DNA of 32,452 nt from a virus (Duplodnaviria; Heunggongvirae; Uroviricota; Caudoviricetes). The position numbers and the translations under genes were made by a program. Shown here in pieces: positions 1-32,452 of this stretch (the first letter of the stretch is position 1; each line of letters starts with the position of its first letter). The notes beneath the pieces were generated by a model. The model was not told the origin of the DNA, did not search any database, and saw only the letters and a program-made list of their open reading frames with translations. The stretch covers positions 64,001 through 96,452 of IMG/VR virus record IMGVR_UViG_3300028275_000480. One strand, written 5' to 3'.

Positions 1-1
1 T

Positions 2-259
2 GGAGATATAGAGTTTCATAAAGATCGCGGGCATACAAATCTTTGGCGTGATACATTTTGTATAGACTTTGAAAAAACCACAACCTATCAATCTCCTGTT
101 TCTATTGAACCTGTAGAAAACGAATTGCTTATGTTTCCTTCTTTATTAAATCACAATGTTGCACAAAACAAATCTAAAGAAGAAAGATATAGTCTAGCAT
201 TTAATGTTTTTCCTCGAGGAATAATTGGGCAAGGCGGAAATAGTGAAATTACACTATGA
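2..259 (+). CDS. 5'-truncated 2OG-Fe(II) oxygenase-like protein (TIGR02466-like), paralog of the next gene
   Basis: Frame 2 is open from the window edge: GDIEFHKD...ELLMFPSLLNHNV...RYSLAFNVFPRG..., closely matching the C-terminus of 256..885. TGA at 257-259 overlaps the next ATG (ATGA). Confidence 0.8.
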   Translation, partial: GDIEFHKDRGHTNLWRDTFCIDFEKTTTYQSPVSIEPVENELLMFPSLLNHNVAQNKSKEERYSLAFNVFPRGIIGQGGNSEITL

Positions 260-885
260 TGGATTATTCTGTTACACCCTTGTTCCCTGTTCCTCTTTAC
301 AGAACTCCGTTGGGTAGTTTAGAAAAACATATTAGAGAATTAATTAATACTCTTGAATTTGAAGAGATGCCTTCTAAAAACGGACATTACACCGTTAACA
401 AATATATTTTAGATCAGGAACAATTTGCTCCGCTAAAGAAAAGAATACAACAGCACGTAGATAATTTTCTTTATGAAGTTTTGGGTTGCGATAAAAATTT
501 ACAATTTCAAATACAGAACAGCTGGATCAATAGACATCAATTGAATGACTGGGCAGAATCGCATAGGCATAACAACAGCCTCATCAGTGGAGTTTATTAT
601 ATCGATGTTAATGACGAATCTGGTGCAATAACCTTTTTAAAAGATAAAAGTCATTATAATCTTTGGCCTGAAATGATCGACGTTGAAATTGATCAAACAA
701 AATTAAATTTTTTTAATGCTCAAACTTGGGATGTTATTCCAAAGAAGAACGATCTTGTTATGTTTCCTTCTTTGTTATATCATTCAGTAAGTGAAAATAA
801 ATCAACCAAAATAAGGTATAGTTTAGCCTTTAATGTATTTCCAAGAGGAACATTGGGCGGTTCTATAAACACGTTAAAAATATGA
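256..885 (+). CDS. Putative 2OG-Fe(II) oxygenase (TIGR02466-like, phage type)
   Basis: SWIN..., HxH (HRH), SGVYY, LVMFPSLLYHSV and RYSLAFN motifs typical of the DSBH fold. Confidence 0.8.
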   Translation: MMDYSVTPLFPVPLYRTPLGSLEKHIRELINTLEFEEMPSKNGHYTVNKYILDQEQFAPLKKRIQQHVDNFLYEVLGCDKNLQFQIQNSWINRHQLNDWAESHRHNNSLISGVYYIDVNDESGAITFLKDKSHYNLWPEMIDVEIDQTKLNFFNAQTWDVIPKKNDLVMFPSLLYHSVSENKSTKIRYSLAFNVFPRGTLGGSINTLKI

Positions 886-1184
886 AATGCGAACAAGGCG
901 ACATTGCCAAAATCATTATGAGCCTTCGTCCACAAAACATAGGCAAAACCGTTTTGGTAGAAAATTATATTGGACACTTTAAACAAGGTGAAGAATTTGA
1001 TTTTCGTGGTATTATATGTAAAGCACAGATTACAGATCATTATTGGTGGATTAGCACCGACCACGGACTCCAAAATATGCTAGGCGATACACCCAAAGCA
1101 TACATCCCGGACACTTGGCTTGAGCCTCTTCGTCCAAACAAACTTAGCCAAAAAGAAGAAGAAAAACTTGACTTAACTGCTTAA
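882..1184 (+). CDS. Hypothetical phage protein
   Basis: 100-aa ORF with ATGA overlap to the upstream gene; no recognised motif. Confidence 0.7.
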   Translation: MKCEQGDIAKIIMSLRPQNIGKTVLVENYIGHFKQGEEFDFRGIICKAQITDHYWWISTDHGLQNMLGDTPKAYIPDTWLEPLRPNKLSQKEEEKLDLTA

Positions 1185-1204
1185 CGGTAGCATAATTACC
1201 CTAT

Positions 1205-1280
1205 GCGCTAGTAGCCAAGTGGAACGGCAGGAGCCTCTAAAACTCCAGAAGCGTGAGTTCGATTCTCACCTAGCGCACCA
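1205..1280 (+). tRNA. tRNA with CUA anticodon (amber suppressor), CCA encoded
   Basis: Acceptor stem GCGCTAG/CTAGCGC, D stem GCC/GGC, anticodon arm GGAGC-CTCTAAA-ACTCC (CTA at 1237-1239; C-A mismatch at the loop-closing pair), T arm GTGAG-TTCGATT-CTCAC, discriminator A, then CCA; 76 nt. Confidence 0.92.
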
Positions 1281-1290
1281 AAGGATTTAT

Positions 1291-1527
1291 ATGCAGTTTA
1301 AAACCAAAGAAGAAGCAGAAGCATTCGTTCGCAAGATCATGGGACCTCCTAAGCGTAGGCTAGAAGGTGCTGAACACGATCGAGTTTGGTTAATGCTGCA
1401 AATGACAGAACCGGTCAGAGAGACTAACAATCAACATAGCTGGTGTGCAGAATACAACATTGGCGGAATAATGTACGATGTGCATTATTTCCCAGAAGAA
1501 GATCCGTTTATAGAGCAGTATCTATAA
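1291..1527 (+). CDS. Hypothetical protein (start moved from 1219, which lies inside the tRNA)
   Basis: AAGGA SD at 1281-1285 and ATG at 1291 (MQFKTKEEAEAF...), in frame with the track ORF. Confidence 0.7.
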   Translation: MQFKTKEEAEAFVRKIMGPPKRRLEGAEHDRVWLMLQMTEPVRETNNQHSWCAEYNIGGIMYDVHYFPEEDPFIEQYL

Positions 1528-1530
1528 ATA
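1523..1530 (+). promoter_or_regulatory. T4-type late promoter box TATAAATA
   Basis: Exact T4 late consensus ahead of 1608..2375. Related (A/T)TAAATA boxes end at about 3536, 4945, 7876, 12292, 16004, 20075, 21440 and 26447, all in or at intergenic junctions. Confidence 0.6.
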
Positions 1531-1607
1531 GATGCGTGGGAAGGTCCCACAACCAACACTCTTTAAATGATAGGTACTTAGAGTGTGTACCGTAAAAGGA
1601 GAAAGTA

Positions 1608-2375
1608 ATGATGTACGAATCAAAATTAGCCGCGGCTATCAAAGTTAAAGGCAAAGTCCTAAGAGAATTTAAGGACACCGTTTATGTTCCGTTTGGATCA
1701 GAATATTCAATACTACTTAAGAATCTACATACGACCCGTGCTGTCGTTAACGTATATATCGACGGTGATGATATGGTCCCTGGTGGCATTGTTCTTAACG
1801 CTGGACAAGAAGTCGACCTCGAGCGATCAGTCAAAAACGGCAATCTCACAGAAGGCAACAAGTTCAAGTTCATCGAAAGAACAGGCGCAGTGGAGCAACA
1901 CCGAGGTGCCAAACTTGAAGACGGACTGGTAAGAATCGAATTCCAATTTGAACAGCCTGTTCGTCCAATTACCTGGACAACTAATACTGCCTATTACGGC
2001 GATAATAAAATCTACCCACAAGGCGGAATTCTGCGTGGATCTACAGCAGATTGGGCTGCACCGGCAGGATCAGTAACCTGTTCTGCAACTATGGATAGTT
2101 ATAGTACAGCATCTGCTCAGGCATTTGTTAATCAAGTTAACGATGTTGGCATTACCGTTCCAGGTAGCAAGAGTGAGCAAAAGTTTACCACTACCTATGT
2201 AGGTGCATTAGAAAGTACTAAACATTCTATGGTGTTTAAGATTTTGGGAGGAGAAGCCGTTAAAGAAGCTGTTACGGTTAAACATAAACCAAAATGCGTA
2301 ACCTGCGGTAAACAGAATAAGGCAACTGCTAAGTTCTGCGTAGAGTGTGGCACAGCACTAGAAATTTTTGCTTAA
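1608..2375 (+). CDS. Conserved hypothetical phage protein with C-terminal zinc ribbon
   Basis: AAGGAG SD; C-terminal CVTCG...FCVECG (CxxC-x10-CxxC). Confidence 0.75.
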   Translation: MMYESKLAAAIKVKGKVLREFKDTVYVPFGSEYSILLKNLHTTRAVVNVYIDGDDMVPGGIVLNAGQEVDLERSVKNGNLTEGNKFKFIERTGAVEQHRGAKLEDGLVRIEFQFEQPVRPITWTTNTAYYGDNKIYPQGGILRGSTADWAAPAGSVTCSATMDSYSTASAQAFVNQVNDVGITVPGSKSEQKFTTTYVGALESTKHSMVFKILGGEAVKEAVTVKHKPKCVTCGKQNKATAKFCVECGTALEIFA

Positions 2376-2382
2376 TCTGTCC

Positions 2383-2419
2383 AAAGGGCCTTGACTGGCC
2401 CTTTTAATGGCACTATAAT
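2383..2419 (+). promoter_or_regulatory. sigma70 promoter whose -35 box lies in the loop of a terminator-like hairpin
   Basis: TTGACT (2391-2396), 17 nt, TATAAT (2414-2419); hairpin AAAGGGCC-TTGACT-GGCCCTTT followed by T. Confidence 0.8.
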
Positions 2420-2453
2420 TAAATCGTTGTTTAAACTAATTGAAAAGACTCAG

Positions 2454-3530
2454 ATGACATATTTCCTAAAACAAGGCAATTCATATACCGTTAGCAAAAA
2501 AGAATCTCTTGATCTTCATGAGCACCTACCTGCTGGCAATTATGTTATTAAGAAAAACGAAATGACTGGTCAATTGTATCTTGAAGCAATTGATAAATTT
2601 GCAATTGGTAGCAAAGTCTACGGAGACACTATTAAACGTGCAGATCGTATTCTTAATACATTTCAAAGTCGTCCTTCTACTACCGGTGTAATGCTTACCG
2701 GAGAAAAAGGTTCTGGCAAGACCTTGCTGGCTAAGATGCTGTCTGTAAAAGGCTATGAGCAAGACATTCCTACTATTGTAATTAATGCTCCTTGGTGTGG
2801 AGATTTGTTTAATGCGTTTATTCAAAGTATTGAACAACCGTTGATTGTAATTTTTGACGAGTTTGAAAAAGTATACGACGAACAAGAGCAAGAAGCTATG
2901 CTTACACTCCTTGACGGTGTGTATCCAACTAAGAAGTTGTTCGTGCTAACCTGTAACGACAAATGGCGTGTGAATAGTCATATGCGTAATCGTCCAGGCC
3001 GTATCTTCTATTCACTAGAGTACAAAGGTCTTGATGCAGATTTTATTCGTGAATATTGCCATGATAACCTTAAGGCTAAAGAGCATATCGAAAAGATTGT
3101 AGGTATTGCAGGAACTTTTGACGAGTTCAATTTTGACATGCTTAAAGCACTTGTTGAGGAAATGAATCGTTATAACGAAACTCCTCAAGAAGCAATGAGT
3201 ATGCTTAATACCAAACCCGAATATGGTGACAGCTCTAGCTATACAATCAAGCTGGTCGTTAATGGCGAAGAAGTCAAAGACACTAGCTACGAGGAAAAAG
3301 AGTGGCACGGTAACCCGCTTAACAAGAGTGTTAGCGTTAGCTACAAGGTGGTTGAGCAAGAAGGTACTGATGAGGAAGTTTGGGATTGGGAAAGTGTTCG
3401 TTTTAGCCCTGCTGAACTTAAGAAAATCGATGCCAACGGCACTAAGTATGTCTTTACAAAAGACGATGGTGTGAGCTTGATCCTTACTAAGGTTAAGACC
3501 AAAGGTTACTCTTACTGGGATGCCTTTTAA
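2454..3530 (+). CDS. AAA+ ATPase
   Basis: Walker A GEKGSGKT, Walker B VIFDEFEK, R-P-G-R arginine-finger region. Start moved to ATG 2454 because the track start TTG 2391 is the -35 box. Confidence 0.88.
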   Translation: MTYFLKQGNSYTVSKKESLDLHEHLPAGNYVIKKNEMTGQLYLEAIDKFAIGSKVYGDTIKRADRILNTFQSRPSTTGVMLTGEKGSGKTLLAKMLSVKGYEQDIPTIVINAPWCGDLFNAFIQSIEQPLIVIFDEFEKVYDEQEQEAMLTLLDGVYPTKKLFVLTCNDKWRVNSHMRNRPGRIFYSLEYKGLDADFIREYCHDNLKAKEHIEKIVGIAGTFDEFNFDMLKALVEEMNRYNETPQEAMSMLNTKPEYGDSSSYTIKLVVNGEEVKDTSYEEKEWHGNPLNKSVSVSYKVVEQEGTDEEVWDWESVRFSPAELKKIDANGTKYVFTKDDGVSLILTKVKTKGYSYWDAF

Positions 3531-3538
3531 TAAATAAC

Positions 3539-3597
3539 AAGTCCTGGACACGCGGACTTAAAAACGAGGTGGGAGACAGGTGGAAGCCCTGCACTTT
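3539..3597 (+). other. Candidate structured 5' leader RNA (two hairpins) abutting the SD of the amber-containing gene
   Basis: AAGTCC/GGACTT stem; AGGTG/CACTT enclosing CAGG/CCTG with a purine bulge; GC-rich island in AT-rich spacer. Confidence 0.45.
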
Positions 3598-3611
3598 TAA
3601 AGGAAAATAAA

Positions 3612-4190
3612 ATGACAAAATAGATTGAATATGCTTGTAAGGATGTAGTGTTCCATTTTAATAAAAAACACTTAGAAGACCAAACCGTTCCCATGTGGGT
3701 CTTAAAATTTCATGGTGAAACATTGTATGTTAATCACGTAGACTGCTCAGTTCCTTGGAGTACTAAGGAAACACCTGATAATAGTCATACTAAAGGTAGC
3801 ATCAAAGTCAAGGACGTATTGTTACGTGTCAATGACAACAACGAAGCTACAATCTCCACACTAACTATCTATGACAAATATCGACTTCGTAATCAGAAGT
3901 TAGGTATCACTCGAATTATGTTCAGTCCGGGTACGGCTTTTCATAAAGCTCTCCAAAAAAATGAGTTTAAACATAGTCCGTTTAAAACTATACAAGGTCG
4001 ATGTAGTAGTTCGTTTGTCATCTGTGATCTATTAAACAAAGCAGAAGTCACAATGGCTGGATTAAAGTTTATGGGGCAGTTTAGGATTGTCAAACCAAAC
4101 GAGAGTTATTTCCAAGAGTATGATGAAATTAAAGGAGATAACATTCCTGTAGACTATAGTCATCCTAGTACACCTTTTGAGTATTCATAA
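3612..4190 (+). CDS. Hypothetical protein with in-frame TAG at codon 4 (MTK*IEYACKDVVFHFNKKHLED...); alternative start GTG 3648
   Basis: AAGGA at 3600-3604, 7-nt spacer, then ATG ACA AAA TAG ATT GAA TAT GCT TGT AAG GAT GTA GTG, in frame with track ORF 3648..4190. Confidence 0.65.
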
Positions 4191-4192
4191 GA

Positions 4193-4221
4193 TTGACAAA
4201 TTTTTAAAAAGGCCTTAAAAT
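4193..4221 (+). promoter_or_regulatory. sigma70 promoter, probably giving a leaderless mRNA
   Basis: TTGACA, 17 nt, TAAAAT; ATG 4228 only 6 nt after the -10 box, with no SD. Confidence 0.7.
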
Positions 4222-4227
4222 AGTTAA

Positions 4228-4935
4228 ATGATATTACATGCATTTGGTGATAGTTTTGTTTCGGGGTACCAGGACGATTTTATCCATATATTAGGATACG
4301 ATCCTGGTCACGGAATGGAATTTGAAGAACGAGAAGAATATCTAAAATACAATGTAAGTTTTGCAGCATTAATTGCCAAACATCTTGGATTTAAATTTAA
4401 AAATTATGCAGAAAGAGGGAGTGGAAATTTTCCTCAGCTTGATAAATTAACAACAAGATTGCGAGCCGGAAAAATAAAATCTGGAAACATTGTATTATTT
4501 GGAATTACAACGCCAATTCGAGATAGACTTTTTTTTGCCGAAGATGTTAAAATTCATAATGAAGAATTAAGTGGACCAATTTTAATCGATAGAGAACTAA
4601 TAACATCTCAAAGATTAGACAAAGTAATTGATTCTGATTATTTTTATATTCTTTGTATATTAGAACAACTTGAAAGAATTTTTGGAATAAAAATAATTAA
4701 ATTTAATCTATTTGGAACACCTCCTCCCGTTCCTTATAATTTTATAAATTATATCAACGAAGGAACATTAATTGATATTTTAAATGATACATGGGGGCAA
4801 AAAATAAAAAATCAGTATCATACCAATATTGATGTTCCGGCGGGTTACGAAAATTTGTATACTTTGAAAAAACATCCGTCGATTGAAGGGCATAAAAAAA
4901 TAGCATCTTGGTTTATTAATAATGTTAAACTATAA
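4228..4935 (+). CDS. SGNH/GDSL-like hydrolase-fold hypothetical protein
   Basis: N-terminal AFGDSF block and C-terminal HPSIEGH block. Confidence 0.65.
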   Translation: MILHAFGDSFVSGYQDDFIHILGYDPGHGMEFEEREEYLKYNVSFAALIAKHLGFKFKNYAERGSGNFPQLDKLTTRLRAGKIKSGNIVLFGITTPIRDRLFFAEDVKIHNEELSGPILIDRELITSQRLDKVIDSDYFYILCILEQLERIFGIKIIKFNLFGTPPPVPYNFINYINEGTLIDILNDTWGQKIKNQYHTNIDVPAGYENLYTLKKHPSIEGHKKIASWFINNVKL

Positions 4936-4949
4936 TTGTTAAATATAAG

Positions 4950-5266
4950 TTATTGCTGTATGAAGCAGATAGAAAAGTGTTCTGGACGCGGGTTCGACTC
5001 CCGCCTGGTCCACCAGAGAGAGCATTAGAGAACCGTTACTAAGGGCTTTGGCCGCGGTGTAGCAGACGTCATGCTAGTGTTCTCCCTAATGGGCCAGTCA
5101 AGGTTTCGACAGGGCAAAGAGTAAGGAAGTGGACAGCACGGGAATGTGAAACCCGTAGGGTTGGGGGAACCCGGCCGAAGAAGCAAAAAAAGTAAACGCA
5201 AACGATACACGTTTCGCATTAGCCGCTTAAGGCTTTGGGTAGCCATACCTCGAAACAGAAAATGGT
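4950..5266 (+). ncRNA. ssrA: Circularly permuted (two-piece) tmRNA; outer boundaries approximate
   Basis: Acceptor piece first (T arm GCGGG-TTCGACT-CCCGC, CTGGTCC-A-CCA ending 5015), then a 75-nt intervening segment, then the 5' piece GGGCCAG...TTCGAC from 5091 giving G3:U70. TGCTGT (4954-4959) pairs with ACAGCA (5133-5138). Tag ORF 5198-5230 = ANDTRFALAA*. Confidence 0.92.
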
Positions 5267-5295
5267 AAAAATGGCGTCTTTTGACGCCATTTTTT
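5267..5295 (+). terminator. Intrinsic terminator after tmRNA (A- and T-tracts suggest bidirectional)
   Basis: AAAAATGGCGTC-TTTT-GACGCCATTTTTT. Confidence 0.88.
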
Positions 5296-5296
5296 A

Positions 5297-5325
5297 TTGC
5301 ATCTGCACAAGTAAGACTATATACT
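5297..5325 (+). promoter_or_regulatory. sigma70-like promoter for the beta-barrel gene
   Basis: TTGCAT, 17 nt, TATACT immediately after the terminator. Confidence 0.55.
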
Positions 5326-5424
5326 TGCTAATGATCAGTGTTACTACTGATTATTTTTCTGTCGTGTTGTTATAGGTTTAATACAAAAAGTTATCACACA
5401 CGATTACACATAAGAGGATATTAT

Positions 5425-5979
5425 ATGAAGAAAATTGCATTAGCAACTCTGTTGGCTCTAGCTGTAGGTTCAGCTTCGGCCGTTGAAGTAAGAGTAGAAG
5501 GTCAGGACGCAGATGGCAAAAACGGTACTGCTAGTCAGAACGTTGTTGAATTAAGCGTTAAAGAATCTATCACTAAAAACTTCGCAGGAGATGTTACCTT
5601 TAAGCAATATCGTACGGACGGTACTCACGCTCTAGCAAATCGTGTTGAAGCAGGTGTTACTGCATCAAGCACATACGGCGCATTCACACCCTACACTCGT
5701 GTAGCAATTGGTGAAAAATACGCAAGCGGAGCAGCCGGTTATGGCTATTGGTCTGCTGAACCAGGTCTTGGTGTTGCACTAGGAAGCGGTGTTACTGCTA
5801 GCCTAGGATGGAGATACCAAAACGCATTTAGCGATAGCCAAAATGACCAAACACGTACATGGCGTGCCAAGGTAGGGTATGATGTAACTGCAAAAGATAA
5901 CGTTTATGTTGGCTTTGACCAAATCCGTGGTGACAGCGAACAAAATGTTGCCAAGGTTGGTTACATTCATCGTTTCTAA
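5425..5979 (+). CDS. Small outer-membrane beta-barrel (porin-like) protein
   Basis: AAGAGGA SD; signal peptide MKKIALATLLALAVGSASA; alternating amphipathic strands; C-terminal GYIHRF (aromatic-x-x-x-F BAM-type signal). Confidence 0.78.
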   Translation: MKKIALATLLALAVGSASAVEVRVEGQDADGKNGTASQNVVELSVKESITKNFAGDVTFKQYRTDGTHALANRVEAGVTASSTYGAFTPYTRVAIGEKYASGAAGYGYWSAEPGLGVALGSGVTASLGWRYQNAFSDSQNDQTRTWRAKVGYDVTAKDNVYVGFDQIRGDSEQNVAKVGYIHRF

Positions 5980-5996
5980 TTCAATTAGATTCACCC

Positions 5997-6018
5997 AAGG
6001 CCCTTCGGGGCCTTTTTT
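5997..6018 (+). terminator. Intrinsic terminator
   Basis: AAGGCCC-TTCG-GGGCCTT-TTTT. Confidence 0.9.
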
Positions 6019-6039
6019 AACCTATTGAATTTATTGCTT

Positions 6040-6125
6040 ATTGATTTTTCCTATAAGCGTTATTAAAATAATTTCAGAAAAAACCTATTAATTTGCTTGA
6101 TTAATAGGATAATTAAATGTATAGT
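6040..6125 (+). promoter_or_regulatory. ahpC promoter with overlapping inverted repeat and an OxyR/LysR-like upstream half-site
   Basis: TTGATT (6097-6102), 17 nt, TATAGT (6120-6125) with TG extension; perfect IR CCTATTAAT-N7-ATTAATAGG (6084-6108); ATTG-N7-CTAT at 6040-6054. Confidence 0.55.
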
Positions 6126-6180
6126 AAGTGCATAGGACAATATGTCTTACGTAGTTTTCAAACACAGACAAGGAGATAAA

Positions 6181-6714
6181 ATGAAAACGGTTGGTAATAA
6201 AATTGAAAAGTTTGCCGTAACAGGCGTTAACCCAGGTAAGGATGATTTCTTTACTATTACAGACGAAAGCTTCGCTGGCAAGTGGAAAGTAATTGTTTAC
6301 TATCCAAAGGACTTTACATTCGTATGTCCAACTGAAATCGTTGCCTATGATAAGTTGGCAGGTGATTTCAAAGACCGTGACGCAGTATTGCTAACAGGTT
6401 CAACAGACAATGAGTTCTGTAAACTTGCCTGGCAGAAGGCTCATCCAGATCTTGCCAAGATCACACACGTTCAGTTTGCTGACACACAACGTGGTGAGTT
6501 GTCATTGATTGAGCAACTTGGTGTATTCTATGCTCCAGCAGGTGCCGCACTTCGTGCAACATTCATTGTTGACCCAGACAATGTTATTCAACACGTTACC
6601 GTAAACAACTTGAACGTTGGTCGTTCACCAGAAGAAACATTGCGTATTCTTGACGCATTGCAAACTGGCGAACTATGTGCATGTAACCGTGCAGTCGGCG
6701 GCGAAACTCTTTAA
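6181..6714 (+). CDS. ahpC: Peroxiredoxin (alkyl hydroperoxide reductase C)
   Basis: YYPKDFTFVCPTEI peroxidatic motif and TGELC resolving-Cys region; AGGAG SD before ATG 6181. Confidence 0.95.
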   Translation: MKTVGNKIEKFAVTGVNPGKDDFFTITDESFAGKWKVIVYYPKDFTFVCPTEIVAYDKLAGDFKDRDAVLLTGSTDNEFCKLAWQKAHPDLAKITHVQFADTQRGELSLIEQLGVFYAPAGAALRATFIVDPDNVIQHVTVNNLNVGRSPEETLRILDALQTGELCACNRAVGGETL

Positions 6715-6722
6715 GGACTAAT

Positions 6723-7133
6723 ATGTTAGAATGTTTGATTCTAGGCGATAGCCTTGCAGTTGGTGTGGGACAAGTTCGTACAGAATGTGCGACCTATGCT
6801 AAGTCGGGTATTAATAGTTACGACTATGTAAATCGTCATGTATTCAATACCGGCGGTAATAATGAAGCTAAAAGTATTATTATTAGCCTAGGATCAAACG
6901 ATCTTAAGAATATTAATACTTTTGAAGAGCTTGATACACTTAGACATTTAATAAAAGCAGACAGAGTCTATTGGATTATTCCTGCTATTAAAGAAGAGAA
7001 ACGTCAGGCTGTTCAAAAAGTAGCTGAGAAATATAAAGATTTTGTCATTGATGCCCGGCAACATCAACTTAGTGCAGACGGTGTTCATCCAACCGGCAAA
7101 GGATATAAATCAATAGCGGAGAAAACAAAATGA
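6723..7133 (+). CDS. Small SGNH hydrolase-like protein
   Basis: LILGDSL, SLGSND and DGVHP blocks. Confidence 0.75.
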   Translation: MLECLILGDSLAVGVGQVRTECATYAKSGINSYDYVNRHVFNTGGNNEAKSIIISLGSNDLKNINTFEELDTLRHLIKADRVYWIIPAIKEEKRQAVQKVAEKYKDFVIDARQHQLSADGVHPTGKGYKSIAEKTK

Positions 7134-7642
7134 CACAATGGGTAGACACACTTAAAGAAGGCTTACCAGAATATGCCAAGGATACAAAACTAAATCTGGA
7201 CGCAGTAATTAAACGCAGTTCGTTGCCAGTTGAAGAAGCAGAAGGTTGCGCACTAGCGGCAGCTATGTCAACAGGTAACGGAAAACTGATCTCTTACATC
7301 ATGAGCAACATTGCTGATGAGAAAGAACGTGATGCTGCTATGACTGCTGGTTCACTAATGGCACAAAACAATGTATGGTATCCATATGTTGAAATGGTTG
7401 GCGGTGACCTGGAAGGTATTCCGCCGCAGCTAAGAATGAACGCAATTGCCAGCCATGGCGGTACAACTAAGGCTCGATTTGAAAGTTATAGTTTGGCCGC
7501 AAGCATAGTTGGTAAATGCCATTTCTGTGTCAAGGCACATTATGATACATTGAAACAAGAAGGTTATTCAGTTGACCAGCTTCGTGACATTGGCCGTATT
7601 GCTGCCGTGATTAATAGTCTTGCTAAGGTGTTAAACGGCTGA
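7130..7642 (+). CDS. ahpD: Alkylhydroperoxidase AhpD
   Basis: LPEYAKDTKLNL N-terminus and S-IVGKCHFCVKAH CxxC motif; follows ahpC. Confidence 0.92.
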   Translation: MTQWVDTLKEGLPEYAKDTKLNLDAVIKRSSLPVEEAEGCALAAAMSTGNGKLISYIMSNIADEKERDAAMTAGSLMAQNNVWYPYVEMVGGDLEGIPPQLRMNAIASHGGTTKARFESYSLAASIVGKCHFCVKAHYDTLKQEGYSVDQLRDIGRIAAVINSLAKVLNG

Positions 7643-7739
7643 TGGCCTTTTAATGATTATCAGTATGGTTTTTATGGTGTTTCTATAATATAATAACGAT
7701 ACATACTAATGCAGTATGTTATTACAAAGGAGAAATACT

Positions 7740-7811
7740 ATGTGGACAAAACCAGAAGCAGTTGAAATGCGTTACGGTTTCGAAGTTACAATGTATGTAA
7801 TGAATCGATAA
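7740..7811 (+). CDS. pqqA: Pyrroloquinoline quinone precursor peptide PqqA (MWTKPEAVEMRYGFEVTMYVMNR); absent from the ORF track
   Basis: AAAGGAG SD; 23 aa; MWxKP start and GFEVTMY containing the E-x3-Y pair that forms the PQQ skeleton. Confidence 0.92.
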   Translation: MWTKPEAVEMRYGFEVTMYVMNR

Positions 7812-7822
7812 CATAGCAATTT

Positions 7823-7851
7823 AAAAATCCCGCTCAGGCGGGATTTTTTTT
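7823..7851 (+). terminator. Intrinsic terminator after pqqA
   Basis: AAAAATCCCGC-TCAG-GCGGGATTTTTTTT. Confidence 0.9.
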
Positions 7852-7880
7852 GGCCGCAACAAACATATATTAAATATGGT

Positions 7881-9386
7881 ATGAGAAAAACATTTGATGT
7901 AATAATGGTAACCGATACGGCCACACACCCTAATTGGTCAAGAGGTTATGGAGCCCATAGACTTGCCAGCCATATGAGAAGTCACGGTTTTTCTGTTCTT
8001 GTGATTGATTTTTCATCGGCAATGAATTTTGATATTTGGAAACAAATATGCAATTATGCAATTGGCGAAAATACTCAAATGATAGGGTTCTCTACAACTT
8101 GGTGGCCATATCGAAACCCGTTTGATAATTCTGATACTCCAAATTTTAGAAGATGTAATGTTGAGTGGCAAACAGAAACAGGCGAAAATGATGATATTGA
8201 TCCTACATCACTAACTTATCACGCAGCCACAGGAAAAGCAAAACCTTGGATTGATATAATTAAAGAAAAAAATAAAAAAATTAAAGTAGTTATAGGTGGC
8301 CCAAAAATAGACTATTACAAAGATTTTCCTGCTGATTATTTTATAAATGGATTAGGTGAAAATCAAATACTTGACTTGCTTACACAACCAAAAAGAATCT
8401 GGCCAAAAGTATTAGAGCACGATATAAACTCAAATGCAAGAGAATGGGGTTGGAGAGAAAGCACCACGGTCTACACAGACTTTGATCAAATTAAACCAAA
8501 CGAAATTCTTACTTTAGAAATAGCCCGCGGTTGTAAGTTTAAATGTAGTTTTTGTTCGTTTCCTTTGATAGGACAAAAAGACATCGCTAGTTATCTCAAA
8601 ACAGAAGAAACCATTTATCAAGAAATGTTAGACAACTATAATAAATGGGGTACTACTAGATATTTTATTGCCGATGACACCTTTAATGATTCTATAGAAA
8701 AATTAGAAATGGTAGCAAGAATTAAATCAAAATTACCTTTCGATTTAAAGATTAAAGCCTATATAAGAATTGATGTAATTGCAACACAACGAGAGCAATT
8801 AACACTTTTACCAAAAACAGGACTGGCTTCGTGTTTTATAGGAATCGAATCGTTTCATCCAGAAGCTAGTAAATTTGCTGGTAAAGGTATGAGTGCCGAT
8901 AAAAGAAAAAAAGTTTTATACGACATAAGAGATACGTGGGGTGATAGCGTGTCTTTAAATGCAGGATATATCGTTGGGTTGCCTGGCGAGGATGAAGCAT
9001 TTGTTCGTGAACAAGCCAAATGGTTTATGCAAAAAGATTGTCCTATAAATTATGCAGCATCTTTTATTGGGTTAGTCATTAACCCATACCGTCCAGGATC
9101 TTATATTGCAGGCAGTGAGATTGATAGAAACCCAGAGGCATTTGGGTACACCATTCCGGACATGTCAAAACCCAATCACTGGATCAAAAATGACGGAACA
9201 GATATAACTTCTTATATGCAGGCCCAAAATTTAGCCAACGAACTTAACAGGCAAGTTTGGGCTGTCAATCGAGGCGAAGAAGATAATGTGGATTACAAGA
9301 TTGCAGGCAGTATACAAGATCCAAAAAATGAATATTTCATTCCGTTGATTGAGATGCTTAAATCTCTTGACATTAACCAAAATTGA
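7881..9386 (+). CDS. Radical SAM protein with N-terminal cobalamin-binding-like domain
   Basis: EIARGCKFKCSFC (CxxxCxxC), ADDTFN, GIESFH and GYIVGLPGE motifs; N-terminal GAHRLASHMR...VIDF and GGP. Confidence 0.85.
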   Translation: MRKTFDVIMVTDTATHPNWSRGYGAHRLASHMRSHGFSVLVIDFSSAMNFDIWKQICNYAIGENTQMIGFSTTWWPYRNPFDNSDTPNFRRCNVEWQTETGENDDIDPTSLTYHAATGKAKPWIDIIKEKNKKIKVVIGGPKIDYYKDFPADYFINGLGENQILDLLTQPKRIWPKVLEHDINSNAREWGWRESTTVYTDFDQIKPNEILTLEIARGCKFKCSFCSFPLIGQKDIASYLKTEETIYQEMLDNYNKWGTTRYFIADDTFNDSIEKLEMVARIKSKLPFDLKIKAYIRIDVIATQREQLTLLPKTGLASCFIGIESFHPEASKFAGKGMSADKRKKVLYDIRDTWGDSVSLNAGYIVGLPGEDEAFVREQAKWFMQKDCPINYAASFIGLVINPYRPGSYIAGSEIDRNPEAFGYTIPDMSKPNHWIKNDGTDITSYMQAQNLANELNRQVWAVNRGEEDNVDYKIAGSIQDPKNEYFIPLIEMLKSLDINQN

Positions 9387-9395
9387 TACTATAAT
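9367..9395 (+). promoter_or_regulatory. Consensus sigma70 promoter
   Basis: TTGACA, 17 nt, TATAAT. Confidence 0.85.
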
Positions 9396-9425
9396 ATATT
9401 TTGTATTAAACAAATTTGGTGAAAC

Positions 9426-9815
9426 ATGAGTATGCATTTAGAAGGTCCGTGGCTTAGTACCACCGGCAAGAAAAAAGGCAAGCAAAAATTTCGTAATGCT
9501 GAACAAGCAAGAAAGGCTCGTGAATTGGACGAATCTTGGAAAGAGCTTCAAAAGAAATGGGGCATAGAGGCCGAAGAACGCAAACGTAAGCGTGGTCTCG
9601 AAGCTCCGGTTATGACTCCTGTGGTTACTCAACCTTATCGAAGAGAAACACCACGAATCAATAGTTTACCTTTTACAGCCGGTCCTTGTCTAAAGGCACC
9701 TGACAAGGTTTATACTGGAACGGCTATCAAAGGCATTGGTACTATGCATAAGAGTAATGCTGTACCAATCTTCAGTGATAAAGAAGCTGAAGATATTGCC
9801 AAAATGCGTCGATAA
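9426..9815 (+). CDS. Conserved hypothetical protein of T4-like phages
   Basis: Basic 129-aa ORF with a YTGT..KGIGTMHKSNAVPIF block that I recall from T4-like phage hypotheticals (not searched). Confidence 0.7.
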   Translation: MSMHLEGPWLSTTGKKKGKQKFRNAEQARKARELDESWKELQKKWGIEAEERKRKRGLEAPVMTPVVTQPYRRETPRINSLPFTAGPCLKAPDKVYTGTAIKGIGTMHKSNAVPIFSDKEAEDIAKMRR

Positions 9816-9859
9816 TTACCTATTTTAGCCGATGATTTTGGATAAGATGGTATATATTA

Positions 9860-10105
9860 CTACGTTTCGCAAAGAAACTAAGATAGTTGGATCATCATTG
9901 ATGCACGTAAGTGAGATGATCCGGCGGGTCTTGGCTAATGAGAAACCCGTATTTTCGGGATGCCAAGGGTCGCCAAAGGCACATAGGTTATGAGACTATG
10001 CGTCCGATGGAGACAACTACACGAAAGTAGGGTTCTTTCAGAGCCTCGTGAAGTTAAACTCCCTTAATGTAATGTTGTTGCGGTGCAGTAATGCACTAAC
10101 ATAAC
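9860..10105 (+). ncRNA. Candidate large structured RNA or 5' leader of the cell-wall hydrolase gene (family unrecognised)
   Basis: Ten or more short helices in a 310-nt gap, several capped by GNRA-type loops; see findings. Confidence 0.55.
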
Positions 10106-10125
10106 ACCAAGTCAAAGGAGGACTT

Positions 10126-10686
10126 ATGGAAAAAGTAGTTAAATTTACAACCTGTCTGATTGGGTTGATGTTAGTATCACTTTTGGTTCAAAATGTTACA
10201 CAAGCCAAAATGACTAAACTTCGTACAACTACATTGGCTGAATCGCCATCAGTAGTATCAATTAAAACCGTTGAACGTAATCTCGATTGCATGGCAATGA
10301 ACATTTATAGAGAAGCCGGTTACGAACCTTTTGAAGGAAAAGTAGCGGTAGCACAAGTAACTATGAATCGAGTTAAATCCGGACGTTTTGGCAATGACGT
10401 TTGCGGAGTGGTTTATCAAAAGAATATAATTATGGAAAAAGTTGTATGCCAATTCTCATGGGCATGTGACTCTGCGGCAAAGGCAAGGCCAGTAAATCAT
10501 GCCGCTTACCAAGAAAGCTATGAAGTAGCTAAAAAAGTTCTTTTAGAAGGGTTTTCTTTAAGTGTATTAAAAGATGCTCTCTATTATCATGCCGCTTATG
10601 TTAATCCAAGATGGCCATTAGAAAAGATTGGTCAAATTGGACAACATATTTTTTATAAACCAAAATCTAATAGCAAGGACATTTAA
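10126..10686 (+). CDS. Cell-wall hydrolase, SleB/Hydrolase_2 family, with N-terminal membrane anchor
   Basis: CMAMNIYREA.YEP..GKVAVAQVTMNRV, CQFSW, ALYYHA..VNP.W and IGQHIFY; AAGGAGG SD. Confidence 0.9.
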   Translation: MEKVVKFTTCLIGLMLVSLLVQNVTQAKMTKLRTTTLAESPSVVSIKTVERNLDCMAMNIYREAGYEPFEGKVAVAQVTMNRVKSGRFGNDVCGVVYQKNIIMEKVVCQFSWACDSAAKARPVNHAAYQESYEVAKKVLLEGFSLSVLKDALYYHAAYVNPRWPLEKIGQIGQHIFYKPKSNSKDI

Positions 10687-10688
10687 AA

Positions 10689-11009
10689 ATGAATTTACCT
10701 ACTATGCCAAAATTTGATCTTAATCAAGTTAAAGAATTTTTTGTTAATAAGTTTAGCCATATTTCAGCAGAAACATTTGGTTGGATGGCTGTTATTGTTT
10801 TACATGCTTCAACCGTTCCGAGTTTACTTGCAGTAATGAGTGGACTAACGGATCGACTACCTGGAGTAGATTTAGTATTGTTAGTTTGGACTGGTCTTAC
10901 TTTACTTTTTGTTAAGGCGGCTGTTCAAAAAGACATGCTCAATTTAATTACTATCGGTTTTGGATTTATTCTACAAGCCGTAATGATGGCGTTAATCTTC
11001 TTTAAGTAA
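10689..11009 (+). CDS. Small multi-pass membrane protein
   Basis: About three hydrophobic segments in 106 aa. Confidence 0.7.
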   Translation: MNLPTMPKFDLNQVKEFFVNKFSHISAETFGWMAVIVLHASTVPSLLAVMSGLTDRLPGVDLVLLVWTGLTLLFVKAAVQKDMLNLITIGFGFILQAVMMALIFFK

Positions 11010-11018
11010 ATTGGCAAA

Positions 11019-11055
11019 CATCACCGTTGACTTTGGTTGGCGGTGGTGCTATACT
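11019..11055 (+). promoter_or_regulatory. sigma70 promoter with inverted repeat enclosing the -35 box
   Basis: TTGACT (11027-11032), 17 nt, TATACT (11050-11055); CATCACCG...CGGTGGTG. Confidence 0.72.
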
Positions 11056-11089
11056 AATAATGTCGTAATTCACACACAGAAAGGCAGTT

Positions 11090-11575
11090 ATGAAAAAGGC
11101 TCTTATTATTGCTCCGTTGGTAGCAGCCCTTGTTGGTTGCGCTGGTATGAAAGATATTGAAGAACGCAAGACTTATGCTCAACCTAGTTGGTATCAAGAT
11201 TGCGCACAAGCTGGAACAGAAGGTTGGTTCTGGTGGTCAAAAGATTATGCATACGCCTGTGGCGCAGGTGAATCAATTCACGCACAAGCCGCAGAAGAAC
11301 AAATGTATGCAATTGCTATGAACAACTTTGCCAAACGTATTAACAGCGAAGTAAACAGCAATACCGATATCATTTTTGATAACGATAAAAAGACTACATA
11401 CACTAAAATTTCTTACGTTGTTAAGAACACAACTATCCGTGAACACCTTCAACGTGAAGTTGGTCATTTTACTATGAGTGGTCGTCATTACACTTTTGTT
11501 CGTTTGAAAATGCCTAAGGCAGTTTTTGATCAGTTGATTGCCGAAGCCAAAGAACAGAAAGTTGCGGGACGATAA
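11090..11575 (+). CDS. Lipoprotein (LPP20-like)
   Basis: Signal peptide ending in lipobox LVGC. Confidence 0.72.
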   Translation: MKKALIIAPLVAALVGCAGMKDIEERKTYAQPSWYQDCAQAGTEGWFWWSKDYAYACGAGESIHAQAAEEQMYAIAMNNFAKRINSEVNSNTDIIFDNDKKTTYTKISYVVKNTTIREHLQREVGHFTMSGRHYTFVRLKMPKAVFDQLIAEAKEQKVAGR

Positions 11576-11928
11576 TGCATCCCTACACCGTGAAGAACTA
11601 TCTGTGGGCTGTAATAATTTTGATGTTTATCATTATTGCACTCACAGGTTGTTCGTCGACACCCCAGGTACAGGCCAAGAAGCCGCAATATTGTTATACC
11701 GAACAAACTATTCAAACAAAGAATGGTGAAAAGGTTAACAGCACAACTACCGTCGAATGTACTGACGATCAAATTAAACGACTAACCGCCAAACGTTTGG
11801 GCCTAGCACCTAACTGCGGTGAGTTTACATATTGGATGCAGATTGGAGGCAAGAATGTTCAACGGACTGGTATCAGTTGTCAAAAACTGGACGGTAGTTG
11901 GGAGATTGTTAATACTTCTGGTACTTAG
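11575..11928 (+). CDS. Cys-containing lipoprotein; ends in TAG
   Basis: Lipobox LTGC; TAATG overlap with the upstream gene. Confidence 0.72.
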   Translation: MHPYTVKNYLWAVIILMFIIIALTGCSSTPQVQAKKPQYCYTEQTIQTKNGEKVNSTTTVECTDDQIKRLTAKRLGLAPNCGEFTYWMQIGGKNVQRTGISCQKLDGSWEIVNTSGT

Positions 11929-12286
11929 TACCAATGCCAATGGCGTTGAAATTAACAATCCAAAATTCTTTGATTATCGAGGCGGTTCGTGGGCCAACCA
12001 ACTAATTGAAATGTCGTTTGGTTGGTTTAAAACTCTTGACAAAGAACAATCGGCAGTCTATAATCAAAGTATTACTCATGCCGTTATGTATGCCGAAAAC
12101 GGTCAGGCTGTTACTTGGTATCAAAATGATGCCAGTGGTGTTTCTGTTCCCGTAATGACTTGGCCGGTATCAGACGGGTATTGTAGACGTATGCATATCC
12201 AAGTAATTGCATACAACGTAGAGAAAACAATGGCTGCAACTGCCTGTTTCTCAAATAGTAGCAATTATTGGAGATGGTTTAACTAA
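11855..12286 (+). CDS. Exported protein resembling the 17-kDa surface antigen (RT0821/Lpp0805-like) C-terminal domain
   Basis: GGAGG SD before ATG 11855; signal-like N-terminus; NGQAVTW...G.C.R...TAC..W pattern; 74-nt overlap with the upstream gene. Confidence 0.6.
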   Translation: MFNGLVSVVKNWTVVGRLLILLVLSTNANGVEINNPKFFDYRGGSWANQLIEMSFGWFKTLDKEQSAVYNQSITHAVMYAENGQAVTWYQNDASGVSVPVMTWPVSDGYCRRMHIQVIAYNVEKTMAATACFSNSSNYWRWFN

Positions 12287-12299
12287 TAAATATTATTTC

Positions 12300-13718
12300 A
12301 TGAAAATAACTTTTAGCGATAAACTAATAGCTTGGCTAACTTTATTCAGCGGATTATCAATTTCCGCTGTCGCCGTTTATTATAGCGTAGCGGGTCTAGT
12401 TTCTATATTCGCCGCTGCCGCTATACCTATTATGATTATGGGTGTGGCATTAGAAGTTAGCAAATTAGTTGCCACCGTATGGATAAAATGGAATTGGTCT
12501 CGAGCCCCTAGACTAATTAAGGTTTATCTCATGATAGCTATCACCATTTTGATGATGATTACATCAATGGGTATATTTGGCTACCTTTCAAAAGCACACC
12601 TAGACCAAGCGGTTCCTACAGGTGATGTTGCCGATAAGGTTTCACTTATCGATGAAAAAATAAAAACACAAAAGGAGAACATCGATGCTGCTCGAAAGGC
12701 TCTTAAACAAATGGACGAATCTGTTGACCAAGTTATGGCAAGATCAACAGACGAAAAAGGTGCAGACAAAGCCGCTGCCTTGCGAAGAAGTCAAGCAAGA
12801 GAAAGGTCACAATTACAAAATGATATTGCAAAGGCCCAGAAAGAAATATCTGTTCTCAACGAAGAACGTGCTCCAATCGCCAAGGAACTCCGTAAGGTTG
12901 AAGCTGAAGTCGGACCAATCAAATACATCGCTGCCCTCATTTATGGCGACAACCCCGACCAAAATCTCTTAGAATCAGCCGTACGATGGGTAATCATTAT
13001 TATTGTTATAGTATTTGATCCTTTGGCAGTTATTTTATTATTGGCTAGCCAATATAGTTTCCAATGGTTTCGCGAAGCAGATGAAGATGAAATGCGTGAG
13101 GAATATGATTTTTCCGAAGGAACTATTGGACCAGTAATAAAAAATGATGAACCACAAGAACCAGAACCAGTAGAAACGGATTATAAAGAAAGTGCGTGGC
13201 CTTTCAAAGTATCTTCTGACCCTCATCCCGTAGGATGGATGTATCCTAAACATGCTGATATTCAAAATTATCATGTAGAAGATGCCGACGATGAAGAATT
13301 TGATAATGAAGAAATAGACGAAGATGATCCTGGTGATACCGATGCTGTAAAAGATGCTAAAGCTCGATGGAAACACGACCATCCAGGGAGTTCTTTAAAG
13401 CAACAACGTAGATTATTAGAAAACGGTATTATTGATCATCTACCTTGGGAAGATTATTTAAAACCTGAAGCTGATATTGCTGCCGAAGAAGCTAAAAAAT
13501 GGGCTGAAGAAAATCCAGAAACTGAAGAGGCAACAGAAGCAAAGGAATGGGCCAATGAAAGAATGGACGAACGTCCAGGTGACTACATTCCAGCAAAAGA
13601 AACCTATATGGAAAATGTTGACGGCACACAGGTTACTAAAACAATTGAAGGTTATCATCAAAACGAAGAACAAACTCAATCTACACTTTGGAATAAAATT
13701 CAACAGGCCAAAAAATGA
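12300..13718 (+). CDS. Membrane protein with coiled coil and acidic C-terminal tail
   Basis: Three N-terminal TM helices, a long heptad region, one further TM segment and a D/E-rich tail. Confidence 0.75.
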   Translation: MKITFSDKLIAWLTLFSGLSISAVAVYYSVAGLVSIFAAAAIPIMIMGVALEVSKLVATVWIKWNWSRAPRLIKVYLMIAITILMMITSMGIFGYLSKAHLDQAVPTGDVADKVSLIDEKIKTQKENIDAARKALKQMDESVDQVMARSTDEKGADKAAALRRSQARERSQLQNDIAKAQKEISVLNEERAPIAKELRKVEAEVGPIKYIAALIYGDNPDQNLLESAVRWVIIIIVIVFDPLAVILLLASQYSFQWFREADEDEMREEYDFSEGTIGPVIKNDEPQEPEPVETDYKESAWPFKVSSDPHPVGWMYPKHADIQNYHVEDADDEEFDNEEIDEDDPGDTDAVKDAKARWKHDHPGSSLKQQRRLLENGIIDHLPWEDYLKPEADIAAEEAKKWAEENPETEEATEAKEWANERMDERPGDYIPAKETYMENVDGTQVTKTIEGYHQNEEQTQSTLWNKIQQAKK

Positions 13719-14128
13719 CTAATTCGGTAATTGTTGTAACACCTCCAGACGACACATTATTAGACGGAGTGAGGATAGCATTAGTAGATCTTGCTCCGGA
13801 TCAAACACAAATAATTTCAGATTCCTTAAAAGAAATTAATAATAACAATCGAGTCATTTTATACTATTGGAAAATGGGTAATCCTGTAGACTGGTTACTG
13901 AACATAAAACCTAAAGCCGATCTTATTATTTTTAATGCAGATGCACAGGCAAATGGTGCTATTGAACTAATAATTGGTTATATGGCAGCACAATCAAATT
14001 CGTACTACTTCGGTACCCTAAGAGATCTAAATAAAGTCAATGACTCTGTCATTTATTCAAAGGAAGATTTAAAAGAATTACTTTTAACAACATTGGAAAA
14101 TTATGAAACACAACACTCTCACAGGTAA
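13715..14128 (+). CDS. Hypothetical protein
   Basis: ATGA-coupled 137-aa ORF. Confidence 0.7.
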   Translation: MTNSVIVVTPPDDTLLDGVRIALVDLAPDQTQIISDSLKEINNNNRVILYYWKMGNPVDWLLNIKPKADLIIFNADAQANGAIELIIGYMAAQSNSYYFGTLRDLNKVNDSVIYSKEDLKELLLTTLENYETQHSHR

Positions 14129-14336
14129 TAAGGTTTTTGTAAAAGACGGTGAACCATTTGAAAAGGCTCTAAGACGTTTTAAGAAAAAAGTCGAGGATAG
14201 TGGACTTATGGAAGACCTTCGAAAAAAAGAATGTTATTTAAAACCTAGCGTTCTTAGAAAAACACAAAAATCCGCTGCCAGAGCAAGATGGCTCAAAAAG
14301 ATCAGAGATAATCAGTTACCTAAAAAAATGTATTGA
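14103..14336 (+). CDS. rpsU: Ribosomal protein bS21
   Basis: GEPFEKALRRFKKKVEDSGLMEDLRKKECYLKPSVLRK. Confidence 0.92.
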   Translation: MKHNTLTGNKVFVKDGEPFEKALRRFKKKVEDSGLMEDLRKKECYLKPSVLRKTQKSAARARWLKKIRDNQLPKKMY

Positions 14337-14361
14337 CACTTTGTCAGAAAGGTAGTATAAT
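14333..14361 (+). promoter_or_regulatory. Consensus sigma70 promoter with a palindrome on the -35 box; leaderless geometry
   Basis: TTGACA, 17 nt, TATAAT; TGACA-CTT-TGTCA palindrome; ATG 14368 six nt after the -10 box. Confidence 0.85.
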
Positions 14362-14367
14362 ATTTGT

Positions 14368-14949
14368 ATGAACACAGATATTATGATTGACTTGGAAACG
14401 CTAGACGTTCTCCCATCCGCTACTATACTAACTATCGGAGCAGTTAAATTTGATCCGTTTGGTATGGACATTCAAGAACCCGCAATGGAAAAATTCTATG
14501 TAAGAGTAGATATTGATAGTTGCGATAGATTAGGTTGTACCGTTAGTCAAGCAACCTTGGACTGGTGGTCACAACAGGCCCAAGCGGCACAAGACGAAGC
14601 ATTTGATCCCTCAGGAAGAATCGATATTGTTGATGCTATGAATCAACTTTATAAATTCTGTTGGGGCGGTAAACGTGTATGGAGTCACGGTGCTGGATTT
14701 GATGTTATTATTTGCGAACATCTATTTCGAAAAATTGGCAAAGCAGTTCCTTGGCAATTCTGGGAAGTTCGAGATACACGAACATTATTTGACATCGGAA
14801 TTGATCCAAATAGACCCCCTGTACTAAAACATCATGCCTTAGAAGATGCATGGAATCAAGCAGTTGGAGTACAAAACGTATTTCAAAAATTGCGTAGTTC
14901 TACAATGTATGACGGTAAGATGATTACTCCTTTTGCTAATCAAAGATAA
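14368..14949 (+). CDS. DEDD-family 3'-5' exonuclease/exoribonuclease (phage type)
   Basis: [21 protein letters not shown] and HHALEDA motifs. Confidence 0.85.
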
Positions 14950-14951
14950 TT

Positions 14952-15971
14952 ATGAGAATTGAAGAAGACATTAAACTTGATTTTAAAGATGTTCTGATTC
15001 GTCCTAAACGCAGTACTCTTTCTAGTCGCAAAGAAGTAAACTTAAAACGTACATACAAATTTAAGCATAGCGGTACAGAGTGGACAGGAGTCCCTGTTAT
15101 GGCTGCTAACATGGATGGCGTAGGTACTTTGCAAATGGCTCATGCGCTATATGAGCATAAAATGTTTACTTGCTTAGTAAAGAACATTGACACTTTATAT
15201 CTTCAAACTACTACCGAAGATATTGGCGGAAATTATTTTGCTGTAAGCACAGGAACAAGTGACAATGACTTCGAACGCCTGAGCAGAATTCTTAAAGACT
15301 ATCCAGCAATTCATTTTATTTGCATTGATGTAGCTAATGGTTACAGCGAACATTTTGGAGATTTTGTCTCAAGAGTTCGCAATGCGTGGCCTACGCATAC
15401 AATTATTGCAGGTAATGTTGTTACTGCGGATATGACACAGGAACTTATTTTAAGAGGAGCAGACATTGTCAAAGTTGGAATCGGACCAGGGTCGGTATGT
15501 ACGACTAGGATACAAACTGGGGTTGGCTACCCGCAACTTTCTGCAATCATTGAGTGCGCTGATGCGGCTCATGGGCTCGGTGCCCATATCATTGCTGATG
15601 GCGGTTGCACTTGCCCAGGCGATGTGGCTAAGGCATTTGGAGCAGGCGCAGACTTTGTCATGCTGGGCGGGATGCTAGCCGGACACGACGAAGGCGGCGG
15701 AAAAGTCGAAGACGGAATGGTTACATTTTACGGAATGAGCTCGGATACCGCAATGAATAAACATCACGGCGGAGTAGCTGAATATCGTAGCAGTGAGGGC
15801 AGGACCGTAAATATCAAATATAAAGGACCTGTAAATTCTACGGTTCTTGATTTATTAGGCGGTTTGCGTAGTTGTTGCACATATGTAGGAGCAGCTAGTC
15901 TTAAACAATTAAGTAAATGTACCACATTTATTAGAGTAAACCGCCAAATAAATGACGTTTTTATTACCTAA
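14952..15971 (+). CDS. guaC: GMP reductase
   Basis: [51 protein letters not shown] and YRSSEG. Confidence 0.95.
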
Positions 15972-16010
15972 ATTTAAATATTTTTAAAATCTCGGTGATA
16001 AATATTTTTG

Positions 16011-16082
16011 TTAGCGTACCAGGTGGGCGTTAACAGGGGCAAAGGGCCCAAACAGATCTTACTTTAAAAGGAGATGACTATG
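16011..16082 (+). promoter_or_regulatory. ROSE-like RNA thermometer leader of dnaK
   Basis: Two hairpins, then TCTTACTTT pairing with AAAGGAGA (SD); paralogous to the hsp20 leader. Confidence 0.65.
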
Positions 16083-17978
16083 TCTAAGATCATCGGTATC
16101 GACTTAGGTACCACAAATAGTTGCGTGGCCGTAATCGAAAACGGCAATTCTAAAGTTATTGAAAATAGCGAAGGCGCAAGAACAACACCCTCAATCGTTG
16201 CTTACACACAAGATGAAATCCTTGTAGGTGCTACGGCAAAACGACAAGCAGTAACAAATCCAAAGAATACAATTTATGCAGCCAAGCGTTTAATTGGACG
16301 TAAGTTCAAAGAACAAGCTGTACAGAAAGACATCGACCTAATGCCATATGAAATTATGGAAAGTAAAAATGGTGATGCATGGGTTCGAGCACAAGGCAAA
16401 GAACTAGCACCTCCACAGATTAGTGCTGAAGTTCTACGTAAAATGAAAAAGACTGCCGAAGACTATCTTGGTGCAGAAGTTACACAAGCAGTTATTACGG
16501 TTCCTGCATATTTTAATGATCAACAACGTCAAGCAACTAAAGATGCAGGACAAATTGCTGGACTAGAAGTTCTTCGTATTATTAATGAACCAACAGCAGC
16601 CGCATTGGCCTACGGTGTTGACAAACAAGATAAATCCGATCGCAAGATTGCAGTATACGACTTAGGTGGCGGTACATTTGACGTATCTATCATTGAGATT
16701 GCTAACGTAGACGGTGATAAACAAATTGAAGTTCTATCAACAAACGGTGATACATTCCTAGGCGGTGAAGACTTTGACCAACGCATCATGGATTACCTAT
16801 GCGACGAGTTTAAGAAAGAACAAGGCATCGACCTAAAGAAAGATATGCTTGCCTTACAACGTCTAAAAGAAAGTGCTGAAAAAGCTAAGATTGAATTGTC
16901 TAGCTCTGCTAGCACAGATGTTAACTTGCCATACATTACAGCAGACGCAAGTGGTCCTAAACATATGAACGTTAAGATTACTCGTGCTAAGTTTGAATCA
17001 ATGGTTGAAGACCTAATCAATCGCTCATTAGCGCCTTGCCGTCAAGCTATGCAAGACGCAGGCGTGAGTGCCTCCGATATTGACGAAGTTATCTTAGTTG
17101 GCGGACAAACTCGTATGCCTAAGGTGCAGGAAGAAGTTGAAAAACTATTCGGCAAAGCACCACGCAAAGATGTTAATCCAGACGAGGCAGTTGCTGTTGG
17201 TGCTGCTATCCAAGGTGCTGTGCTAGGTGGTGATCGCAAAGACGTTCTATTGCTAGACGTTACTCCATTAAGTCTGGGTATTGAAACCCTTGGCGGTGTG
17301 ATGGCAAAGATCATTCAAAAGAACACAACTATTCCTACTAAAGGACAACAAACATTCTCTACAGCAGAAGACAATCAACCAGCCGTTGATATTAAAGTGT
17401 TCCAAGGAGAGCGTGAGCTTGTTCAACATAACAAACTGCTAGGCGAATTTAAGTTAGACGGAATTGTTCCTGCTCCACGAGGCATTCCACAAGTTGAAGT
17501 AACCTTTGATATTGATGCAAACGGAATCATGCACATCAGTGCTAAAGATAAGTCAACTGGCAAAGAAAATAAAATTACTATTAAATCGGATAGTGGTCTA
17601 AGCAAAGAACAAATCGATGAGATGATTCGTGATGCTGAAGCTAATGCTGACGCTGACAAGAAAGCACGTGAACTTATTGAAACTAAAAATTCTGCAGAAT
17701 CTCAAATTCATCAAGTTAAAAAAGATCTTGAAGAATTCCGCAGTGAACTTACTGAAACAGAAATTGCTGATATTGAAAAAACAATTACAGATGTTGAAAC
17801 TGCCGCTAAAGGTGACAGCGTAGATGCTATTAAAACAGAATTAGAAAAAGTTGTTCCAGCAATGTCAGTGCTTTTACAAAAACGTCAGCAAAAAGAGCAA
17901 CCTCAAACTCCAGACGCTTCTGCTAATCCAGAAGATAACGTAGTTGATGCTACATTTACTGAAACTAAAAAAGATTGA
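16080..17978 (+). CDS. dnaK: Chaperone DnaK (Hsp70)
   Basis: [37 protein letters not shown] and NPDEAVA; SD spacing favours ATG 16080. Confidence 0.97.
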
Positions 17979-18004
17979 CACACAGACAGAAAGATGTTTA
18001 AATA
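17975..18004 (+). promoter_or_regulatory. Promoter for hsp20 (sigma70-like, overlapping a TTTAAATA box)
   Basis: TTGACA (17975-17980), 17 nt, TTAAAT with TG extension. Confidence 0.55.
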
Positions 18005-18007
18005 ATA

Positions 18008-18079
18008 TTAGCGGTACCTAAATGGGCCGCTAATGAGCAAAGAGCTCAATTGTTCTTACTTTATAAGGAGACTAATATG
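18008..18079 (+). promoter_or_regulatory. ROSE-like RNA thermometer leader of hsp20
   Basis: TTAGCGG/CCGCTAA and GAGC/GCTC hairpins, then TCTTACTTT-ATAAGGAGA anti-SD/SD helix. Confidence 0.7.
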
Positions 18080-18511
18080 AACAATCAACTTGCAAGACTA
18101 GATGCTATTAATAGAGCACTAATTGGTTTCGATCAAATGTTTGATCAAATGGAAAGACGATTCGCTAACAGCGTTTCTAATAATTATCCTCCGCACAACA
18201 TTTTAAAAATGGGAGATAATGAATATTCAATTCAGTTAGCAGTAACTGGCTTTGAAAAAAATGAAATTGCTGTTACCGTAGAAAACAATATTCTTATTGT
18301 TAAAGGTGAAAGTATGACAACAGACTATGCACCTGAACAATATCTGCATCGTGGTTTAGCAACACGTGACTTTGTTAAAGAATTTCCTCTTGCAGAACAC
18401 ATTGAAGTTGTTGGTGCAGAAACAAAAAATGGTATGCTTACTATCAAATTAGTTCGCAATATTCCAGAATCTGCAAAACCAAAGATCATTGACATTGTAG
18501 AGGTTAAGTAA
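18077..18511 (+). CDS. hsp20: Small heat-shock protein (Hsp20, IbpA-like)
   Basis: NYPPHNI, LAVTGF, YLHRGLATRDF, NGMLTIKL and P..I.I motifs; AAGGAG SD before ATG 18077. Confidence 0.93.
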   Translation: MNNQLARLDAINRALIGFDQMFDQMERRFANSVSNNYPPHNILKMGDNEYSIQLAVTGFEKNEIAVTVENNILIVKGESMTTDYAPEQYLHRGLATRDFVKEFPLAEHIEVVGAETKNGMLTIKLVRNIPESAKPKIIDIVEVK

Positions 18512-18515
18512 TAAC

Positions 18516-18537
18516 ATGTGGGGGGAAACCCCCACAT
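18516..18537 (+). other. Strong GC hairpin with GAAA loop between hsp20 and clpS (no U-tract)
   Basis: ATGTGGGGG-GAAA-CCCCCACAT. Confidence 0.6.
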
Positions 18538-18551
18538 AAATTGGAGAAACT

Positions 18552-18857
18552 ATGGGAACACTAACCGACATCGAAATTGATGAAAAAATAAAAGTTACAA
18601 TTCAACCTCCAAAGTTATGGAAAGTTATATTTTTTAATGACGACCAAACACCTATGGATTTTGTTGTAGAATTATTGGTAAACATTTTTAAACATAACGA
18701 AAATAGAGCAAGAGATCTTACTTTAGAAATTCATAATACAGGAAGTGCAGTTGCAGGAATTTATCCTCATGAAATTGCTGAACATAGAGGATTAATGGCA
18801 ACTCAAGTTTCTCGAACAAACGGTTTTCCATTACAAATACAGGTGGTAGAAGAATGA
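18552..18857 (+). CDS. clpS: ATP-dependent Clp protease adaptor ClpS
   Basis: P.LWKVIFFNDDQTPMDFVVELL..IF and L.IH..G.AV.GIY..EIAE. Confidence 0.9.
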   Translation: MGTLTDIEIDEKIKVTIQPPKLWKVIFFNDDQTPMDFVVELLVNIFKHNENRARDLTLEIHNTGSAVAGIYPHEIAEHRGLMATQVSRTNGFPLQIQVVEE

Positions 18858-19399
18858 GCTTAAGAGAAATCACAAAAGATTTACATCATGAAGCAGAAAC
18901 AACAAAATTTGCTAAAGAATTACTTAGTGGTAAAATTGGTGGTAAGAAATATGTAAATTATCTTTACAACCTATTAGCAATTTATGATCCAATTGAATGG
19001 TATGCAAGTCGTCAGGGCATGTTTGAAAAAATGCCGTATTTGCCAAGACTTAAACATATTCATGCAGATTTTAAAGAATTGGACGACGGCGGCTATTTGT
19101 ATCTAACTCCGTCTACATTAGAATATCAAGCGTATTTGCATAAGTTAGGTAATGACCCAGAACGCAAACATTTGATTAAAGCGCATTTATATTGTCGACA
19201 TATGGGCGATTTAAATGGCGGGCAAATCATTAAAAAACAAGTAGCTCATATCAGTAGTGGTAAGTTTTATGATTTTAATGATGCAGATACATTAAAGGTA
19301 CAGATTCGTCAAGAGCTTACAGACGACCTCGGTGATGAGGCTCGTTTGGCATTTGAATATGCTATTCGAATGATGAAGGATCTCTATGACGGAGAGTAA
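18854..19399 (+). CDS. Heme oxygenase (short phage HemO/Ho1 type)
   Basis: SLREITKDLHHEAE proximal His helix; HLYCRHMGDLNGGQII distal motif; DEA..AF. Confidence 0.88.
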   Translation: MSLREITKDLHHEAETTKFAKELLSGKIGGKKYVNYLYNLLAIYDPIEWYASRQGMFEKMPYLPRLKHIHADFKELDDGGYLYLTPSTLEYQAYLHKLGNDPERKHLIKAHLYCRHMGDLNGGQIIKKQVAHISSGKFYDFNDADTLKVQIRQELTDDLGDEARLAFEYAIRMMKDLYDGE

Positions 19400-20072
19400 T
19401 GTTTGGAATACGTTAATTGGAATCCAACAATTACTTGAAGACTCGTTTAACAGAACAGGCACCGAAATACAGGAGCCTGGAATGGATAGGTTTAATCAGC
19501 CTGGTTGGGTCAATCGTGTGTGGTCCAGCGATGCTTATCGTCGTGCTCACATTGATGTAGTAGACGCTAGAGAAACCAAAGGATTGTGGATGATGCATTG
19601 TTGCATTTTCCCTCATATTCATAACTCTGCTCCTATATTTGGTTTTGATGTAATAGCAGGAAAAAACAAGATCACAGGCTGTTTCATAGACTACAGCCCA
19701 ACTACTAACAAACAGCATCCTATGATAGATTATTTTGCTGAAGAAGTTACTAGATACGAGTGGATCCGCAAACGTGAATTACCCGACTGGGCACAGCGTA
19801 TTTTTAGCTCTAGTATGGTAGCTGCGGGCAATGTTAAAGACGAATCAGAATTGAAACAGATTACTAGTCTAGCACATATACTGGTAAATCACTACTTAGA
19901 AACCGTAGGTGAAACTAATAATACTACCGCAGATGCAACTTTTGAACAGAATTACTATGCTCAAAATCAAAAACAAAACCCGCATACACCGCGTGTAATG
20001 GCTAGTTTGGGTTTAGACGAGGAAGATGTTCGAGTGTTTATTCAAGAATGCCTGTTCCCAGAAATTCGATAA
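19386..20072 (+). CDS. Ferredoxin-dependent bilin reductase (PcyA/PcyX-like)
   Basis: YRRAHI, MMHCCIFP, APIFGFDVIAG, CFIDYSP, RELPDWAQRIFS, Q..Y...Q..NPHT..V; adjacent to the heme oxygenase. Confidence 0.85.
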   Translation: MTESNVWNTLIGIQQLLEDSFNRTGTEIQEPGMDRFNQPGWVNRVWSSDAYRRAHIDVVDARETKGLWMMHCCIFPHIHNSAPIFGFDVIAGKNKITGCFIDYSPTTNKQHPMIDYFAEEVTRYEWIRKRELPDWAQRIFSSSMVAAGNVKDESELKQITSLAHILVNHYLETVGETNNTTADATFEQNYYAQNQKQNPHTPRVMASLGLDEEDVRVFIQECLFPEIR

Positions 20073-20082
20073 ATACAGAACT

Positions 20083-21378
20083 ATGAGATTTTTTGAATTT
20101 GCAGCGCCTCAACAGGATCAAAACACGGTTTCTAAATTAGTAGATATTGTGAAAAACCCTAATACCGATCCTAAATTAAAAAACGAAATTCTAGCTATTT
20201 TAAAACAGCTGGAAGTTAAGGGCACCAAACAAGATAAACAGCTTAACGCTATACCCCCAGCGGAAGAGATTACTAAAGAAGCAGTAGGTGACGATACAAT
20301 TAGTACTATTGAATCCGATGAAGATTACTTTCAACGTATTCTTAACAGCGACCCTCGTTTAAAAGCCATTGCAGAAAAGAAACTTAAAGATGCAGAATCA
20401 CAAGGATTTAATGTAGGTTCTGCTTTGTCAGCTGGAGATGCATTTAAACGTTTTAACGATCAAGTATTATCGTTAGTACAACATCTTAAACAGCTACCAC
20501 CAGACTTTGCTAAAGAAGTTACTAAAACATTTAGTCACTTAGCTACTCAAGGTATAGATCAACAAGATTTAATTTCTTTCTTACAAGATTGTGCTAAACC
20601 AGATAGACTAATAGATCTACCTGCATTAACATCAAAATCTGGTACAGGTATTAGATTAAATGTTCCTTCAAAATATCAAGAAATCGTTAAGCATCTCGTG
20701 GCAGTTACTCCGGGTAGTAAAAATGCCGCTGCGGGCAAGGGAGAACTTATGCTTGCAGTTATTGGTAAAGACACAACTAAACCTGCTGTAGGAGATATTA
20801 TTGTAGGTGAAAAACGTGTTGAAGTTAAAGCATCTGATGCAACTGGTAAAACAATATCTGATTTTGCTCTCGGTAAACAACCAGTTGAAAAGGCAAGAAC
20901 AATCATGGTTAATACCATGAATAGAACCCTTGGTAGAGAGGTGTTTTTAGATGCAACAGCTGATACAACCAACGACCAAGGTGTTACTGGTATATCATCT
21001 ATTAATACTAAAAATCTTGCTCAACTAAACAAGCTCTTTAGTGAAATGGGTGCAGAAGCTACACAAAAAATGTTCCGTGAAATGTTCACAGCAGTAGTAG
21101 GCAATAAATTTTCAAAGGATATTGAAGATATTGTTTCCTCTATAGATAATAACGGAATTAACGTAGAATCAATGAGAAAGGCTATTGTTGCTTTATTGTT
21201 TGACTACTATAAATCTGTGAATAACCATACAGGATTATTAACTATAAACGTTCCTAATCTAACTATCAATTATGTAGAAGATGCAGCGTCATTTGCAGCT
21301 ATTCCTAATCTAACAATTGGTACTTTATTTGATTTTAGAGCCAATCCTGGATCTATAACATCATTTAAACAAAAATAA
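20083..21378 (+). CDS. Hypothetical protein with C-terminal PD-(D/E)xK-like nuclease motif
   Basis: GKGELMLAV...GDIIVGEKRVEVKAS; start MRFFEF directly after a GATAAATA box. Confidence 0.6.
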   Translation: MRFFEFAAPQQDQNTVSKLVDIVKNPNTDPKLKNEILAILKQLEVKGTKQDKQLNAIPPAEEITKEAVGDDTISTIESDEDYFQRILNSDPRLKAIAEKKLKDAESQGFNVGSALSAGDAFKRFNDQVLSLVQHLKQLPPDFAKEVTKTFSHLATQGIDQQDLISFLQDCAKPDRLIDLPALTSKSGTGIRLNVPSKYQEIVKHLVAVTPGSKNAAAGKGELMLAVIGKDTTKPAVGDIIVGEKRVEVKASDATGKTISDFALGKQPVEKARTIMVNTMNRTLGREVFLDATADTTNDQGVTGISSINTKNLAQLNKLFSEMGAEATQKMFREMFTAVVGNKFSKDIEDIVSSIDNNGINVESMRKAIVALLFDYYKSVNNHTGLLTINVPNLTINYVEDAASFAAIPNLTIGTLFDFRANPGSITSFKQK

Positions 21379-21468
21379 AGTTTCTTAATCTAGAACAATT
21401 TAATAACGCCTTATAATTTTGGTTCTCTCTCCTTTAAATACTATACGGTATAATCCGGGAGCGAATCA

Positions 21469-21951
21469 ATGTCTAAAACAAAAATAATATTAGTGACACT
21501 GATGCTGCCTTCAGTTGTATTGGCAGCAGAACTACAGCATAACTTTAATAGTCCTGCTTTTAACGGGCAAGGCTATAGTTCGCACGTTCTAACAATCAAA
21601 CAACTTGAAGATCAAGCAAAAGAAAAGAACAGAGCAGCGGTAGAAGCATTAAAAGCAAAAGCAGAAGCTGAAGCAGCAAATACACCAACTGCACGTTTTA
21701 TTGCTAATCTTGAAAGTCGTATCTATTCACAATTAGCTAAACAACTAACTGATAGTATGTTTGGTGAAGGTGCAACCTGTACAACCAGAGGTGTTGTATG
21801 CGGAACAATTCCAGATATTGGTGGTAATTCAATTAGTTGGAAACTCGGTGATGGCAGTGATAATGGTATGATTGTCATTACAATTCAAAGCCTTACTAAT
21901 GCCTCGGATATAACAACAATGAAGGTTCCAGCCGGAACGTTTTATTTTTAA
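21469..21951 (+). CDS. csgF: Curli assembly protein CsgF-like
   Basis: Signal peptide, then ELQHNFNSPAFNGQGYSSH (CsgF N-terminal F.NP.FGG-like motif) and F...LESRIYSQLAKQLTDSMF; upstream of csgG. Confidence 0.82.
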   Translation: MSKTKIILVTLMLPSVVLAAELQHNFNSPAFNGQGYSSHVLTIKQLEDQAKEKNRAAVEALKAKAEAEAANTPTARFIANLESRIYSQLAKQLTDSMFGEGATCTTRGVVCGTIPDIGGNSISWKLGDGSDNGMIVITIQSLTNASDITTMKVPAGTFYF

Positions 21952-21961
21952 GGGGCGGTAA

Positions 21962-23122
21962 ATGAAAAAAACAATAATAGCCCTAGGGGTAATCGCTATT
22001 TTATCAGGCTGTGCCACTAGTTCATCAATAAGAGAAAAGATGACCGGTGAACAATTTGATGAGCCAACCGTAGAGCAGAACAAATATCTAAAAAAATTAG
22101 GTGACGGAATTAGAGCACCTAAAGGTGGACCAATTACCGTAGCAGTATACGGTTTCCGTGATATGACCGGACAACGTAAATCTGTTCCAAATATTGCTAG
22201 TTTAAGTTCAGCAGTTACTCAAGGTGCAGATTCATATCTTGTAAAAGCATTACAAGATGTAGGCAATGCAAGATGGTTTACCGTAGTTGAGCGTGTTGGT
22301 CTTGAGAACCTAATTAAAGAACGTCAAATGATTCGTCAAATGCGTGAACAATATCAAGGCCGCGATGCTAAACCGTTGCCACCAATGTTGTTTGCAGGAG
22401 TTATTATCGAAGGCGGAATTGTTGGCTACGATTCAAATACATCAACCGGCGGTAGTGGTGCAAGATTTTTAGGAATTGGAGCACAAACACAATATCAAAG
22501 TGATACCGTAACCGTAAATTTAAGAACGGTTAGCGTTTCTACTGGAGAAGTATTGACTAGCATTACCGTTACCAAGACCGTGCTAAGTTATATGGATAAG
22601 GTCGGTGTGTTAAGATTTGTGTCGGCCGGTGAACAAGCAATTGAAGCTGAAATTGGTGCAAGCATTAACGAAAGCATCAATAAAGCAACTAATCTAGCTA
22701 TTCAAGCAGCCGTTATAGAAACTATTAATGAAGGTGCCAAAAAAGGACATTGGGCATTTAAAGATGATTTGGTTATAACCCATCCGCTACCTGTTCAACC
22801 AGAAATAAAAATTGAACCTATGGTAGAGGTAAAGGTTGAACCTAAGGCAGAAGTAAAGGTCGAACCTAAGGCAGAAGCAAAACCAGAAGTAAAGGCAGAA
22901 GCAAAACCAGAAGCAAAACCAGAACCAACTCCAGCTAAAGTTCTTACTAAAAAATCAACAACAAGAACAACGGTAAGAGAAAATGATAAGGCTGGATCAA
23001 CTATCCTTTCAATATTATCACCAGGGGACGAAGTTGAAGTATTACGAGAACAAGGAAATATGACTTTTGTTCAAACAAAGAGTGGTAAGAAGGGATGGGT
23101 AGTAAGTAATTTCTTAAAATAA
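21962..23122 (+). CDS. csgG: Curli secretion pore CsgG fused to a Pro/Lys/Glu/Ala linker and an SH3b-like domain
   Basis: Lipobox LSGC; VAVYGFRDMTGQRK, AVTQGA, WFTVVERVGLENLIKERQMIR, IEGGIVGYDSN, DTVTVNLRTVSVSTGEVL; C-terminal L..GDEV.VL....G...V....GKKGWV...FL. Confidence 0.92.
   Translation: MKKTIIALGVIAILSGCATSSSIREKMTGEQFDEPTVEQNKYLKKLGDGIRAPKGGPITVAVYGFRDMTGQRKSVPNIASLSSAVTQGADSYLVKALQDVGNARWFTVVERVGLENLIKERQMIRQMREQYQGRDAKPLPPMLFAGVIIEGGIVGYDSNTSTGGSGARFLGIGAQTQYQSDTVTVNLRTVSVSTGEVLTSITVTKTVLSYMDKVGVLRFVSAGEQAIEAEIGASINESINKATNLAIQAAVIETINEGAKKGHWAFKDDLVITHPLPVQPEIKIEPMVEVKVEPKAEVKVEPKAEAKPEVKAEAKPEAKPEPTPAKVLTKKSTTRTTVRENDKAGSTILSILSPGDEVEVLREQGNMTFVQTKSGKKGWVVSNFLK
22829..22926 (+). 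repeat. Intragenic tandem repeats (24-nt x2, then 12-nt units) encoding VKVEPKAE/AKPE linker
   Basis: gtaaaggtYgaacctaaggcagaa twice, then gcaaaaccagaa-type units. Confidence 0.85.
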
Positions 23123-23167
23123 TAACGGTACACTAATAAAAATAATAAAGTACCAAGGAGCGAAGAA

Positions 23168-23971
23168 ATGTATAAAAAAGATATTAAACTAATGGCGGCT
23201 ATTGTCTCCGCTATATTTTGGGGTTCTGGTGCCCATGCAGCTGGTAGCAGCACTGGCCCAAACAACGTATATATAGAACAAGTGGGAAGTAGTAATACAA
23301 TTACTATTGAACAAGTTGGCGGGACAAATAATGTTGGCGGAACAGCAGGTTCTGTTAGCGTTGATGCAACAGGTGTAACAACATTAACACCAACTGCACC
23401 TAGTTCGTCAAATTATGCAACAATAAACGGTAGTAGCAATACCGTATCAATCCAACAAAACGGAAATAACAATTCCTCACAATACAATATTGTTGGAAGT
23501 AAGAATACATATACAGAAACCATTAATGGTTATAATAACCAAGTAAAATTAACGGTTAATAATGGAACCGTTACAGGTACTTCTAATTCTACAATGACAA
23601 ATACCATCACTGGCGATAGCAACGTAATAATTCAAAATATTACTTCTAGTCGTTTTACGTCAACTAATACAATTACAGGTGATAGTAACCAAGTTACTAC
23701 AGATAGCACTACATCAGGTACATTAAGTAGCATTAGTAATACTATTACTAGCAGTAATAATAACGTGATCAACATTCAACAAGCTGACACAGGAACTCAT
23801 ACCGTTGTATTGAATACGACTGGTGGTGATTACAACTCTATTACTACTCAACAACAAGGAAGTAATAACAGCACAATCAATGTTAGCACAAACGGAGCAC
23901 ACAATACCATTACGGTTCGTAGTACTAATGGATCTAGTATTACTAATCCGATGACAGCAATAGTGAGGTAA
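23168..23971 (+). CDS. Secreted curlin-repeat protein (CsgA/CsgB-like)
   Basis: Signal peptide; N/S/T/G-rich ~22-aa repeats such as NVYIEQVGSSNTITIEQVG and NTVSIQQNGNNN. Confidence 0.78.
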   Translation: MYKKDIKLMAAIVSAIFWGSGAHAAGSSTGPNNVYIEQVGSSNTITIEQVGGTNNVGGTAGSVSVDATGVTTLTPTAPSSSNYATINGSSNTVSIQQNGNNNSSQYNIVGSKNTYTETINGYNNQVKLTVNNGTVTGTSNSTMTNTITGDSNVIIQNITSSRFTSTNTITGDSNQVTTDSTTSGTLSSISNTITSSNNNVINIQQADTGTHTVVLNTTGGDYNSITTQQQGSNNSTINVSTNGAHNTITVRSTNGSSITNPMTAIVR

Positions 23972-23973
23972 CA

Positions 23974-25065
23974 ATGAATGCCCTGCTCGGAGTAATTTTA
24001 TCACTTTTTGTGGTTAATGCCTGGGCGGGCATTGGTATTGTTGCCGACGTAAAAGGAACAGCCTGTGAGATCCAACGAAATAAAAGTAAATTATCCGGAG
24101 TTAAAGGTGCAGAAATTGAAACAATGGATACCTATATTACAGGATCTTGCGTAAGCAATATCACTTTTAAAGATGATACTAAAGTTCGAGTTACAGAAAA
24201 TAGCAGGCTGCTTATCGACGATTTTGTCTTCGATCCTAAAAAGTCTGATGCTGGCAAACTGGCTATTAAAGCCGCTATGGGAACCGTCAGATACACATCA
24301 GGACAGATTGCTAAGAATAATCCTCAGCAAGTTAATATCCACACTCCTACCGCCTCGATAGCAGTTCGAGGAACTGATTTTACAATGACCGTAGATGAAG
24401 CAGGACAAAGTCTTGTTGTTCTAGTCCCGTCATGTAAAGATGATAAAGAAGTTAAACAATTTGAATTAGATGAACAACGTTGTCGCGTGGGAAAAATTGA
24501 GGTAACGACGCAAGCAGGTTCAGTGGAGTTAGACAAAGCATTCGAGGGAACATATGTTACAAGTGCTAATATGCCACCGACTCCTCCGGTCGTTATGAAT
24601 ATTATCGAATCAAAAATTAATAATAATTTAATCTTAGTTAAGCCTATGGAAATTCAGCGTTCTTTAGCCACTGCTACTAAAACTAAAAAAGAAATTGAAT
24701 CAGAAGAACTAGAACAAGAAGCCATACGTCAAATGATGCAACGCCTTGAAGAATCAAGAGAATCCCCTCAAGCAAAAGTATTACAATTTACCTATGCTGA
24801 TGGAAGCAAAGGATGTAATCCTTCAACAAATATTTGTGTTAACTGGGATAATCCAGACGGATCGTCAATACAAGACAAAGGCAAAGGTGTGGCGTTTAGA
24901 AAAAACGAAGACCACTATGCTGAAATTAAAACTTTAGGCTATGCATCAAATACAACAATAACCGTTATACATAATGATCAACCAGATACTATTGTTATTG
25001 GCAGCGGAGATCCAAACGGTAACGTTGTTTATATAAAACAAAACGCTGGTGTATTAAAAAGATGA
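23974..25065 (+). CDS. Exported FecR-domain protein
   Basis: Signal peptide; F.DDTKVRVTENSRLLIDDFVFDP, GTVRYTSG, IHTPTASIAVRGTDF. Confidence 0.85.
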   Translation: MNALLGVILSLFVVNAWAGIGIVADVKGTACEIQRNKSKLSGVKGAEIETMDTYITGSCVSNITFKDDTKVRVTENSRLLIDDFVFDPKKSDAGKLAIKAAMGTVRYTSGQIAKNNPQQVNIHTPTASIAVRGTDFTMTVDEAGQSLVVLVPSCKDDKEVKQFELDEQRCRVGKIEVTTQAGSVELDKAFEGTYVTSANMPPTPPVVMNIIESKINNNLILVKPMEIQRSLATATKTKKEIESEELEQEAIRQMMQRLEESRESPQAKVLQFTYADGSKGCNPSTNICVNWDNPDGSSIQDKGKGVAFRKNEDHYAEIKTLGYASNTTITVIHNDQPDTIVIGSGDPNGNVVYIKQNAGVLKR

Positions 25066-26444
25066 AAAGACTAATACAATTTTTATTCTTAATAATGATA
25101 ACACCATTTGTTTGGTGTGAAGATCTTTCTGCACAAGGAACAGGTTTTGAATCAGGAACATTGTCTGGTTGGACATCGGCCGGTGGAGTTAGTGTATCTG
25201 GAGCCAGTTCTAATAACCTTGGAGGCAAAGCCTGGGTAGTTAATCCTTATGGTACTAAAATGGGTATGCTTTATCCTAGTGGAAGTACAAGTTTTGATAC
25301 AGCATTGTCTACTCTAGGACTATCGGCAAATGAAAATTCAGCTGTTAGATCTTTTTTATCTGCCAACGCCGGTGGCGGAAGTCCTACTCCAACTAATGCT
25401 GCTTATGTAATGACTACCGTAGCATTACAAGCAGGAGTTACCTATACCTTTGCTTGGAACTATTTGAGCACAGATTATTTTCCATTCAACGACGGTTCTA
25501 TGATGACACTGACACATGCCAGTAATGCTAGTGTTATCCCATCGTTGAATAACGGTAATCAACGTTTTGCATTATTAGGTTTTACAAATCCCGGATCAGG
25601 AAATTACTCAACAGGATCCTACGGTTCTACAGGTTGGCAGTTAGCTGTGTTTACCGTACCCGAAGACGGCAATTATGTTTTAGGTTTTGCCGCATTTAAT
25701 CTAGGCGACACTATTCTAAGTCCTATCTTATACATTGACGAAGTTCAAGGAAGCACAACACTCAACGGCCAAAACTTTGGACCTGTTGCTCCTAATGCAG
25801 GTTCAACAGCACCAGCAACTCCTTCAGAACCAACAGCACCAACTTTATGTTGTGGCGGTAGCGCAGCATCATTTAATATTAATGCTATGCACCAAACAAA
25901 CATTAATACGTTTTTGAATAGACCACACGCTGATTCAAAAGTTATGATTGAACAAATTGGCAGCTATAATCATATTACGGTTCAACAAACAGGCACCAAT
26001 CAAAACTATTTAGAATACATAGGCACAGGAAATAATAATCAAATAACCGTCAATCAATCTGGCAATGTTAATACACAGGTTAACTATGCTGAGATAAGAT
26101 TAGGAACTACAGGTAGTGCAAATAATAATACCGTGAATCTTACACAACAAAGTACAGGTGGTGGCAAAGGAGCATTTATTACCGTTAACGATAATAATAA
26201 TGCTGTGACATTACAGCAAAAAGATTCAGGAAGTCATTATGCGGCTATACATGTAAGTGGCGGATCAAAAACCGTTGATGTTATTCAACAAGGATCTGCC
26301 GGTCATATGGCAGATATTACATTATCAGGGCCAGGGAGCCGAAGTTTAAATCTTACACAAGGCGGCTCTACACAACAATTCTATAGTATAAACAGCAGTT
26401 GTAGCAGTAATTGTCAAGCGATAACCGTTACGCAAGGACAATAA
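25062..26444 (+). CDS. Secreted two-domain protein: N-terminal beta-sandwich, Pro/Thr linker, C-terminal curlin repeats
   Basis: GFESGTLSGW start; C-terminal IEQIGSYNHITVQQTG, NQITVNQSGN, NTVNLTQQ and VDVIQQG repeats. Confidence 0.72.
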   Translation: MKRLIQFLFLIMITPFVWCEDLSAQGTGFESGTLSGWTSAGGVSVSGASSNNLGGKAWVVNPYGTKMGMLYPSGSTSFDTALSTLGLSANENSAVRSFLSANAGGGSPTPTNAAYVMTTVALQAGVTYTFAWNYLSTDYFPFNDGSMMTLTHASNASVIPSLNNGNQRFALLGFTNPGSGNYSTGSYGSTGWQLAVFTVPEDGNYVLGFAAFNLGDTILSPILYIDEVQGSTTLNGQNFGPVAPNAGSTAPATPSEPTAPTLCCGGSAASFNINAMHQTNINTFLNRPHADSKVMIEQIGSYNHITVQQTGTNQNYLEYIGTGNNNQITVNQSGNVNTQVNYAEIRLGTTGSANNNTVNLTQQSTGGGKGAFITVNDNNNAVTLQQKDSGSHYAAIHVSGGSKTVDVIQQGSAGHMADITLSGPGSRSLNLTQGGSTQQFYSINSSCSSNCQAITVTQGQ

Positions 26445-26451
26445 ATAATAG

Positions 26452-26664
26452 ATGCGTAAATTAACGTTGTTAATTTCATTTATTATTACAGGTTGTGCAA
26501 CAGGTCCTAGACCAGTGTCTGCACCACCACCGCCCAGTTGTATTAATATTCCCGGTGAAGGATGTAAACAATTTAATGCTGGTAATAAGGGCGGTACAAC
26601 ACTAGGACATCATAACAATGAAGATATCCCTGCCAAAGCTGCCGCAGTTCCAACTCAACCCTAA
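26452..26664 (+). CDS. Small Pro-rich lipoprotein
   Basis: Lipobox ITGC, an additional Cys pair; overlaps the cyclase start by 47 nt. Confidence 0.55.
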   Translation: MRKLTLLISFIITGCATGPRPVSAPPPPSCINIPGEGCKQFNAGNKGGTTLGHHNNEDIPAKAAAVPTQP

Positions 26665-28696
26665 AAAGATTTTAATCAGTCCTTGGACAGCATTAATAAC
26701 ACTTGTACTTATTTTAAGTATAAGAATAGCTGATCCTGTCTTTGTAGAAAGTATAAGATTACGTTACTTTGATACGTTAATTACAAGTCAAACACCTACA
26801 CAAAATAATATTATTACAATTAACATTGATGAAAATGCTTTAGACAAATATGGCCAATGGCCTTTTAAGCGTGATGTTTATGCACAACTTATAGACGAGC
26901 TTTATAAACGCAACGCTGGTCTAGTAGTATTCAATGTATTAATGACTGAAAAAGATCGTCAAGGAGGCGATGCACGACTAGCAACTACTCTCAGCGACTT
27001 TCCTGTAATACTTCCAAACATGCCGGCAGACAGGATGAAAAACACTCCTCGTCAGCCCGGTACAGCCGTTATTGGTTCTGACTTTCAAGAATCAATAATT
27101 CAATACCCGGGTATAATTGCAAATATTTCAGAACTTGAAAAACGAGCGGCAGGTGTTGGTATTGTAAACACACTACCAGAAGTTGATGGAGTTAATAGAA
27201 GAATGCCTCTAGTCGTTAGTGTTGATGGAAGAGTTTATCCAAGTCTGGCCATGGAGGCATTAAGAGTTGCCGCAGGAGATACAACCGTTCAAGTCAAACT
27301 TTTTGAAGGCGGTGTTGAAAAAATGCGAATACCTAAGTTTGGTCCTATTACTACTGATCAATTAGGTCGTGTGTGGATTGACTGGAGTCAACAATCAAAA
27401 TCATATTCAATGACAGAGTTGCCTAAAGACTTTGGCGGTGCTGTTGTTATTGTAGGTGTTGCTGCGGCCGGTTTGGGCAATCCTGTCCCTACAGCAGTAG
27501 GCAGCGTTTGGCCACACGATGTGCAGGCCGCAGTTTTAGGAACAATGTTCAATGGCGTTGTTATTCAAAGACCTGATTATGCCGACGGTGTTGAAATACT
27601 AACATTAGCATTAGCAGGTATACTATTAATTTTCTTAACGAGGTATGTATATGTCGGATTGGCAACTACAATTGGTCTGGTGGTCATCAGCGGTATTGGC
27701 AGTTGGTTTGTGTTTAATAATTTTCTATGGTTATTTGACGCTACTGCCCCTGGAGTTGGCTTGGTATTGGTCGCTTTGCATGCCTACGGTGTCAAGTTTG
27801 TAAGTGAGTTTTTACAAAAGCAACAAATTAAAAAACAATTTGGTTCTTATGTAAGCCCTGTTATCGTTGAAAGATTACAAAAAGATCCTAGTCTAATTCG
27901 TTTAGGCGGGGAAGAAAAAATGCTCACAGCAGTTATGACTGATATGCGCAACTTCACAGGTCTAGGTGAAAAGTATGGAGCAGACGTTGAAGGTTTTACA
28001 GCTATCATGAATTCTTATATGACAGCAATTAGTAAACCTGTGTTTGCCAACGATGGATGTTTAATTAAATTTATTGGTGATGCATCTTTACATATACACG
28101 GAGCTCCGGTAGATGACGATCGTCATGCTTATCACGGTGTTAAAACTGCTTTAGAAATGATAGAAGCAGTCAACGAATTTAACAAACATCTAGAGTCCAT
28201 TGGAAAACCACCCGTTGGTATGGGAGCAGGTGTTAACACTGGTAAGATTCTAGTTGGTAATATTGGTAGTGAAGGTAAAATGGGTTATGACGTACTAGGC
28301 GATCCTGTATCGGTAGCAAGTCGACTTGAAGGACAAACAAAAGGTTATGGTGTACTAATCATTATAGGCCCAGATACCTACGAAGAAGTTAAAAATGATT
28401 TTACGTGTTTAGAATTAGATTGTATTGCAGTTAAAGGCAAAGCTATTGGCTTAAACATTTATACTCCAATAACAACAAAAGCTGAGTCGAATGATCTACA
28501 AATGCATGCCGCAATGCTACAATTATATCGTCAACAAAAATTTGATCAAGCTATTAAATTCTGTAAAGATTTAATGGGGAGGTTTGAAGGATCTATGGAT
28601 CATTATTATGAAATATGGATTGAACGTTGCGAGGAGATGAAAACACATGATTTACCCGCAGACTGGGATGGGGTCTTTAGAGCCACTTCTAAATAA
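26618..28696 (+). CDS. CHASE2-domain class III adenylate/guanylate cyclase
   Basis: TM, CHASE2 (IDENALDKYGQWPFKR, DGVNRRMPL), three TM, QFGSYVSP, TDMRNFT, KFIGDA, GVNTG...VGNIG, YDVLGDPVSVASRLEGQTK, VKGK; C-terminal TPR-like tail ending WDGVFRATSK. Confidence 0.95.
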   Translation: MKISLPKLPQFQLNPKKILISPWTALITLVLILSIRIADPVFVESIRLRYFDTLITSQTPTQNNIITINIDENALDKYGQWPFKRDVYAQLIDELYKRNAGLVVFNVLMTEKDRQGGDARLATTLSDFPVILPNMPADRMKNTPRQPGTAVIGSDFQESIIQYPGIIANISELEKRAAGVGIVNTLPEVDGVNRRMPLVVSVDGRVYPSLAMEALRVAAGDTTVQVKLFEGGVEKMRIPKFGPITTDQLGRVWIDWSQQSKSYSMTELPKDFGGAVVIVGVAAAGLGNPVPTAVGSVWPHDVQAAVLGTMFNGVVIQRPDYADGVEILTLALAGILLIFLTRYVYVGLATTIGLVVISGIGSWFVFNNFLWLFDATAPGVGLVLVALHAYGVKFVSEFLQKQQIKKQFGSYVSPVIVERLQKDPSLIRLGGEEKMLTAVMTDMRNFTGLGEKYGADVEGFTAIMNSYMTAISKPVFANDGCLIKFIGDASLHIHGAPVDDDRHAYHGVKTALEMIEAVNEFNKHLESIGKPPVGMGAGVNTGKILVGNIGSEGKMGYDVLGDPVSVASRLEGQTKGYGVLIIIGPDTYEEVKNDFTCLELDCIAVKGKAIGLNIYTPITTKAESNDLQMHAAMLQLYRQQKFDQAIKFCKDLMGRFEGSMDHYYEIWIERCEEMKTHDLPADWDGVFRATSK

Positions 28697-28710
28697 TTTA
28701 TATAGAATTA

Positions 28711-28733
28711 ATCCTGTATTACAAATACAGGAT
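28711..28733. terminator. Hairpin in the convergent gap after the cyclase (possible terminator)
   Basis: ATCCTGTATT-ACA-AATACAGGAT, perfect 10-bp stem; weak U-tract. Confidence 0.45.
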
Positions 28734-28867
28734 CAGATTATAGGTTGGTGGTTTGACCAAGGAATTTTAACTTTTGTTAAAATGTATTACTGGCCAGCAT
28801 TCCTAGCAGGATCTGCAGATACTATGGCTGATTTGTTTAATCCAAAGACCTACAGCATCTGTAGATA

Positions 28868-28975
28868 TTAAACAGCCGGTGTATCTAATGGAGTTGTTGG
28901 CTGAGGTGCTGGCTGTTTTGGCAGCTTTGGTTCTGATGATTTAACTGGTGCTACTGGAATTTTTGTTCTACTCAT
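28868..28975 (-). CDS. Putative 35-aa Pro-rich peptide (MSRTKIPVAPVKSSEPKLPKQPAPQPTTPLDTPAV); absent from the ORF track
   Basis: ATG 2 nt after the stop of 28978..29331, consistent with translational coupling. Confidence 0.45.
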   Translation of the reverse strand: MSRTKIPVAPVKSSEPKLPKQPAPQPTTPLDTPAV

Positions 28976-28977
28976 TT

Positions 28978-29331
28978 TTAACTTTCTCCTGCTGAGGCTG
29001 TTTTCTTCTCGTCATCGTCTAATTTAGTAGCTTGATCAAACTTCTGATTAGCTTCTTTTTCAACTTTCATCTGTTCCATAACGCGATCTGACTCAATAAT
29101 TTTGCCTCGCAAATGTAATACGGTATTTACCTTTTGATTTAACCTAATTAAATCGTTGTCTAACATACGAATACGATCAATAAGGGCAATAAGAACGGTG
29201 TTAGCTTCGCTAATAACGGGCTTAACTTCTTTAGTTGACCACTCCCAAACATATTTAATAATATAGCCCATACCGACTGCCATAACAATCGGAAAGCCAT
29301 ATTTGTTTACTAATTCTGCTAATTCACCCAT
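28978..29331 (-). CDS. Small membrane protein with GFPI motif (holin-like), paralog of 29753..30034
   Basis: NKYGFPIVMAVGMGY TM segment followed by a coiled coil (LIDRIRMLDNDLIRL); GGAG SD. Confidence 0.7.
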   Translation of the reverse strand: MGELAELVNKYGFPIVMAVGMGYIIKYVWEWSTKEVKPVISEANTVLIALIDRIRMLDNDLIRLNQKVNTVLHLRGKIIESDRVMEQMKVEKEANQKFDQATKLDDDEKKTASAGES

Positions 29332-29340
29332 GGTATCTCC

Positions 29341-29535
29341 TTAGTCCCAAAGTCCTTTTGCTCTATCAACTTTTATTGGGGGTTTATTTGCCCAAGTACT
29401 TGTTGTAGGTTTTTTATTTTTTTTCTTATAATACTCTTCTATCTCTTTTAAAGTCCATAACGAATAGATACTAACACCTAACGCTATAGTGGCAAAACAA
29501 TATATTAAAAAGAGAAAAACAAGATCAACATACAC
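29341..29535 (-). CDS. Small single-pass membrane protein
   Basis: GTG start overlapping the upstream TAG; one TM segment, then a basic tail. Confidence 0.6.
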   Translation of the reverse strand: MYVDLVFLFLIYCFATIALGVSIYSLWTLKEIEEYYKKKNKKPTTSTWANKPPIKVDRAKGLWD

Positions 29536-29753
29536 TATTCTTGATCTCCAAAATTTACACGATACCCTTTAACAAATGCTACCATAGGTTCTACTTTTAC
29601 TAACATAGCTTTACCGTTTTTATTTGTAATCATAAAATGATCACCGTGTTTCCAACCTAGTTTATCTATGTTTAATTCTTCATCGAAGATAATACCATTA
29701 GGGCTTAAATCCCAATTGTAGTCCATATAGAACATTTTAAAATTCCTTTTCAT
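29535..29753 (-). CDS. Hypothetical protein; ends in TAG
   Basis: 72 aa, TAATG-coupled. Confidence 0.65.
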   Translation of the reverse strand: MKRNFKMFYMDYNWDLSPNGIIFDEELNIDKLGWKHGDHFMITNKNGKAMLVKVEPMVAFVKGYRVNFGDQE

Positions 29754-30034
29754 TAATCACGTCTTGCATCGTTCTTGCCGTCTGCTCGAGCAATACGATC
29801 TACATCAGGACGTAGTCCTAGGGCGTTTGATACAATAGTATCAATACGTACAACATCGTGGTTCATTGTTTTGACGCGATTATCAAGAGCTACAATGATA
29901 CCGGCCATGCCCTTGATACTGCCCAAAACGCCCTGTAGCAAAAGTTTAATGGTTAAGTATACAAAATACCCACCTGCAAATGCCACAGCAATTGGGAAGC
30001 CCAAATCGCCTATTATTTTGAAAATTTCGTTCAT
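29753..30034 (-). CDS. Small membrane protein with GFPI motif (holin-like)
   Basis: GDLGFPIAVAFAGGYFVY...LDNRVKTMNHDVVRID; GGAG SD 6 nt before ATG 30034. Confidence 0.7.
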   Translation of the reverse strand: MNEIFKIIGDLGFPIAVAFAGGYFVYLTIKLLLQGVLGSIKGMAGIIVALDNRVKTMNHDVVRIDTIVSNALGLRPDVDRIARADGKNDARRD

Positions 30035-30076
30035 CGCTCGCTCCAAATTGTTATTTTTATGTACGTATTTAACTTC

Positions 30077-30105
30077 TTGACTTAATTATTATCTGATGCT
30101 ATAAT
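30077..30105 (+). promoter_or_regulatory. sigma70 promoter; a divergent minus-strand GTTAAATA box lies at about 30066-30073
   Basis: TTGACT, 17 nt, TATAAT with TG extension. Confidence 0.8.
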
Positions 30106-30134
30106 ATACTCATATTTCTAATAAAGTGAATAAA

Positions 30135-30941
30135 ATGCGTATTCAAATTGTATCCGATTTGCACCTAGAGTTTTCAGACATTAACATTAAAAACACAAAT
30201 AATGCTGATGTGCTGATTCTTGGCGGTGACATTATGGTCGCTTCAAAAGTGCTGAAGCCCGAAAGCGAATACGGTATCCGTTTTCGCGATTTCTTGAAGC
30301 GTGTGAGCTTCCAGTTTCCTCACGTTGTCTACGTTATGGGCAATCATGAGTTTTACAGCGATGGTCGCTGGTTTGATTCTATTGACTGGATGCGTTTGGC
30401 CTGCGGAGTTCACGATAACATTTATTTGTTAGAACGAGATTGCAAACAAATTGACGATGTATTGTTTGTTGGAGGTACTTTATGGACCGACATGAACAAG
30501 TACGATCCGTTGACTCTACATGCAGTTCGAGACATGATGATGGATTATCGTGCTATTAACAACGACAAAGCCGGATTCCGCAAACTTAAACCTGCTGATA
30601 CGGTTGAAAGACATAGATTAACTCGCGATTATATTGTGCATGTTGTACAAGAAAACAAAGACAAAAAGATTGTTGTTGTAGGACATCATTCTCCTAGTTT
30701 TCAAAGTTGTCACGAACAATATAAAACTGATTATTTAATGAACGGAGCCTATCATAGCAGCCTGGAAGATATTATGTTAGACAATCCACATATAAAATTG
30801 TGGACTCACGGACATACACATCATCCATTTGACTATGTGGTTGGAGAAACTCGGGTTGTTTGTAACCCACGTGGATACGAACAAGAATATGGTTTTAGTG
30901 AAGACACTGGATGGGATCCAGAGAAAGTGATTGAGATATAA
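30135..30941 (+). CDS. Calcineurin-like metallophosphoesterase
   Basis: SDLH, GGD, GNHE, GHHSP, HGHTH and NPRGY motifs. Confidence 0.92.
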   Translation: MRIQIVSDLHLEFSDINIKNTNNADVLILGGDIMVASKVLKPESEYGIRFRDFLKRVSFQFPHVVYVMGNHEFYSDGRWFDSIDWMRLACGVHDNIYLLERDCKQIDDVLFVGGTLWTDMNKYDPLTLHAVRDMMMDYRAINNDKAGFRKLKPADTVERHRLTRDYIVHVVQENKDKKIVVVGHHSPSFQSCHEQYKTDYLMNGAYHSSLEDIMLDNPHIKLWTHGHTHHPFDYVVGETRVVCNPRGYEQEYGFSEDTGWDPEKVIEI

Positions 30942-30942
30942 A

Positions 30943-31266
30943 ATGGATAAACAAAAGTTTTTAAATGATTTAAAAACTGGTGTTCGTTATGTTGTAATTA
31001 ATGACTGCTATGGTGGTTTTAGTTTAAGCCATGAAGCCTCTGTAGAATATAAAAAATTAGCAGGCATCACAGACCCAGGTTGGTATGATCGTGACGTTGC
31101 ACGTGACGATCCTTACCTTGTTCAAGTTGTTCGACAAATGGGATCAAAGTCTCATGGAACCCACGCTAATCTTAAGATAGTTGAGATTCCAGGCGATGTG
31201 CCTTGGCACATTGAAGAATACGACGGTAACGAATGGGTTGCCGAGGATCACCGAACATGGTCTTAA
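30943..31266 (+). CDS. Conserved hypothetical phage protein
   Basis: VVINDCYGGFSLS...RDDPYLVQVV...LKIVEIP...IEEYDGNEWVAE. Confidence 0.78.
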   Translation: MDKQKFLNDLKTGVRYVVINDCYGGFSLSHEASVEYKKLAGITDPGWYDRDVARDDPYLVQVVRQMGSKSHGTHANLKIVEIPGDVPWHIEEYDGNEWVAEDHRTWS

Positions 31267-31568
31267 AAGCAGTAAAAGGAGGATGGGTTAAGGTGAGGAA
31301 AACTTCAATTCAACATTGGCGATTTGAAGACGGAAAGACGTGCCCTAATCCTGGTTCAAAATGGGAAATGGATCCACCCCCACGTGGGTGGTACTGCTGG
31401 GTATATCCTGAAGACGATCACGAGTTTGAAACTTGGATGAACAAAATGTGTCCAACCGCAGATTGTACTCATCGATTTAATTCTGGAAATCCTATGTATA
31501 CCGTGTACATTAAGGATCCTCAGGAAGCAACTATATTTCAATTAAAATATGGCGATGAACTTCGGTAA
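31257..31568 (+). CDS. Short Trp-rich phage protein (F-x-L-K/R-W/Y family), copy 1
   Basis: Ends IKDPQEATIFQLKYG. Confidence 0.68.
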   Translation: MVLKAVKGGWVKVRKTSIQHWRFEDGKTCPNPGSKWEMDPPPRGWYCWVYPEDDHEFETWMNKMCPTADCTHRFNSGNPMYTVYIKDPQEATIFQLKYGDELR

Positions 31569-31818
31569 AGGTTTAAGGGTGGCTAGTGTGGGCGAGATCT
31601 TGGCAACAAGAGCTCGTGCCACCTTTTCTCATCGTATTAACTTTGATAGTATAGCATATCTAAATGTTGATGAAATGAAGTGGTGGTGTGAAGAAAATTG
31701 TGAAGGTCTTTGGAGATCTGAAACACATCATGCTTTATATTGGCAATTTGAAAACGAAAAAGATGCTTTGATGTTTATGCTTCGATGGGGAACCGCAGAA
31801 GGGAACAAGTTAAAATGA
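31549..31818 (+). CDS. Short Trp-rich phage protein (F-x-L-K/R-W family), copy 2
   Basis: MKWWCEE...WQFENEKDALMFMLRWG. Confidence 0.72.
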   Translation: MAMNFGKGLRVASVGEILATRARATFSHRINFDSIAYLNVDEMKWWCEENCEGLWRSETHHALYWQFENEKDALMFMLRWGTAEGNKLK

Positions 31819-32015
31819 GAGTAATGAACAAAAATATTTGGCCTTTCCAAACTAAAATTCAAATGGTGTCTAGTGAAGACGTGTTTAGATGGTGTAAAGA
31901 AAAACTCTATCATGGCGGTTACTACGAACCAAATTGGTATTATAATTCTGATACCAATACTTGGTGTTTCAAAGACGAAAAAGAATATCTGATGTTTTGT
32001 TTAAAGTGGTCATAA
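31815..32015 (+). CDS. Short Trp-rich phage protein (F-x-L-K/R-W family), copy 3
   Basis: FRWCKE...WCFKDEKEYLMFCLKWS; ATGA overlap. Confidence 0.72.
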   Translation: MRVMNKNIWPFQTKIQMVSSEDVFRWCKEKLYHGGYYEPNWYYNSDTNTWCFKDEKEYLMFCLKWS

Positions 32016-32404
32016 TGTATCCTTGGCAAATGGAGTTACTAGAAAAAATGTACAAATACAAAGGACGAGGAATGATACAGATCACAGGTCGTAATACGGG
32101 CAAGAGCAACTTTTCTGCTCAGGCTTTAAAAAGATTGTGGGAAGATATAGTCTATAGTCCCTTACAGGATATTGTTTTATCTGACGGCACCGTATACGGT
32201 GCTCGTTACTATACAGCAGAACCCATAGGCGGCAATTGGCGAGAAATGGAAGCGTGGTGTTATGAGACCTTTGGCAATTCTGGAGAACACATTTGGGGTG
32301 AAAAAGAAGCACCAGAACCTGCACAGCGTTGGTATATGAACAATCGCAAGTTTTGGTTTCGTGATGACCGTGACAGAATGATATTTGTATTAAAATGGCG
32401 CTAA
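32015..32404 (+). CDS. Trp-rich phage protein (F-x-L-K/R-W family), copy 4, with N-terminal extension
   Basis: MEAWCYE...FWFRDDRDRMIFVLKWR; TAATG overlap. Confidence 0.72.
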   Translation: MYPWQMELLEKMYKYKGRGMIQITGRNTGKSNFSAQALKRLWEDIVYSPLQDIVLSDGTVYGARYYTAEPIGGNWREMEAWCYETFGNSGEHIWGEKEAPEPAQRWYMNNRKFWFRDDRDRMIFVLKWR

Positions 32405-32452
32405 GAACATTAAAAAGAAAAGTAATCATTCGAGAATATGATTACAAAAAAA
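32395..32452 (+). CDS. 3'-truncated ORF (MALRTLKRKVIIREYDYKK...)
   Basis: ATG embedded in the LKW codons of the upstream gene; open to the window edge. Confidence 0.5.
   Translation, partial: MALRTLKRKVIIREYDYKK

Follow-up and report, generated by a model that had tools for sequence, protein, structure and literature searches.

Stop-codon recoding in gut phages is the closest published system to the one examined here (bioRxiv 10.1101/2021.08.26.457843; PMC9523058). The recoded phages, including crAss-like, Lak, Agate and Jade phages, carry suppressor tRNAs and code-change modules, and tens of their genes, mostly late and lysis genes, contain many in-frame stops that alternate with Gln or Trp codons (bioRxiv 10.1101/2021.08.26.457843; PMC9523058). 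Some members also carry accessory code-change genes (RF2, aaRS). Suppressor tRNAs in phages with the normal code, on the other hand, are a puzzle, and the genome announcements that report them state no known target gene; for Stenotrophomonas phage Summit, which has a suppressor tRNA and the standard code, the 'possible target genes ... not identified' are mentioned as such (PMC9022506). The paper on phage Melnitz describes a phage two-piece tmRNA and no suppressor (PMC9004378). Stop codons are also read as sense in the programmed readthrough of viruses, e.g. Q-beta A1 and MuLV gag-pol (review PMC13517186), and a suppressor tRNA has been built into a synthetic feedforward 'leak dampener' (PMC7969014).

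In this paper, we have analysed a gene that is interrupted at its fourth codon by an in-frame amber codon, hereafter the gate, in a stretch of 32,452 nucleotides from a tailed phage (Caudoviricetes), hereafter the window. The locus resembles those of the recoded phages in having a phage tRNA whose anticodon matches a stop codon, in the rarity of TAG as a stop, and in an in-frame stop that would withhold translation of a phage gene until the tRNA acts. It differs from them in that the gate is one codon in one gene, lies within the first 10 codons and is never swapped for a sense codon, while the many interrupted genes and the low standard-code coding density of recoded phages are absent (coverage 86-90%), and the genomes are otherwise standard-code genomes of river, lake and soil phages of Proteobacteria. 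With the orphan suppressor tRNAs of the Summit type it shares a stop-reading tRNA in a normal-code phage, but here one tRNA(CUA) family has a concrete, conserved target codon.

Other systems offer partial parallels. The prfB gene, which encodes RF2, autoregulates through an early in-frame UGA that is escaped by a +1 frameshift, and senses its own product. At the present locus, too, the output of the gene would depend, through an early in-frame stop, on how often termination wins over another way of decoding, and the gene would in this sense gauge termination capacity, but the escape would be via a dedicated suppressor tRNA, and feedback of the product on suppression is not established. The supD/T7 RNAP-amber AND gates are engineered amber-suppressor logic; as in synthetic circuits of this kind, output would need both the mRNA and the suppressor tRNA, and the early position of the amber codon would remove leak, but the present gate is natural and conserved in phages. 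Viral readthrough likewise reads a stop as sense for the sake of a viral protein, but it relies on host near-cognate tRNAs, is of low efficiency and adds a C-terminal extension, both products being functional, whereas here the stop is N-terminal, the terminated product would be a tripeptide and the virus brings the cognate tRNA. The Sec and Pyl systems also resemble this locus in dedicating a tRNA to a stop codon that is used in a specific gene only. In our literature searches, we found no account of one conserved amber gate at the N-terminus that has a tRNA of its own.

The interrupted gene and its product

The features of the window that bear on the gate are listed in Table 1. A reading of the sequence bears out the layout given in an earlier sequence-only reading of this DNA, i.e. 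AAGGA, 7 nt, ATG ACA AAA TAG and an open frame behind it: the codons ATT GAA TAT GCT TGT AAG GAT GTA follow the TAG and lead in one frame to GTG 3648, and the frame that begins at ATG 3612 and passes through the TAG stays open as far as the TAA. The immediate upstream neighbour is an AAA-type ATPase gene, whose C-terminus (...YSYWDAF, then the stop) also precedes the gate in the relative L084.

Table 1. Positions of the gated gene, the suppressor tRNA and neighbouring features in the window
Feature	Position	Strand	Basis or remark
Promoter-like site TTGACT, 17 nt, CATAAT	1168..1196	+	10/12 consensus matches; pattern match only
Amber-suppressor tRNA, anticodon CUA, encoded CCA end	1205..1280	+	ARAGORN; Rfam tRNA 56.5 bits
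AAA-type ATPase gene	2391..3530	+	phrog_2376 E 1.7e-95; Pfam AAA E 6.6e-9
Shine-Dalgarno (SD) AAGGA	3600..3604	+	read in sequence; 7 nt 5' of ATG
Leader, ATG and two sense codons (M-T-K)	3612..3620	+	read in sequence
Gate, in-frame UAG (codon 4)	3621..3623	+	TAG in all 147 distinct versions
N-terminal conserved domain, residues 5-96	3624..3899	+	AF2 model; beta-strand 1 directly after gate
GTG chosen as start by table-11 ORF finders	3648..3650	+	not a conserved start
C-terminal ferredoxin-like (ACT/RRM-like) domain, residues 97-177	3900..4142	+	weak VIA-align match
TAA stop of gated gene	4188..4190	+	read in sequence
Two-piece (permuted) tmRNA, tag ANDTRFALAA	4902..5296	+	Rfam beta_tmRNA, tmRNA_permuted; ARAGORN

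Under the standard code the window is densely coding on the + strand, and the 37 + strand ORFs end in TAA (28), TGA (8) or TAG (1). The record to which it belongs has 44,489 bp and is estimated by CheckV to be 12% complete; it thus represents only part of a giant (jumbo) river phage, and relatives have to supply whatever is said about whole genomes. A scan of the 44.5-kb record found neither a second start of the form SD, ATG, few codons, TAG nor any other convincing in-frame TAG, in agreement with the earlier statement that this is the sole internal TAG found in a likely gene of the window. That the gate is the only such TAG of a genome has been demonstrated for near-complete relatives (see below), not for the window's own genome.

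The gated gene (3612-4190) encodes a protein of ~192 residues with two domains, for which AF2 gave a pLDDT of 87.6; the N-domain modelled alone reached a pLDDT of 93.3 and a pTM of 0.82. In the model, beta-strand 1 comprises residues 5-16 and thus begins one residue past the gate. Among the relatives N17, P27, W29 and T51 are invariant, and F14, H15, K18, K32, G35, Y39, H42, E53, P55, T60, K61 and G62 nearly so, while many relatives have acidic C-terminal tails. Searches of Pfam and PHROGs with the gated protein returned no family, Foldseek against the PDB gave no match at E<=0.001, BFVD yielded only uncharacterised phage proteins, and a protein-atlas feature search with the homolog P0126 gave no usable match. 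Structural alignment with VIA-align related the N-domain only weakly to OB folds (Z<=3.9) and to several ADP-ribosyltransferases (Z about 3); the best match of the C-domain, also weak, was an AHAS regulatory subunit (Z 5.7, rmsd 3.3 over 75 residues).

The conserved N-domain is also found alone, in proteins of ~85-110 aa, and makes up the C-terminal half of longer proteins (170-200 aa) of the jumbo rhizobiophages Atu_ph07 and Phosso, beside genes that carry the annotations peptidyl-tRNA hydrolase, RnlA RNA ligase and phosphatase. In the relative P0172 a PTH2 domain (PF01981, 32 bits against a cut-off of 23) is fused N-terminally to the conserved domain. PTH2 was seen in this relative only: the window protein has no PF01981/PTH2 match, and no PTH2 was found in G000, G001, G002, G006 or G007.

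Conservation of the amber codon and of the codons behind it

A protein search returned 1,467 relatives of the gated protein. Many of these database entries are 190-192 aa long, read 'MTKQIEYACKDV...' and have a Q at the position of the TAG; others are 179-181 aa long and begin at FHFNKK. The first group gives the impression that homologs carry Gln at the site, which we have rejected, since the contig of P0018, of which the DNA reads ATG AAA TAG ATT GAA, yields the database protein only if TAG is translated as Q. The Q in such entries is thus spurious and stems from gene calling with TAG=Gln, gene callers having switched the code on short contigs.

A DNA search of a phage collection gave no match. 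Through the protein, 80 IMG/VR loci were fetched, which together with the window form a first set of 81 loci; two more scans with more distant queries and six MAG contigs extended the collection to 147 distinct nucleotide versions. Without exception the codon at the gate is TAG, both in the 81 loci of the first set and across the 147 distinct versions, with not one TAA or TGA. It is always preceded by an SD, an ATG and 1-8 variable codons, and of 69 distinct versions, 66 have an SD-like motif no more than 16 nt before the leader ATG. The leader varies among relatives in both sequence and length while the frame is kept (MK, MS, MA, MQ, MTK, MSQQ, MTDLNPIAI), the stop falling at codon 3-10 and the upstream product comprising 2-9 residues. 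River metagenome and metatranscriptome contigs have the TAG unchanged, and one river strain shows an in-frame 3-nt deletion within the leader. Furthermore, the cultured Rhizobium phage RHph_I1_18 contains an unannotated ORF that reads MSEFM, stop, NESCREVIFHFNK..., with an annotated tRNA(cta) directly after it. The sequence-only reading had allowed that the TAG could be a CAG>TAG mutation or an assembly error; both are excluded by its presence in 147 independent versions and in contigs from DNA as well as RNA libraries, and on the strength of this comparison we regard the TAG as no error, no fresh mutation and no mark of a pseudogene.

The TAG is followed by A in every one of the 68 close versions, whether the next codon stands for Ile, Asn or Lys; of the 100 distant versions, 98 have a purine there. 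It is known from classic E. coli studies that the context TAG-A favours amber suppression. The codon after the TAG is ATT, ATC or ATA in 65 of 69 versions; in RHph_I1_18 and some other versions it is AAC, AAG, AAT or GTA, and in the relative L334 an ATG stands directly 3' of the TAG. Conservation near the gate at the nucleotide level is limited to this A, and the predicted RNA fold of 3528-3660 is no more stable than those of shuffled sequences (z -1.03).

At the protein level, alignment of the homologs shows the peptide IEYAC[KR]D[VIL]V to be conserved behind the TAG, while third codon positions change synonymously (ATT/ATC/ATA, TAT/TAC, GCT/GCA/GCG, AAG/AAA/AGA/CGC, GAT/GAC). A true Gln column 20 codons downstream varies (CAG 21, CAA 14, GAG 19), and the gate is TAG in 57/57. 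From the synonymous changes and the free variation of the Gln column it follows that the stretch after the TAG is read as protein and that the TAG itself is under selection; judged from this substitution pattern, the codons behind the gate evolve under protein-level selection.

The other caveat of the earlier reading was that GTG 3648, which has a TAAGGA 4 nt upstream, might serve as a start of its own. The codon at this position is GTG in 35 of 57 versions and GTC (16), GTT (5) or GTA (1) in the remaining 22, and in 19 of 56 versions the stretch from the TAG to the PMWV motif lacks ATG, GTG and TTG altogether, so that GTG 3648 is not a conserved start. Distant relatives without the TAG begin with Met at the gate or within two residues of it (MIELACKE, MVEIACKD, MTVELACRD) and have M, T, R, N or V, not Gln, at or beside the gate position. 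Since these relatives start at or close to the gate, the leader and the TAG are an add-on before the mature N-terminus, and the identity of the residue inserted at the UAG is unlikely to matter.

The tRNA(CUA) family, the tmRNA and the rest of the genome

The amber-suppressor tRNA that had been noticed 2.3 kb upstream of the gene was confirmed by ARAGORN and Rfam, and a promoter-like site sits directly upstream of it. A pattern scan found no + strand terminator-like site between this site or the tRNA and the gated gene; the tRNA and the gene may therefore share one transcript, which would speak against the role of a pure timer, although contigs can show neither co-transcription nor the ends of transcripts.

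The first 80 loci and the window contain 67 tRNA(CUA) genes with 48 distinct sequences, all of one family. They lie on the same strand as the gated gene and within 5 kb of it, usually 30-3,000 nt upstream, and share a class I body of 73-77 nt with an encoded CCA end, the features G1-C72, C2-G71, G3-C70 and A73, and the anticodon loop C/U-U-CUA-A-A; compensatory changes occur in 12 of 15 predicted tRNA pairs across the 48 distinct sequences. Similarity to 87 co-resident phage tRNAs indicated no isotype for the tRNA(CUA). Five contigs without a tRNA(CUA) in the 10-kb locus were searched with a covariance model, which in four of them located a member of the family at a distance of 5-8 kb, with 75-91 bits where other tRNAs score at most 63; the fifth is a fragment of 11.5 kb. 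Among the 100 distant versions, 34 have no tRNA(CUA) within 4-kb flanks, which is probably due to the limited flanks.

The association was also approached from the side of the tRNA. A family-specific tRNA pattern retrieved 22 loci from IMG/VR, 15 of which have a TAG-gated gene on the same strand, and in five of the seven others the sequence extends less than 3 kb downstream. A looser tRNA pattern proved unspecific in IMG/VR, only 13 of its 80 matches being tRNA(CUA); it gave 12 tRNA(CUA) genes of other families, none of which is accompanied by a gated gene. Five TAG-less lineages (L087, L118, L119/L120, L337 and L382/L412) keep a tRNA(CUA) just upstream of the gene, so that the pairing of tRNA and gene is older or deeper than the codon. 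Being linked in both search directions, the gene and one tRNA(CUA) family travel together as far as the collected loci can tell.

A two-piece tmRNA lies downstream of the gated gene in the window (Rfam beta_tmRNA 120.9 bits, E 3e-37; tmRNA_permuted 115.9 bits) and within 5 kb of the gate in ~19 related loci, and in G007 the tmRNA, the tRNA and the gated gene all fall within 650 nt. Published E. coli work has established that suppressor tRNAs raise the load on tmRNA; on that basis, the pairing of a tmRNA with the tRNA would be sensible. Small ArfB-like ORFs with an RF-1 domain (159-189 aa) occur in G006 and G007, far from the gate, and were not found in G000, G001 or G002.

Three near-complete relatives that carry the gate, G001 (331,570 bp, 93%), G006 (363,943 bp, 100%) and G007 (352,012 bp, 100%), allowed the question of the code to be addressed at the genome scale. 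Standard-code ORFs of at least 100 aa cover 86-90% of each genome, and TAG ends 8-17 of ~300 ORFs in each. Each encodes one gated gene, exactly one suppressor tRNA, with anticodon CUA, and one two-piece tmRNA. A leader-gate pattern (SD, ATG, at most 10 codons, TAG, at least 80 open codons) matches the gated gene only in G001 and G007; in G006 there are four extra matches, all antisense inside minus-strand ORFs of 136-476 codons, and control patterns with TAA or TGA give 0-5 chance matches per genome. The gated gene is thus the sole genuine leader-type TAG gate in these genomes. A coding-score test of G001 found no gene running on across a TAG. We have also screened all loci, with ~700 kb of flanks, by blastp of ORFs in which TAG was translated as X. 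Hundreds of initial matches were rejected as antisense or off-frame, as conserved 5' UTRs or promoters, or as tRNA or tmRNA genes, and no family with an in-frame TAG besides the gated gene was found in these flanks. G001, G006 and G007 are accordingly standard-code jumbo phages with one private gate, and they are not heading to code 15.

Probable decoding of the gate and its alternatives

As far as comparison of related loci can establish it, the UAG is fixed, the sequence downstream of it is read as protein, the relatives share no alternative start and the tRNA travels with the gene. That the tRNA(CUA) decodes the UAG is inferred; there are no proteomics, ribosome profiling or reporter data. 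The core inference of the sequence-only reading, that translation from the strong start depends on the phage CUA tRNA, has gained support from every comparative test run, namely the invariant TAG, the protein-level selection behind it, the absence of a conserved alternative start and the two-way link with the tRNA. We therefore consider it probable that the UAG at codon 4 is read by the phage's own tRNA(CUA) in competition with RF1, and that output tracks suppression capacity. Translation would begin at ATG 3612 and have to pass the UAG, which the tRNA encoded at 1205-1280 would decode in competition with host release factor 1. Termination at the UAG would free only a tripeptide, so that the amount of protein would follow the ratio of charged suppressor tRNA to RF1; the outcome would be a one-codon lock with a phage-borne key.

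Several other explanations need to be weighed against decoding by the tRNA(CUA). The ATG-ACA-AAA-TAG could be a real mini-ORF at which ribosomes terminate and immediately reinitiate on the next codon (AUU, AUC or AUA) without any tRNA(CUA), thereby tuning or coupling translation. Two- and three-codon minigenes, such as the lambda bar minigenes, do act on translation, a near-cognate ATT, ATC or ATA follows the TAG in nearly all of the 69 versions, and the ATG behind the TAG of L334 would allow reinitiation without the tRNA. We nevertheless hold this explanation to be unlikely, as the AAC, AAG, AAT or GTA found there in RHph_I1_18 and others are implausible starts, and as it accounts neither for the association of the gene with one tRNA(CUA) family in searches from either side nor for the fact that all 147 versions use TAG as the stop and none uses TAA or TGA. 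If the TAG instead merely ended a leader peptide and the protein proper, of 180 aa, began at GTG 3648 with the TAAGGA 4 nt upstream, the GTG with its nearby AAGGA and the 179-181-aa forms that gene callers give on many long contigs would be accounted for. What makes this very improbable is that 22 of 57 versions have GTC, GTT or GTA in place of the GTG and that 19 of 56 offer no start before PMWV; moreover, the eight residues upstream of it are under protein-level selection and form most of beta-strand 1, and the TAG-less relatives begin with Met at the gate or within two residues of it.

The remaining two explanations accept that the UAG is read as sense and differ in what it would mean. The phage might stand at an early stage of a genome-wide reassignment of TAG (code 15), as the earlier reading had proposed in the alternative, with the gate as its first TAG=Gln codon. 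Few ORFs do indeed end in TAG (1 of 37 in the window, 8-17 of ~300 in the complete relatives), the phage has a suppressor tRNA, and the evolutionary path proposed for recoded phages starts like this (bioRxiv 10.1101/2021.08.26.457843). Yet the gate is old and fixed at one site from river jumbo phages to a rhizobiophage. Neither CAA nor CAG ever takes its place, no other gene was found to have acquired it in the three near-complete genomes of 332-364 kb or in the ~700 kb of flanks, and where relatives lack the TAG the residue is M, T, R or N rather than Gln; there is hence scarcely any room for an incipient code change. Finally, the UAG might insert a special non-standard residue with a dedicated tRNA, in the manner of Pyl or Sec; in its favour are the dedicated tRNA, to which no identity could be assigned, and the restriction of the fixed codon to one position in one gene. 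Of all the explanations considered we give this one the least credence: relatives without the TAG tolerate M, T, R, N or V there and some even start there, the site precedes strand 1 at the extreme N-terminus, and the predicted RNA fold around the codon does not exceed shuffled sequences in stability (z -1.03).

If the UAG is decoded by the tRNA(CUA), the use to which the phage puts such a gate is less certain. The sequence-only reading had thought of a timing device or an AND gate. The TAG-less lineages that retain the tRNA, the PTH2 fusion and the tmRNA in the cassette point to a sensor of suppression capacity over a simple timer, and a feedback sensor fits at least as well as a timer or an AND gate, both of these being functionally untested. 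It is conceivable, and we offer it only as a tentative proposal drawn from context, that the gated protein works in the pathway of the tRNA itself (termination, tRNA handling or ribosome rescue) with the UAG as a feedback sensor in the manner of the early UGA of prfB; no more than context can be adduced, because the protein could be assigned to no family and matched no fold convincingly. Somewhat more speculative still is the idea that it is the dedicated partner of the suppressor tRNA, acting on RF1, on the tRNA or on readthrough ribosomes, in a loop that is closed by the UAG of its own leader and that measures and sets the strength of suppression in the infected cell.

For annotation, the gate means that table-11 gene callers truncate or miss the gene and that code-switching callers write a spurious Gln on short contigs. 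For the phages, one widespread tRNA(CUA) family gains a concrete and conserved target, a single UAG near the beginning of a single gene, and the locus presents a natural counterpart to the amber-suppressor gates of synthetic biology. Since a cultured Rhizobium phage carries it, the gate is directly testable. If the gated protein is indeed the partner of the suppressor tRNA, the two would, along with the tmRNA of the phage, make up a portable 'termination-control cassette' with which jumbo phages adjust the way in which their hosts end translation; and if the protein acts on termination or on the tRNA, these three components would give viruses a new means of controlling the end of translation.

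The gate in a cultured phage and variants of its leader

The genome of the cultured Rhizobium phage RHph_I1_18 contains a homologue of the N-domain, i.e. the conserved domain that directly follows the in-frame TAG (the gate) in the gated protein. This ORF opens with ATG AGT GAG TTC ATG TAG AAC GAA, and the annotated tRNA-Pyl(cta) of MN988519.1 sits directly downstream of it; the GenBank record itself has no feature at the position of the ORF.

Features discussed here and their positions
Feature	Source	Position	Remarks
N-domain homologue, ORF of ~85 aa, unannotated	RHph_I1_18, MN988519.1 (L082)	L082:2977-3233; about 11,000-11,250 in MN988519.1	
Two-piece (circularly permuted) tmRNA gene	window	4902-5296	betaproteobacterial type; tag ANDTRFALAA
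Small RF-1-domain ORFs, 159-189 aa	G006 (L414); G007 (L415)	G006:C1:231273-231590; G007:C1:312348-312635	ArfB-like

The related locus L334 (IMGVR_UViG_3300035698_015117, about 3990-4010) has the leader ATG ACT TAG, followed immediately by ATG AAC, and its main ORF could be started by reinitiation. The tRNA(CUA) gene is absent from this 8.5-kb locus, which may represent an evolutionary intermediate. Separately, a contig from a metatranscriptome library (run X16) carries a 3-nt in-frame deletion at window 3615-3618, giving the leader MK* instead of MTK*; it is a co-occurring strain variant, in which the ATG and TAG remain in frame.

Gene calling and binning

Hundreds of versions of the gated protein in public protein collections (P0004-P0035 and others; L084) carry a spurious Gln at the gate, because gene callers picked TAG=Q on short contigs; on long contigs the gene is called in a truncated form of 165-181 aa. 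Contigs bearing this phage cassette were also placed in MAGs that carry the labels Bifidobacterium, Flavobacteriaceae, Nanopelagicales, Phycisphaerales, Sphingobacteriia and Methanobacterium (L113-L118), the last of these contigs being 170-kb; they are most likely phage contigs that were mis-binned.

Neighbouring genes, ribosome rescue and host

The sole TAG-terminated ORF of the window (11575-11928) overlaps the next ORF (11819-12286) by 110 nt in a different frame, and the two could form a programmed frameshift pair or a target of suppressor-tRNA readthrough. In a relative lacking the gate codon (L085:5342-6606), the gene lies immediately 3' of NADAR, NAMPT and NMNAT-NUDIX genes, which represent NAD salvage and ADP-ribose processing; this neighbourhood is noteworthy since the N-domain bears a weak structural likeness (Z about 3) to ADP-ribosyltransferases.

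The RF-1-domain ORFs of the complete jumbo relatives G006 and G007 constitute a second gene of the ribosome-rescue type beside the tmRNA. In the window, the last ~34 nt of the ORF at 4228-4935 are shared with the 5' end of the tmRNA gene, and pqqA has been noted elsewhere. The type of this tmRNA, together with pqqA and the riverine source, suggests, by inference only, that the host of the window phage is betaproteobacterial, perhaps a methylotroph.

Follow-up and report, generated by a model that had tools for sequence, protein, structure and literature searches.

The window, a stretch of viral DNA of 32,452 nucleotides, carries seven tightly packed open reading frames on the plus strand between nucleotides 21469 and 28696, all of which were confirmed (Table 1). 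Read from csgF to the cyclase gene, neighbouring genes are spaced by 10, 45 and 2 nt, overlap by 4 nt, are spaced by 7 nt and finally overlap by 47 nt. Sec signal peptides could be read in CsgF, curlin 1, the FecR-domain protein and curlin 2. The domain assignments made in a first-pass annotation were borne out, as was its proposal that the products span the outer membrane, the periplasm and the inner membrane.

Table 1. Features of the curli-type cassette and of the leader preceding it
Feature	Coordinates	Strand	Basis
Intergenic leader 5' of csgF; candidate promoter elements and Shine-Dalgarno	21379..21468	+	direct sequence reading
CsgF-like protein, 160 aa	21469..21951	+	Pfam CsgF; Sec signal peptide
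CsgG outer-membrane channel lipoprotein, 386 aa	21962..23122	+	Pfam CsgG and SH3_3; lipobox LSGC (sequence reading)
Curlin 1, 267 aa, candidate major fibre subunit	23168..23971	+	Pfam Curlin_rpt; hhalign; PDB 8c50
Exported FecR-domain protein, 363 aa	23974..25065	+	Pfam FecR; model; PupR fold match
Curlin 2, 460 aa, candidate adhesin-bearing fibre subunit	25062..26444	+	structure model; fold matches
Small lipoprotein, 70 aa, accessory, lineage-specific	26452..26664	+	sequence reading; lipobox ITGC
CHASE2 receptor class III adenylate cyclase, 692 aa	26618..28696	+	Pfam CHASE2 and Guanylate_cyc; hydropathy

The product of the first gene possesses a CsgF domain (E=7e-8, over the cut-off) and the motif NFNSPAFNG near its N-terminus; no match to solved CsgF structures was found at the sequence level. 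Its gene adjoins csgG in 83 of 83 loci. CsgG itself matches the Pfam families CsgG (E=5.9e-53) and, at its C-terminus, SH3_3 (E=2.2e-6), and its residues 8–268 match the Escherichia coli channel (6lqh/3x2r; E=5e-50); at the constriction it has Val, Ser and Leu where the E. coli protein has Tyr51, Asn55 and Phe56. A Pro/Glu/Lys-rich linker at about residues 270–330 leads into the SH3_3 domain (336–386), which is predicted from the sequence to lie on the periplasmic end of the channel. This long, SH3-bearing form accounts for 15 of the 60 distinct viral CsgGs.

In curlin 1 the signal peptide is followed over the full length by Q-x-G-x-x-N curlin repeats. The Curlin_rpt match (E=2.6e-4) is barely past the cut-off and that to the curlin-repeat protein 8c50 has an E-value of 0.0067; homology to the solenoid in the C-terminal half of curlin 2 is strong (hhalign E=2e-16, probability 98.7%). 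Curlin 2 has no Pfam match of its own. It consists of a signal peptide, a jelly-roll head resembling lectins and carbohydrate-binding modules (CBM; residues ~29–243), a disordered Pro/Thr linker in which CCGG (263–266) is invariant, and a beta-solenoid (285–460) whose model superimposes on two CsgA structures, that of Pontibacter (8c50, Z=15.7) and the fibril of E. coli (8enq, Z=13.3). The beta-solenoid nature earlier ascribed to the curlins is upheld by this CsgA-type model for curlin 2 and by homology to it for curlin 1. In fold the head resembles MAM, CBM4 and sugar-binding proteins (Z=7.7–8.5) and, weakly, CBM and gingipain-adhesin structures in Foldseek. Among relatives of curlin 2 the head is of the F5/8-type-C (discoidin) class in 10–11 of 34, PA14 in 6 of 34, or lacking; the heads are swappable between discoidin, PA14 and CBM-like types.

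The FecR-domain protein (Pfam FecR, E=4.3e-10; model pLDDT 83) is composed of a signal peptide, a FecR beta-sandwich (21–195), a long helix (225–261) and a small C-terminal beta-domain (288–356). Over about 135 residues its fold matches the signalling domain of PupR (6ovk, Z=14.5; 4m0n, Z=13.8). The C-terminal domain ends in a curlin-like strand, N-x-V-x-I-x-Q, a motif present in 49 of 53 curli-linked FecR homologues and in none of 17 stand-alone bacterial partners; since it is conserved inside one protein family, this does not amount to independent recurrence. The match of this tail to the curlin profile is weak (E=0.005, probability 5–7%).

The cyclase contains CHASE2 (E=4.3e-39) and Guanylate_cyc (E=1.9e-16) domains. 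Hydropathy indicates a TM-CHASE2-3TM topology, with TM1 at ~22–40, a periplasmic CHASE2 domain at 41–325 and three further segments at ~325–395; the cyclase domain (437–608) is followed by a conserved helical C-terminal tail. Residues D442, K484, D488, D558 and R569 are kept, which comprise the adenylate-specifying pair Lys484/Asp558, both metal-binding aspartates and the transition-state arginine. Because serine (Ser565) takes the place of the catalytic asparagine throughout the family, the level of activity is uncertain. A search of the incomplete phage record for a cAMP receptor found none.

The same gene order was found again in approximately 80 viral loci, with protein identities of 34–80%. 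Of the distinct viral loci, 40 extend 10 kb or more downstream; FecR and curlin 1 are retained in all 40 of these and curlin 2 and the cyclase in 39 each, so that the FecR gene and the CHASE2 cyclase gene are co-conserved with csgFG, a point on which the first-pass annotation had staked its proposal. This linkage is far beyond chance.

The cassette almost certainly belongs to the known viral curli (type VIII secretion, T8SS) module (PMC9599517, PMC7029224, PMC9004378). It had been put forward as a new candidate system, with only csgG and csgF given as known from phages; however, the order CsgF-CsgG-CsgA/B-FecR-CsgA/B-AC was published in 2022 for podo- and myo-pelagiphages, with metatranscriptome expression (PMC9599517), and Melnitz and HTVC008M carry it in annotated form. 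The gene order is the same in HTVC008M, in Melnitz (genes 99–104) and in HTVC023P-type podophages, the riverine proteins being 29–46% identical to those of Melnitz and HTVC008M. Like the riverine copy, the pelagiphage/methylophage module lacks CsgE and CsgC and is present in RNA libraries. The riverine copy differs in its CBM/MAM-like curlin 2 head, its extra small lipoprotein and the linker and SH3 tail of its CsgG, the marine forms of which are about 280 aa long and without these; no histidine kinase was found upstream, unlike in the published module. We read the cassette, whose genes are inherited as one block, as a riverine copy of that module carried by a large T4-like phage; this phage is probably much larger than the pelagiphage and methylophage carriers. 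While the block with its FecR and cyclase genes is thus not new, PMC9599517 makes no mention of CHASE2, lectin heads or SH3, and the stand-alone FecR-CHASE2 pairs, the Caulobacteraceae cassettes described below, the swappable heads and the curlin-like FecR tail go beyond it.

With enterobacterial csgBAC-csgDEFG (6lqh, 6l7a; fibril 8enq) the cassette shares the CsgG lipoprotein channel, a CsgF family protein and secreted Q/N-rich beta-solenoid subunits. It differs in the altered CsgG constriction, in a folded N-terminal head on one subunit, in the addition of FecR and the CHASE2 cyclase, and in having no CsgE, CsgC or CsgD. The earlier statement that CsgE and CsgC are missing holds within the 44.5-kb phage record; as this record is only about 12% complete, their absence from the phage is unproven.

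The whole cassette also occurs in two Caulobacteraceae chromosomes (the MAG contigs behind L093 and L094), in the order csgF-csgG-curlin-curlin-FecR-CHASE2 cyclase, with both curlins ahead of FecR and FecR directly overlapping the cyclase. The flanking genes are bacterial (TonB receptor, peptidase S9, amidohydrolase, glycosyltransferase), the cyclase branches in a quick tree as sister to the 38 phage cyclases together (support 98), and the FecR tail is weakened to GGTVINVTQD. These two loci contradict the statement that FecR and AC do not occur in bacterial T8SS operons (PMC9599517).

FecR-domain proteins beside CHASE2 receptors have precedent in bacteria. In Sinorhizobium meliloti clr-cyaD1-smc02177 (PMC5498481) an exported FecR-domain protein adjoins a TM-CHASE2-3TM receptor, as in the phage, and in Burkholderiales and Pseudomonas aeruginosa a LysM-FecR protein shares an operon with a CHASE2 histidine kinase (PMC5192318). 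CHASE2 cyclases acting via outer-membrane partners have also been described (PMC13001267). The bacterial FecR partners are longer (about 320–800 aa), with different C-terminal regions and no curlin-like tail, and none has csgFG or curlins nearby. The phage protein has in common with the FecR/PupR anti-sigma regulators of TonB-dependent signalling (6ovk, 4m0n) the periplasmic beta-sandwich, with which PupR binds an outer-membrane protein at the latter's periplasmic signalling domain. It bears a cleavable signal peptide instead of a cytoplasmic anti-sigma domain and membrane anchor, and has no linked ECF sigma factor or TonB transducer; the label "iron regulator" is therefore not transferable.

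During infection the Sec system would export the components of the cassette. CsgG and CsgF would then secrete both curlins, curlin 1 making up the bulk of the amyloid fibre and curlin 2 contributing an N-terminal jelly-roll head (discoidin or PA14 in relatives) that protrudes from it. The infected cell would thereby be coated with glycan-binding fibres that may serve in aggregation, in catching nearby cells or particles, or in surface shielding. The display of a fibre or adhesin, as the first-pass annotation had suggested, is plausible because curlin 2 bears lectin-type heads, and on balance we favour it; the altered CsgG constriction, the failure to find CsgE and CsgC in the partial record and the unclumped Melnitz cultures described below count against it. 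FecR and the CHASE2 cyclase would represent a periplasm-sensing pair taken from bacteria, where it works without curli; the curlin-like strand of the curli-linked FecR probably binds curlin subunits or the secretion channel, and the FecR domain may address CHASE2, tying cAMP synthesis to secretion or fibre assembly. Such a physical coupling of curlin, FecR and CHASE2 is doubtful, and the conversion of fibre state into cAMP, which the annotation had also proposed, we can only infer.

The curli fibre and pore could instead be independent of the FecR-CHASE2 pair, the two merely sharing one variable island, with the pair sensing some cue from the periplasm or from outside, such as a nutrient or the state of the envelope, and raising cAMP to reprogramme the host, the amyloid going unread. 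The pair stands alone, without curli genes, in 17–21 of the bacterial loci retrieved, so that amyloid reading is not required of it, and the S. meliloti FecR protein SMc02177, which works in output, is dispensable for signal perception (PMC5498481). In many relatives, moreover, unrelated genes (encoding a PstS-like protein, RimK, glycosyltransferases and porins) come between curlin 2 and the cyclase gene, in gaps as long as 6.5 kb, and the cyclase gene is inverted in L040 and L084. Yet the cyclase persists despite these inserts, and the viral FecR gene always stays between the curlin genes: it starts 2–3 nt past curlin 1, and in 40 of 48 loci its stop shares 4 nt with the start of curlin 2. 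Together with the Caulobacteraceae block and the restriction of the curlin-like tail to curli-linked FecR, this leaves independence a possible but not a favoured explanation.

FecR may alternatively stand in for CsgE or CsgC, mainly chaperoning or gating curlin export in the periplasm, with the cyclase just regulating expression or timing. Its export, translational coupling to curlin 2 and curlin-like end would suit this role, as would the failure to find CsgE and CsgC; its partner-binding, PupR-type signalling fold is unlike either protein, its closest non-curli relatives partner CHASE2 receptors, and the tail-curlin profile match is the weak one noted above. We regard this substitution as unlikely.

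For Melnitz and the pelagimyophages a function without any fibre has been proposed, CsgG and CsgF forming a pinholin- or secretin-like pore for lysis timing or an import channel (PMC9004378, PMC7029224). Buchholz et al. observed no clumping of Melnitz-infected cells (PMC9004378), and no CsgE gate was found in the partial phage record. These papers, however, took csgA and csgB as missing, whereas two curlin genes are kept almost without exception, the one modelled folds as a CsgA-type solenoid and bears lectin heads, and the fibre-anchoring factor CsgF is always there; a pore alone is accordingly a poor explanation. That the products are virion fibres or decorations is scarcely credible: phage fibres and tailspikes often contain beta-solenoid and lectin-type domains, and the lower-ranked fold matches of curlin 2 include several tailspikes, but its top matches are curli subunits, every product has a Sec signal peptide, a lipobox or transmembrane segments, and the block also lies in bacterial chromosomes, flanked there by ordinary bacterial genes.

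The leader of csgF contains the candidate promoter elements TATAAT (21412–21417 and 21449–21454) and a candidate late-type core, TAAATA (21435–21440), followed by a GGGAG Shine-Dalgarno sequence (21457–21461) ahead of csgF; a consensus promoter scan gave no signal above background. Four riverine RNA-library runs yielded contigs over the cassette, one of them extending from csgF to FecR, although contaminating DNA is possible. The contigs of the four runs split at the leader, with upstream ends at 21089–21400 and downstream starts at 21438–21540, which weakly suggests that a transcript boundary lies there.

The Pro-rich 70-aa lipoprotein is missing from Melnitz and HTVC008M. Homologues were found in L050 and L051 (37% identity) and otherwise only in L068, where the protein is 85% identical over residues 1–67 and its gene has the same overlap with the start of the cyclase gene.

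The seven plus-strand open reading frames (ORFs) that the first-pass annotation had proposed as a curli-FecR-cyclase cassette lie exactly where it placed them, and its domain calls were for the most part reproduced with Pfam (see table). The first four ORFs are spaced by 10, 45 and 2 nt; FecR and curlin 2 overlap by 4 nt, 7 nt separate curlin 2 from the small lipoprotein, and the latter overlaps the cyclase by 47 nt. The translations revealed Sec-type signal peptides in CsgF, curlin 1, FecR and curlin 2, and lipoboxes in CsgG and the 70 amino acid protein. The phage context of the window is given by DNA similarity to phage Melnitz, PHROG matches and the IMG/VR record itself.

Features of the window, with their positions and principal matches (cassette genes, csgF to cyclase, on the + strand)
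Feature	Window position	Match or property
tRNA, CUA anticodon (amber-suppressor type)	1205-1280	ARAGORN label tRNA-Pyl; Rfam tRNA 56.5 bits
Permuted (two-piece) tmRNA, tag ANDTRFALAA	4902-5321	Rfam beta_tmRNA 120.9 bits, tmRNA_permuted 115.9 bits
Heme oxygenase and ferredoxin-dependent bilin reductase, overlapping	18854-20072	E 1.3e-21; E 3.7e-16
450-aa ORF directly upstream of csgF	20026-21378	No Pfam or PHROG family; nearest Atlas clusters are viral hypotheticals
csgF	21469-21951	Pfam CsgF 7e-8 (33.1 bits, cut-off 25.8)
csgG	21962-23122	Pfam CsgG 5.9e-53
Curlin 1	23168-23971	Pfam Curlin_rpt 2.6e-4
FecR	23974-25065	Pfam FecR 4.3e-10
Curlin 2	25062-26444	No Pfam match of its own; no PHROG match
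Small lipoprotein (70 aa)	26452-26664	
CHASE2 cyclase (692 aa)	26618-28696	Pfam CHASE2 4.3e-39; class III cyclase 1.9e-16

On one strand the window thus carries the viral T8SS-FecR-AC order of CsgF, CsgG, curlin, FecR, second curlin and adenylate cyclase. A module (HK)-CsgF-CsgG-CsgA/B-FecR-CsgA/B-AC was described in 2022 in HTVC023P-type podophages and in myophages (PMC9599517). That paper reported it from all 65 GOV2.0 stations and from metatranscriptomes, inferred an alphaproteobacterial origin, read FecR as an iron regulator, and stated that FecR, HK and AC are absent from bacterial T8SS operons. The composition of the cassette was therefore already published, and the present locus is a confirmation of that module and not the discovery of a new system. 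The genes csgF and csgG had been reported from pelagimyophages by Zaragoza-Solas et al. 2020 (PMC7029224), who proposed import or "sibling capture". Buchholz et al. 2022 (PMC9004378) argued that Melnitz is without csgA/B and proposed a lysis-timing pore; FecR and the cyclase are nowhere mentioned there. The only DNA-level relatives of the window among deposited phages are four Melnitz OM43 myophages. Genes 99–104 of Melnitz are annotated as CsgF, CsgG, curlin-repeat protein, FecR-domain protein, curlin-repeat protein and adenylate/guanylate cyclase, and phage HTVC008M possesses a block of identical order. The window differs from the published module in its SH3-tailed CsgG, the CBM/MAM-like head of a curlin and the extra lipoprotein. 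CHASE2, lectin-type domains, SH3 and freshwater phages are not mentioned in PMC9599517, and the swappable lectin heads, the SH3-tethered pore, the curlin-like tail of FecR and the bacterial chromosomal copies are not in the cited literature.

In the podophage form one or more histidine kinase genes directly precede csgF (PMC9599517), whereas none was found there in the window, nor HATPase_c anywhere in the 44.5-kb phage record, which is partial. Since an annotated kinase upstream of csgF is absent also from Melnitz and HTVC008M, such a gene does not define the myophage form. The 450-aa ORF occupies the published "histidine kinase" position and has no detectable kinase domain. It shows 89% identity to its counterpart in L068 (L-numbers denote loci of relatives, viral or bacterial, that were compared with the window), and its C-terminal half is encountered again ahead of csgF in L022–L025 and L073.

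A search of IMG/VR by CsgG gave 91 relatives, with 80 loci retained; once identical CsgGs had been collapsed, 40 distinct loci with at least 10 kb downstream were used for gene-content counts. CsgF, curlin 1 and FecR are each present in 40/40 of these, and curlin 2 and the cyclase in 39/40 each. FecR and the CHASE2 cyclase are thus co-conserved with csgFG among viral loci, a linkage on which the first-pass proposal depended. CsgF adjoins csgG in all 83 of 83 loci, the FecR stop and curlin 2 start share a 4-nt overlap in 40 of 48, and curlin 1 ends 1–3 nt before FecR in most. The curlin 2-cyclase junction is loose, ranging from 1 nt to 6.5 kb across loci, and its inserts are unrelated auxiliary genes (PstS-like binding protein, RimK, GT4 glycosyltransferases, porins, metallophosphatase). 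The PstS-like gene occurs in L029, and two outer-membrane porin genes lie between curlin 2 and the cyclase in L056 (14252-17330; Porin_4 6.5e-21, Porin_O_P 1.1e-38). The cyclase gene of two phage loci, L040 and L084, lies on the strand opposite to the remaining cassette and is therefore transcribable separately. The small lipoprotein is lineage-specific, being found only in L068 (85% identity over residues 1–67, with the same cyclase-start overlap) and L050/L051. Close relatives of the cassette reside on contigs of 353 (L017), 372 (L070), 280 (L042), 219 (L069) and 202 kb (L039), and the 44.5-kb record of the window was rated 12% complete by CheckV; the module is therefore not confined to pelagimyophages of ~140 kb and occurs in very large phages.

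CsgG aligns to its E. coli namesake over residues 8–268 (E 5e-50) and possesses the lipobox LSGC. At the constriction, formed in E. coli CsgG by Tyr51, Asn55 and Phe56, the window protein instead has Val, Ser and Leu (alignment to 6lqh). Its C-terminal extension, which the first-pass annotation did not mention, consists of a Pro/Glu/Lys-rich linker followed by a bacterial SH3_3 domain (Pfam E 2.2e-6). A phmmer search of CsgF against PDB sequences returned nothing meaningful, no solved CsgF being matched. CsgE and CsgC had not been recognised in the first-pass annotation, in agreement with which PF10627 and PF10610 remained unmatched at E-values up to 0.1 in the 44.5-kb partial phage record.

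Curlin 1 and the solenoid of curlin 2 are clear homologues (hhalign E 2e-16); the latter gave nothing meaningful against PDB sequences with phmmer. An AlphaFold model of curlin 2, made from 34 sequences, contains a moderately confident N-terminal beta domain, a disordered central Pro/Thr linker with an invariant CCGG, and a C-terminal block of 14 regular short strands (residues 290–460, pLDDT 80–93). In an exhaustive structural comparison the top match to residues 285–460 was the Pontibacter curli subunit 8c50 (Z 15.7, 165 aligned, 23% identity), and the E. coli CsgA fibril 8enq was sixth (Z 13.3, 111/111 aligned). The beta-solenoid expected of the curlin ORFs was thus recovered as a CsgA-type fold in the curlin 2 model, and by homology for curlin 1. 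The head of curlin 2 (residues 29–243) matched MAM domains, a Bacteroides sugar-binding protein, CBM4 and an alginate-binding module at Z 7.7–8.5, and Foldseek on the model gave weak CBM and gingipain-adhesin matches, none at E ≤ 0.001. Among the relatives of curlin 2 the solenoid is constant and the head is exchanged: 10–11 of 34 carry an F5/8 type C (discoidin) domain and six of 34 a PA14 domain, about ten have the window-type head, and forms of 140–155 aa are headless. The predicted architecture is that of a fibre subunit displaying a swappable glycan-binding module.

When 185,579 species genomes were scanned with the FecR alignment, three classes of match were obtained. The first comprises phage contigs mis-binned into MAGs of many phyla, among them L084, which contains DNA polymerase B, ligase and a gp44 clamp loader. 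The second consists of two Caulobacteraceae MAG contigs, L093 and L094, with the order csgF-csgG-curlin-curlin-FecR-cyclase, with a direct overlap between FecR and the cyclase. The block is flanked there by genes for a TonB-dependent receptor, peptidase S9, an amidohydrolase and a glycosyltransferase. Contrary to the statement in PMC9599517, the complete block is therefore present in bacterial chromosomes. Such copies appear to be rare: a comparison of the Caulobacteraceae FecR with 401 Alphaproteobacteria revealed no further close relative, the best match having 38% identity in the FecR domain only. The third class is made up of many genuine bacterial loci in which a FecR-domain gene adjoins a CHASE2 cyclase with no curli gene nearby. 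Strict neighbour criteria left 17 such pairs, and stand-alone pairs come from Alphaproteobacteria, Myxococcota, Spirochaetota and Omnitrophota; FecR and CHASE2 thus constitute an independent bacterial two-gene unit. Related arrangements are on record. Operons of LysM-FecR with a CHASE2 histidine kinase occur in Burkholderiales and P. aeruginosa (PMC5192318). In S. meliloti, clr, cyaD1 (a CHASE2 cyclase) and smc02177 (FecR domain) are neighbours, smc02177 being needed for the output phenotype and dispensable for perception of the plant signal (PMC5498481). The CHASE2 cyclases of this bacterium are said to require the outer-membrane barrel NsrA (PMC13001267).

The window FecR has 5,312 relatives at E ≤ 1e-5 in a metagenome protein collection. 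Its model (53 sequences, pLDDT 83) comprises a beta-sandwich (21–195), a long helix (225–261) and a small beta-domain (288–356). The sandwich resembles the periplasmic cell-surface-signalling domain of PupR (6ovk, Z 14.5) and a Bacteroidales anti-sigma factor (4m0n, Z 13.8). A role as iron regulator, the reading of PMC9599517, was rejected, FecR forming here a sensor pair with CHASE2. Nor is it an anti-sigma factor, because a signal peptide of the cleavable type, behind which the FecR domain starts at residue 21, replaces the anti-sigma domain and membrane anchor. A candidate match of the C-terminus to a "cell surface anchoring domain" (5ix9) was discarded, since it actually aligns with the N-terminal sandwich (17–113, Z 6.5).

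At their extreme C-terminus, curli-linked FecRs end in the pattern hydrophobic-x-hydrophobic-x-Q-(G/D/N), a turn, and G-x-N-x-hydrophobic-x-hydrophobic-x-Q. N350, I354 and Q356 are at least 90% conserved, and the pattern is kept even though marine and freshwater forms can hardly be aligned over the remainder of the C-terminal domain. The terminal motif was found in 49/53 curli-linked FecRs versus 0/17 stand-alone bacterial partners of CHASE2 cyclases, against a background frequency of 8% among all ORFs of these loci with 200 aa or more. Because the curli-linked FecRs are one family, this represents conservation under constraint and not independent recurrence. Using hhalign, the last 30 residues show weak similarity to one strand-turn-strand unit of the curlins (E 0.005–0.007, probability 5–7%); a control with the FecR N-domain gave E 0.54. 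In L082 (11573-12617) the FecR gene is split into ORFs of 194 and 149 aa, which is a frameshift, stop or assembly error in one relative. In L107, L125, L129, L134, L144 and L155, from Myxococcota, Spirochaetota and Proteobacteria, FecR-domain genes closely precede CHASE2 cyclase genes in the same orientation. These FecRs share the conserved C-terminus …NGRIADSALQALV…PIPRP, which differs from the curli-linked tail and sets them apart as a separate FecR subfamily.

The CHASE2 domain of the cyclase occupies residues 28–335, with hydrophobic segments at ~22–40 and ~325–395, and the topology is one TM ahead of CHASE2 and three behind. The metal-binding Asp residues D442 and D488, the adenylate-specifying pair Lys484/Asp558 and the transition-state Arg569 are present (by comparison with 2w01, 3r5g and 6fht). 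D442, K484 and R569 do not vary among 39 sequences and D488 reaches at least 90% conservation, whereas D558 is the alignment consensus only and falls outside the 90% list. CyaB (3r5g) and Cya2 (2w01) have a transition-state Asn (GD-x-V-N-x-A-x-R) where the window protein has Ser565; throughout the family, Ser is the consensus residue at this position. From these residues the expected product is cAMP, at an uncertain level of activity. A cNMP-binding protein was not found in the 44.5-kb partial phage record. In a quick ML tree, which carried long-branch warnings, the cyclases linked to the cassette group in a single clade (support 98) that excludes the stand-alone bacterial enzymes, and the two Caulobacteraceae sequences branch as sister to the full set of 38 phage cyclases (support 98). 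This topology would fit the entire block having been captured from a bacterium, and would argue against a recent transfer from phage to bacterium, but is only suggestive because the branch is long and the search was quick. The window cyclase has its top identity with that of L068 (72%), yet clades with L063 elsewhere in this tree, which may reflect mosaicism or a tree artefact.

The first-pass annotation was correct in anatomy and co-conservation; the coupling of amyloid to cyclic nucleotide was a step that it inferred. The FecR sequence suggests binding of curlin or the channel by the tail, with CHASE2 as the target of the FecR domain, and the tail provides a concrete link to the curlins that is open to test. 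Physical coupling of curlin, FecR and CHASE2 is possible, if rather doubtful. A complex prediction of mature FecR (20–363) with CHASE2 (41–325), supplied as alignments, scored 0.00 with controls not run, and speaks neither for nor against binding. The fullest version, in which FecR is a curlin-sensing adaptor and the cyclase reports as cAMP, the whole being an amyloid-coupled trans-envelope device invented in Alphaproteobacteria and captured entire by phages, is considered unlikely. Under this adaptor reading the curlin-like strand pair at the FecR C-terminus would dock by beta-strand complementation onto unpolymerised curlin, the fibre base or the CsgG vestibule. The FecR domain would engage the periplasmic CHASE2 domain, and the inner-membrane cyclase would translate secretion load, fibre assembly or contact mediated by the fibre into cAMP. 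We know of no organism in which the cue sensed by CHASE2 receptors and their FecR partners has been established, and the signalling half of the cassette offers a handle on it. Phage-encoded curli modules are abundant in aquatic viromes, amounting to ~0.1% of assembled viral proteins in GOV2.0 (PMC9599517), and provide a surface structure otherwise unencoded by the host. If infected cells do display glycan-binding amyloid fibres, then aggregation, particle formation, superinfection and carbon export would be affected in rivers and oceans.

The window stretch was detected in 14 DNA and 6 RNA-library runs, labelled riverine metagenome, 2018. Contigs from four of the RNA-library runs cover the cassette; these attest presence only, without expression level or strand, and DNA contamination is possible. 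One contig of 3,218 nt spans 21438-24655, from csgF to FecR, and others cover curlin 2 and the cyclase. An apparent joint of 23625 to 25803 in an RNA-library contig was dismissed: its shorter side measures 21 letters with foreign GC-rich sequence beyond, and it was attributed to a contig from another organism with short words in common. The 90-nt gap upstream of csgF, where coverage breaks in each of the four runs, contains two TATAAT hexamers and a TAAATA core; a sigma-70 promoter scan gave 33 sites versus 28.5 expected, a number at background level.

Approximately 1.4 kb upstream of csgF, with the 450-aa ORF between, lies the heme oxygenase/bilin reductase pair. These are auxiliary genes of a pigment pathway, and the phage is no obvious cyanophage. 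The window also specifies a tRNA of the amber-suppressor type. Among 38 plus-strand ORFs the stops are TAA in 28, TGA in nine and TAG in one, and no in-frame TAG was found in the cassette genes. The window encodes a permuted tmRNA as well; Melnitz likewise has a two-piece tmRNA near its curli module.
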